A DNA stretch of 64,000 nucleotides from a bacterium (GTDB taxonomy: Bacteria > Electryoneota > JAOADG01). Location: positions 2,048,001 through 2,112,000 of the forward strand of contig OY820579.1 in assembly GCA_963681965.1 (NCBI GenBank), written 5' to 3'. How positions within the stretch are numbered: position 1 is the first letter of the stretch; every line of letters starts with the position of its first letter. Shown piece after piece: positions 1 to 64,000 of this stretch. The position numbers and the translations under genes are program-made. A model generated the notes under the pieces. That model saw nothing but the letters and a program-made list of their open reading frames with translations, ran no database searches and was not told the origin of the DNA.

Positions 1-476
1 CCCTGAATCTGACGCAAATCAATTGCCAGTTCCGCCGCCAATCGCAACGCAATTGGTGAAGCCAAGATCCGACCTGATTCTGGCGGTGTCGGTAAAGTAT
101 TCTGCTTTTCCAATTGCTCAACTGGTTTCACTTCGACAGGTTTTATTACTTCGGGTACGGGTGCTGGTTTTAAAATTTCAATTACGACCGGTATCAGCTC
201 CGGTTTAGCTGTCGGAGGTGTTGCGGGAATGGATTCGGTGGCTTCGCCTAGGACTGCTAGAATCGTGCCGATCGCAACTGCTTCACCGGCAGGAACCCGG
301 ATTTCCAGCAGTATTCCTTCGTCGAATGCTTCGAATTCCATTGTCGCTTTATCGGATTCGATTTCCGCGAGTACATCGCCCGGTTGTACCCGATCGCCAA
401 CCTTCTTATTCCACGATAACACTTTACCCGTGGTCATCGTATCCGACAAGCGCGGCATCGTCAAATTCATCGACAT
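1..476 (-). CDS. pdhC: Pyruvate dehydrogenase E2 (dihydrolipoamide acetyltransferase), N-terminal part; runs off the window edge
   Basis: Read manually from ATG at 476: [54 protein letters not shown], a lipoyl domain with the E-S-D-K-A lipoylation motif. Lies directly downstream of pdhA-pdhB. Confidence 0.9.
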   Translation of the reverse strand, partial: [158 protein letters not shown]

Positions 477-501
477 AGCAAATCCCTATCAAAACTCTTT
501 A

Positions 502-1482
502 TTAGCGCAAATACATCACGCGTTGAACTGCTGCAATGACCTCTTCGGCTTGTGGCAGCGCCAAGTGTTCCAGATGCTTGTTATAAGGCATGGGAACATC
601 TTTTCCGGTAATCCGCTCGATCGGTGCATCGAGATAATCGAAAACATTCTGTTGTACGCGAAATGCAATTTCGGTGCCGACGCTATTAAATGGCAATGCT
701 TCTTCAACAATTACCAATCGATTGGTCTTACGCACCGAATCGAAAATCAATTGATCGTCAAGTGGTCGCAACGTTCGTGGGTCGATAATCTCCACAGCAA
801 TACCCAGCTTCGCTAATTCGCTTCCCGCTGCCAGTGCAGTGTGCAACGCCTTGCCCCAAGCAACGATCGTACAATCGCTACCTGCCAATTTGATATCCCC
901 TTTCCCGATGGGAACTAAGTGTTCGCCGTCGGGTACTTCCCCTTTGAAACCGTACAGCGTCTCGGCTTCGAGAAAGATCACGGTATCGTTGTCGCGAATA
1001 GCACTTTTTAGAAGACCCTTAAAGTCGGCGGGAGTTGCCGGAGCGATCACTTTCAAGCCGGGAAAGTGGCAGAAGATCGCTTCAAGCGATTGACTGTGTT
1101 GCGCACCGAGTTGATGCGCAGCACCATTCACACCGCGTATCGTCAGCGGCATTGAGAATTGTCCGCCCGACATGTAGCGCATTTTCGCGGCATTGTTGAT
1201 AATTTGATCGAGTGCGAGAATCGCGAAGTTGAATGTCATCATTTCAATCACCGGTCGCAGTCCGACTTGAGCCGAACCGACGCCGACTCCGGTGAATCCA
1301 AGTTCAGTAATGGGAGTATCGATTACCCGCATCGGTCCGAATTTGTCGATCAATCCCGTACTGATTTTGTATGCACCGTTGTAATATCCGACTTCTTCGC
1401 CCATCAGAAAGACATCGGGATCGCGTTCCATCTCTTCGACTAACGCTTGATTCAATGCTTCCCGGACAGTGAACTCAGCCAT
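502..1482 (-). CDS. pdhB: Pyruvate dehydrogenase E1 beta subunit
   Basis: MAEFTVREALNQAL...GEEVG...DTPITE...AQHSQ. Start moved to ATG 1482, which overlaps the pdhA stop. Confidence 0.95.
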   Translation of the reverse strand: MAEFTVREALNQALVEEMERDPDVFLMGEEVGYYNGAYKISTGLIDKFGPMRVIDTPITELGFTGVGVGSAQVGLRPVIEMMTFNFAILALDQIINNAAKMRYMSGGQFSMPLTIRGVNGAAHQLGAQHSQSLEAIFCHFPGLKVIAPATPADFKGLLKSAIRDNDTVIFLEAETLYGFKGEVPDGEHLVPIGKGDIKLAGSDCTIVAWGKALHTALAAGSELAKLGIAVEIIDPRTLRPLDDQLIFDSVRKTNRLVIVEEALPFNSVGTEIAFRVQQNVFDYLDAPIERITGKDVPMPYNKHLEHLALPQAEEVIAAVQRVMYLR

Positions 1483-2455
1483 GCTGCACCTCCGAGTAAA
1501 TATCGGTATACAGTTCGGAATCGGCGGGTTCCGGCGATTCCGTCGCAAATCGGTCGGCTTCCGTTACGATCAACTTCACTTCCGCTTCGATCTGTTTCTC
1601 GATGGTTTCGTCATACAATTCCAATTCTTGCATTTTCGTACGCAATTTGAGAATCGGATCTTGATGTTTCTGTTCTTCGACTTCATCCTTCGTGCGATAA
1701 TGTCCGTGAATCGGATCCGACATCGAATGTCCGCGGAAACGGTAAGTATGCGCTTCGATCAGAGTGGGGAGGCTGCGTCCACGCGCGCGTGCGACGGCTT
1801 CACTAACTGCATTGTATACTTCGAATACATCCATACCGTCGATGTGTGAGCGCTCCATATCGTAGGCATACGCTTTTTGAGATAAATCGTAAACGGAAGA
1901 TGCGCGCTCTACCGGTGTGCCCATCCCGAATCGGTTGTTCTCGCAGATATAGATAACCGGAAGATGCCAGATCGATGCCAAATTCAGCGATTCGTGGAAC
2001 GCTCCCTGATTGATTGCCCCTTCACCAAAAAAACAGAGTACCACATCGTCGCGCTTGCGATACTTGATCGACCAACCGACTCCGGTTGCTACCGGAATTT
2101 GTCCTCCGACGATGCCGTTCCCACCGAGGAACCGTTTGTCCGCGGAGAACATGTGCATCGAGCCCCCTTTGCCCTTCGAGCAGCCAGTGCTTTTACCGTA
2201 TAACTCAGCCAATACTTCGTTGCAACTCATCCCTTTGGCGATGGCATGTCCGTGGTCGCGGTATGCAGTGAGTACATAATCGGACTCGCGCAATGCATCA
2301 ATGGCACCTACGGCGCAAGCTTCTTGACCGATATAAAGATGGCAAAATCCACCGATTTTGCCTTGTTGATAACTTTGCGCGGTTCGCTCTTCGAAGCGGC
2401 GTATCAATAACATTTCCCGCAGGAATTTATACGCCAATTCGCGATCGATAGTCAT
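1475..2455 (-). CDS. pdhA: Pyruvate dehydrogenase E1 alpha subunit
   Basis: GFCHLYIGQEA, GKGGSMH, TPP-binding GEGA...ENN, RFRGHSMSDP. Confidence 0.96.
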   Translation of the reverse strand: MTIDRELAYKFLREMLLIRRFEERTAQSYQQGKIGGFCHLYIGQEACAVGAIDALRESDYVLTAYRDHGHAIAKGMSCNEVLAELYGKSTGCSKGKGGSMHMFSADKRFLGGNGIVGGQIPVATGVGWSIKYRKRDDVVLCFFGEGAINQGAFHESLNLASIWHLPVIYICENNRFGMGTPVERASSVYDLSQKAYAYDMERSHIDGMDVFEVYNAVSEAVARARGRSLPTLIEAHTYRFRGHSMSDPIHGHYRTKDEVEEQKHQDPILKLRTKMQELELYDETIEKQIEAEVKLIVTEADRFATESPEPADSELYTDIYSEVQHG

Positions 2456-2467
2456 TTGATTTCCTCG

Positions 2468-3100
2468 TTATGTGTCAAATATCATCAATGCAACCCGTTT
2501 TGGACCGTGAACCCCTTTTACTAGCACTTTCTCGATATCGGCAGTGCGCGACGGTCCGCTAATCCAGACCCAGCCGTGCGGTGCTTGTGTCGCTAGTCGC
2601 GTCAATGCGTCGTCGATCTTCGCTACGATCCGGGATTTGGTTGTCATAAATAATACGTTCGGCGGCAGCAAAGAGAGAGCGCGAGGACGTCCCGGTCGGC
2701 TGGAAACCGCAATCGATCCTGTTTCGCCGATACACAATTCGCAGCCCGAGATCGCTACTTCGCATTGTGAAATAGTATTTCGATCGAAGTGATCGCCGAG
2801 AATCAGTTCCGGAAAACGATTGTTCCAGTCACCTTTGCAATCGTCTTCTTCGGCAATCCAGACCGATTTCGCACCGAATTCATGCTGGATAAATTCGGCA
2901 ATGACTTTGCTTCGCTCGATTGGATCGGCTACGGGAGGTAGTAAAATACCGTCGTTCCGCTTCCACTCTGCCAGAAATCGTGTCAGCGGATCATCGATAG
3001 CTGCTCCCCAGGATTCTAGCGCCGGCATTGTTGCCTTATGATCGGTTGATCGCAATGTCGTGCGGATTGAACTCAAAATATCTGTTCGTGAATCGTTCAT
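2468..3100 (-). CDS. lutC: Lactate utilization protein C (LUD domain)
   Basis: ETGSI...RALSLLP...ISGPSRTADIEKVLVKGVHGP; follows lutB. Confidence 0.88.
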   Translation of the reverse strand: MNDSRTDILSSIRTTLRSTDHKATMPALESWGAAIDDPLTRFLAEWKRNDGILLPPVADPIERSKVIAEFIQHEFGAKSVWIAEEDDCKGDWNNRFPELILGDHFDRNTISQCEVAISGCELCIGETGSIAVSSRPGRPRALSLLPPNVLFMTTKSRIVAKIDDALTRLATQAPHGWVWISGPSRTADIEKVLVKGVHGPKRVALMIFDT

Positions 3101-3132
3101 GTCACTTCTCTATGATAATCGATCGTAAAAAA

Positions 3133-4527
3133 TTACTTACCGCGTTCTTTCCGCCATCGTTCCCTAAAGCTGGTGCTGGCGCCACTAAGAGGTTTGCGTA
3201 ACGGAGTCCAGCCAGGCAGATAGGAATTCATTTTGAGCTGCGATGCGAACTTGAATAATTTACCGGCACGTTCAAATAAATCGGGATGAATGACGGTGTT
3301 GGCAAATGCAGCGAAACCCATCCGTTCGACAATCGGTCGCATTCGTTCCCGGTCGGAGATCCGCATTCGCAATGTCAATAAATGCTCAGTCAGTGGCACT
3401 TTTACCGGACAGATCTCGACACACGCGCCACACAACGATGATGCGAACGGCAACGATTTGGTCGTTTCCATCCCTTTGAACTGCGGGGTTAGCACTGCAC
3501 CGATCGGACCCATATACGCCGATCCGTATGCATGACCACCGGCGCGTTGATATACCGGGCAGACATTCAAACAGGCACCACAGCGAATGCACAATAGCGA
3601 TTCTTTCAATTCTCGATCGGCAAGAATCTTCGTTCGTCCATTATCGAGCAAAATCAGGTGCATCGTTTCCGGTCCATCGGATTCATTCGCTTGTCGAGGA
3701 TGACTGACGAAATTGGTATAGACTGAGATCCGTTGTCCGGTAGCACTTCGCGCCAGCATCCGGATCAACGTCCCGATTTGTACTTCTTGTGCAATAACTT
3801 TTTCAATGCCGCAAATTGCGATATGCAATTTCGGATATGCCGTGCAGAATCGCGCATTCCCTTCATTCTCGACGACCACCAGCCGTCCGGTGTCAGCCGC
3901 GGCGAAGTTGACCCCACTAATTCCCGCATCGGCTTGCAAGAATTTTTCGCGAAGGATATCACGCGCCATCTTAGTTAGCGTTTCAGGATCTTCGATATAC
4001 GGTAACTTCAAATTATCTTCGAAAATCTTCCCGATCTGCTGCCGCGAGAGATGAAGTGCCGGAGCAGTGATGTGCGAAGGTGGCTTCCCTTCCAACTGCA
4101 CGATATATTCACCAAGATCGGTTTCCACAGTTTCAATCTGGTGTGCTTCGAGATAGGGATTTAACTCGATCTCTTCCGTCGTCATCGATTTCGATTTGAC
4201 TACTTTTCGGACGCCATTTTCTTGAAGCAACTTCAGAACTAGTTGTTTCGCTTCTTCGGCATCGCGCGCGAAATGCACTGCGACCCCATTTTTTTTACAA
4301 CTGGCTTCCAGTTGTTCCAGCAGTTCATCAAGATGATCGAGTGAATATCGACGGATCTGATTCGCACAATCGCGCATCCGTTCCCATTCCGGGAAATCGG
4401 GAACGACACTGTCGCGTAACGAGAGCGAATGCCATGTCGCTTTCTTCAGAACTTTCTGGAGGTACTCGTTTGCTACTGCGGCTTTGGCTGCTTCTGGAAA
4501 CCGTTCAGGGTGAAAGTGATCGCTCAT
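3133..4527 (-). CDS. lutB: Lactate utilization Fe-S protein B
   Basis: KSKSMTTEEI, ETDLGEYIVQL, PSHITAPALH, CIRCGACLNVCP, SSLCGACVEICP. Confidence 0.95.
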   Translation of the reverse strand: MSDHFHPERFPEAAKAAVANEYLQKVLKKATWHSLSLRDSVVPDFPEWERMRDCANQIRRYSLDHLDELLEQLEASCKKNGVAVHFARDAEEAKQLVLKLLQENGVRKVVKSKSMTTEEIELNPYLEAHQIETVETDLGEYIVQLEGKPPSHITAPALHLSRQQIGKIFEDNLKLPYIEDPETLTKMARDILREKFLQADAGISGVNFAAADTGRLVVVENEGNARFCTAYPKLHIAICGIEKVIAQEVQIGTLIRMLARSATGQRISVYTNFVSHPRQANESDGPETMHLILLDNGRTKILADRELKESLLCIRCGACLNVCPVYQRAGGHAYGSAYMGPIGAVLTPQFKGMETTKSLPFASSLCGACVEICPVKVPLTEHLLTLRMRISDRERMRPIVERMGFAAFANTVIHPDLFERAGKLFKFASQLKMNSYLPGWTPLRKPLSGASTSFRERWRKERGK

Positions 4528-5255
4528 CGTATCGCCCCCGATCCCGCCATCACTTCGGCGATCGATAGAAATCCCAGATCAATCTTGCGTTGTTCGGCAC
4601 GCGTTTTCATGTGCATCAAGCACGAAACGTCGCCGGCAACAATCGCATCGACACCTTTATCCACTGCTTGTTGTAATTTCGCATCTGCCATCGATACCGA
4701 TATCTCCGGATACTTGATCGAGAAAGTGCCGCCAAACCCGCAACAGGCACTCCGGTCTTCAGTCGGAACAACCGTCAGTCCTGAAATACCGGTTAAAATA
4801 TGTTCGGCATAATCGCTGACTTTTAATTCACGGAGTCCGTGACACGAGCGGTGCAGCAAAATCTTGCCCGAGCGTGATTGCAATACTTTCGGGTTGCCGA
4901 GTTTCTCGCACCAGAATTGCGTGAATTCGAATGTTCGCTTCCGAAGATTTTCCCAACGCGATCGATCAAGATCGGAGATCGGTAATGTCTCGAAATGATT
5001 GACGATCATCGATCCGCATGAACCCGAGGGAATGACAACTGGAAGATTGTCCTCAGATAGGATTGCCAGAAGATGTGTTGCGATCTTGGCAGATTCGGTA
5101 TGATAACCTGAATTGAATGCCGGTTGACCACAACAAGTCGCGCGTTGATCGAATCGCACGATGCATCCGGCACGCTCTAGCAAATCGACACAAGCCCAAC
5201 CCGCTTCCGGAAAGAGCAAATCGATGAAACATGGGATGAAGAGTTTTACTTCCAT
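4524..5255 (-). CDS. lutA: Lactate utilization protein A (CCG-domain Fe-S protein)
   Basis: LFIPCFID, CCGQPAFNSG, PSGSC, CCGFGGTFS, DVSCLMH; start moved to MEVKLF at 5255. Confidence 0.92.
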   Translation of the reverse strand: MEVKLFIPCFIDLLFPEAGWACVDLLERAGCIVRFDQRATCCGQPAFNSGYHTESAKIATHLLAILSEDNLPVVIPSGSCGSMIVNHFETLPISDLDRSRWENLRKRTFEFTQFWCEKLGNPKVLQSRSGKILLHRSCHGLRELKVSDYAEHILTGISGLTVVPTEDRSACCGFGGTFSIKYPEISVSMADAKLQQAVDKGVDAIVAGDVSCLMHMKTRAEQRKIDLGFLSIAEVMAGSGAIR

Positions 5256-5275
5256 TGAGCAAATCCAAATTATTC

Positions 5276-5303
5276 GAAAGGGGCGTTCTGCGCCCCTTTC
5301 TTT
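5276..5303. terminator. Rho-independent terminator-like hairpin between the NYN-domain gene and lutA
   Basis: GAAAGGGGCG-ttctg-CGCCCCTTTC followed by TTT. Confidence 0.6.
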
Positions 5304-5312
5304 ATTCATCAA

Positions 5313-8300
5313 TTAGCCGATTATTGGTTCAATAAATTGAAAATCGCTTCCGACTGCCGCACGCAATGCCAGCGATGCGCTTCCGTTTACCGCCAACACC
5401 CGTACTCGTTTACCCTGTGTCTTCAACGAACGTACCAGCATCGCGAAGTCGCCATCACCGGTTACCAGAATTACGGTTTCGACATTAGGATACTCGCGCA
5501 GCAGCCTGCTGCTTTCTAGATAAATCATAAAGTCGGCGCTATTTTCCTTCGTTCCTTCCGGCAGTAATGTATAGAATCCAGCTTGTTGGTACGGTCGCAT
5601 GTGACTAATGAACGGTTCGGCATCCCAATTGGCAATCGCAATCGGATAAAACAGAATCCGATGATCTTTTCGAACCCAATTGAGAATCTGATCGGCGATA
5701 CCACCAACACGAATACCATCCCGATCATTCCAAGTTCGACCGGCGCGAAGTGCCTCGTCCTTCAATCCCAGAAAGAGATTTTCATGGTCGATTAAGATAA
5801 CTGTTGTCGATTTGTTGCGGTCTTCGGCTGTCGTTCCGAGTAGGTTGGCACCGTAAGCGAGTTTCGGTTGATACAACGGTGTAACGACTCGGATCTCGTT
5901 ATTCTTACCGGAGACCAATCCGATTTCTCGCAGATACATCAGATCGGGATCGTTGTCGAGTATTCGCGAGCCTTGCGAAATCGAATCGAGAATCGTGCGC
6001 GCCGGTTGTTGCGAAGGCATTTGTAAATCTGCCCACCGCCGAAATAGAATCGTCGATGAAGCGACCCAATTACCCGCAGTAATCAAATTCGATGCGAGAA
6101 TTCGTTGTTGCTGGACGTTGTTGACATCCTTGATTGCTTCCTGTAACAAGGCAACGAACAGTTCGTACACGCCACCACACAGTGTTTGAAGAGTTTGAAC
6201 CGCCTGCTCGCTGATTCCGGAGCGATCCTCAAACCAGTAATTCATCAGTGAAATCATCTGATCATCATTCAATACCGATACCCGGAGGATCTGCAGACTT
6301 CGCCAGAAAGTATGCTGCAAATGACGACGCAAATGAAACAGATCGCCCGTACAAACGATCCAGATCAGATCGGGCAATTCAATCAACTTCTGAAGTACAT
6401 CGAGGAAATTCGCTAATTGCTTACTCTGATCGGCGGTTGAAATGACCCAACCATCTGCAAAATTCGAGAGCACAATTGCTTGTTTTGCACGAGCATTGAT
6501 TGTCGAGCGCAAGCTATCGATACTTTTGGTTAAATCGGCAATCGATGACCCATTCATCGTGAATGTGGGATAGCATTTGGTGAGGATTTGTGTGGTCCAC
6601 TTGACGATTCTTTCTTCCTCGAAATTGCCATCTGGAGCAGAAACGATATGCACCTGACAGTTGACATGCTCCCCTTCTGCAGCGATTTGTCCGGCAATCT
6701 GCGCCACTCCGAATCCATTCGGTGCTTCCAGTGCAATCACTTCGCCCGGTAAATTTGTTGCAAGGTGACGACGCAACCGATTCTGAATTTCCGGATATAA
6801 TTCGAGTAGATTGACACCGCTTAGATGATCGCGCGGTGTATAGCTGCGGTCGGTTCGGTAGAGCTTCACCGACTGTTCAATGATCCCGTCCTGCGACCGT
6901 AGAATCACCGATGAGGGGAGGGTACCGTCGTGACTCATCCATCGCACTGCCAATTCTCGACGTAAAGCATCTTGTCGATTGTGCGGCAATACCGTTAATT
7001 CACCGCTCCAGTCCGAACTCGGATACACATTCCAAGTGGTATGCGTGGGATATGGTTCCGAAAATTCGAATCCGATCAATCCGGTGGAAGCATTTGGTGA
7101 AATAAATTCTTCACCTTCGTTTTCGATCGAATCGATTCGTTCGGTCGTCAATTCCTGTAGCGGAGCTGAATTCGGTTCAAATGCCAGCATCGCGCGACGA
7201 TAACGGAGAAGCTTCGCTTCCGGCATTCCCGAGTTCTGTGCACCATCGATACCCGGTTTCAATGAATCGTACAATTGGTTCCGGAAACAGAATTCCAGAT
7301 AGTAATGCCAATTATCGAGCTTCGATTTTCGCGGCGCTTTACTGTTCGATGTCGCCTCGGCTTTGCGTAAAAATGCATCCTTCGCATCGACAATATTGCC
7401 GGACATTTCATGCAATTTACCGAGGTAATGCCAATTCGCCCAGAACCACGGATATCGCTCGGTACGGGTCTTGAAATGCTCGATACCAAGTTCCAGCAAT
7501 CCTTCGGTTTGGAAGTATGCAAAATCTTTTTCGAGTCGGGCTATCGGCACTAACGCGTCGTTTGGGTCGGAGAGATCGCTCCCTTTTCTTCCGATTGCTA
7601 TCGCGGCGTTGTCGATCAGTTTACGGAGCAGATATTGACGGGTGTCTTCGTCGCTATGACGAAATGCCAGCATCACACCGACTGGTAACCATTCGATCGT
7701 TTCCAGTTGCGCGATTCGTTGCGGAATGATGTCGTACTGCTCTAACTGAAGCAATAGTCCCAGAACCGCACCGACATACGGGCGACGATGTAAATTCCGG
7801 TCAAACAATTCTTGCGAACAGAGTAAGTCGGATGCTTCTTGTAATCGTTTTGTGCGAACGTAGATTCCAGCCAGATTGGTGATGGTGGCAAAGTCCTGAC
7901 GGCGTGCCGTAATGATTTGTTGCAACAGTCGTTCAGCTGAGCTGTAGTCGCCGGTTAATATCAATGAGTAGGCATACCACTCTTTTACACCCAAATCGCC
8001 GGGAGCTAAATCAAAAGTAGCGCGAAACATATCGACCGATTTACCGAGTGAATCTTCATCGAATAAACTCTGTTGAGCATCACGGAACATTTCGATTGCT
8101 TCGCGATCTCCTTCGCGCAACGTCTTCAGCGGACGCCACCACTCCAACCACCGTTCCAGCGAGTTGATTAGTCGCGATTGCAGTTGATCCGATACTTCAC
8201 CGATCGTGTTGAAAACCGTATCGTCAGGAACATTCAACGTCCAGTCGGCAATCACTGCCGATACTTCCGGTTCAAATAAATCGATCCACTCTGCTTCCAC

Positions 8301-8984
8301 TTCGCCGGTGGCGATTCGGGTTGCCACTTCGCCGGCAAGAAAATCGCGAGCATTCTGTCGAAACGCTTGTTTGGCTGGGTGATTCGGATGTGCAAAGGTG
8401 TAGTTCCAGCCAAAGCGGATATTCTTCCGCAACATCTGACGGCGACCATCATCGTCTACTTGCGATTGCCAATGTCGATCCCAAATCCGCCACACCACAT
8501 CGTCGGTCAACCGATTCAAATCAATCCCATTTGGCAACCGATCGAATGATGCCTGAACGCCAAGCAATCGCCGAACGCGTTGCCGGACCCGGCTGCGCAA
8601 TCGGTCGAGATCGTCCCAGCGCGGTAGCGACGATCCCGCTAATAGTGCCAGTTTCAATGCGCCCAGCGCGCGTTCGCGCCAATCCACCGATGTGGCTAAT
8701 TGGTAAGATAGAAATGCTAATTTCTCGCACTGTTCCCAATAACTCTCTTCATACAATCCGGTGGCAAGACGATATGCCAAACCGGTTACATCGGAAATCA
8801 CCGAGTCGCGATGATATTCCAATGGTCGTTGACGCCAGCCCAGTACTGAATTGGTCGTAGCAGTCAACAAGTCGCGCATTTGTTCTTTTTCGTCGCCAGA
8901 AATTAGGTTCCAGGATTGAGCAGAAGTTTCGATAATGCTGTCAATCAAATCGTTTATTGGCGGTGTCTGCTGTTCATAGATCAT
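5313..8984 (-). CDS. 1223-aa protein: helical/TPR region, degenerate STAND-like P-loop domain, winged-helix-like segment, C-terminal NYN (LabA/DUF88, PIN-fold) nuclease domain
   Basis: C-terminal ILIDHEN...KENSAD...LVTGDGDFAMLVRSLKTQGKRVRVL matches NYN. TPR-like helices (WYAYSLILTGDYSSAERLLQQII, WHYLGKLHEMSGNIVDAKDAF). VIALEAPNGFGVAQ resembles a Walker A lacking GKT. GGAG SD upstream. Confidence 0.75.
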   Translation of the reverse strand: MIYEQQTPPINDLIDSIIETSAQSWNLISGDEKEQMRDLLTATTNSVLGWRQRPLEYHRDSVISDVTGLAYRLATGLYEESYWEQCEKLAFLSYQLATSVDWRERALGALKLALLAGSSLPRWDDLDRLRSRVRQRVRRLLGVQASFDRLPNGIDLNRLTDDVVWRIWDRHWQSQVDDDGRRQMLRKNIRFGWNYTFAHPNHPAKQAFRQNARDFLAGEVATRIATGEVEAEWIDLFEPEVSAVIADWTLNVPDDTVFNTIGEVSDQLQSRLINSLERWLEWWRPLKTLREGDREAIEMFRDAQQSLFDEDSLGKSVDMFRATFDLAPGDLGVKEWYAYSLILTGDYSSAERLLQQIITARRQDFATITNLAGIYVRTKRLQEASDLLCSQELFDRNLHRRPYVGAVLGLLLQLEQYDIIPQRIAQLETIEWLPVGVMLAFRHSDEDTRQYLLRKLIDNAAIAIGRKGSDLSDPNDALVPIARLEKDFAYFQTEGLLELGIEHFKTRTERYPWFWANWHYLGKLHEMSGNIVDAKDAFLRKAEATSNSKAPRKSKLDNWHYYLEFCFRNQLYDSLKPGIDGAQNSGMPEAKLLRYRRAMLAFEPNSAPLQELTTERIDSIENEGEEFISPNASTGLIGFEFSEPYPTHTTWNVYPSSDWSGELTVLPHNRQDALRRELAVRWMSHDGTLPSSVILRSQDGIIEQSVKLYRTDRSYTPRDHLSGVNLLELYPEIQNRLRRHLATNLPGEVIALEAPNGFGVAQIAGQIAAEGEHVNCQVHIVSAPDGNFEEERIVKWTTQILTKCYPTFTMNGSSIADLTKSIDSLRSTINARAKQAIVLSNFADGWVISTADQSKQLANFLDVLQKLIELPDLIWIVCTGDLFHLRRHLQHTFWRSLQILRVSVLNDDQMISLMNYWFEDRSGISEQAVQTLQTLCGGVYELFVALLQEAIKDVNNVQQQRILASNLITAGNWVASSTILFRRWADLQMPSQQPARTILDSISQGSRILDNDPDLMYLREIGLVSGKNNEIRVVTPLYQPKLAYGANLLGTTAEDRNKSTTVILIDHENLFLGLKDEALRAGRTWNDRDGIRVGGIADQILNWVRKDHRILFYPIAIANWDAEPFISHMRPYQQAGFYTLLPEGTKENSADFMIYLESSRLLREYPNVETVILVTGDGDFAMLVRSLKTQGKRVRVLAVNGSASLALRAAVGSDFQFIEPIIG

Positions 8985-9006
8985 ATCTCGCTCCGGTAAA
9001 TCGTCA

Positions 9007-10188
9007 TTATTCCAGCCATCCGTAATCTCGCAAAACCAATTTTGTGGCTTTTGGTAACGGAATTTGCTTGATTTTATTTCGATCGATCCAACTTATTTTT
9101 TCCGCCGAATGGGGGGTGAGAGTACCACCGGCAGTTTTGACTACAAACGGGTGAAGTCGAATTCGAAAATGCGTAAAGGCATGACGAATCGGTTTCAACC
9201 CTTTTTCTACGATTACATCAAGTCCGGTTTCCTCGCGGTACTCGCGTACCACAGCCAATTCCGGGGTTTCATCTGCTTCCAATTTGCCTCCCGGTAGTTC
9301 CCACAAACCACCCAGGAAGCCATCTTTTTTCCGCAATCCCATCAGAATGCGGTCCTGCTCAACTAAAATTCCAATTGCAATATCGATTAATGGTGCATCC
9401 ACCTTTCGTCGTGGTGGTGGAAACTCGTCAACTTTTTTGTTCTCATGCGCTTTGCATGTACCCATCAAAGGACATTGCTCGCAATTCGGAACACCCGGTA
9501 AACAAACCGTTGCACCCAGTTCCATCAGCGCTTCTACCGCATCCGGTGTCGATTCCGGATCCAGTAACGATTGCAAGATCATGCGATAACTTGCCGGTGC
9601 ATTGCGATCAGTGTACGATACCGGAACCATCAACCAACGCGATACTACCCGTGCGATGTTGCCATCGACTGCAATCGCCGGCTTCCGATATGCAAATGCG
9701 ACGATCGCTGCCGCAGTATAATCGCCGATTCCCGCCAAGTGTTTTAAATCATTCTCGTCTTGCGGGAAAACACCCTGATACTCGGTTACAATCTGCCGTG
9801 CGGTTTGGTGAATCATCCGTGCCCGTGAATAATATCCCAAACCTTCCCAAGTCTTTAGCACTTCTTCCAATTCGGCATTCGCTAACTTTTCGACATCGGG
9901 AAACCGTTGCATCCATCGTTCGAAAAAAGGAATGACCGTACTTACCCGTGTTTGTTGCAGCATAATTTCGCTGATCCAAACCCGGTACGGTGTTCGATTC
10001 TTGCGCCACGGCATCGCCCGAGCGAATGTTCGAAACCAGGGAATCAATTCTGTCTGAATTGCCGTTCGATAATGCGAAAGATCCTGTGGCAGCACATCGA
10101 TCGAAGTAGTTTCTTTTACCGACAGATCGATTTTACTGCGTTGACTTCGACTTGATTGCTGCTTTATTCCAACCGGTTTTCGATACAT
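9007..10188 (-). CDS. mutY: A/G-specific adenine glycosylase MutY with C-terminal Nudix domain
   Basis: PYRVWISEIMLQQT, WEGLGYYSRAR, GIGDYTA, VDGNIARV, 4Fe-4S motif CLPGVPNCEQCPLMGTC; start uncertain. Confidence 0.95.
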   Translation of the reverse strand: MYRKPVGIKQQSSRSQRSKIDLSVKETTSIDVLPQDLSHYRTAIQTELIPWFRTFARAMPWRKNRTPYRVWISEIMLQQTRVSTVIPFFERWMQRFPDVEKLANAELEEVLKTWEGLGYYSRARMIHQTARQIVTEYQGVFPQDENDLKHLAGIGDYTAAAIVAFAYRKPAIAVDGNIARVVSRWLMVPVSYTDRNAPASYRMILQSLLDPESTPDAVEALMELGATVCLPGVPNCEQCPLMGTCKAHENKKVDEFPPPRRKVDAPLIDIAIGILVEQDRILMGLRKKDGFLGGLWELPGGKLEADETPELAVVREYREETGLDVIVEKGLKPIRHAFTHFRIRLHPFVVKTAGGTLTPHSAEKISWIDRNKIKQIPLPKATKLVLRDYGWLE

Positions 10189-10435
10189 GAATATCTTGTG
10201 AATAGAGTAAATCTGTCCGATACGGGAATACACAAAAAACCCGTCATCGAAACAATTCGATCGGTTCGAATGCATCATGTAAGTAGGAACGAATCGCCAT
10301 TCCCAAACGGGAATGATTTTCGCGGAAGGTATGATTGGAAACCTGAGAACGATTGATTTTACTCTTGGGTTTCCATTATATGATATTCAGTCGATTTCGT
10401 GACTTACAAAAAAAGAATTTGTTGAGTTGAATTAA

Positions 10436-11566
10436 TTAACTTCCCGTAGCAATTGTCAACATTCGATCTAGAGCAACTTTAGACATTTGTTTGACACTAT
10501 CGCTAACTCGAATTTGATTGGTAATCTTTCCTTGAACAAGACCTTCCAATATCTCTGCCAAATCGATCGGATCGATCCGGGTCATGGTTGCGCAATTACA
10601 TGTTGTAAACGCAAGATTGGAAATTTTCAAACAGTCGCGAAATCGTTTTTGTAACCTTCCTACCAAATGATATTCTGTACCGATCGCCCACAGCGAGCCT
10701 GCTTCATTTTCGGCAGCCCGCTCGATCATCTTGATAATATAATCTGTCGAACCTGCAAAATCCGATTGTTGAACCACCTCATATCGACATTCGGGGTGGA
10801 CAATTACGTTAATATTCGGGTAATTCGTTCGAAAATAGTCAATATGTGCCGGGATAAAACGTTGATGAACGGAACAATATCCCCGCCAAAGTACGATGGG
10901 TGCCCGGTCAATTGCCCCGTTTTTCACACCACCATTCGGTTGTAATGGATCCCAAACCACCATGTTTTCCAGTGGAACACCAAGTTTATACGCCGTATTT
11001 CGACCTAAATGCTCATCGGGTATAAATAAAATGCGACGACGTTGCTGCCACGCCCATTTCAGCGCTGCTTGGGCATTCGACGATGTGCAGACTGCTCCGC
11101 CATGTTCACCGCAAAATGCTTTGATTTCGGCAGAGGAATTCATGTAAGTCAAGGGTAACGGTTCTTCGCCAGTTACTTCGGTGATATACCGGTAAGCGCG
11201 TTTCACTTGGCTGAAATTCGCCATGTCTGCCATTGAACAGCCCGCAGACAAGTCAGGGAGGATAACCGCTTGATGAGAATCGGTCAGAATATCGGCAGTC
11301 TCAGCCATGAAATGAACACCGCAAAACACCACAAATTCAGCGTCGCGTTCGTTTGCAGCATGCACCGAGAGTCCATAGGAATCGCCGGTTCGATCGGCAA
11401 ATGCGATTACTTCGTCGCGCTGGTAATGGTGTCCAAGGATCAGGACTCGCTTTCCCAGCTTCGCTTTAGCAGTAGCAATGCGATCCAATACACTGGGATC
11501 CGTATCGATTGAATCGGTCGGGGTCCAAATATCCGCGTTTACTTCTGTGTCTGTTACGGTCGACAT
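10436..11566 (-). CDS. nadA: Quinolinate synthase A
   Basis: ILGHHYQRDEV, FCGVHFMAETA, AGCSMADMA, CTSSNA, GYCSVHQRF, HPEC, CNCATM. Confidence 0.95.
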   Translation of the reverse strand: MSTVTDTEVNADIWTPTDSIDTDPSVLDRIATAKAKLGKRVLILGHHYQRDEVIAFADRTGDSYGLSVHAANERDAEFVVFCGVHFMAETADILTDSHQAVILPDLSAGCSMADMANFSQVKRAYRYITEVTGEEPLPLTYMNSSAEIKAFCGEHGGAVCTSSNAQAALKWAWQQRRRILFIPDEHLGRNTAYKLGVPLENMVVWDPLQPNGGVKNGAIDRAPIVLWRGYCSVHQRFIPAHIDYFRTNYPNINVIVHPECRYEVVQQSDFAGSTDYIIKMIERAAENEAGSLWAIGTEYHLVGRLQKRFRDCLKISNLAFTTCNCATMTRIDPIDLAEILEGLVQGKITNQIRVSDSVKQMSKVALDRMLTIATGS

Positions 11567-11660
11567 GACTAATTCTCTATAAATCCTGCTACTAGCTTAA
11601 CTCTATTACGAAAGTTGTCTAACGGTACAGAATGTACTACGAAACCATTTCGAACGAAAA

Positions 11661-12614
11661 TTATCGATTTTTTTGGCTTCGGGGATGGTGTGTTTGCACA
11701 ATTGTATTCAGATAATCACGGTTGAGATGCGTATAAATCACTGTCGTGTCGATCGAAACATGACCAAGCAGTTCCTGAATCGAGCGTAAATCGACCCCAT
11801 TGGAAAGCAGGTGAGTAGCGAACGAGTGCCGAAACGTATGCAGTGAAGCACGTCCTTTCGGAAGTACTTCGAGTATGTATGCCATACAGATTTTTGTGAT
11901 TCCGTCGCGTGTCAGCTTACAACCACGGTGACTCAAAAATACCCCGATATTGGGTGCTAATTGACGGCTGCGAAGCGATTTCCGTTTTTCCCACTGCCCG
12001 GCAAATTCCGGTCGACCCTCTTGGAGCCAATTCTTCATCCAATGGGCTGCTTCACCCACCAAGGGCACCATCCGTTCTTTCGATCCTTTGCCGAAGTATA
12101 AAACATACCCTTCGTCGAGAAACACCCGATTGATATCCAATTTGACCAGATCGCTTACGCGCGCACCAGTTCCGTACAATAGCTCTAACATTGCCCGGTC
12201 GCGAAGTCCGGCGGTATTCGAAACATCGGGGCGATCAAGGATTTTTCCCACTTCGACGGGCGTGAGCACTTTCGGTAACGGACGGCGATGAGTCGGAGTA
12301 GCTGCTGCTTCCGCCGGATTCCGCTTGCCCAAACGCATCCGCAGTTGCCAGTTGTAGAACGTTCGTAGTGCCGAAAGACGCCGTTGAATCGTACTTCGCT
12401 CTAGCGGGAGAACAGCTTCGGTTCCCGCTTGCCATTCAAGTAAGATCGCTTCGATTTGTTCGGTTGAGATAGTATCGATCGAGAAATTAGTCGCAGTTAT
12501 CGCCTTCGCCCACGCGGTGAGATCGCTTTCGTATGCCGATACGGTTGCAGCACTTGCCCCCTCAATTAAAAGGGCTTCGGTAAAGTCGTGAAAACACTGT
12601 TCAGTGTAATTCAT
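11661..12614 (-). CDS. xerD: Tyrosine recombinase XerD-like
   Basis: LRDRAMLELLYGTGARVS, GKGSKERMVP, HTFRHSFATHLL, QELLGH...TTVIYTH, C-terminal HPR. Confidence 0.85.
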   Translation of the reverse strand: MNYTEQCFHDFTEALLIEGASAATVSAYESDLTAWAKAITATNFSIDTISTEQIEAILLEWQAGTEAVLPLERSTIQRRLSALRTFYNWQLRMRLGKRNPAEAAATPTHRRPLPKVLTPVEVGKILDRPDVSNTAGLRDRAMLELLYGTGARVSDLVKLDINRVFLDEGYVLYFGKGSKERMVPLVGEAAHWMKNWLQEGRPEFAGQWEKRKSLRSRQLAPNIGVFLSHRGCKLTRDGITKICMAYILEVLPKGRASLHTFRHSFATHLLSNGVDLRSIQELLGHVSIDTTVIYTHLNRDYLNTIVQTHHPRSQKNR

Positions 12615-12640
12615 CGGTAGTTTTTTTAAAGATCTCGCGA

Positions 12641-13333
12641 TCAGTCTACTAGACCTTCGCGGATCGCGATCCCTTCGTCGACTAAAAACGGATTGGTCTT
12701 CCGTTCCTTGCCTACCGTTGTCATTGGACCGTGTCCGGGAAGTACCATCGTTTTGTCGGGAAGTGTCAGAATCTGCTCGTCGATCGATCGCCAGAGTGAT
12801 TCCGGATCGCCACCCGGAAGATCGGTTCGACCTACGCTACCAGCAAACAGGACATCGCCTACAATCAAGAAATCAGGTCGGTAAATAAGGACTTCTCCGG
12901 TTGTATGTCCGGGAGCGTGGCGAATTTCAAAATCAAGTTCACCTAGCGTGACAATTTCACCATCACTCAACAGTTTGTCGGCAACCGGTGAGGTCATCGG
13001 TGGCCCATAGGCAAATGAGAGATTTTTTCCGGCATCGGTCAGCATCGGAGCATCTTTCTCCGGTGCCCAGATCGGAAGCTGAAGGGTTTCTTTCAACGCC
13101 CGATTAGCACCGATATGATCCGCGTGACCATGGGTATTGATGATTGCAGTTGGCGTTAATTGCAATTTTTCTATGAATTTCAAAATTAATACCGGATCGC
13201 TTCCCGGATCGACAATCCAACATTTTTGGCTCTGTCGTTCAACGATGAAATAGCAGTTGACTTCCAACATCCCAACCACTTTGCAGAAGACTGCACAATG
13301 CTCGTCGAGATAGATGGCATGTTTGTCAACCAT
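12641..13333 (-). CDS. MBL-fold metallo-hydrolase (glyoxalase II/YcbL-like)
   Basis: THGHADHIG, APGHT, GDVLFAGSVGRTDLPGG, PGHGPMTT. Confidence 0.9.
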   Translation of the reverse strand: MVDKHAIYLDEHCAVFCKVVGMLEVNCYFIVERQSQKCWIVDPGSDPVLILKFIEKLQLTPTAIINTHGHADHIGANRALKETLQLPIWAPEKDAPMLTDAGKNLSFAYGPPMTSPVADKLLSDGEIVTLGELDFEIRHAPGHTTGEVLIYRPDFLIVGDVLFAGSVGRTDLPGGDPESLWRSIDEQILTLPDKTMVLPGHGPMTTVGKERKTNPFLVDEGIAIREGLVD

Positions 13334-13994
13334 TTTTTACCGCCATCCGCAATGCTAATAAATTGGATTGAATATTCCCTTTGAACACCGCTGTACCGGC
13401 GACCAGAACTTCAGCCCCAGCTTCAACAACGTGCTTAATCGTATCGGTGTTGATTCCACCATCAACCTCAATCAGGTAGTGAAATCCGTGTTTCTCTTTC
13501 CATTCGTGTAGCGTCTTGATTTTTTGCACAGAATGATGAATAAACTTTTGTGCACCCCAACCCGGATTCACTGACATCACCAAAATTAAGTCGACATCAC
13601 CGATGATATTGGTCAAAGTTTCGACTGGTGTGGCAGGATTTACCGATACTCCCGCTTTCATTCCAGCAGCTTTGATCTGTTGAATAACCCGGTGGAGGTG
13701 GGGACAGGCTTCGTAATGAACGGTTAGATAATCGGAACCGGCTTCGGCAAAAGCATCGACCTGTCGGTCCGGTTCGACAATCATCAAATGAGTGTCAATG
13801 ATCTGATTAGTCGACTTCCGGACAGCCCGACAAATCCCATCGCCGAATGTAATCGGTGGAACGAATCGACCATCCATCACATCAAGATGGATCCAGTCGG
13901 ATCCACCGTCGACCGCTTCATTCACTTGCTGTTCCAATTGCGTAAAATCGGCTGACAACAAAGATGCGGCAATCAGAATTTCAGATTCAGGCAT
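13326..13994 (-). CDS. rpe: Ribulose-phosphate 3-epimerase
   Basis: SLLSADF, HLDVMDG, DTHLMI, MSVNPG, VDGGIN, VAGTAVF. Confidence 0.96.
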   Translation of the reverse strand: MPESEILIAASLLSADFTQLEQQVNEAVDGGSDWIHLDVMDGRFVPPITFGDGICRAVRKSTNQIIDTHLMIVEPDRQVDAFAEAGSDYLTVHYEACPHLHRVIQQIKAAGMKAGVSVNPATPVETLTNIIGDVDLILVMSVNPGWGAQKFIHHSVQKIKTLHEWKEKHGFHYLIEVDGGINTDTIKHVVEAGAEVLVAGTAVFKGNIQSNLLALRMAVKNG

Positions 13995-14070
13995 ATCGAT
14001 GACTCTTTTATAGGAATAAACAATTCTTAGTAATCTTCACAGGTGCAATGTCGTTTTGAACGTGTGGGTA

Positions 14071-14817
14071 TTACTTCCCGCTGGAAATGATTAATTCCAC
14101 TCCGGTGTTATTTTCTACGACCGTACCGGGAGGTGGATTCTGCCGGATGACATGCCCTTCGGGAATGTTCAAATTTCGCTCGAAACTAGCGTCAAGCATT
14201 GTTGCATTGGACTGTTTCAACGCTTTCTTGGCATGATCGAGCGTCAATCCTGTCAAGTCGGGAATAATCGTTTTACCCGGTTCAGGTCCTTTGGACAACA
14301 TGATTTTTACTATTGTCGAAGGTCGAACCATGGTGCCGGCGGAAGGTTCCTGACGGGTAATAAAACCGGGAGCAACCAGATCGCTGTATTCAAATTCCGG
14401 ATCGCCGCCTGCCAGATCTAATCCGAGATCTTCTAATTTCAATGTTGCTTCGCGAGGGGATAATTCGAAGAGACTTAGCATCGGTACTTGTGCATCGCGC
14501 GCGGCTACCGTTACGAAGATTGTCCGTCCCGGTTTCGCATTCGTTCCGAATGCCGGACGCTGTTCGACGACGGTCTCAGGAAGCTGTTTGCCGTCGGGGC
14601 GAGCACGCTCCCGCACCACTTCGAAACCATACCGCTCGGCTGCGGCAGTGGCAACGTATAATGGCGATCCAACCAGGTTCGGTACCGGGGTTTCGTTGAA
14701 TTTCCGCGTATACAGCGGCATCAACAACCGGTCGAACACTAAAAACAAAACAGCCCAAGTCATGACGAAAATCGCTACTCGGGCTGCTGTTCTGCCAATT
14801 TTATTGCGAATAATCAT
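14071..14817 (-). CDS. Membrane-anchored PASTA-repeat protein without kinase domain
   Basis: N-terminal TM followed by three PASTA-like repeats (VPNLVG..., IPDLTGLTL...VIRQNPPPGT). Confidence 0.82.
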   Translation of the reverse strand: MIIRNKIGRTAARVAIFVMTWAVLFLVFDRLLMPLYTRKFNETPVPNLVGSPLYVATAAAERYGFEVVRERARPDGKQLPETVVEQRPAFGTNAKPGRTIFVTVAARDAQVPMLSLFELSPREATLKLEDLGLDLAGGDPEFEYSDLVAPGFITRQEPSAGTMVRPSTIVKIMLSKGPEPGKTIIPDLTGLTLDHAKKALKQSNATMLDASFERNLNIPEGHVIRQNPPPGTVVENNTGVELIISSGK

Positions 14818-16226
14818 TCTACTCGCTTGATTAACCGCGCAAGGAACATTCCACCGAATTTATCGCGCGGCGGCCAGCTCTTCCACATACCATCACCAAC
14901 TTTGAAGTCGGGAAGCTTGTCGTCGCCGGTTTCAAGATAAAAATCCGGGTGCCGTTCAATGAACGCTTGAATTTGTTGTTCGTTTTCATCCAGCTCGAGG
15001 GAACAGGTAGAATATACCAAACGTCCACCCGGTTTTAATAATGCTGCGGCATGGTCAAGTAATTCCGCTTGCAACTTAATCAGGTCGTGTAAGTCATTTT
15101 CTTGACGTCGCCAGCGTAAATCCGCCCGCGAAGCCATCACTCCGGTGCCGCTGCAGGGTACGTCGGTCAGAATGGCATCGAACAACTCCCCTTCAAACTG
15201 CCGACCGTCAAGCAAAACCGTCTCGATAATCGTCAATCCGAGCCGTTTGATCCCATCATTGACCAATTCCAGCCGCTTCTCCGAGACATCGACAGCGGTA
15301 ATACGCCCATCATTTTTCATTCGTTCAGCGATTTGCGTGGTTTTTCCACCCGGAGCCGAACAGAGGTCGAGCACGCGTTCCCCCGGTTGCGGATCCAAAA
15401 CATGAACCGGTAGCCCGCTACCGAGATCCTGAACCGTACACTTACCATCGACCAAGGGACTCCAACCCCGCAACCGAACTCTGCCGACCAATTCGACAAA
15501 TTCCGGCAACATCTTCGAGCGTTGCGCTTCCACCCCTTCCGATTCAAGGATTTGCATGAAATCGTCAACGGTTGTCTTCAACGTATTAACGCGAACCCAG
15601 AGGGGAGCTGGTGATTGATTCCATTCCAACAATTCGCGAGTCTTGGCTTCGCCAAAGGTGTCGATCCACCGCTTTACCAACCAGACAGGATGGGAGTACT
15701 CAGTTGCCAATTCGTCGGCAATTGTCGATGCCGGTACTGGCGGTGGTTCTGTCGATTGAGCACTGCGCAGCAAGGCATTGGTCAATCTGGCAGCGCCTTC
15801 GCCGTACTTCGCCCGCGCCATTTCTACGGCTTCGAACACGACTGCATACGCCGGAACTTTATCGAGGAACTTCAACCCGTAAAGCCCCATCAGCAAATGC
15901 CAGCGGAAATCCGGGCGGAGCCGCATCAACGGTCCCTGATACAAACTTCCCAGCCATGCTTCCAGTGTCGAACGCTGGCGTAAAACACCGCTGCACCATT
16001 CGGTGGCGAGGGCACGGTCCTGATCCGATAAATCCATATCGGTAAAGACGCGGCTCAATCGCACCGATAACGGTGGTCCCGGCTTTTCGATTTTAGTCAA
16101 TACGTCCATTGCAGCCAATCGTGCACGTGCGCGATGTGAGCGGTCTACGCCCGGGGTCGCTGCGCGCGGCGGCGGGCGCCCCTTGTCGCCGGATGCATTT
16201 GGGTTTCCAGTTGATCGGTCTTCCAT
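14814..16226 (-). CDS. rsmB: 16S rRNA m5C967 methyltransferase RsmB (NusB-like N-terminal domain)
   Basis: LWVRVNTLK, VQD, DLCSAPGGKT, DVPCSGTG, YSTCSLELDENE; GGGGG SD before ATG 16226; near fmt. Confidence 0.93.
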   Translation of the reverse strand: MEDRSTGNPNASGDKGRPPPRAATPGVDRSHRARARLAAMDVLTKIEKPGPPLSVRLSRVFTDMDLSDQDRALATEWCSGVLRQRSTLEAWLGSLYQGPLMRLRPDFRWHLLMGLYGLKFLDKVPAYAVVFEAVEMARAKYGEGAARLTNALLRSAQSTEPPPVPASTIADELATEYSHPVWLVKRWIDTFGEAKTRELLEWNQSPAPLWVRVNTLKTTVDDFMQILESEGVEAQRSKMLPEFVELVGRVRLRGWSPLVDGKCTVQDLGSGLPVHVLDPQPGERVLDLCSAPGGKTTQIAERMKNDGRITAVDVSEKRLELVNDGIKRLGLTIIETVLLDGRQFEGELFDAILTDVPCSGTGVMASRADLRWRRQENDLHDLIKLQAELLDHAAALLKPGGRLVYSTCSLELDENEQQIQAFIERHPDFYLETGDDKLPDFKVGDGMWKSWPPRDKFGGMFLARLIKRVE

Positions 16227-16269
16227 AGTTGTATCCCCCTTGAATTGGTGGTGGTGTTTGATGCGGTCG

Positions 16270-16953
16270 TCAGTCTTCACGACCTCTGATAAATAACAAT
16301 TGTATCAGTTGCAGAAGTGCCATCAACGCTGCTGCAACATAAGTCCAAGCGGCGGCATTCAATACTTTTTTCGCTCCGGTGAGTTCGTCACTCGCCAGAT
16401 AGCCGCCATTATTCAATTGAACCATCGCTCGACGCGAGGCATCGAATTCGACCGGTAACGTGACAATATGAAACAAAACGGCAAAACTGAATAACGCGAT
16501 GCCGATATCAATGAGCCACGGTAGTTGTACGAGCATTCCGATTAGAAACATCGGCATCATTAGACTGCTGCCTAAATTTGCCGGTCCGAGCAACGCATGC
16601 CGGAATTTCAAAAATGCATAGGAATTGCTATGCTGAATAGCGTGTCCGCACTCGTGAGCCGCCACACCTATTGCCGCCAGCGACGAGCTGTCGTATATCC
16701 CCTCCGACAGTCGGACAGAACGGTCCCGCGGGTCGTAATGATCGGTCAGCGATCCTTCGACTGCTTCCACTTGAACATCGCGCAAACCATTCTGATCTAA
16801 TATCTTGCGAGCAGCCTGAGCACCAGTTAATCCGGCATAGGATCGAACTTCAGACATCGATTGATACGCCGATTTCACCCGCATTTGCGCCCAGAATGCC
16901 AGAGCCAGCGCCGGGAGAACAATCAGCATCGACGAATCGAAAAACGGCAACAT
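16270..16953 (-). CDS. Membrane zinc metallopeptidase (YugP-like)
   Basis: LTDHYDP, AAHECGHAIQH, TLPVEFDASRRA, AAAWTYVAA. Confidence 0.9.
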   Translation of the reverse strand: MLPFFDSSMLIVLPALALAFWAQMRVKSAYQSMSEVRSYAGLTGAQAARKILDQNGLRDVQVEAVEGSLTDHYDPRDRSVRLSEGIYDSSSLAAIGVAAHECGHAIQHSNSYAFLKFRHALLGPANLGSSLMMPMFLIGMLVQLPWLIDIGIALFSFAVLFHIVTLPVEFDASRRAMVQLNNGGYLASDELTGAKKVLNAAAWTYVAAALMALLQLIQLLFIRGRED

Positions 16954-17043
16954 TTCAAACCTTCTGAAAAAATCGAGAGTTCGAACCAATCAAGTAGAAC
17001 TAATCAGTTGCAAACACTCTGATATATATACGAGAATCGAAAC

Positions 17044-18000
17044 TTAAATTGAGTCTAAATTGGTCTGGAATTGTTTTCCATTCCAGTTGGCGATCCCCCG
17101 AGCGAACTCCATGCCACATAGTGGGCGCTTGCCTTCACGCGCAGCTTCGACGATCTCTAGCCAACCCGCGCCAGTCGCTACATAGCAACCCCGCTTATCG
17201 ACTAGAATTGTTCCGGGATTCGCGCTCTCCGATCGATCGATTTCTTTTACCCGATACAATAACACGCGCGTTTCACCGAGTTTAGTAGTAGCACACGGTT
17301 CCGGTGAAAGAGCATGAATGTGACGCCGGATACTTTCCGCTGTTTGCGTCCAATCGATCCAACGCTCTACTTGCTTGATTTTTGGTGCCGGAGTCGCTTC
17401 ACCGAGTGGTTGAGTCATCGGAACCAACCGCTCCTCTGCGAGTCCTACTAGCGCCTCAATCAATAAATCGGCACCGATCGGTGCAAACCGTTGAAAAAGA
17501 TCACCAGATGTATCCTTGGGCGAAACCGGAAGTGTTTTGCTTAATACAATCTTACCGGTATCGACACCGCGATCCAGCAAAAATACGGTCAAGCCAGTTT
17601 CTTGGTCGCCATTCCAAACCGAACGTTGAATCGGAGCTGCACCACGATACTTTGGTAATAACGAACCGTGCAGGTTGAGAGTTCCCCGCTTCGGTGCCGC
17701 GTATACCGCTTCCGGTAGAATTCGCCATGCGACGATAATCCCAAAATCCGGAGCGACTTCATTGATCTTATCTACTAGTGCCGGATCTTTCGGTGAATCG
17801 GTTTCGAACACCGGTAGACCTAATTTCGCGGCACAATCGGCAACTATTGTCGGTACTAATGAATGTCGACCGCGTGGTTTGGCAACACCGGTCACCACCA
17901 ATTTGATCGCAAATCGATTGTCGGAAGCCAGTGCTGTCAGTACATCCGCAGCAATTTGCGGTGTTCCGAAAAAGACAATTTCGAGTGGTTTCTGTGACAT
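17044..18000 (-). CDS. fmt: Methionyl-tRNA formyltransferase
   Basis: FFGTP, NLHGSLLPKYRGAAPIQ, DTG, APKI. Confidence 0.95.
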   Translation of the reverse strand: MSQKPLEIVFFGTPQIAADVLTALASDNRFAIKLVVTGVAKPRGRHSLVPTIVADCAAKLGLPVFETDSPKDPALVDKINEVAPDFGIIVAWRILPEAVYAAPKRGTLNLHGSLLPKYRGAAPIQRSVWNGDQETGLTVFLLDRGVDTGKIVLSKTLPVSPKDTSGDLFQRFAPIGADLLIEALVGLAEERLVPMTQPLGEATPAPKIKQVERWIDWTQTAESIRRHIHALSPEPCATTKLGETRVLLYRVKEIDRSESANPGTILVDKRGCYVATGAGWLEIVEAAREGKRPLCGMEFARGIANWNGKQFQTNLDSI

Positions 18001-18298
18001 ATTTACTTCTTTTAGAATTGGGAACCCGGTACAGTCACCGATTTCTTGTTATCGTTATTGATAAGTACGATTCGAATTTCTGAACGTGTCAAGAAAGGAA
18101 ATTTGACAACCAGATTGATTTCCTATCACACTGAAATTAGTTGTCAAAAAAGTTCTGCCAATATGCATCTAGGTCAGATTGCAATGCAATCATGTAAATT
18201 ACATTATCTACTTCCAAATCGCGAATGAAAGTCGCAAATTTGATCAAGTATTTCCTCGCTACAATCGCTATTCTATGTACAACAACATTGGAGACGAC

Positions 18299-19195
18299 GT
18301 GCGCACTACTACCGAGCAATCTTACCGAAAAGCGTTATTGCGGGTGTTAATTCATCTTCAGCGCTACCTCGACGATCCGGTCGATCATGCCGAATTGTCG
18401 GAAATTGCCGGATTCTCGCCGTTTCATTTTCACCGGATCTTTTCGGGGATGATGGGCGAATCGGTTTCCGATCACATCCGTAGAATTCGCTTGGAGCGTG
18501 CTGCGGGACGGTTGGTGCTGTCCGATGAATCGGTGACGCAACTGGCATTCGAAGCTGGTTATGAATCGCTCGAAGCGTTTATTCGCATTTTTCGCGAGAT
18601 GTTCGGTTGTTCCCCGACGCAATTTCGGAAACGTCGTCGACGTGCATTGTATCCTAGTCATCCGACCGGTATTCATTACCGACCGTCGGGTGAATTAAAG
18701 AATATTCGATCGATAGAAAGCGGAGGAAATATTATGGAAGTGAATATAGTCGATTTGGAACCGATGGAGGTCTTATTTGTCCGGCATACCGGACCGTATC
18801 ACACCGTCGGAGCATCATGGGAGAAGCTTTGTGGATGGGCTGGACCGTTGGGTTTGTTGGGTCGAAACACCAAATTTATTGGTTTGGCTTACGATGATCC
18901 GATGATTACACCGCCGGAGAAAATTCGCTGCGATGTATGCATCACTCTGGATCACAAAGTGAATCCGGTCGGCGAATTTGGCGTCCAGACGATCCCGGCG
19001 GGTAAATATGCGATGGCGCTCCATCGTGGACCGTATGAGAACTTCAATGACACCTATAAATCGATTTGCGGTGAGTGGATTCCGAAAAACGGGAAGCGAA
19101 TCAAATCGCTGCCCAGTATCGAGATCTATCTGAATCATCCTGATCAGACCAAACCCGAAGATCTCTTAACCGAAGTCTATATTCCAATCGAATAA
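18299..19195 (+). CDS. AraC-family regulator with C-terminal GyrI-like domain
   Basis: AGFSPFHFHRIF...RLERAA...GYESLEAFIRIF HTH, then GyrI-like domain (HRGPY, EIYLN). GTG start at 18299 after GGAG; the ORF extends upstream to 18179. Confidence 0.9.
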   Translation: MRTTTEQSYRKALLRVLIHLQRYLDDPVDHAELSEIAGFSPFHFHRIFSGMMGESVSDHIRRIRLERAAGRLVLSDESVTQLAFEAGYESLEAFIRIFREMFGCSPTQFRKRRRRALYPSHPTGIHYRPSGELKNIRSIESGGNIMEVNIVDLEPMEVLFVRHTGPYHTVGASWEKLCGWAGPLGLLGRNTKFIGLAYDDPMITPPEKIRCDVCITLDHKVNPVGEFGVQTIPAGKYAMALHRGPYENFNDTYKSICGEWIPKNGKRIKSLPSIEIYLNHPDQTKPEDLLTEVYIPIE

Positions 19196-19233
19196 GATCA
19201 TTCTCGAATTAAGATCCTGCTTGATTAAAGATG

Positions 19234-19253
19234 GGAGGGCTCTCACGCCCTCC
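19234..19253 (+). terminator. Hairpin after the first AraC gene (terminator or REP-derived)
   Basis: GGAGGGC-tctcac-GCCCTCC; the stem resembles the REP at 41352. Confidence 0.4.
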
Positions 19254-19479
19254 TGTTCTAATTTCTGAATGTTTCTAATTGCACGAACTGCTCTCGGTTG
19301 ATTTTCAATTGAATTGCCGAACACCATTGAGGGCAATTAGGTCGACAGATTGCAAGGTCGAAAATTATATTGTAATCGGTGGATCGACCATCGATACTGG
19401 CGCAGACCGGAATCGCAACCGCGGTCAAGAAATCGAGTGACTGCCATGAGTATCTTGTTATTGTGAAGGAGGAACACTG

Positions 19480-20388
19480 ATGTCGAGAGACGAGAAATCT
19501 GATGCGATCCTGCGAATGCAATCTTTCATCGAAGATCATTTGACTCGTACAATCACAATGCAAGAACTAGCGAGGGTTGCAAATTATTCTCCGTGGTATG
19601 CAGCTCGTCTGTTCAAAGAGTACACCGGAAAATCGCCATTTGATTATATTCGATTGCGCCGATTGTCTGCTGCTGCACGCAATCTTAGCACTCATTCCGG
19701 AAAAGTGATTGATGTTGCATTCGATTTTGTGTTCGATACACACGAGGGATTTTCCCGCGCGTTCACAAGGCAGTTCGGAATATCGCCGAGAAAATACCGC
19801 GCAGACAAACCTCCATTGCTGATGTTCCTTCCCGAACGGATGAAAAATTATTATATCAATCACACCTATGGAGAAAAACCAATGAGCAATTCAACCGGCA
19901 GTAACACAGTATTCACACAAGTAATTGAGCGTCCGGCACGCAAACTCGTTTTGAAAAGAGGAATAAAAGCTACGCACTATTTCGAGTATTGTGAGGAAGT
20001 TGGCTGCGAAGTCTGGGAACAACTGGGCGCTCTGAAAGATACCCTTCACGAACCGATGGGGTTGTGGTTGCCTGACCGGTTCAGGCTTCACGGAACATCA
20101 AGTTATGTTCAGGGAGTCGAAGTTGCCGTCGATTATACCGGTCCGATCCCCGAAGGGTTCGATATCATCGAATTACCTTCCTGCTTGATGATGGTGTTCC
20201 AAGGTCAACAGTTCAAAGATGAGGAATTCGAACAGGCGATTACCTCGCTTTGGGATGTAATCAAGGAGTATCGACCGGAAACGTATGGATTCGCTTGGGA
20301 TGACGACGCGGGACCACGATTTCAATTGGAACCTGTTGGCTATCGCGGATACATCGAAGGGCGACCGGTAAAGCGAATTGATGGATGA
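19480..20388 (+). CDS. AraC-family regulator with C-terminal effector-binding domain
   Basis: YSPWYAARLFK...RLSAAA...FDTHEGFSRAF; AAGGAGG SD. Confidence 0.9.
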   Translation: MSRDEKSDAILRMQSFIEDHLTRTITMQELARVANYSPWYAARLFKEYTGKSPFDYIRLRRLSAAARNLSTHSGKVIDVAFDFVFDTHEGFSRAFTRQFGISPRKYRADKPPLLMFLPERMKNYYINHTYGEKPMSNSTGSNTVFTQVIERPARKLVLKRGIKATHYFEYCEEVGCEVWEQLGALKDTLHEPMGLWLPDRFRLHGTSSYVQGVEVAVDYTGPIPEGFDIIELPSCLMMVFQGQQFKDEEFEQAITSLWDVIKEYRPETYGFAWDDDAGPRFQLEPVGYRGYIEGRPVKRIDG

Positions 20389-20468
20389 TTGAATAATACT
20401 AAATCGAGATAAATTAGTGTCGCTGCTCAAGCGAGATGAAATACCGAATCAAAAATGATGTTTCCAAG

Positions 20469-20501
20469 AAAAAGGCGGGACTTAATAAGTCTCGCCTTTT
20501 T
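20469..20501. terminator. Bidirectional rho-independent terminator
   Basis: AAAAAGGCGGGACTT-aat-AAGTCTCGCCTTTTT between convergent genes. Confidence 0.75.
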
Positions 20502-20521
20502 CCAACTTCTGAAATACTAGC

Positions 20522-21244
20522 TCATTTCGGTTTGGCGAACAGTGCATCGGCAATACCGGTGTCAGCTTCGATGCTTTCTACAGTGTAAATCTGGATCATA
20601 CTACCCATGTTCTGACTGACTTGAAATGCATATTGTGCACCGTTTACATCGCGGTAGTCGCTGAAAGTACTGATGACTTTAATCAATCTGCCACCCTGAC
20701 CCTGTTCGTCGCGCATTGTCTGATAAACCAGATTCGTTTTCGTATCGATGAAATAAGTCGCGATTTCTTTGTCGTCTTTGTTCTTCAAAACGATTTTATT
20801 GGTTTCGACGGAATCGCGCGTGACTTTTCCGATCAACGTGGCTGTTAATCCTTTGCTCTTATACGTGGCAAGTTCGCCGTCGATCGAGGCATTTTGCTTG
20901 AATTCGTCGACTTCTGCAGAATCCATGCTTTCGGCTTTTTTCTGTCGTGGTGCCAGCCCCCAGCCTTCTTTGCCATCGCATGCCATCACAAGTTTGTAAC
21001 CTTCGGCTTCAATTTCAATCCGAATTTTATCCGGGCGTTTCTTGTAAACTGTGCGGGTTGCTTCGCCCTCTTGATACGCAACCGTCATCTTGGCGGTAGT
21101 GACCAAGGTCTTGAATTTTGCTTTGATGTCGGCACCTTCGGCTTTCTGATTCGCAGCAATAACCTCTTCTGCCGTCTGTGCAGCGGCAACAGCGATCAGA
21201 ATCAAACTGATGAAAGCGATGACAATGCGTGAATAGTGTTTCAT
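20522..21244 (-). CDS. Secreted LolA-like / lipoprotein-sorting-family protein
   Basis: Signal peptide; KRPDKIRIE, DGKEGW, YFIDTKT, FSDYRDVNG, DALFAKP. Confidence 0.65.
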   Translation of the reverse strand: MKHYSRIVIAFISLILIAVAAAQTAEEVIAANQKAEGADIKAKFKTLVTTAKMTVAYQEGEATRTVYKKRPDKIRIEIEAEGYKLVMACDGKEGWGLAPRQKKAESMDSAEVDEFKQNASIDGELATYKSKGLTATLIGKVTRDSVETNKIVLKNKDDKEIATYFIDTKTNLVYQTMRDEQGQGGRLIKVISTFSDYRDVNGAQYAFQVSQNMGSMIQIYTVESIEADTGIADALFAKPK

Positions 21245-21307
21245 TTCTGCTCCTGTAAATAGTTGTGAGTGGCTTTTCCCGGAGCCGCTCTCGAATTAAA
21301 AAACTTG

Positions 21308-24300
21308 TTATTTCACCGGTACCAGTGGACGCGGAATGATCGGCGGCGGTGGTACAAAGTCGCGCGGTTCTTTTTTAATCTTATCCATCAGATAACCGAT
21401 CGCATAATCCAATTGAACGTCTTTACCATTGATAAAGCCATCTGGTGTAAGATCCAAGTCAATATCGGGGTCGACACCATGCCCCTCGACAACCCAATGT
21501 TTGCCGCGGGGATCCCAGGATCCGAATTCCGGTTGTGTCGTCATGCCGTAATCGCGGAATGGTTTGTCGCTGCGGATACCAACCAAACCACCCCATGTGC
21601 GCTTACCGATTACCGGACCAAGTTTCAATTCTTGAAATCCATTCGCAAAAGTTTCGCAGTCGCTTCCACCTTGCCGGTTGATCAAACACGCCATATGTCC
21701 GAAGAACGTACCGTCGGGACTTGGATAGATCGCGCCGTGACGCGGTTTACCAAACTCCAGTACTTTCCGATTCAGATGCGATAAAATCATCGGTGCTACA
21801 AAACCGCCGTGATTCCACCGATCATCCATGATCAATCCTTTTTTACGGTACTGCGGATAATATTCCCGCGAAAATTCCTGCAATCCTCGACTACTCATGT
21901 CGTAAAGATGGATGTAACCGATCTGTCCACCACTGACGCTATCGACATACGCCCGAGTCTCATTCACCCACGATTGATACCGGAGATAATAATCGCTGGA
22001 GAGTGTTTTAATTACTATCCGGCGTGCTTTCTCGAGCGTCGGTTTATCGTTGATCGACAGTTCCACTTCCTGCCCGCCGCGATTGGCAAGTCGAACCAGA
22101 TAATCTTCGCCCTTCGTTAATGGGATACCGTCGATCGCGACAAGCCACGTACCGACTTTGACATTCAAATCGGGTCGCGATAGCGGCGAGCACATTCCCG
22201 CAGTCGGATAGTTGCCGTAAAGAATCTTCTTTACCTGCCAGAATCCAGTCTGTGGATCGTATGACATATCTGCACCCAGCATGCCGACGCTGGTATAGCT
22301 TCCCGGACGAACATCGCCACCGGAAACATATGTGTGACCGGCACTCAATTCACCGATCATTTCACCGATCAAATCGTTCAAGTCCTCGCGGGTCGAAATG
22401 CGATCGAGGAATACCGAATATTGATTCCAAACACCGACCCAATCGACTCCGTGCATCTTCTCGTCGTAGAAGAAGTCGCGTTGTAAGCGCCATGCTTCAC
22501 GGAAGATCTGTTTCCATTCTTTTCGGGGATCGACTTTCATACTCCAACCGTCAAGATTAACTCGATTGTCTTTGCTATCGTCCCCTTTCGGTGCACTCAT
22601 AGCACTGGCATCGACCCGATAGAAGTTTCCGCCACTCCGATAGACCAACACTTTATGGTCGCCGGAAATCGCATAGCTGCTAATTCCATCGGCAAGCGTC
22701 GACACTTTTTCGTCATTGATATCGTATGTGTAAAGACGCGATCCTCGTGGTTGATCGTCTTCCTCATCGTCGTTGTCGGGAACATCCGGTGGCATCATAC
22801 CGCGATTGATTCTGCCAGCCCAATGCAATTTATTCTCAACTGCCATCAAGCCCCAGTAGTTACCCGGTTTCACCGGAATCTGCACGATCCGAAGCGCGAT
22901 ACCGTCGAAATCGATTACAATCGGTTCGACTTTCTTATCGTCGTCTTTGGATTTCGATTGTTTATCCTTTTTGTGATCTTTCTTATGGTCCTTCTTGTCA
23001 CCCTTATCGTCGTCATCCGATTTTTCTTCGTCGTCCTGTTTCTTCTCCTCGTCGGTCGTAATGTCGCTGCGTGCGGCAAATGGAAGCTTAGTATCTTTCT
23101 TGAGTGCCATTACATATGGTAGCGTCGCTTCATCGATAATGAACCGCGAATCGAAGTGATCGAGGAACGGATTGATGTAGTGATCCATAAAGAAGAAGAG
23201 AAACTTCCCGTTTGGATCCCACGTCGGTGAGAAGCAATTGTACATTTCATCGGTGACAGCAGTCGAATGTTTCGTTTCGGAATCCCAGATCTGAACCCGA
23301 CCGAATCCATTTTCCATTTGGAAGGTATAAGCCAGATACCGGCTATCGGGTGACCAATCGTATTCGCGCATTTCGTAATTGCTGCTATCGACTTTGATCC
23401 GAGTACCGGTGGCAATATCAACACTCCACAACCGAAGTTTTTCGTCGGAATATGCCAGCTTTTGTCCATTCGGTGCCCAACTCGGACCGAAATTCCAACC
23501 CGGAGGTGTCGTTCCGACTTGTCGGGGACTAGTCGAGTTGTCGGTCGAGTACAGCATCAATTGTTCTTCACCATTGACTTCCGACCAGCCGGCAAGCCAC
23601 TTCCCGTCGGGTGACCAAGCGGGATCTTTGACACGCACCGAGCTATTGTCGGTTATGCGTCGGATCAGACCTTTCTTCTTCGTCCGAGCGGTGAACAAGT
23701 CGCCGCGCGTTTCCAATGCGATTCGGTCGCCATCGCGAGAAATTGACCAACCGGAAAGGTATTGTGCTGGATTGGTGAATTTTTCCCGGACATCGACTCG
23801 ATCGCTTGGCAAGTGAATGTCGACTTTACCGTTCTTACCGGTAGCTAAATCGTAGACCCATACATCCATGCCGTGCTGATAGACAATCTTGTTGTCACCT
23901 AAATAGGGCCAGCGAACGTCGTAATCGGAGAAGTTGGTCAGTCGGCGAATATCTTTTCCATCGGGAAGCATGGAGGCAAGATTCGGGCGTCCCCAGCGAT
24001 CAGTAACAAAGTAGATCCTGCCATCCGAATGCCACATTGGGAAGGCGTCCTTACCGGTGAAATCTTTCGTAACACATTCGAATTCGAGTGGTTGAATAGT
24101 TCCAACGTAAATATCTTCCGCTTCACCGCCTTTGTATCGCTTCCAGGTGTGATACTCCAAACCGATTTTCTGATAAGCAACACGTTTTCCATTTGGTTCG
24201 AACGAGATCCACGCTGCCGGTTCCAGCGGAATCAATTCCGGTAGTCCACCAGTAGGGGAGATCGTATAGAGTCTGGTATCCATATTGGGTGTATCGCGAC

Positions 24301-24691
24301 GGCTGCGGAATAGAATTTTTCCATCGCTAGTCCAACCAATTGCGCCATCTGATGCCGGATGCCAAGTCAATCGCTTCGGCTCGCCACCATTGATCGGGAT
24401 AACGTATACTTCGTCATTGCCATCGTACTGGGCGGAATATGCAATCCATTTCCCATCGGGAGAAATGCGTGGATTGCGTTCGGTCCCTTCGTGAGCGGTG
24501 AGCCGCATCGCGATCCCACCTTCGGCTGGAACCGACCAGAGATCCCCTTCCGAGGCAAAAACAATTTTACCACCACCAATGGACGGGAAACAGTAGAACC
24601 CATCGGGAGGATTGTCGGCTAAAACTGTAGAATATAGAAATAAGGTTGAAATGAGGATGAGAAGTAAAGTAGTTAGTTTTTTCACGGGCAT
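21308..24691 (-). CDS. Tricorn-like S41 protease (beta-propellers, PDZ, S41 catalytic domain)
   Basis: Signal peptide, PD40-like repeats (SPDGKW), ELSAGHTY, GYIHLYDM, DDRWNHGG, GSDCE, GKRTWGG, EGHGVDPD. Confidence 0.92.
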   Translation of the reverse strand: MPVKKLTTLLLILISTLFLYSTVLADNPPDGFYCFPSIGGGKIVFASEGDLWSVPAEGGIAMRLTAHEGTERNPRISPDGKWIAYSAQYDGNDEVYVIPINGGEPKRLTWHPASDGAIGWTSDGKILFRSRRDTPNMDTRLYTISPTGGLPELIPLEPAAWISFEPNGKRVAYQKIGLEYHTWKRYKGGEAEDIYVGTIQPLEFECVTKDFTGKDAFPMWHSDGRIYFVTDRWGRPNLASMLPDGKDIRRLTNFSDYDVRWPYLGDNKIVYQHGMDVWVYDLATGKNGKVDIHLPSDRVDVREKFTNPAQYLSGWSISRDGDRIALETRGDLFTARTKKKGLIRRITDNSSVRVKDPAWSPDGKWLAGWSEVNGEEQLMLYSTDNSTSPRQVGTTPPGWNFGPSWAPNGQKLAYSDEKLRLWSVDIATGTRIKVDSSNYEMREYDWSPDSRYLAYTFQMENGFGRVQIWDSETKHSTAVTDEMYNCFSPTWDPNGKFLFFFMDHYINPFLDHFDSRFIIDEATLPYVMALKKDTKLPFAARSDITTDEEKKQDDEEKSDDDDKGDKKDHKKDHKKDKQSKSKDDDKKVEPIVIDFDGIALRIVQIPVKPGNYWGLMAVENKLHWAGRINRGMMPPDVPDNDDEEDDQPRGSRLYTYDINDEKVSTLADGISSYAISGDHKVLVYRSGGNFYRVDASAMSAPKGDDSKDNRVNLDGWSMKVDPRKEWKQIFREAWRLQRDFFYDEKMHGVDWVGVWNQYSVFLDRISTREDLNDLIGEMIGELSAGHTYVSGGDVRPGSYTSVGMLGADMSYDPQTGFWQVKKILYGNYPTAGMCSPLSRPDLNVKVGTWLVAIDGIPLTKGEDYLVRLANRGGQEVELSINDKPTLEKARRIVIKTLSSDYYLRYQSWVNETRAYVDSVSGGQIGYIHLYDMSSRGLQEFSREYYPQYRKKGLIMDDRWNHGGFVAPMILSHLNRKVLEFGKPRHGAIYPSPDGTFFGHMACLINRQGGSDCETFANGFQELKLGPVIGKRTWGGLVGIRSDKPFRDYGMTTQPEFGSWDPRGKHWVVEGHGVDPDIDLDLTPDGFINGKDVQLDYAIGYLMDKIKKEPRDFVPPPPIIPRPLVPVK

Positions 24692-24830
24692 CTCCTAACA
24701 GATTCGCAACAAATATTAGTTGTAAGTATAATGAGGGAAGTTGCAACGAAAAAGAAACATTATCCAATTCCGGATTTTTCCGGAATTGAGTGAAATTGTA
24801 TTGAATCAATACATCTTTCTAGGATCGAAT

Positions 24831-25283
24831 ATGGAACTCAAGATCATCGGGTATGTGCACAATGAAATTACCAATCTACAAGATCGGAACTGGGGCAAAG
24901 TCGTCTCTCGCATAGATTTATTACCGGAATATGCTGCTGGAATAACGGGAATTGAACAATTTTCCCACATAATTGTGCTGTTTTGGATGCATAATGCGAA
25001 TTATTCTGCGGAAAGCGATTTAGTTCGTCACCCTCGTGACCGACTGGATCTGCCGCTTTCGGGAATTTTTGCCCAACGTGCGAAATCTCGCCCCAATCCT
25101 ATCGGAATCACCGCGGTAAAACTGGTCGAAACGGCTCCCAGTGCGCTTATTGTACAGGGATTGGATGCGATCGACGGTACCCCTGTAATCGATCTCAAAC
25201 CGTATGTGCCGAGCTTCGATTATGTTGAAAATCCGATAGTACCGCTTTGGATCTCTGAGATCATGTCTGATTACTTTCAGTAG
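24831..25283 (+). CDS. tsaA: TrmO/TsaA-family tRNA m6t6A methyltransferase-like protein
   Basis: FSHIIVLFWMH, GIFAQRAKSRPNPIG, GLDAIDGTPVIDLKPY. Confidence 0.85.
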   Translation: MELKIIGYVHNEITNLQDRNWGKVVSRIDLLPEYAAGITGIEQFSHIIVLFWMHNANYSAESDLVRHPRDRLDLPLSGIFAQRAKSRPNPIGITAVKLVETAPSALIVQGLDAIDGTPVIDLKPYVPSFDYVENPIVPLWISEIMSDYFQ

Positions 25284-25347
25284 GTTTAGACTTGAGTATC
25301 CCGGAGAACTTCACTAATTTCAATTGATATCAACTATTGGAGAATTT

Positions 25348-26067
25348 ATGTCGCAGCATTTACCCATTTTACTGCTCAACGGTCGTCCCGCCGCGGGAAA
25401 AAGTGAAGTAATCGATTACTTGAAGCATTGCAATGATACCGAACGATTGATTCGGTTCGGCATTGCTCCATTTGTCGAATTCGACGACTTCCCGGTACTC
25501 TGGGAGGATTTTCAGGACGATGATATCCGTGAGAAGATGGGATTGGCACGTCTGGTTACCGATCACGACTACTACTTTACCGACGAACGGTACTGGAATT
25601 TCCTTATTCAAAAACTCTCGTTTCAATTGGATTATCAAGTCGCAAAATATCCCGGCTATCTCGAACGCAACACCGCAATCTTCGAATTTTCTCGCGGTGG
25701 GAAAGATGCATTCAAAGAAGCCTATGAACATTTATCTGATTTCGTGTTGTCGCAAGCAGCAATCGTATACATCGCTGTCAGCTATGAAGAGTCTTCCCGG
25801 AAAAACAAACGACGCGCTCGACCCGGTGAAGAAGGTTCGATTCTGTATCATTCGCTACCGCAATCGAAGATGGATCATTATTATAAGATCAACGACTGGA
25901 ATGATATATCGAATGGTGCATTGGATGGTTACATGAACATTCGCGGCTTTAAAGTACCGTATGCCGTATTGCCGAATGAACCGGAAGTTACCGATACACC
26001 GGAGCACCTCGGACCGGCGTTGGAAGACACGTTCAAGCGATTGTTCAAGCGCATTCACGAGAAATGA
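25348..26067 (+). CDS. Uncharacterised P-loop (kinase-like) protein
   Basis: LLLNGRPAAGKSE Walker A near the N-terminus; GGAG SD before ATG 25348. Confidence 0.7.
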   Translation: MSQHLPILLLNGRPAAGKSEVIDYLKHCNDTERLIRFGIAPFVEFDDFPVLWEDFQDDDIREKMGLARLVTDHDYYFTDERYWNFLIQKLSFQLDYQVAKYPGYLERNTAIFEFSRGGKDAFKEAYEHLSDFVLSQAAIVYIAVSYEESSRKNKRRARPGEEGSILYHSLPQSKMDHYYKINDWNDISNGALDGYMNIRGFKVPYAVLPNEPEVTDTPEHLGPALEDTFKRLFKRIHEK

Positions 26068-26133
26068 CGGTCTGGTAGTTTAATTTTCTGATGTTGTAGA
26101 TTTCGATTTCGAAGTCATATCTGTGGGGTGTGT

Positions 26134-26541
26134 ATGGCAATGTTTGAATGGAATCCAAACTTTTCAGTACAAATTGGCTCGTTCGATTTGCAGCACAAAC
26201 AGTTGTTCGAAACGGCTGAGGAGCTGTATCAGGCAATGAGTACCGGACGGGGTAAAGACGTGATCGGTGGTGTATTGGATAAGTTGCTGAAATACACTCA
26301 AGTGCATTTTGCCGCTGAAGAGCGAGCAATGAATCGATTTCTCTATCCCGAATTCGAAGAACACAAACATGAGCATGAGCTGTTGCTGCAACAGGTCAAT
26401 GATTTTCGCGACCGGTTCGTTGCCGGTAACACCATGCTTTCGTTAGAAGTGATGAAATTTCTCAAGGATTGGTTGACGCATCACATCAACAATACCGATA
26501 AACGCTACGGTCCTTTTTTAATCAAACAGGGAGCCGTTTAG
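26134..26541 (+). CDS. Bacteriohemerythrin
   Basis: FEW...D.QHKQL, HFAAEE, HKHEH, WLTHHINNTD di-iron ligands. Confidence 0.92.
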   Translation: MAMFEWNPNFSVQIGSFDLQHKQLFETAEELYQAMSTGRGKDVIGGVLDKLLKYTQVHFAAEERAMNRFLYPEFEEHKHEHELLLQQVNDFRDRFVAGNTMLSLEVMKFLKDWLTHHINNTDKRYGPFLIKQGAV

Positions 26542-26548
26542 TATCAGT

Positions 26549-26866
26549 ATGTCGCAAGTGAAGAAACCGAGCATTCAACCGATTTTCATACCGGCGAATG
26601 AACCACTGCCTATCATGTCGGGGAGGGGTACGGAAATTCCCTCGCTGGTTTTGCTGTTCAACGACGATGTCCACAGTTTCGAAGATGTGATCATCCAATT
26701 AATGAAGGCGGTCGGTTGCAGCGCTTTAATTGGGTACCTTTACGCACTGGAAGTTCACACGATCGGTCGCGCGACGGTGTTTTTGGGACCGATGATTCGT
26801 TGTCTAACGATTGCCGAAGTGTTGCGAGAGATTGACCTGAAAGTTGAAGTCCGCCCGATGATGTAA
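26549..26866 (+). CDS. clpS: ClpS-like N-degron adaptor
   Basis: LFNDDVHSFEDVI...EVHTIGRATV. Confidence 0.75.
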   Translation: MSQVKKPSIQPIFIPANEPLPIMSGRGTEIPSLVLLFNDDVHSFEDVIIQLMKAVGCSALIGYLYALEVHTIGRATVFLGPMIRCLTIAEVLREIDLKVEVRPMM

Positions 26867-26901
26867 TCTAACCAGTTCTGTCCGCAAATTATTCTTGAAA
26901 T

Positions 26902-26931
26902 ACTGCCCAATTCCGATTGGGCAGTTTTTTT
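26902..26931 (+). terminator. Rho-independent terminator
   Basis: ACTGCCCAAT-tccg-ATTGGGCAGT followed by a T tract. Confidence 0.8.
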
Positions 26932-26999
26932 CTTCTTCTTTTCACATCTTTACGTAGCCGCAGGCTCATGGCTTTTAACTAATTTTCTTTACATCTTCG

Positions 27000-27148
27000 G
27001 TAGGGGCGGTTCGCGAACCGCCCGTGTCCGAGAAATTCACTTTTTCCTCTAATGGATGTTATCTAATACTAGAGAAATTCACTCCAAATCATTTATTTTT
27101 TCGTGAATATCGTTAGAGTTACGGGCGGACGCGTAAGTACGTTCCTAC
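27000..27148. repeat. REP-like doublet (GTAG-hairpin and an inverted degenerate partner)
   Basis: GTAG-GGGCGGTTCGCGAACCGCCC at 27000; inverted acgggcgg...ttcCTAC ending at 27148. Confidence 0.65.
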
Positions 27149-27218
27149 CATGAAAAAACACTGATTTGTAGCTACTGAGATCAGTCAGCAATTCTTGAAT
27201 AGAAGAACTATTAATCTG

Positions 27219-27941
27219 TCAACGAATCGCGAAACTGACGGAAACAACTGCCATGATCTCTTTCTCATTCGTGCTGGTGTCGTACATACCGTAGTCGGAA
27301 ACAGCATTGGAATTGAGTCGGGTTACCTGAAAGACTCCGACTTTAGCATTGCGGATCGCTCCGACTTTGCTACCAACCCCTTCGGCGATTTTTTCGGCAC
27401 GGGCGTGCGCATCTTTCGTCGCTTCTGCCAACATATCCATCCGGAATTCATTCAATTTCGTCACCAGATATTCGAGCGGATACGATTCGATCGGAATCCC
27501 TTCCAGAATCAATTCATTCGCTTTCTGCGAGAGAATTTCGATCTTCTTGATGTCGGCACCGCGCACCTCGAATTGTTGCAATAACCGATAACTCGAGATC
27601 TTGCCGGTTTCTCTTCCACCGATGAATTCCGGCATCGAGTTGGTCTGCAACGACTGCCATTCAACGGATGAATCCGCGACGCCCTGATCGTGAAAATATT
27701 GTTTCGTACGCTCGACACTCTTCTTCAATTCCTTGTACGCATTTTGCATACTCGGTAGCTGTACCGACACGCTCCCGCGCCAGACCACATAATCCGACGT
27801 GATCGGTTTCCGAGCCGATCCGGTCACCGTGATCGTATCGTTCGATTTGATATTGTGCAAAGAAAAGAAGACGAGCAAGCCAAAGATCACGATCGAAATT
27901 GACAAGTACAGAAATCCCGTGACCGAATTTTTTTGTTCCAT
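27219..27941 (-). CDS. SIMPL (DUF541) domain protein
   Basis: TM, TITVTGSARK, LAEATKDAHARAEKIA, GVFQVT, VVSVSFAI. Confidence 0.85.
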   Translation of the reverse strand: MEQKNSVTGFLYLSISIVIFGLLVFFSLHNIKSNDTITVTGSARKPITSDYVVWRGSVSVQLPSMQNAYKELKKSVERTKQYFHDQGVADSSVEWQSLQTNSMPEFIGGRETGKISSYRLLQQFEVRGADIKKIEILSQKANELILEGIPIESYPLEYLVTKLNEFRMDMLAEATKDAHARAEKIAEGVGSKVGAIRNAKVGVFQVTRLNSNAVSDYGMYDTSTNEKEIMAVVSVSFAIR

Positions 27942-27983
27942 TGTGTTCCCCGATGAGTTGATGTACCGCACAATGTACAATAT

Positions 27984-28700
27984 CTAACGCAATTTCGCAT
28001 TCGGGTGACGGTGAAATACCGATGGATCGATCGCGACCGGTAGATTGGGATGAGAACTTTTCTCCACCATTAACCGAACAGTTTGCCGAACACTGCTATC
28101 GGCAACGACGAGTTGTTTCCAATGCTCGCGTCCGATCAATTTCGGCAGGAGTAACTCGCAATCGGGATGCGTTGGGAGACCTTCAGGAAAGGGGTGCTCC
28201 TCGGTGAATATCATCTCGGTGGAAGGTCGATCAATTCCGCCAACAGTGGTTTGAAAACACCGATCCAGTGCCAATTCTGAAGACATATTGTCGGGAACAT
28301 GCAAAATCTCGGCATTGCGCTTGGAGGCACCAAACGGAGCGATGATGAAGTCCGACCAAGTCAGAATAGCAGGATCGATTTCGATCGCGATCCATTCCAA
28401 TTTCCACTGTCTTCCACTAAGCCGATAGAGATAATCGGATGGCACGCGTTCCAACGAACAATTGACATGATTTTGAAGGGCGGCAAAGGTAATATCGGAT
28501 CGGTTTCGGTCGTGGATGCGAGTCAGAGCGCCATTGAAACCGTGCTTGTTCACGAGCCCGGAATACGATAAAATCTCGCCATCCTGCAGGATTTCCGGTA
28601 AGTTGATGCGAATATGCGTACAGTGGAGCAACCGAATCGGACGGATTGAATTAGTCCGGGAAGTTGAGCGGAGCCATCGACTTAGCGATTGAAGCCACAT
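27984..28700 (-). CDS. DarT-like (DUF4433) ADP-ribosyltransferase-fold protein, divergent
   Basis: LLHCTHIRINLPEILQDGEILS, R-x-D, HVNCSL, WIAIEIDPAIL, PTHPDCELLL (compare the family pattern PTD.QAEVLV). Confidence 0.6.
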   Translation of the reverse strand: MWLQSLSRWLRSTSRTNSIRPIRLLHCTHIRINLPEILQDGEILSYSGLVNKHGFNGALTRIHDRNRSDITFAALQNHVNCSLERVPSDYLYRLSGRQWKLEWIAIEIDPAILTWSDFIIAPFGASKRNAEILHVPDNMSSELALDRCFQTTVGGIDRPSTEMIFTEEHPFPEGLPTHPDCELLLPKLIGREHWKQLVVADSSVRQTVRLMVEKSSHPNLPVAIDPSVFHRHPNAKLR

Positions 28701-28711
28701 TGCAGACCAAG

Positions 28712-28743
28712 AAAAAGGGTTCTAATAAAATAGAACCCTTTTT
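28712..28743. terminator. Rho-independent terminator after the TlpA-like gene
   Basis: AAAAAGGGTTCTA-ataaaa-TAGAACCCTTTTT. Confidence 0.75.
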
Positions 28744-28801
28744 GATAATGTACAAATAATAAAACATTCTTGCGGTAAATCTTTGTTGCCAGTCCGACTG
28801 G

Positions 28802-29383
28802 TTATTTCGATCCAGTCACACGCTCAATCGATGCTTTCCAGAAATCCATATCGCGATATCCAACCAACCGGTCGACAATCTGTCCCTGATCGTTCAAAAT
28901 GAACGTATAGGGAATGCCACCGCGATCTTCTTCTGGTAACAATCCCTGATAAGGATCCTGAAAATCGCGACCGACGATGCCGATTGGATAATTCACCCCG
29001 TTCTTCTTTACCCATCCTGCAACTGCCTCGTCTTTACCTTCTTCGACCGAGAGCCCGATCATCTGCAGCTTGTTCGGATATTTCTTCACCAGCTCAATAA
29101 AATGCGGAATCTCTTTACGGCAAGGAGGGCACCAAGTCGCCCAGAAATTAACGATAGTGACTTGTCCCTTTTTGAAATTCAACTTGATTGGTTTACCATC
29201 CATACCGGCAACTTCAAACCGGGGAAAACTGTCGGTGCTTACAGTAGCACTGTGTGGTGACGGCGAAGCAATTGCAACACCAGCTTCTTTCGTTTCGTTC
29301 GAAAGATTCGAATTCATCAACCAAAACGACAACGATAAAGCAATAGTGGCTATTGCGAATATGATCAAAAACTGACGTTTCAT
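28802..29383 (-). CDS. TlpA/ResA-family thiol-disulfide oxidoreductase
   Basis: N-terminal anchor, VNFWATWCPPCRKEIP, GIPYTFI. Confidence 0.9.
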   Translation of the reverse strand: MKRQFLIIFAIATIALSLSFWLMNSNLSNETKEAGVAIASPSPHSATVSTDSFPRFEVAGMDGKPIKLNFKKGQVTIVNFWATWCPPCRKEIPHFIELVKKYPNKLQMIGLSVEEGKDEAVAGWVKKNGVNYPIGIVGRDFQDPYQGLLPEEDRGGIPYTFILNDQGQIVDRLVGYRDMDFWKASIERVTGSK

Positions 29384-29477
29384 CTATTTTTTCCTCTATA
29401 TAAAAGTCAACCAGAAAACCCGTTTGCGATGAAACAGTCGATGGAACACGAGCACAGGCTAGTTCAATAACGAACGA

Positions 29478-29795
29478 TTAAAGTAGTTTGTTGATCTGCT
29501 CGGCAATTTTGCCCTTCGCTTGCAGACCGTTAATGGTAGCTAATCGTTCGCCATTCTTGAAGAACATCACCTGTGGAACGCTGAATACCTGATACTTTTG
29601 CGCGACTTTAGTCGATTCGCCAACGTCGATGTAAAACACCCGAATCTTGCCGGCATACTCGTTGGCAAGTTCCGCCATGATCGGATGCAATTTTTTACAC
29701 GGACCGCACCATGTGGCGCCGAAATCGATTACGGTCAGCATCGGGTCGTTAATCCCAGCTTCAAATTTCTCGTCGTTCCATTGTTCGACTGACAT
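29478..29795 (-). CDS. trxA: Thioredoxin
   Basis: DFGATWCGPCK, SVP. Confidence 0.92.
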   Translation of the reverse strand: MSVEQWNDEKFEAGINDPMLTVIDFGATWCGPCKKLHPIMAELANEYAGKIRVFYIDVGESTKVAQKYQVFSVPQVMFFKNGERLATINGLQAKGKIAEQINKLL

Positions 29796-29884
29796 AATAA
29801 AGCTCCTACGCTAGTGATACGTAACAAGTTGTTTTGGTTGTCGGAAGATAGTTGCTAATAAGAACTATCTATCATGAATTCCGA

Positions 29885-31822
29885 TCAGAATTTCGTGGAT
29901 TGGATCCACTGAATGGTTTCTGCCGGAGCTTTAAAGCCGGCAAATCGATTGCGTTCCTCTCCGTTTGGAGTCAACAACAACACCGTCGGCAGCCCTTGAA
30001 TCCGGTATTTCGTCATCAGCGCTTTGGTTGTTTCGTTTTGTTTGGTAAAATCAAATTTCAATAAAACAAAACCACCTACTGCTTGTTTAATTCCCGCATC
30101 AGGCCAGGTTTTCTCGTCGAGTTCGACGCAAGCGGCACACCAATCGGCGTAAAAGTCGATTAATACCGGTTTGTTTTCCGCTTTTGCTTTTGCCAATGCT
30201 CCGGTTTCATCGTTGCGTAACCAAGGCAAGCCGGCTTCCGGTTGGGCACTGCTTGATGTGATTGCCACGGGTGCTGGTGTCAGCAATTTATTCAATTCAA
30301 ATAGTGGCATTGTCACGGCAAGAATTGCGACCATTGCAGTAATTAGTAACAGGACTGCCACCGCACGACTAAAAGCTGTTCCTAATGAAAGATCGTCGTC
30401 AGCCGAGAGTGGCTTGCCCCACAACAAAATGCCACTGAATGCCAGAAGTACCGACCACAGCAGATATAACAGCGATGCGGGGAGGTATGCCCGCACCAGG
30501 AACAGTGCGCCTGCCAGCAACGCCATGCCGAAGAATTTCTTAACGGCGACCATCCATTCACCCGCGCTTGGTAACGCTTGCAACATGCCGCTGAAAGTTC
30601 CGATCACGATAAACAGCAATCCCATTCCGAGCGAGAAGGTGAACAGCATAAAGAAACCGATCGCAAGACTGCCTGATTGTGCAACCCATGCCAACAGAGC
30701 AACCAGTACCGGTCCGACACAAGGCGCGGCAACCAGTCCACTGAGACCACCCATCACGGCAGCACCGAAGTAGCCACCTTTGGTTTTCCCTTGCGCTTCC
30801 GCGGCAAATCCCGGTATCGGAATATCGAATACTCCCAGCATCGATACACCCATAATCGCAATGATTGCGGCAATCGGTCCCATGAACCACGGGGTTTGAG
30901 TAAAAGATCCGAAAAGTGCGCCAGTTGAAGCGGCTAGTAAACCGAGTGTCGAATAGACGATCGCCAGACCCAGCACGAATGCGAGCGATAGCGTGAATCC
31001 GCGCAATTTGCTGCCGCCGGAACGACTGCCGATGTAACCCATTGTAATGGGAATTACCGGATACACACACGGCGTCAGCGATCCCAATACACCACCAAGA
31101 AATACTAACAGAAAAGCAATCCAGCTACCCGACTTTAGCGCGTTTTGAAAGCGGACTTCCAGCGGTTCATCGACGGCTGGCGTGGACGTTACAGGTTGAG
31201 CGCTGGTAGCAGTTGTAACCGTCTCCGGCTTCGGAGCAGTATCAGTTTGAATGGGTGGTGAAGTTGGTGTAGGAGCTGACGGAGTGGGTGGTACGACTGG
31301 AGCGACGTATGCAGTTTCGGATGTATTACCCTTGCGTAAGACTAATCTCACTTCGCGATCGGTGGGCATAAAGCACTGTTTCGCACCGGTCTCGGCACAG
31401 ATCTGATACCCCATTGCGAGCGGCAACTTTAGTTCTTTCCAGTCGGAAGTTCCAGCGATCTTCACCGTGGATTGAATAATGATCTTCCCTTGAAAGACTT
31501 CATCCTTTTCGAATTTCTGCATTGCGGGGTATTTCCACTCGCCGAATTTCAGATCAAGGGTATCTCGTACTTTGAGCTCGAAAAAGCCATTATCGCGACT
31601 GGTGATATGATATCCTTCTGGCATTGCGATAATTACTTTGACAATTGCCGTTCCCGATGCAGGAAGCGGGGAAGGTGACGTTGCTGACGTTACCGGGACA
31701 TTGGCAATTGGATCGAATTTGTCGACAGGAATCGGTTCCGCTAAAGCGATATAGACGAAGATGGTGACGATGATCAGGATTGAGGTTGAGAAGCGCAGCG
31801 ATCGTCGCAATGGTCTGGTCAT
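29885..31822 (-). CDS. dsbD: Protein-disulfide reductase DsbD
   Basis: N-domain YQIC...QCFMP, TM domain LTPCVYP and APCVGP, C-terminal DFYADWCAAC. Confidence 0.92.
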   Translation of the reverse strand: MTRPLRRSLRFSTSILIIVTIFVYIALAEPIPVDKFDPIANVPVTSATSPSPLPASGTAIVKVIIAMPEGYHITSRDNGFFELKVRDTLDLKFGEWKYPAMQKFEKDEVFQGKIIIQSTVKIAGTSDWKELKLPLAMGYQICAETGAKQCFMPTDREVRLVLRKGNTSETAYVAPVVPPTPSAPTPTSPPIQTDTAPKPETVTTATSAQPVTSTPAVDEPLEVRFQNALKSGSWIAFLLVFLGGVLGSLTPCVYPVIPITMGYIGSRSGGSKLRGFTLSLAFVLGLAIVYSTLGLLAASTGALFGSFTQTPWFMGPIAAIIAIMGVSMLGVFDIPIPGFAAEAQGKTKGGYFGAAVMGGLSGLVAAPCVGPVLVALLAWVAQSGSLAIGFFMLFTFSLGMGLLFIVIGTFSGMLQALPSAGEWMVAVKKFFGMALLAGALFLVRAYLPASLLYLLWSVLLAFSGILLWGKPLSADDDLSLGTAFSRAVAVLLLITAMVAILAVTMPLFELNKLLTPAPVAITSSSAQPEAGLPWLRNDETGALAKAKAENKPVLIDFYADWCAACVELDEKTWPDAGIKQAVGGFVLLKFDFTKQNETTKALMTKYRIQGLPTVLLLTPNGEERNRFAGFKAPAETIQWIQSTKF

Positions 31823-32592
31823 GGTTTCTCCGAAGTTGTAAGCCAAGTCTCCTGGTAACCGAGTTTCGATAAATCATCGCGAATTTTCATCGCGCTGTCG
31901 ACCGAGCGTGCATTACCTACACGTACACGGTAATTGCCCTGATACAGCGGTAGAACAGTAACCGGTTCGGTAGTTTTATGCTTCAAAATCATCGCAAGCG
32001 AATCAGCCGACTCTTTTGATTTGTAAGCGGCGACTTGCACCTGCCAGCATTTTTCGCGCGATTGAACTGGCGGGGTAGTATCGATATCTGTTGCATCGCT
32101 CGGAATATCCACCTGAAGCGGTATCTTCGATTCCACCGGTACGGCTTTGATGTACCCGCATCGATAAGCTTCATTCACCGCGGTTTGCGCTTTGGATAAA
32201 TCGGCAAAGTTGCCAAACATTATTTCATATTGATCGTTGATATAGCGGAGCTGAGTCGGTTGCGAGAATTTTTTAGCAACTATTTTTATCAACGCTTTTG
32301 CCGAATCTTCATTGGGGGTGATTGCCACCCGCACCCGCCAACCATTGATTAGCGGGTGCAGTGAATCAATTTGATCCGATTTATTCGTAGGGGGAGTATT
32401 CGGTTTGAAAGTGCCGTAAGTTGCAGGATCCTGATAGCTTACTGGATCGGGATTGGCAATTTCATCCACTGGTCGTTTCTTCAACGAATCGACCACCGAT
32501 TGTCGTCGATCCGCTGGAGCCGATAACGTTACCGAAACCAATGAAACCAGTGCGATCCACGAAATAAGGCTACGCATGTAACTTCCGATCAT
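31819..32592 (-). CDS. Secreted SPOR-domain protein (two SPOR-like units)
   Basis: GWRVRV...; WQVQVAAYKSKESA...YRVRVG...LSKLGY. Confidence 0.75.
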   Translation of the reverse strand: MIGSYMRSLISWIALVSLVSVTLSAPADRRQSVVDSLKKRPVDEIANPDPVSYQDPATYGTFKPNTPPTNKSDQIDSLHPLINGWRVRVAITPNEDSAKALIKIVAKKFSQPTQLRYINDQYEIMFGNFADLSKAQTAVNEAYRCGYIKAVPVESKIPLQVDIPSDATDIDTTPPVQSREKCWQVQVAAYKSKESADSLAMILKHKTTEPVTVLPLYQGNYRVRVGNARSVDSAMKIRDDLSKLGYQETWLTTSEKP

Positions 32593-34187
32593 TAACGCGG
32601 CAACGCAGCAATTTTCTCGGCTTCGCCAAATAGCGTAATTGCCTGCTTCACCAAAGTGTCTTCGGGAATTACAACTTGATAGCGGCTCTGACGGGTATTG
32701 AAAATCGCTTGCGCCAATTCACCCTTGAACGATAATGCCAGGAATTTTCGATCCTTCAGAATGTCTTCCTCTTTCATTTCCAATTTCGGATCGTTCAACT
32801 TTGCCGCTTTCATCAAGTCAATCAAAATTGCATCGGTGATTTCGACTTCCGCTGCAAACTTGTTAATATCGCTGCCGTATTTTGTCGCATACGATGGTGC
32901 GAGTTTCTGTGCATGATCGATCATCACACGCGAATTACGCAGTCGTGCTGACGATAATGTCAATCGTTCTACTGGTGCTTTCACATCCGGAGTGATTCCA
33001 CCACCACCGAACACCGTGCGTCCGGCACTGGTCTTGAATGGATCGCGTTTCACTGTGTCAACCGCTGTGGAATCTTCCTCTTTGTAAATTGCTTCGATAT
33101 ATTCTTCGCGCTGTCCAAGTTTGTAGGGTCGTTGAATCAATCGACCGGTCGGTGTGTAATACCGCGCCGTGGTTAGTCGAACGACCGAACCATCGCGCAA
33201 TGGAAGCTGGCTTTGCACCAAGCCTTTACCGAAAGTGGTCTGTCCGATAATCAGACCGCGATCGAGATCCTGTACTGCTCCGGAAACAATTTCAGATGCC
33301 GATGCCGAACCGGAATTGACCAGTACGACTAGTGGATATTTGCGATGGCGAATGGTACTCAAACTGGTATAATCGCGACGCGAACCGGCTTGACGTCCCT
33401 GCGTATAAACCACCAATTTTCCTTCGGGAATAAACTTCGATGCGACTTTCACCGCTTGATCGAGATACCCGCCGGTATTGTTGCGCAAGTCGAGAATCAA
33501 GCGTTTCATTCCGACTTTCTCGAGGGAATCAAGCGCTTGTTCCATTTCATCGCTGGTCGTAGCAGTGAATTGATTCAACAATACATAACCAGTGTTGCGG
33601 TCGACCATGATCGCGGTTTCTACTGATAATACCGGAATCTTGGCGCGTTTAATCGCGAATTCCATCGGATCGTCGACACCGGGTCGGCGGATTGTCAATT
33701 TCACGATTGAGTCTTTCGGACCGCGAATCCGTTTGAAAACTTCTTCTTCTGCGATACCAAAAGCGGTCTTTCCATCGATCGAAATGATTTTATCGCCAGT
33801 CCGGAGACCCATCCGTTCGGCAGGTGTACCGGGAATAGGAGCAATGACCGTCAGCACTTTATCGTAGATCATAAACTGAATGCCAATGCCTTCGAAATTA
33901 CCGGAAAAGACTTCATCCAAGCGCTGTTCTTCTTTCGCCGGAATGTAGGCGGAGTGCGGATCGAGTTTCTCCAACGCACCGCTGATCGCCCCTTCCATGA
34001 CATCGCCGAAATTCGGTTCTTCGACATAAGTACCGCGAATCGCGGCAATCACTTCGGAGAATTTCTGCATCTGGAATGTTAGCGAACTATCCTTCGAATC
34101 CTGACTGTGCGCCATCCGGAAGCCCGCAAAAAACGCAACCAAAATCAACAACATTCCGCCTCCAGCCCAAGCCAGTTTGCGTCTCAT
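32592..34187 (-). CDS. ctpA: Carboxyl-terminal processing protease (S41A)
   Basis: LDPHSAY, FEGIGI PDZ, DLRNNTGG, SASASEI, FGKGLVQ, GGITPD. Confidence 0.92.
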   Translation of the reverse strand: MRRKLAWAGGGMLLILVAFFAGFRMAHSQDSKDSSLTFQMQKFSEVIAAIRGTYVEEPNFGDVMEGAISGALEKLDPHSAYIPAKEEQRLDEVFSGNFEGIGIQFMIYDKVLTVIAPIPGTPAERMGLRTGDKIISIDGKTAFGIAEEEVFKRIRGPKDSIVKLTIRRPGVDDPMEFAIKRAKIPVLSVETAIMVDRNTGYVLLNQFTATTSDEMEQALDSLEKVGMKRLILDLRNNTGGYLDQAVKVASKFIPEGKLVVYTQGRQAGSRRDYTSLSTIRHRKYPLVVLVNSGSASASEIVSGAVQDLDRGLIIGQTTFGKGLVQSQLPLRDGSVVRLTTARYYTPTGRLIQRPYKLGQREEYIEAIYKEEDSTAVDTVKRDPFKTSAGRTVFGGGGITPDVKAPVERLTLSSARLRNSRVMIDHAQKLAPSYATKYGSDINKFAAEVEITDAILIDLMKAAKLNDPKLEMKEEDILKDRKFLALSFKGELAQAIFNTRQSRYQVVIPEDTLVKQAITLFGEAEKIAALPR

Positions 34188-35287
34188 AACTTTCCTCCAT
34201 TCCAGTGAAATTCACTTCCGACGGTAATGATCAAACCCTTTAATTGCATATCCGTAAGATGCGCTAATAGTTGCCCGATTGCCATACCTGTCTGGTCTGC
34301 CAATTGATCTGCCGAGAGTGGCGATTTTTGTAACACTTCCATAATCGGAAGTGCTTCCGGCGCAATCGTGGCAGTCTGTGCGGCGATTTCCCGTTTACTG
34401 AATTTGCCGTGGTACTCCGCGATGATGTCGTCGGCGCAAGTCACGAGCTTCGCCCCTTTTTGGATCAGGCGGTGTGGTCCGCGCGAGAGCGGGGAAGTCA
34501 GCATCCCCGGAACTGCATACAAATCGCGATTCTGATCGAGTGCGCTATCCGCCGTCAGCAACGCACCAGACTTCTCACGCGCTTCTACAACCACAGTTCC
34601 CAAAGTCAATCCGCTGATGATCCGATTGCGTTGCGGAAAAAACCGTGCATCCGGTTGAATTCCCGGTGGATACTCCGAGAGTATCAAGCCATGCGTTTCA
34701 ATTTCCGCCATCAATTCACGATGTTGCGGTGGATATACCACATCCAAACCACATCCAAGGACTGCGACAGTGCTACCCACCATCCCGGCAAGAGCCCCTT
34801 TGTGTACGGCACCATCGACCCCGATCGCCAAGCCACTCACTACCGTCCAACCGTTCGCAGACAAATCGTTTGCCAATTGATACGCGACTTTCTTGCCATA
34901 CTCGGTAGCGAGGCGACTGCCAACAATCGCAATCGACTTACCCCAGTCCGGTTTCAATGCGCCATTCGCATACAACACGATCGGAGAATCGGGAATCTCA
35001 CTCAACACCGCAGGATAATCCGGATGTTCAAATGTCCAGACCGCAAACCCTGCCGCTTCCGCTTTCGCGACAATTTTTTCCGCTTCAGCAAGCTGAGTAT
35101 GCGCACCGACAATCGCCAATGCCGTCTGTTCGCCGATATCTTCCACTTGCCGCAATTCGGCATAGGGTGTGCGCAGAATCGTTTGCGCATCGCCAAATAC
35201 CGACAGCAGTCGTTTGCAGCGGATCGGTCCTACCCCATCCACTGCCAGCAGCGCAATTCGCGCGACCAATTCCTCAGTAGTTATCAT
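34184..35287 (-). CDS. dprA: DNA processing protein DprA
   Basis: AIVGSR, VSGLAIGVDG, VLGCG, FPQRNRIISGL, VEAREKSGALLTA. Confidence 0.95.
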   Translation of the reverse strand: MITTEELVARIALLAVDGVGPIRCKRLLSVFGDAQTILRTPYAELRQVEDIGEQTALAIVGAHTQLAEAEKIVAKAEAAGFAVWTFEHPDYPAVLSEIPDSPIVLYANGALKPDWGKSIAIVGSRLATEYGKKVAYQLANDLSANGWTVVSGLAIGVDGAVHKGALAGMVGSTVAVLGCGLDVVYPPQHRELMAEIETHGLILSEYPPGIQPDARFFPQRNRIISGLTLGTVVVEAREKSGALLTADSALDQNRDLYAVPGMLTSPLSRGPHRLIQKGAKLVTCADDIIAEYHGKFSKREIAAQTATIAPEALPIMEVLQKSPLSADQLADQTGMAIGQLLAHLTDMQLKGLIITVGSEFHWNGGKL

Positions 35288-36272
35288 CTTCCGACTCCGC
35301 TACCGGAGGCTTCGGCATCGCTTCCAGTCGATGCCACACAAGACTAGTCAATTCATCCAAATTCAAGCGCGTTACAGCGCTGAAATCGATCTCGGATTGG
35401 AACGGGATCGTCTCATCGTTAATAAGATCCGCTTTTGATCGTGCGACGATGGACGGTTTCTTCGCCAGTTCCGGCGAGTATTTTTCGATTTCATTCTGTA
35501 ACATCGACAATTCCAAATTGGGATCTTCGGAATCGGCGGGGATGAGATAGAGCAGTAACCGGGTTCGCTCGATATGGCGCAGAAAGCGGATCCCAAGACC
35601 CTTTCCGTCGGCGGCACCTTCGATCAATCCCGGAATATCGGCAACAATAAATCCGGTAAATTCGGCAATTCGCACGATCCCAAGATTCGGTTCCAATGTG
35701 GTGAACGGATAATCTGCAATTTTTGGACGGGCTGCCGAAATCGTCGACAGCAACGTCGATTTTCCGGCATTCGGTTTCCCTACCAATCCGACATCGGCAA
35801 TCGATTTCAATTCGAGAATCAATTCGCGCTGTTCCGCTGCCCAACCCGGTGTTGCCTTGCGTGGTGCCTGATTCACCGACGTAGCGAAATGCGTGTTGCC
35901 GCGTCCGCCATCGCCCCCTTTTGCCGCAATCCAGCGTTGTCCGGCATCGGTCATGTCGGCAAGAATTTCACCGGTAATCTTATCGTGGATCACTGTTCCC
36001 GGTGGCACTGGAATGACAATATCCGCGCCACCTTTACCGGACATCCGGTTTCCACTGCCCGGTTTTCCGGCATCCGCTTCGTAATGCTTGGTGTACCGGA
36101 AGTCGAGTAGCGTCGTGCGATTTGGATCGACTTGAAAAATTACATCGCCCCCCTTGCCGCCATCGCCGCCATCGGGACCCCCTTTCGGGATAAACTTCTC
36201 GCGACGAAAACTGACACAGCCATCGCCACCTTTCCCGGCTTTGACGCGCAGGGTTGCATAATCGACAAACAT
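35274..36272 (-). CDS. obgE: GTPase Obg
   Basis: MFVD, FRREKFIPKGGPDGGDGG, GKPNAGKST, DYPFTT, DIPGLIEGA. Confidence 0.96.
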   Translation of the reverse strand: MFVDYATLRVKAGKGGDGCVSFRREKFIPKGGPDGGDGGKGGDVIFQVDPNRTTLLDFRYTKHYEADAGKPGSGNRMSGKGGADIVIPVPPGTVIHDKITGEILADMTDAGQRWIAAKGGDGGRGNTHFATSVNQAPRKATPGWAAEQRELILELKSIADVGLVGKPNAGKSTLLSTISAARPKIADYPFTTLEPNLGIVRIAEFTGFIVADIPGLIEGAADGKGLGIRFLRHIERTRLLLYLIPADSEDPNLELSMLQNEIEKYSPELAKKPSIVARSKADLINDETIPFQSEIDFSAVTRLNLDELTSLVWHRLEAMPKPPVAESEDDNY

Positions 36273-36357
36273 CAATCAGTACCTATCCTCAGTTAGGATC
36301 AAATGCTCTTGCAATAACATAGCGCGTGAATCGACAAATCCTGTCGTTTCACTGCGA

Positions 36358-37536
36358 TCAGACAACTAAAACCACTTCGCGCTGGATATGCGAAGTCACA
36401 CATGGACCAGATGGATCCAAATACACATTAATTTCACTCCGGACACCGAATTCCGGCAGATAAATACCCGGTTCGATCGTGAATCCGGTTCTGGTAATCA
36501 ATCTGCGGGTATCGTGGGTCTCGAAATTGTCGATATTCGCACCGATACCGTGAACATGATCGCCCGGACTCAAACTGTGACCAGTGCGATGAATAAAAAA
36601 TTCTCCGTAACCCCGGCTGGAAATCGCGTTGCGCGCGGCATCGTCGACTTCCCATCCGTACACGGGTTGATTGTGACGATAGCGCTCTTCAACCAACGAT
36701 AGTGCAGCATCGCGACCGCTGAGCACGGCATTGAATACATCGAAGTGCTTGCCGGGGACATCGGTTCCGGCATATCCCGTCCAGGTGATGTCGCTGAAAA
36801 CGTGCTCTTCGCCCGGTTCGCGCGCCCAAAGATCGATTAGAATCCAATCGCCGGGATCGATCGTAAAGCGTAGGTCCGACGACGGTGCGTAGTGCGGATT
36901 GCCGCTTCGCTCATTGGTTGAGACGATCGGCACATCTTCCTCTTCCAGATTGTGCGTTTGAAAGGCGTTGCGAATAAACTGCTGCACATCGAAATCGGTT
37001 ATCGTTTCACCGCCGCGCAGCGCATCGCCGATCCGGTGGAATGCCGCGTCTTTGACACTATTGACGATCTCGGCTGTGATTAAATGTTTGTTCTTCGCCC
37101 GATCACTCCAGCGCGCTGTCAGCCATTGCACCAGATCGGCGGACGATGTCACCGAAAAACCGATACGGTGCAACAGTTCCATCGTTCCGGCATCGACGAT
37201 CGACATGGTCGGGATCGAACTGAAGGGGCAATATTCCATCGCTACGGTCTGATGCCACCGGCTGCACCAGTCGCTGAGTTTCGCTTCCATCTCGACATAA
37301 TTGGTGAACAACTCGACTGTGCCGGGAAAATCGGTGAATTGTTCGCTATCGACTTTGTGTACCAACGCGCGCGCCTCGCCGTGTTGGGGTATCCCGACGA
37401 AGACGCGACGGGTGGTCCAGAGTGTTCTCCCGACCAATCGTTTCCAGATTGGATTTGTCGCGCGAAAATCGTAGATCAACCATGCCTGACAACCGGTGTC
37501 CTGCAACGACTTTTGAATTTTTTCCAGATCGAACAT
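36358..37536 (-). CDS. M24-family (Xaa-Pro) aminopeptidase
   Basis: NPHY, LIDLWA, SDITW, HRTGHS, TIEPGIY, GVRSE. Confidence 0.88.
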   Translation of the reverse strand: MFDLEKIQKSLQDTGCQAWLIYDFRATNPIWKRLVGRTLWTTRRVFVGIPQHGEARALVHKVDSEQFTDFPGTVELFTNYVEMEAKLSDWCSRWHQTVAMEYCPFSSIPTMSIVDAGTMELLHRIGFSVTSSADLVQWLTARWSDRAKNKHLITAEIVNSVKDAAFHRIGDALRGGETITDFDVQQFIRNAFQTHNLEEEDVPIVSTNERSGNPHYAPSSDLRFTIDPGDWILIDLWAREPGEEHVFSDITWTGYAGTDVPGKHFDVFNAVLSGRDAALSLVEERYRHNQPVYGWEVDDAARNAISSRGYGEFFIHRTGHSLSPGDHVHGIGANIDNFETHDTRRLITRTGFTIEPGIYLPEFGVRSEINVYLDPSGPCVTSHIQREVVLVV

Positions 37537-37707
37537 GACCTGCTCCAGAGTAGCCCTAACTAAGAAAGGTACGGAAAACAAAGCGAGAACGTAACCAGCC
37601 GGAAATGGGTCTGTCTATTTTTATTACAGTTATGTTATTATGGAAGATAGTAATGTTTATTCGAATGATGCTACGGTAGTGTCGCTCGAAACTAAGTTGT
37701 TATCGGA

Positions 37708-37777
37708 AGTCGGGGCTAGCCCCCACGCCCGCTCGCCAACCCTTTTTCTAGTAGGGGCTGACCCCCATGTCCGTCCG
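37708..37777 (+). repeat. Two degenerate GTAG-type REP-like units
   Basis: 37708 agtcggggctagcccccacgcccgctcg resembles 41381 agtaggggcgggctcccacgcccgcccg; 37751 gtaggggctgacccccatgtccgtccg resembles 49731 gtaggggcggacccccgtgtccgcccg. Confidence 0.7.
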
Positions 37778-37788
37778 TGTCCTTAAAT

Positions 37789-37914
37789 TCTGTCATTGCG
37801 AGGACGCCGCAAAGCGGCGGACGTGGCAATCCACTCTTTTCGTCTTTTCCCAACACCCAATCCCTACCACCCAACACCCATTCTGTTGGTGGCGCAGGCC
37901 TCCGAGCCTGTGAT
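37789..37914 (+). repeat. Composite repeat unit A (GTCATTGCGA...GTGGCAATC arm, C-rich spacer, CGCAGGC hairpin); intergenic copy
   Basis: 126 nt; a close copy lies inside the CDS at 38626-38748. Confidence 0.85.
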
Positions 37915-37960
37915 TTTCCTGTAGTACTACCGATCTCCGATTCGGCATTTTGGATCTTTA

Positions 37961-38177
37961 TCTGTCGTTGCGAAGACGACGCGAAGCGGCGGACGTGGCA
38001 ACCTACTCTTTTTTATTCTGTAGTAGTAGGAGCCCTCCGCGGCCTCCCGTTCCAGTATCATTTCTTTGGTTTCCTGTATCCTATTCTGTCGTTGCGAAGA
38101 CGACGCGAAGCGGCGGACGTGGCAACCTACTCTTTTATATTCTGTAGTAGTAGGAGCCCTCCGCGGTCTCCCGTTCC
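37961..38177 (+). repeat. Two near-identical 93-bp direct repeats, 124-bp period
   Basis: 37961-38053 and 38085-38177 differ at two positions (tttttta/ttttata; ggcctc/ggtctc). Confidence 0.9.
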
Positions 38178-38198
38178 TGTAATCTTTTTTTCGATCCC

Positions 38199-38221
38199 GT
38201 AGGTCAGAACTTGTTCTGACC
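38199..38221 (+). repeat. REP-like unit
   Basis: GTAG-GTCAGAAC-tt-GTTCTGAC-C. Confidence 0.7.
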
Positions 38222-38301
38222 ACCTCCTGTGTCTCAAATTGAAAACAGATATCGAATCTAAATCCTTTAATTAAATTTTCTCCTATCGCTTATCAATTTG
38301 T

Positions 38302-38330
38302 TTGTAAACACTCTTCGTCCGCATTATTAT
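38302..38330 (+). promoter_or_regulatory. Putative sigma70 promoter of the SBBP gene
   Basis: TTGTAA-N17-TATTAT; GGAG SD at 38353-38356 before ATG 38362. Confidence 0.5.
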
Positions 38331-38361
38331 TGATAGAACCACCTGTCCGACCGGAGCCGCC

Positions 38362-46274: not shown

Positions 46275-47036
46275 ATGCCCGGGCTATTTTCCGAAGAACT
46301 CCATTTCTGGGATCACATTTCCGAATTACGGAAACGGTTGATTCACGCCCTGCTGGGAGTAGCTGTTACGTCATCGGTCGGTTTGTACTATGCCGACTTA
46401 ATCATGAAATGGCTGACAAAACCGTTTCGCGACAGTGGTATTGCCAACGGGCATCTATCCGTGTTGTCTCCCGTGGAAGCATTTAACGTCTATATCATGG
46501 TCGGAATTTGGGGCGGGGTGATCATCGCACTGCCGTGGGTTTTCTACCAACTGTGGCGTTTTGTGGCACCCGGATTGTATAAAAAAGAGCGGCGAACGGT
46601 AATTTATCTTGTGTTCGCATCGACCTTCTTTTTTCTCGGTGGTGTGGCTTTTTGCTGGTGGCTGCTGCCGCGCGGGATTGCCTTTCTGGCAAGCTTTTCG
46701 ATCGGCAATTCCGAAGTTTTCTGGTCTCTCGATAAATACTTGAGTTTTGTCGTCTTTATGGCGCTTGCTTTTGGAATTTGTTTCCAACTCCCACTTGTGA
46801 TGGCGGTGTTAATTCGGTTGGGATTGGTAAAACCGAAGACTTTTCGCGAATCACGTCGCTTTGCTTACGTTGCGATTGCCGTATTGTCGGCGGCGGTTAC
46901 CCCGACCACCGATATGTTCACGATGTCGGCAATGATGATTCCCCTGATCATTTTATATGAAATTTCGATCGTTTTTGGGGCAATGTGGCAACGAAAAGCC
47001 CAGAAAAAGGATCAGGAAACTGTCCTCTATGGATAA
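46275..47036 (+). CDS. tatC: Twin-arginine translocase TatC
   Basis: HISELRKRL, YQLWRFVAPGLYKKE, FQLP, TPTTD, LYEISI. Confidence 0.95.
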   Translation: MPGLFSEELHFWDHISELRKRLIHALLGVAVTSSVGLYYADLIMKWLTKPFRDSGIANGHLSVLSPVEAFNVYIMVGIWGGVIIALPWVFYQLWRFVAPGLYKKERRTVIYLVFASTFFFLGGVAFCWWLLPRGIAFLASFSIGNSEVFWSLDKYLSFVVFMALAFGICFQLPLVMAVLIRLGLVKPKTFRESRRFAYVAIAVLSAAVTPTTDMFTMSAMMIPLIILYEISIVFGAMWQRKAQKKDQETVLYG

Positions 47037-47253
47037 AGTATAGAACTATTTCTGAAGTGAATTCATCGTTCGAATAGCATCCCTCTGTCGAGATTGCGAG
47101 ACAATATCAAATAGCTAATTTTCTCACGACTTCGATCTTTTCGAGTTTACTTCCAACCAAGGTCATTGTATTTTATACTAAGGCAGACGATTTTCGACCT
47201 GTCGTATCGTCTTCTTCGCAATTCAATGGTCTGAACTAAATCGGAGACCTGCC

Positions 47254-49641
47254 ATGAAAACATCTCTAATACGCTCTGCGTGGTTAGCGTTATTACTCGC
47301 AATCACCGGAATTATCCTTGCGCAACCGATCGAACCGTGGGTCGCGAACAATCAGGATATCCACGATTATCTCTTGAATCTTCAGACCCGGTTCCCTGCC
47401 AATATTCATCTGGATTCGGTCGGACATAGCCAACAATTGAATATGCCGATCTGGATGGCGCGCATTTCGAGCAATGCCACCATCGAGCAGGATAAACCGC
47501 GCATTCTGTTGATCGGTCAGGTACACGCCGAAGAGTATCTTGGCGTCATGCTTAGCCTGCGCCTGGCGGCGGAACTCTGCTCGCTGCAATCGAATACCGC
47601 TCCGGCACGTTATCGCGATTGGCGAAATCAACTGGAAATCTACATCATGCCGACTGCCAATCCCGAAGGTTTGCAAGTCGTGACCAGCAATGACGATCCC
47701 TATTTTCGCAAAAATCAACGTCAATTGATGGGTAATTCACTGCACTATTTCCCCGGTGTCGGAAATGATTCCGATGGCGTCGACATCAATCGCAATTTCC
47801 CGATTAATTGGGAATTCGGCGATACCATCTGGCAAGTAGGTGCGCATCCGAATGAATTATTCGATTACTATCGCGGACCTGCAGCGGCTTCGGAAGCTGA
47901 AACTCAGGCGCTGATGGCGATCAACCTGCGGTTGAGACCGATGTTCGGAATCGTTTATCACTCATCGCAGACCGGATCGTTGTCACAGAAGATATATTAT
48001 CCGTGGGATTGGGAAGCAACCGGTACCGACGTAGTTACCCCCGGTCGGCATAGTCCCGACTATGGCGTGATTAGCGAGGTCTGCAACGATGTCGGTGCCA
48101 ATATGCAGAAGCATACGCACGACGGTTTCTATCAAGCTTCCGGTTATCGTACGCGTAATGGCGCGTTGCAGGATTGGTTCTACCAATCGACTGGATGCAT
48201 CATGATGGAATGTGAAATTGGTCCTGCTGTACGTAATGCGAATCATCCCGATTCCATCACCGCCATCGGTCAGATGAATGACGTGATTGCCGGAAATTAT
48301 GTCTTGTTCAATCGAGCACTGAATACCAATCCAACCGGATCGAGTCTCACTGGTCTCGTCACCGATTCCATTTCGCATTCTCCGATCGAAGGGGTAGAAG
48401 TTCGATTAGTCGAGTTATACGATCCGATACTGGCACCGCGCTTGACCAATAGTGTCGGTCGTTACAATCGTCCGGTGTCACAGGGCTCCTATAATCTGGA
48501 GTTCCGGAAATACGGTTACGCAACCCGACGGATCTCTAATGTGATCGTCGGATCTAATCAACGTCGACCGGTGAGCACCACTTTAGTTGCGCTTCCAACG
48601 TACAATGTGACATTCCAAGTGGTGAATCCGAACAGCGCCGGTTTAGGTGCCAGTGTGATCATCAGCCATCCTGATCGACCCGATGATACTTTACAAACCA
48701 ACCGCTCCGGATTGGCTACTACCCGGCTTGTCGCCGATACCTTCCGCGTAATAGTGAACAACGAATACTATGTGGTTCAGATTCGCTCGATTGTTCCTTC
48801 CTTCGAAGGCGAGACCTTCCAGTTTAGGTTAGTTCCGTATGTAATGAATTATACCGATGGCTTCGAGCAGGGAACCGATTTCTGGACATTTGATACGAAT
48901 GCGAATTGGGGTACCGACGGACAGTCGCATACCGATTTATATGCGCTTGCCGACTCACCAGATGGAACGCCGTTTTACCCTCGACCTGAAGATATGTATC
49001 ATGCGAACACGAATACGACGGCGTTGTGTCTGACGACCATCCCACTGGGATCGGGCGCAACCGATGCCTCGCTATCGTATTGGATCAAAGGATTTCTTGA
49101 ACCGGCACACGATTCCTGCTGGGCGGAAGCATCGATCGATAACGGCGTCAACTGGAGCGTTTGTCCGGGAACAACGATCTCGATGCTGCGATTCGATTGG
49201 CGACGTGTCAATATCTCTTTGCGTCAATTCCTCGGGCATCAAGTACGGTTCCGGATTCGGATGATGACCGATGATAAAATCAATCAGGATGGTATTCATC
49301 TCGACGATATCGATTTGCGCATCGGAAACACAACTTCTGTTGACCTAACGCCGCAGATTCCGGGCGAGTACCGTCTCGCGACACCGTATCCCAATCCGTT
49401 CAACGCAACCTTGCGAATTCCGTACATCGTACCGAAAGCGGGTGAAGTGTCGTTCCGAATCTACGATCTGACCGGACGAACTGTTGCTACTTTCAACACC
49501 CATCCCCGCACTGCCGGTGCGACTTACTACCTGTGGAATGCGTCGAGCGCACTACACGGCGAACCAGCCAGCGGTATTTATTTCATTGAGATGAAGGCGG
49601 GTAGTTATCACGCGGTAAAGAAGGCAATGCTGTTGAAGTAG
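47254..49641 (+). CDS. Secreted M14 zinc carboxypeptidase with regulatory-like beta domains and T9SS/FlgD-type C-terminal domain
   Basis: Signal peptide, HAEE, NPEG, RKN, GVDINRNF, YHS, YPNPFN...SGIYF...KAMLLK. Confidence 0.88.
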   Translation: MKTSLIRSAWLALLLAITGIILAQPIEPWVANNQDIHDYLLNLQTRFPANIHLDSVGHSQQLNMPIWMARISSNATIEQDKPRILLIGQVHAEEYLGVMLSLRLAAELCSLQSNTAPARYRDWRNQLEIYIMPTANPEGLQVVTSNDDPYFRKNQRQLMGNSLHYFPGVGNDSDGVDINRNFPINWEFGDTIWQVGAHPNELFDYYRGPAAASEAETQALMAINLRLRPMFGIVYHSSQTGSLSQKIYYPWDWEATGTDVVTPGRHSPDYGVISEVCNDVGANMQKHTHDGFYQASGYRTRNGALQDWFYQSTGCIMMECEIGPAVRNANHPDSITAIGQMNDVIAGNYVLFNRALNTNPTGSSLTGLVTDSISHSPIEGVEVRLVELYDPILAPRLTNSVGRYNRPVSQGSYNLEFRKYGYATRRISNVIVGSNQRRPVSTTLVALPTYNVTFQVVNPNSAGLGASVIISHPDRPDDTLQTNRSGLATTRLVADTFRVIVNNEYYVVQIRSIVPSFEGETFQFRLVPYVMNYTDGFEQGTDFWTFDTNANWGTDGQSHTDLYALADSPDGTPFYPRPEDMYHANTNTTALCLTTIPLGSGATDASLSYWIKGFLEPAHDSCWAEASIDNGVNWSVCPGTTISMLRFDWRRVNISLRQFLGHQVRFRIRMMTDDKINQDGIHLDDIDLRIGNTTSVDLTPQIPGEYRLATPYPNPFNATLRIPYIVPKAGEVSFRIYDLTGRTVATFNTHPRTAGATYYLWNASSALHGEPASGIYFIEMKAGSYHAVKKAMLLK

Positions 49642-49665
49642 CTACGCTCCGATTTGATAGAATGC

Positions 49666-49695
49666 AAACAGGCGCGATCACTCGCGCCTGTTTTG
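49666..49695 (+). terminator. Rho-independent terminator
   Basis: AAACAGGCGCGA-tcac-TCGCGCCTGTTT-TG. Confidence 0.75.
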
Positions 49696-49730
49696 TTGTT
49701 GTGGATATCGAAAGTTAGTTGTCATCGGTA

Positions 49731-49757
49731 GTAGGGGCGGACCCCCGTGTCCGCCCG
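49731..49757 (+). repeat. GTAG-type REP-like unit
   Basis: GTAG-GGGCGGAC-ccccgt-GTCCGCCC-G; the upstream agttgtcatcggtagt matches 37695 agttgttatcggaagt. Confidence 0.75.
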
Positions 49758-49828
49758 TAGTCAGACGAAGCCTGAAACCGAATCGCGATTTATAAAAATT
49801 CAGGTAATACAATTCTCGATCTTGGATT

Positions 49829-50182
49829 TTATTTCGGTGCCCAAATCGCCATCGGTGTGCCGTCGGGTGTCAGAAACGTTGCCCAAGCGCCCATATTGTT
49901 CGGTAGCGCCTGATATTCTACTAGGATCGTACCACCCAACTCGCGGATCTTTGCAACGGTCGTCGCGATATCGGCGACTTCAATGTAGGTAATGGTTTTC
50001 GTCCCTTCGGGGAGTTCGGTGGTCAACCCGCCACCACTCGCTTTCTCGCCTTCTTCACCATTTGACCAGACCGAATAGTCTTCACCGAACGGTCTAATCT
50101 TCCAATCGAACAGTGTTTCGAAAAATTTTGCCGATTGCGTCAGATCTTTCACTAGAAATTCGGTGTGAATTACGCCATGCAT
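49829..50182 (-). CDS. VOC (glyoxalase/bleomycin resistance) family protein
   Basis: IHTEF..KDL..SAKFF..LFDW, YIEVADI, ELGG, TPDGTPMAIW. Confidence 0.85.
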   Translation of the reverse strand: MHGVIHTEFLVKDLTQSAKFFETLFDWKIRPFGEDYSVWSNGEEGEKASGGGLTTELPEGTKTITYIEVADIATTVAKIRELGGTILVEYQALPNNMGAWATFLTPDGTPMAIWAPK

Positions 50183-50223
50183 TGTTCATTCTCCTATCAA
50201 ATAATCCACATTTAAATTCAATG

Positions 50224-51624
50224 CTATTTCTGAAACCGTTCGGTAAGATCTTTCGCAATGCGCTCTTTCAAACCGCCAAACGCGCCATTGCTGAACATCA
50301 CGATAACGTCGCGATCGCGAACTTCGGCAAGGATACCCGCGATAATTTCGTCGACTTGATCGCACGCGAACGCAGTGGCGCCGCTAGCCATGATATCGCT
50401 TACCAATTGATTCCGGTCTAGTCGATCTGCTTCGGGGATCTTTTCCAAGCGGTGCAATTGATGGATCCAACTGATATCGGCACGGGATAGCGCTTCCGCC
50501 CATTCCAGTTGAAAGAATTTTCGAACCGATGTATTACTGCGAGGATCGAACGCGGCCAGTATTCTGCGATTGGGATAGGTTTTTCGCAAACCGTCGATGG
50601 TGGTCGCAACCGCTGTTGGGTGATGACCGAAATCGTCGATCAGTGTGACTGTACCATCGCACAAAACGTCTGCACGCCTCGCTACGCCTTTGAATGTTCC
50701 CAGACCGGCAACGAACCGGTCGCGCTTCGCATTCGACGCATAAGCCACACCAAGCGCGGCTAGCGCATTCATCAGATTGTGTCGTCCGGAAAGTGGTAAT
50801 TCGAAATCGATCCGGTCGTCGTTCGGCAACACTGCCGTCACCCGCCAACCAGTGGGAGTGCATTCGGCGTGTTCCGTCCAGATATCGCCATCGGTCACTC
50901 CGAACCGAAGCACGTGGCATCGCGCGGTCGCTGCGATCTTATCCAGTCGTTCGTCTTCGGCATTGACAATCAACGTTCCATTTTCCGGAATCGTCAGTAC
51001 CAGTCGGCGGAAAGCCAAATCAATCTCTTCGATATTGGCGAAGATGTCGGCATGATCGAATTCCAGATTCAGCATCACCACGATTTGCGGAACATAATGC
51101 AGAAATTTCGAACGTTTATCGAAAAATGCGGTATCGTACTCATCCCCCTCGATCACAAACCATTTACCGGTACCTGTCCGCGCGTTAATCTCAAAATTCT
51201 TCGGGATACCGCCTACTAGAAATCCAGGATTTTCGCCGGCTTCCTGCATCGCGTGGGCAACGATACTGGTCGTGGTGGTTTTGCCGTGTGTTCCGGTGAT
51301 TACGATCGGATGCCGTTTGCGCAGGATTTCCCAGCGCAGTAGTTCCGCCATTGAACAGTAGCTATCGCGGTGACTAAGCACCGCTTCCAATTCTGGATTA
51401 CCACGCGAGAGCGCGTTACCAATCACCGCTGTATAAGCCCATTTCGGAAGATTAGTGGCAGCAAATGGGGAGGCGATATCAATCTTCTGAGATTCCAGTA
51501 GAGTCGACATCGGGGGATAGATCGCTTCGTCGGATCCCGAGACGGTATGTCCCATCTCTTTCATCAATAGTGCTGCGCCTGCCATCGCGGTACCGGCGAT
51601 GCCTAAAAAATGATAATGGCTCAT
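50224..51624 (-). CDS. mpl: Murein peptide ligase Mpl
   Basis: HFLGIAGTAM, GNALSRGNPE, GTHGKTTT, EGDEYDTAFFDKRSKF, DDFGHHPTA, PRSNT, SNGAFGG. Confidence 0.93.
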   Translation of the reverse strand: MSHYHFLGIAGTAMAGAALLMKEMGHTVSGSDEAIYPPMSTLLESQKIDIASPFAATNLPKWAYTAVIGNALSRGNPELEAVLSHRDSYCSMAELLRWEILRKRHPIVITGTHGKTTTTSIVAHAMQEAGENPGFLVGGIPKNFEINARTGTGKWFVIEGDEYDTAFFDKRSKFLHYVPQIVVMLNLEFDHADIFANIEEIDLAFRRLVLTIPENGTLIVNAEDERLDKIAATARCHVLRFGVTDGDIWTEHAECTPTGWRVTAVLPNDDRIDFELPLSGRHNLMNALAALGVAYASNAKRDRFVAGLGTFKGVARRADVLCDGTVTLIDDFGHHPTAVATTIDGLRKTYPNRRILAAFDPRSNTSVRKFFQLEWAEALSRADISWIHQLHRLEKIPEADRLDRNQLVSDIMASGATAFACDQVDEIIAGILAEVRDRDVIVMFSNGAFGGLKERIAKDLTERFQK

Positions 51625-52418
51625 ACAATTTCACTCGCTTCGTCGATTGCTTCCTGCCATAGCGTACATTCGGCGTTCGGCAATCGCTCGCGACAGACGT
51701 CGAAATATTCTTCATTCATTTCCATACCGATAAAGCAGTGTCCCAAACTCGTCGCGGCGACACCGGTTGTTCCCGAACCCATGAATGGATCGAGTACAAT
51801 CCAAGGTGCAGTATATACTTCACCGAAACCACGCGGCGGAGTCGACTTTCCAATCAGGACTTTGAGGAGGTCTATCGGTTTTTCGGTCGGGTGACGCAAT
51901 TTGACTGAGGCGATTCGCGGCACTTCAATCACATTCGAAATACGAGGTGGTTCGAGGAATCGGCGTCCTTTCGATGCGAAGATGATCCATTCGTCCTGAG
52001 GTGCGTAATCGCCGCGCAAATCGCCGCTGCCGTGATTATCCTTCACCCAGACCAGCGTCCGCTTCATCGTGAAGCCTGCCGCTTTTATCGCATGGAAGAA
52101 ATCCGGGTAAGTATCCCACCGGCAGAAACAGTACATGTGCCGATTGTCTTTCAGTAAATCGTACGCTTTCGCACAAAAACCGGGAATCCAAGATGTATCG
52201 TCGTCGAGTGCAATCCGGTTGTATTTCGGGAGTACTTCGCGGCGATTGGATCGATAATTGATTGCATAGGGAGGATCGGTGACGATGACATCCACCGAAC
52301 TATTGGGTAACGACTCGAGGATTTCTCGATTGTCGCCGAGAAAGATTTTACTCTTCGCTAGTGCTTCGTTCACCAGTTCCGAACTTACTACTTCTGGGAT
52401 GTCCGGTGTTCGTGCCAT
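51621..52418 (-). CDS. Orphan beta-class N6-adenine/N4-cytosine DNA methyltransferase
   Basis: Catalytic TDPPY precedes HPTEKP and SAM-binding LDPFMGSGTT. Confidence 0.88.
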   Translation of the reverse strand: MARTPDIPEVVSSELVNEALAKSKIFLGDNREILESLPNSSVDVIVTDPPYAINYRSNRREVLPKYNRIALDDDTSWIPGFCAKAYDLLKDNRHMYCFCRWDTYPDFFHAIKAAGFTMKRTLVWVKDNHGSGDLRGDYAPQDEWIIFASKGRRFLEPPRISNVIEVPRIASVKLRHPTEKPIDLLKVLIGKSTPPRGFGEVYTAPWIVLDPFMGSGTTGVAATSLGHCFIGMEMNEEYFDVCRERLPNAECTLWQEAIDEASEIV

Positions 52419-53071
52419 TGCTCCAACATTTGGTGAATTTCGCCGATTTGCTGCTCAACTAGTGCCGTCGAGATTGCAGTTGCAGTGGCTGCCAGCGTTT
52501 GCCAAGGGTCGGTAAAGATCGGATCCTGCCAATAACTGCCGGATTGTCCCCCAATGAGCCAAACCGCTGCACCGCCACCCAAGATATACAACACGGGATG
52601 TTCTGCAGTCGCTCCCAAAATCGTTCCGGCGGAGAATGCCTCCGGTGATGACCCGAATTTGATCTTCGCTAGCTCTGCGGTAACTACTCGCAAGCCGCGC
52701 TGCGACTCGCATTGCCAACCTAATTCCACAATCAATGGCTGCCCGGACGGCTTCAATACGACCGGAGCGTCGGTTACGACAACTGCATAATCTTCGTCTA
52801 TAGTGTACGAATCGCGCCTCTCTCCTGTCAAGTGAAATCGCGTCGGTTTGATTTCTCCCGGCGACTGAATCGTGATTTCTTCAGGAAATTCGGGCTTTGG
52901 CAGGCAAATCCGACAATCTTCGACGCCCTCGAGAGGTGTGATCGCATCGGCTAACGGATGAGTCTCAGTCGCAGTTGTTGTGGGAATAGCAATCTTTTCG
53001 CCGGCTTTGGGAAAGTACGGCAGTCGCCATTGCCACGTCCAATTTGAGCGCGCGACAATCAGCCGTTTCAC
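52388..53071 (-). CDS. Hypothetical protein
   Basis: 227-aa ORF overlapping both neighbours in the operon; no motif recognised. Confidence 0.55.
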   Translation of the reverse strand: MKRLIVARSNWTWQWRLPYFPKAGEKIAIPTTTATETHPLADAITPLEGVEDCRICLPKPEFPEEITIQSPGEIKPTRFHLTGERRDSYTIDEDYAVVVTDAPVVLKPSGQPLIVELGWQCESQRGLRVVTAELAKIKFGSSPEAFSAGTILGATAEHPVLYILGGGAAVWLIGGQSGSYWQDPIFTDPWQTLAATATAISTALVEQQIGEIHQMLEQWHEHRTSQK

Positions 53072-54774
53072 GGTTGATCCTCGGTCGAATCCGGCGCCAC
53101 GATCGAGAACCGTTTCGTCAGATTTTGATCGATCATCTTCCGTCCGATCTCTTGGGCATCGCGTTTCCGGGCGAAGTGACCGACGCGCATCCGGATCTTC
53201 CCGTCGCGTTTCAGTTCACGGTAGAGATAAGCCGCAAAACCGTTCTCCTGCAGCATATTCAATTCCTGATTCGCTTGCTTCAGAGTGCTCCGTTCACCTA
53301 AATCGAGTGTGAATTTTAGCGATGGAAGTCGTACCGGTTCCGGCATCGAAGCCTCTGGCGACAATTCCGGTGATGTCGAGATTGTATCTGTCACATACTT
53401 TACTAGCCCGAGTACGCTAAATCCTGCAACCACGACTGCTGCTAAAATCACCAGTGTTACGACCATATTCTTCGCGTTATCGCGCGAGAAACTGAATCGT
53501 TTCGGCGGTTTGCTCGGTCGTTTCGGAACCGGAGCTGCTTCTTCGCGTTGCCGGGTGGCACTGGTATATATCGGTAGCGGTGGCAGCTTCGGAGGGGTAT
53601 ACGAATAGCTGGGTCGAGCCGGTTGCGGCGGCAATTCGAATTTAGTAACTGATGGTAGTCTCGGTTCGATTCGTGGAATCGGTGGAACCTGAATTTCTGG
53701 CTCAGGTGAAGGTGGTTCGGGAATCGGTTCTGGTTCCGGCTCCTTTGCGATTGGTGCTTCAGGCAATTCCAGAGCTTCTTGTACTTCTTCTGTTACTTCT
53801 GATACTTCCGGTTCCGGCAATTCGGCATGATAATCGATTGCAACATCGTGATCGGCAAGTTCATGCGCGATCAGATCGGCGGTGATTTCATGAATCGGCT
53901 CGTCAATCAATTGCGTCGGATGAATCTCTTCTTCAACTACACCAGTTGGTTCCGATGGTAAGAGTATTGGTTCTGGTGCCGGAACGATCGGTTCGGTCGG
54001 CGGTTGGGGAGTTGCTGATGGTGGTGGAACTGGTTCGCGACGTTTACCCTTGGCAATAATCTGCTGCCATTTATCCAAATCGTACTTGAAAACTTTCGAT
54101 GGTGAGACCGTTTGTTCCGCTTCCAATTCCGATTCTGCGTGGGCCGGTGTTGCTGTTGCAGATTCAACTGGTAAAGGTGCCGTAGTTCGATAGCTGGTCG
54201 CTGGAATTGGTGCTGAGGCGATCTTCGCCGGCAAGATAATACTTGCCGGGTCCTCGATGGGCTGCATTGTTACTGGTTGAGTTGCAGGTTCTGTTGGAAC
54301 GCTAGCTGCAATTGGTTCGACCGTAACAACCGGTTCGATTTCCAATTCTGGTGCATGTTCACCCGTCTCGATACTGGTGATACCCAGCATGGCAAACCAG
54401 GCGTCCTGCAGTGGATCGTTCATCACTGCACGATTGGCAGCCGCCGTATACCAGATGTGCCAGAATCCGTTGCATTCCTTGTGCGTCCAGATCGGTAATT
54501 CGCACATGTTCCAAAGTCGCCGGAGCCGCTTTCGCGAAACGTGCATGTTATCGGCGGCTTTCCGGATCCGTTTCGCAAGGAACTGGCTAAGAAACGGAAA
54601 GATCAGGATTCCACCGAGACTGCAGACGACTGGAGTAACAATGGCTTCGATGTACCACCGCATCCCGCCGATCAACCATCCGACCGGTTGAAACGTAATG
54701 AGGAACGTTACAATCCAGCCCAAGACAAAGCGGAGTAGTCTTCGTTCAATCTCTGTGTAGGGAGCGCGACTCAT
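53068..54774 (-). CDS. Membrane protein with long Pro/Glu-rich linker and C-terminal SPOR domain
   Basis: Two N-terminal TMs, PEPEP-rich region, one further TM, then FTLDLG...LQENGFAAY...RMRVGHF. Confidence 0.7.
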   Translation of the reverse strand: MSRAPYTEIERRLLRFVLGWIVTFLITFQPVGWLIGGMRWYIEAIVTPVVCSLGGILIFPFLSQFLAKRIRKAADNMHVSRKRLRRLWNMCELPIWTHKECNGFWHIWYTAAANRAVMNDPLQDAWFAMLGITSIETGEHAPELEIEPVVTVEPIAASVPTEPATQPVTMQPIEDPASIILPAKIASAPIPATSYRTTAPLPVESATATPAHAESELEAEQTVSPSKVFKYDLDKWQQIIAKGKRREPVPPPSATPQPPTEPIVPAPEPILLPSEPTGVVEEEIHPTQLIDEPIHEITADLIAHELADHDVAIDYHAELPEPEVSEVTEEVQEALELPEAPIAKEPEPEPIPEPPSPEPEIQVPPIPRIEPRLPSVTKFELPPQPARPSYSYTPPKLPPLPIYTSATRQREEAAPVPKRPSKPPKRFSFSRDNAKNMVVTLVILAAVVVAGFSVLGLVKYVTDTISTSPELSPEASMPEPVRLPSLKFTLDLGERSTLKQANQELNMLQENGFAAYLYRELKRDGKIRMRVGHFARKRDAQEIGRKMIDQNLTKRFSIVAPDSTEDQP

Positions 54775-56759
54775 GGTGTGCTCCCTTTCGGTGGTGTTGA
54801 AGTTCCTGTCTTGGTTGTATCTGGAGTCGGAACAAGTACTGTGATCGAATCGGTTTCTCCACCACCCATAACAACACGTTTTGCTGTGAAGCCACTGACA
54901 TTGTCGAAATTAGTCGGTTTGCTGGTTGTTCCGTAAGCAGCTTTCATCACTTCGGCGAAAATCGGTCCGCAGACTTCACCGCCTGTCCAACCTTTGCGAT
55001 TCTTTCCGATTAATGGTCGATTGTCGTCATGTCCGATCCAAATTGCAGCGGTGAAATCGGGAGTAAAGCCGATAAACCAAACATCGCGATTGTCATTCGT
55101 CGTTCCCGTTTTGCCTGCCGCCGGTCCAGCGAATCCGGCTCGCCGCACAGTATTACCAGTTCCACCATCGACCACACCGCGCATCATATCGCGCAACATA
55201 AAGATCTTATTCGGTTCGAGACGGCGTTCGATGAGCGGTTTTTGAGTGTAAATCAGTTTACCGTCGAAGTCGCGAATCGTTTTTACGCCATTCACTTCGC
55301 GCCATTCGCCCAGTCGCCGAATTGTGCCATAGGCACCTGCCATTTCCAATGGGGATACTGCTGTTGCGCCTAATGCTAGCGATAATGTCGGATAGAGATT
55401 GGAAACGATACCGCATTGATGAGCAATTCGTACGACTGAATCCGGGGTTGCATCCATAATCAATCGCACTGCCACGGTATTGAGTGATAACTGCAACGCT
55501 TTCTTCAAAACCAGTTTACCGTGATATTTACCATCGTAATTTTGCGGTCGCCAGATCGTGTCGTCGACCGAAATTGCCAGCGAATCGTCGGTCACTTCGT
55601 CACTTGGCAATTTATTATTCACGATCATTGCCGTCAGATAGACAAACGGCTTGAAACTTGATCCCGGCGGTCGATAACCCGATATCGCACGATTGAATTG
55701 GCTTTCGGAATAATCGCGACCGCCAACCATGGCAAGAATCTCATTTGTCCGCGAATCCAACACGACGGCTGCGCCTTGAAGTGGTTCCGTGGTGGAATAT
55801 TCTTTCTGTTTCGGCGGAAGTAGCGTCTTGTCGAGTTCATCTAATTTCTGGCGGAGAATACGTTGGACATCACCTTGCAGACGGAAGTCGAGCGTCGTAT
55901 TGACCTGCAAACCACCAGCGTACAGTAGATCGAGGGAAAGCATCCCTTCCAGACGATCCATCAAATAATCCTGGAAGTACGCAACACCGGTTGCAGCCGG
56001 ATAACTGGCGCTCAGTTTGATCGAATCCGATAGTGCTTGTTGCGCTTCCTGTTCCGATACCATTCCCGCACTGACCATTTCACCCAGAATGTAGCTCATG
56101 CGCTGTTTCGCACGTTCCGGGTAGCGGAATGGATTCAGCCGCGATGGCGCATTCGGCAATCCTGCCAGCATCGCCGCTTCTGCCAGTGAAAGATCCGAGG
56201 CACGTTTCGCAAAGTAGGCTTGCGATGCCGCTTCGACGCCGTACGCACCTAGTCCGAAATATATCGAATTGCAATAACCTTCGAGGATCTTATCCTTCGA
56301 GAACATTTGCTCCAACTGCATCGCAAGGAATACTTCTTTGATCTTGCGATCCCACGTTTGAGCGAAAGTGAAAAAGAGATTTTTTACCAACTGCTGTGTG
56401 ATGGTTGAACCGCTTTGGACGTGCTTCTTAAAGATTCCCATCCGGATCGAGGCGCGGATGATGGCAATCTTATCGATCCCGGCGTGGAGATAGAAATTCT
56501 TGTCTTCGGCAGCCAATACCGCTTTGCGGAAATAGGGGGAGATTTCGTTGAGATGAACCGGAATACGACCGTCGAGTGAACTCAACCGATGCCCATCCTT
56601 GTCGTAGAATTCGGTCGGCTTGATTGCCGTCAACTGGTTTAGATCGTCCGGCAATCGCGGCAAAGTCGAGGTAAGCCATGCCAATCCTACCGTTCCGACA
56701 AGTAGAATCAGAATTATCACAAGTAACGCTATGGTCCGCAATGTCGAGCGGATTCTCAT
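54771..56759 (-). CDS. Class A penicillin-binding protein (PBP1A family)
   Basis: EDKNFY.H.G, GSTITQQLVKN, RKIKE; SSFK, SLN, KTGT; ATG 56759 overlaps the upstream TGA. Confidence 0.93.
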   Translation of the reverse strand: MRIRSTLRTIALLVIILILLVGTVGLAWLTSTLPRLPDDLNQLTAIKPTEFYDKDGHRLSSLDGRIPVHLNEISPYFRKAVLAAEDKNFYLHAGIDKIAIIRASIRMGIFKKHVQSGSTITQQLVKNLFFTFAQTWDRKIKEVFLAMQLEQMFSKDKILEGYCNSIYFGLGAYGVEAASQAYFAKRASDLSLAEAAMLAGLPNAPSRLNPFRYPERAKQRMSYILGEMVSAGMVSEQEAQQALSDSIKLSASYPAATGVAYFQDYLMDRLEGMLSLDLLYAGGLQVNTTLDFRLQGDVQRILRQKLDELDKTLLPPKQKEYSTTEPLQGAAVVLDSRTNEILAMVGGRDYSESQFNRAISGYRPPGSSFKPFVYLTAMIVNNKLPSDEVTDDSLAISVDDTIWRPQNYDGKYHGKLVLKKALQLSLNTVAVRLIMDATPDSVVRIAHQCGIVSNLYPTLSLALGATAVSPLEMAGAYGTIRRLGEWREVNGVKTIRDFDGKLIYTQKPLIERRLEPNKIFMLRDMMRGVVDGGTGNTVRRAGFAGPAAGKTGTTNDNRDVWFIGFTPDFTAAIWIGHDDNRPLIGKNRKGWTGGEVCGPIFAEVMKAAYGTTSKPTNFDNVSGFTAKRVVMGGGETDSITVLVPTPDTTKTGTSTPPKGSTP

Positions 56760-64000: not shown

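Follow-up and report, generated by a model that had tools for sequence, protein, structure and literature searches.

The locus described here raises the question of what a large protein that joins tetratricopeptide repeats (TPRs), an NTPase-like module and a nuclease domain in a single gene does for its host, and whether that role lies in defence against phage. The first-pass annotation of the window (the whole 64,000-nucleotide stretch of DNA analysed) had inferred an antiphage or stress sensor. The gene, which we refer to as gene X, occupies positions 5313..8984 of the window on the minus strand, as do all features listed below, and reads from an ATG through zero internal stops to give 1,223 amino acids plus a stop codon (protein X, P0001).

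Results

A GGAG Shine-Dalgarno-like tetramer (8991..8994) was read in the sequence 6 nt upstream of the ATG, within the 22-nt gap between gene X and mutY (stop codon at 9007-9009), confirming the gap and the separate Shine-Dalgarno element that had been noted earlier. On the other side, a GC-rich 10-bp hairpin (5276..5300) is located between the gene X stop and the likely lutA start, an ATG at 5255 that follows the hairpin by 20 nt. This hairpin scores -23.2 kcal/mol in a 69-nt context (z -3.6), and no second such hairpin was found in the window. It had been called a terminator; the strong GC-rich hairpin is indeed present, but its tail on the gene X strand, GAAUAAUUUGGAUUU, failed the T-run rule of the terminator scan, which marks the hairpin on the plus strand only. 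Given that lutA starts 9 nt after the stop of the orthologue in a related genome (G002), gene X probably sits inside an operon.

The N-terminal half of protein X is helical. Residues 1-300 (8085..8984) are without a family assignment and were modelled as all-helical; an ESM Atlas search with this region yielded no lead (best score 0.88), and homology to the wider family described below begins at about residue 125. The TPR solenoid (aa 301-605, 7170..8084) was identified by Pfam TPR_19 on aa 343-388 (E 2.5e-7, 31.3 bits against a cut-off of 25), and its top Foldseek matches are TPR superhelices (APC/C Cut9, OGT and Naa15), at low TM values of 0.2 or less. Protein X thus combines a TPR profile with an alpha-solenoid fold. 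The AF2 model of aa 1-640 (pLDDT 79.9) contains only helices until residue 602, and so the solenoid is about twice as long as the aa 300-600 previously assigned to it. The TPR part is 90, 73, 71, 56 and 53 % identical to the five homologues, with a dN of 0.073. Between it and the ATPase-like core lies a predicted seven-stranded beta domain (aa 626-715, with strands at about 622-710; 6840..7109), overlooked earlier, which DSSP recognized in the modelled structure (pLDDT blocks about 60-78). A weak but repeated match to the Ig-like repeat protein P0009 provides a lead that this domain is possibly Ig-like.

The central region (aa 716-905, 6270..6839) was modelled over aa ~719-905 as an alpha/beta core of five parallel strands with flanking helices (pLDDT blocks mostly 73-90), the ASCE core fold of STAND and AAA+ proteins. 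In VIA comparisons it matched the cores of ORC, Cdc6, NSF-D2, MuB, TnsC and Avs3 with Z values of 11.3-13.1 over 150-190 residues, including 7jk5_B (Z 13.1, rmsd 3.4, 161 aligned), 2qby_B (Z 12.6, rmsd 3.7, 186 aligned) and Avs3 8dgc_A (Z 11.3, rmsd 3.9, 186 aligned); it also matched 3te6_A (Z 11.8, rmsd 3.8, 156 aligned). Foldseek placed 2qen at rank 3 (E 1.1e-7), and the ESM Atlas neighbours of aa 626-1050 were nSTAND1, nSTAND2, AAA_35 and ATPase_2 clusters (0.93-0.95). Protein X therefore resembles the ATPase_2 (PF01637, archaeal-type), nSTAND1/2 and AAA_35 groups by Foldseek and ESM Atlas, whereas every sequence match to them falls below Pfam thresholds, the only one in protein X being to the C-terminal part of AAA_35 (aa 923-1039, E 0.047). 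Two of the best fold matches, 7jk5_B and 3te6_A, are degenerate AAA+ scaffolds, namely ORC chain B (which we take to be Orc2) and the Sir3 AAA+-like domain. In Orc2 and Sir3, the AAA+ module does not hydrolyse nucleotide and serves as a scaffold. Both are eukaryotic chromatin proteins that lack nuclease effectors, and a PDB profile search returned spurious matches only, with no sequence relationship to degenerate AAA+ scaffolds.

The catalytic motifs of this core have been lost. We compared six degenerate members, including protein X, with nine aligned relatives that retain intact motifs. The Walker A remnant EAPNGFGVA (aa 753-761, 6702..6728) lies between strand 749-753 and helix 760-773 and aligns with DGIRRVGKT of the intact relatives; its glycines are retained, while Val and Ala stand in place of Lys and Thr. 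All six members read EAPxGFG[VA][ANED], with E753, A754, P755, G757, F758 and G759 invariant, against DGIRR[VA]GK[TS] in all nine relatives; the Lys and Ser/Thr of GxxxxGK[ST] are absent from each of the six. In the Walker B remnant AIVLSNFAD (aa 835-843, 6456..6482; strand 835-840), which both hhalign and MAFFT aligned to LVMIDEFQE, Asp-Glu is replaced by Ser-Asn, and the motif hhhhD[DE] is missing throughout (hhhh[STQ][NGKS]FA in 6/6 members versus hhhhDEFQ in 9/9 relatives). The helical lid (aa 906-990, 6015..6269), modelled at low confidence (pLDDT <50 for aa ~904-984), carries GGVY where the relatives have GGYP, and the proline of GxP is absent from the whole group (GG[VL][YA] in 6/6 versus [GA]GYP in 9/9, of which eight read GGYP). 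A winged-helix-like segment follows (aa 991-1045, 5850..6014), in which DSSP found two helices and a beta hairpin; confidence is moderate at aa ~995-1033 (pLDDT blocks 55-73), a few ORC/Cdc6 alignments from VIA reach into it at high rmsd, and the weak AAA_35 match falls partly on it.

The C-terminal domain (aa 1056-1223, 5316..5819) is a NYN domain of the LabA/MARF1 type. Pfam PF01936 matched aa 1061-1212 (E 2e-11, 45 bits against a cut-off of 24.2), phmmer matched the domain to 2qip_A, and VIA aligned it to the PIN-like folds of 2qip (Z 17.3, rmsd 2.8, 150 aligned) and the MARF1 NYN domain 6fdl_B (Z 17.2, rmsd 2.4, 146 aligned), with Z values of 17.1-17.3 across 2qip, 6fdl and 5yaa. The acidic cluster comprises D1066 (IDHEN), D1151 (SAD) and D1177/D1179 (GDGD). 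All four positions are retained in five of the six members and IDHEN is invariant; in P0005, TGKQEY replaces TGDGDF, which puts K and E at the GDGD positions with loss of the first Asp, and NYN catalysis may thus be dispensable in some members. To our knowledge, NYN domains of the LabA/MARF1-type group either stand alone or are joined to an RNA-binding domain such as LOTUS/OST-HTH, and the literature searched yielded no NYN domain fused to a TPR-STAND module. D358, D426 and D452 are given as the MARF1 active site in a preprint (bioRxiv 10.1101/2024.01.29.577857).

The P-loop-like block, its eroded motifs, the winged-helix-like segment and the NYN domain with its acidic residues had each been proposed from the sequence, and were recovered here, the winged-helix-like segment only at moderate model confidence. 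The fold expected of the central region was the one found, and the domain order is supported by fold matches, by language-model neighbours and by profile-profile homology to an intact relative.

That homology is extensive. hhalign aligned Q125-1214 of protein X with residues 298-1613 of P0008 (probability 99.84 %, E 2e-30, 1,040 columns), and BLASTP alignments to the intact-motif relatives are collinear. These relatives share the domain order and NYN motifs of protein X; they differ in length (1,400-1,800 aa, with an additional ~300-residue N-terminus and a central helical insert) and in carrying Walker A GIRRVGKTS, Walker B DEFQ and TGGYP, none of which occurs in protein X. Invariant in 13/13 of them are D-G-I-R-R-x-G-K, DEFQ and the G-Y-P of TGGYP, together with DHEN, the Asp of NAVDF and GDxD in the NYN domain. 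Examples in addition to P0008 are Desulfosarcina variabilis Dvar_51710 (P0067) and proteins from metagenome-assembled genomes of Thermoanaerobaculia, Bryobacteraceae, Calditrichota and Anaerolineales. Members of the wider family are few and widely dispersed (Acidobacteriota, Bacteroidota, Desulfobacterota and Deferribacteres, among other groups), their gene neighbours are not conserved, and their Pfam matches to ATPase_2, AAA_16 and AAA_14 are sub-threshold. No paper describing a TPR-beta-ATPase-winged helix-NYN family was found in the literature searched. Protein X is a long-branch, pseudo-NTPase offshoot of this undescribed family, in which TPRs, a beta domain, a STAND-type ATPase, a winged helix and a NYN domain follow one another.

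On the phylogenetic tree, the six degenerate members form a single clade (SH-aLRT 100) set apart from the intact relatives on a long branch, with a stem of 5.92 changes per column versus 0.16-1.09 for the crown branches. The alignments and this tree show that in the ancestors a functional Walker A/B ATPase separated the TPR array at the N-terminus from the NYN nuclease at the C-terminus, and that the NTP-binding and hydrolysis motifs were lost on that one stem branch. Afterwards the gene came under purifying selection and was maintained, in single copy and in synteny, within one lineage of family rank. Full-length gene X is present in 4/4 genomes of this family, a small sample of related and thus non-independent genomes, and a search with aa 1-640 found it in 0/75 other genomes of the phylum. 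The block nadA-mutY-X-(lutA-sized gap)-lutB-lutC-E1 dehydrogenase is conserved in three of the four, and the fourth (G001) retains nadA-mutY-X as far as its contig end, so that the same housekeeping neighbours occur on each contig long enough to show them. The surroundings of the locus encode a XerC/D-like recombinase, Rpe, RsmB, LutABC and the E1 dehydrogenase. None of the RNA runs listed contained the locus.

Gene X diverges within the range of its neighbours (identities across the lineage of 79/61/42 % for protein X, 60/54/46 % for MutY and -/40/33 % for LutC). Between the genome of the window and G001, dN is 0.07-0.26 and dS is saturated. At the deepest split, the TPR part is the most conserved (53 % identity) and the dead core the least (29 %), and the fraction of invariant residues is 0.37-0.42 in the TPR and N-terminal parts versus 0.19 in the NYN domain. 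Within the NYN domain, P0005 and P0006 are the most divergent members (38-39 % identity).

The dead module was predicted to form a symmetric homodimer, with an ipSAE of 0.58 against 0.00 for the best control; in a benchmark, 20 of 30 proteins with structures solved as one-chain pairs attained the ipSAE mark, compared with 1 of 23 whose structures were single chains. Prediction runs agreed on at least 94 % of contacts, with partner pLDDT of at least 85, in a model that derives from a custom six-row alignment and in which the lid is poorly modelled. The predicted interface is two-fold symmetric and enriched in invariant residues (11/33 versus 45/297 elsewhere; odds ratio 2.8, one-sided Fisher p 0.012), including R738, R739, R886, R887, W894, Q898, P1013 and Y1017. 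The invariant P-loop remnant E753-A-P-x-G-F-G falls outside this interface, which makes a role as a ligand-binding switch conceivable.

Discussion

Since all ATPase motifs have been lost and the same chromosomal position has been kept in all four known genomes of this small, uncultured lineage, gene X looks like a defence-type protein put to a host job. We place at roughly 0.5 the probability that protein X is a domesticated, dimeric, TPR-gated NYN ribonuclease with a pseudo-NTPase and a lineage-specific role in host RNA metabolism. The ATPase-lid-winged-helix module would have given up its NTP-driven switch function and would hold two NYN domains together as a fixed and symmetric scaffold for dimerisation. 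A putative conserved cellular partner, either protein or peptide, would bind to the TPR solenoid, which is about 600 residues long and strongly conserved, and would gate the metal-dependent NYN endoribonuclease or direct it to RNA of the host cell. The most probable function is RNA turnover or stress control specific to this lineage, and not mobile antiphage defence.

The principal alternative is a single-gene abortive-infection or antiphage sensor resembling Avs and other NLR-like proteins, in which recognition of a phage protein by the TPRs would unleash the NYN RNase independently of NTP. Like the Avs and bacterial NLR-like proteins, protein X is tripartite, with sensor repeats, a STAND-type oligomerisation module and a nuclease effector, and the Avs3 core is among its fold matches. 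The patchiness and variable neighbours of the wider family are what a conflict system would show, and the protein X branch could therefore have kept a function in defence. Pfam scans of 20 neighbours identified a ParE toxin gene and a DUF4160 gene flanking one wider-family copy (L012) and a Schlafen/AlbA_2 gene following another (L019); a Lon-like/TPR protein upstream of the latter gave weak PADLOC matches (1/10 neighbours, 8 of them among the 20 scanned with Pfam). However, Avs proteins run from effector through NTPase to C-terminal sensor and require their NTPase motifs, whereas protein X reverses this order, has lost the motifs and is encoded by a syntenic core gene. PADLOC found neither an Avs match in protein X nor a system-level match in it or in 5/5 wider-family members tested; its sole match in protein X was a weak one to the NYN profile PDLC01154 (E 1e-5, aa 1161-1221), and those in the wider family were likewise weak and confined to the NYN domain (best E 1e-5). 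The housekeeping block is fixed in all four genomes, with no mobile or defence genes nearby, and conservation within the protein is highest in the putative sensor, the reverse of the pattern expected under an arms race. The preprint (bioRxiv 10.1101/2024.01.29.577857) reports that HEC-09, a stand-alone candidate with a NYN domain, was tested and conferred no defence. The earlier antiphage or stress-sensor proposal thus gained no positive support from the weak PADLOC match, the fixed block or the conserved putative sensor, and we regard the antiphage reading as unlikely. It had also been stated that a conserved housekeeping orthologue would count against that proposal, and the conserved-orthologue part of this statement agrees with the fixed block and with a divergence like that of MutY and LutC.

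Protein X might instead be a non-catalytic scaffold, with an adaptor role and a NYN domain that binds RNA or protein; LabA-like NYN proteins of cyanobacteria have a regulatory role. The TGKQEY of P0005, the divergence of the NYN domain in P0005 and P0006, and the concentration of invariant residues in the N-terminal and TPR parts are consistent with such a function, but the retention of the acidic positions in 5/6 members, their invariance in 13/13 intact relatives and the close fold match to the active MARF1 domain argue against it and make it improbable. Least probable is an accessory DNA-repair nuclease that acts with MutY on flaps or abasic-site intermediates after adenine excision, as the PIN-like superfamily includes 5' flap nucleases and gene X lies close behind mutY or, in G002, overlaps its end, but intact-motif relatives are beside mutY in none of the six loci scanned, the equally syntenic and unrelated nadA and lutABC render this adjacency non-specific, and it is NYN domains of the RNase type that give the closest structural matches.

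The analysis adds to the known NYN proteins an undescribed, patchy family of 1,400-1,800 residues with intact ATPase motifs, of which protein X represents a degenerate branch. Within the preferred reading of a host-directed NYN ribonuclease, we tentatively suggest, as a possibility somewhat better than that of antiphage defence, that protein X is an immune-type receptor that has been domesticated. A TPR-STAND-NYN conflict protein of NLR-like build may have lost its NTP switch in one burst, become a constitutive dimer and then joined the fixed core genes of a deep-branching uncultured lineage. Its invariant TPR array and its glycine-rich P-loop remnant, likewise invariant, might there sense an endogenous protein or a small phosphorylated ligand and so license NYN cleavage of the cell's own RNA. 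If true, bacteria would offer a counterpart to the eukaryotic recruitment of NLR or AAA+ modules as ATP-independent scaffolds.

Gene organization

P0001, the protein examined here, is encoded by a single open reading frame of 1,223 codons on the minus strand (5313-8984). The sequence places 22 nt between the mutY stop and its start, and a GGAG 6 nt before the ATG, in agreement with the first-pass annotation, which had described a gene 22 nt downstream of mutY with its own SD. A perfect, GC-rich 10-bp hairpin (5276-5300) lies between the stop codon and the likely start of lutA (ATG at 5255). No second copy was found within the 64-kb window, and the hairpin is missing at the orthologous junction of G002, another genome of the same family (f1), where the gap is 9 nt. 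We do not count it as a REP repeat; inside the operon it may act as a partial terminator or serve to stabilise RNA. Among the sequencing runs listed, five from two studies contain DNA of 5200-9100, and none of RNA does. Rfam returned no family at the gathering score on either strand of the whole window.

The mutY frame as listed (9007-10278, minus strand, 423 aa) begins with about 70 residues unmatched by orthologues, whose tblastn alignments begin at aa 31, 73 and 78; the true start probably lies further downstream. Over 10001-11000, which takes in the 5' end of mutY and the spacer to nadA, GC content falls to 0.42 (0.47-0.51 in the flanks). Directly upstream of nadA is a 317-aa tyrosine recombinase (11661-12614, minus strand) with Phage_integrase and SAM-like N-terminal domains; its size and domains appear to fit a XerC/XerD-type housekeeping enzyme rather than a prophage integrase.

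Domain architecture and predicted fold

Pfam identified a C-terminal NYN domain (aa 1061-1212; E 2e-11; 45 bits, cut-off 24.2), a TPR_19 match (aa 343-388, E 2.5e-7) and a weak match to the C-terminal part of AAA_35 (aa 923-1039, E 0.047). NCBIfam gave nothing above its cut-offs, and PADLOC only a weak NYN-domain match. We used a six-sequence alignment as input for two AlphaFold2 models. The model of aa 1-640 (pLDDT 79.9) is all-helical to residue 602, and this half matched only generic TPR superhelices in Foldseek (TM at most 0.2); for aa 1-300, nothing useful came from ESM Atlas, where the best score was 0.88. The model of aa 620-1223 (pLDDT 66.9 overall) begins with a beta domain of seven strands (aa ~622-710). 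Next come an alpha/beta core with five strands (aa ~719-905; pLDDT 73-90 for the most part) and a helical lid that is poorly modelled (aa ~904-984), then a winged-helix-like unit of two helices and a hairpin (aa ~995-1033) and an alpha/beta C-terminal domain.

Structural matches were refined by a second pass with VIA over 980 chains ranked by Foldseek. The C-terminal domain superposed on 2qip (Z 17.3, rmsd 2.8, 150 residues aligned) and on the MARF1 NYN domain 6fdl_B (Z 17.2, rmsd 2.4, 146 aligned), which together with the Pfam match confirms the NYN assignment made in the first-pass annotation. The core matched ORC chain B (7jk5_B; Z 13.1, rmsd 3.4, 161 aligned), archaeal Cdc6/Orc1 (2qby_B; Z 12.6, rmsd 3.7, 186 aligned), the AAA+-like domain of Sir3 (3te6_A; Z 11.8, rmsd 3.8, 156 aligned) and Avs3 (8dgc_A; Z 11.3, rmsd 3.9, 186 aligned), with MuB, TnsC and NSF-D2 also among the VIA matches. 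The archaeal Walker-type ATPase 2qen ranked third in Foldseek (E 1.1e-7), and the plant NLR RPP1 (7dfv_A, E 2.0e-6) was among its matches. ESM Atlas neighbours of aa 626-1050, taken as a lead only, fell in nSTAND1, nSTAND2, AAA_35 and ATPase_2 clusters (0.93-0.95). Because of these structure matches and neighbours, the STAND-like centre proposed earlier is supported as a predicted fold, one for which the data do not separate STAND from ORC/Cdc6-type AAA+.

Within the beta domain (aa 626-715, 6840-7109), a segment of 23 residues (around WMSHDGTLPSSVILRSQDG) matched the repeat unit of P0009, an Ig-like repeat protein of 1,858 aa, 18 times. We judged this to be repeat inflation and rejected P0009 as a true profile relative; the match hints that the beta domain may be an Ig-like sandwich of the P0009 type.

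A degenerate clade within or beside an intact family

A search of 5.8 billion proteins returned five full-length homologues of P0001 (80, 62, 61, 45 and 42% identity) and two weak matches of ~1,625 aa, which proved to be collinear relatives. A HMMER profile built from four sequences over the centre of the protein (aa 620-1055) found only its own family (two representatives) and the P0009 artefact among 1.84 billion representatives, and nothing but three spurious protein A matches among PDB sequences. We rejected a decaying pseudogene on the grounds of six intact reading frames of 1,220-1,232 aa at 42-80% identity with low dN.

The C-terminal 625 residues of P0008, a relative with intact motifs, gave 74 matches, 65 of them at E 6e-64 or below (proteins of ~960-2,140 aa, some of them on short contigs and probably truncated). 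Those 65 came from Thermoanaerobaculia, Bryobacteraceae, Pyrinomonadaceae, Calditrichota, Anaerolineales, Desulfosarcina variabilis and unnamed metagenomes, and the family comprises ~65 database clusters at 90% identity. Members at the loci inspected (L011-L021; P0007-P0072) are proteins of 1,400-1,800 aa with the order TPR, beta domain, ATPase, winged helix and NYN, and intact Walker motifs; in a profile scan their ATPase gave sub-threshold matches to ATPase_2, AAA_16, AAA_14 and AAA_22. P0008 itself carries GIRRVGKTS, LVMIDEFQ, TGGYPWLV, FIDHEN, NAVDF and TGDGD, and D-G-I-R-R-x-G-K, DEFQ, the G-Y-P of TGGYP, DHEN and GDxD are invariant in 13 aligned intact relatives.

Six degenerate and nine intact sequences were compared over the C-terminal 560 residues using MAFFT L-INS-i. 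All six degenerate proteins read EAPxGFG[VA][ANED] at Walker A, aligned with DGIRR[VA]GK[TS] in 9/9 intact ones; hhhh[STQ][NGKS]FA at Walker B, aligned with hhhhDEFQ (9/9); and GG[VL][YA] at the GxP site, aligned with [GA]GYP (9/9; GGYP in eight). The erosion of all three motifs, as first read from P0001 alone, is thus borne out across the clade. Profile-profile comparison with hhalign related the two groups at 99.84% probability (E 2e-30) over 1,040 columns (Q125-1214 with P0008 298-1613); the full-length profile was needed because an alignment (A4) compared with P0008 as a single sequence reached 2% probability only. The hhalign comparison has a gap at Walker A, so the mapping of that motif rests on the MAFFT alignment and the strand-loop-helix topology of the model. 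P0001 also lacks the first ~300 residues and the central helical insert of the intact family. On this comparison, P0001 is a putative pseudo-NTPase that derives from a family predicted to have a working ATPase.

A quick maximum-likelihood tree was computed from the last 640 residues of 26 sequences. In it the degenerate six formed one clade (SH-aLRT 100), whose stem measured 5.92 changes per column against 0.16-1.09 for the crown branches. Other nodes were weak and outgroup branches long, and positions of the clade inside or beside the intact family are both compatible with the tree.

Predicted self-association of the dead module

Co-folding of aa 716-1045 with a second copy of itself gave an ipSAE of 0.58 against 0.00 for the best control. 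Among proteins of solved structure, 20 of 30 that are pairs of one chain attain the mark, as does 1 of 23 that are single chains. Contact agreement between runs was at least 94% and partner pLDDT at least 85. The predicted interface (aa 732-747, 773-775, 883-903, 990 and 1010-1020) is two-fold symmetric, not the head-to-tail contact of AAA+ rings. Invariant residues are enriched there, at 11/33 positions against 45/297 in the rest of the module (odds ratio 2.8; one-sided p 0.012); those in the interface include R738, R739, R886, R887, W894, Q898, P1013 and Y1017. Outside it lies the Gly-rich P-loop remnant, which is invariant as well. The modelling supports self-association of the dead module as a prediction.

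Distribution, synteny and divergence

With full-length P0001 as query, 24 of 41 related genomes gave a match, extending beyond the NYN domain only in the source genome and three others (G000-G003). Residues 1-640 matched 4 of 79 genomes of the phylum, comprising all four of family f1 and none of the 75 others; no listed genome is labelled with the same order or class, so f1 stands alone at those ranks in the collection. A block of nadA, mutY, the P0001 gene, a gap fitting lutA, lutB, lutC and an E1 dehydrogenase gene is common to G000, G002 and G003, and nadA-mutY-P0001 is kept in G001 as far as the contig end. More distant neighbours are housekeeping genes, in line with the original placing of the gene outside any defence island.

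P0001 has been inherited vertically and in synteny, under purifying selection. Its identity in three comparisons (79, 61 and 42%) may be set beside that of NadA (82, 75 and 69%) and MutY (60, 54 and 46%), and, for the latter two comparisons, LutB (71 and 56%) and LutC (40 and 33%). Across the deepest split, identity is 52% in the N-terminal helices, 53% in the TPR, 39% in the beta domain, 29% in the dead core, 32% in the lid, 35% in the winged helix and 38% in NYN. Between G000 and G001, dN is lowest in the TPR (0.073) and highest in the dead core (0.263); dS is saturated, which leaves most domains without a dN/dS ratio. The pattern, an early burst and then constraint that is tightest in the 'sensor', is unlike that of a mobile defence gene in an arms race.

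Proposed role

We place the probability of this account of architecture and evolution at roughly 90%. For function, we consider the chances about even that the dead module would serve as a fixed dimerisation scaffold, that the TPR solenoid would bind a conserved cellular partner, and that the paired NYN domains would cut cellular RNA under control of that partner.

The first-pass annotation had suggested a sensor-RNase, possibly antiphage or stress-activated. The domain layout would fit an antiphage sensor, as would the patchy distribution of the wider family, which is scattered over Acidobacteriota, Bacteroidota, Desulfobacterota, Deferribacteres, Aminicenantes and Chloroflexota with varying neighbours (in two loci, a ParE toxin, DUF4160 and a Schlafen/AlbA_2 protein). 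However, the P0001 branch carries none of the genomic signs and matches no defence model, and we regard this role as unlikely. The NYN acidic cluster is kept in five of the six degenerate members; the sixth, P0005, reads TGKQEY, and a wholly non-catalytic scaffold, an idea that rests on this protein, seems quite improbable. Adjacency to mutY is the only basis for a MutY-linked DNA nuclease, but is common to the whole block, and we give that proposal very little credence.

No description of a bacterial TPR-STAND-NYN protein was found in the literature, supplementary domain-architecture tables aside, and searches for degenerate Walker A or pseudo-ATPase STAND proteins returned only irrelevant papers. 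Excerpts of published work describe an effector role for NYN in TRADD-N proteins of animals (PMC8195603), report no defence by the stand-alone NYN candidate HEC-09 and name the MARF1 active-site aspartates (both bioRxiv 10.1101/2024.01.29.577857), place NYN genes near type III-B CRISPR loci (bioRxiv 10.1101/270033) and mention NYN in a figure legend (PMC10910872). The intact family, which gave no PADLOC system match in the five members scanned, is apparently undescribed: an uncharacterised family with an NYN RNase domain C-terminal to TPR-STAND, missing from current defence-system catalogues.

P0001 is a real and well-defined feature, a degenerate variant in an uncharacterised family of the NLR-like sensor-nuclease kind. 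NTP-driven switching is thought necessary for STAND/NLR-type proteins. Here, a whole sensor-module-effector protein is under purifying selection despite the loss of every NTPase motif, and its main interest is that it offers a STAND protein that is switch-dead in nature and has living sisters. Comparison with those motif-intact sisters would offer a clean test of whether the NTPase contributes switching or mere assembly. P0001 is also a candidate example of a conflict-type protein that has become a lineage-specific core gene.
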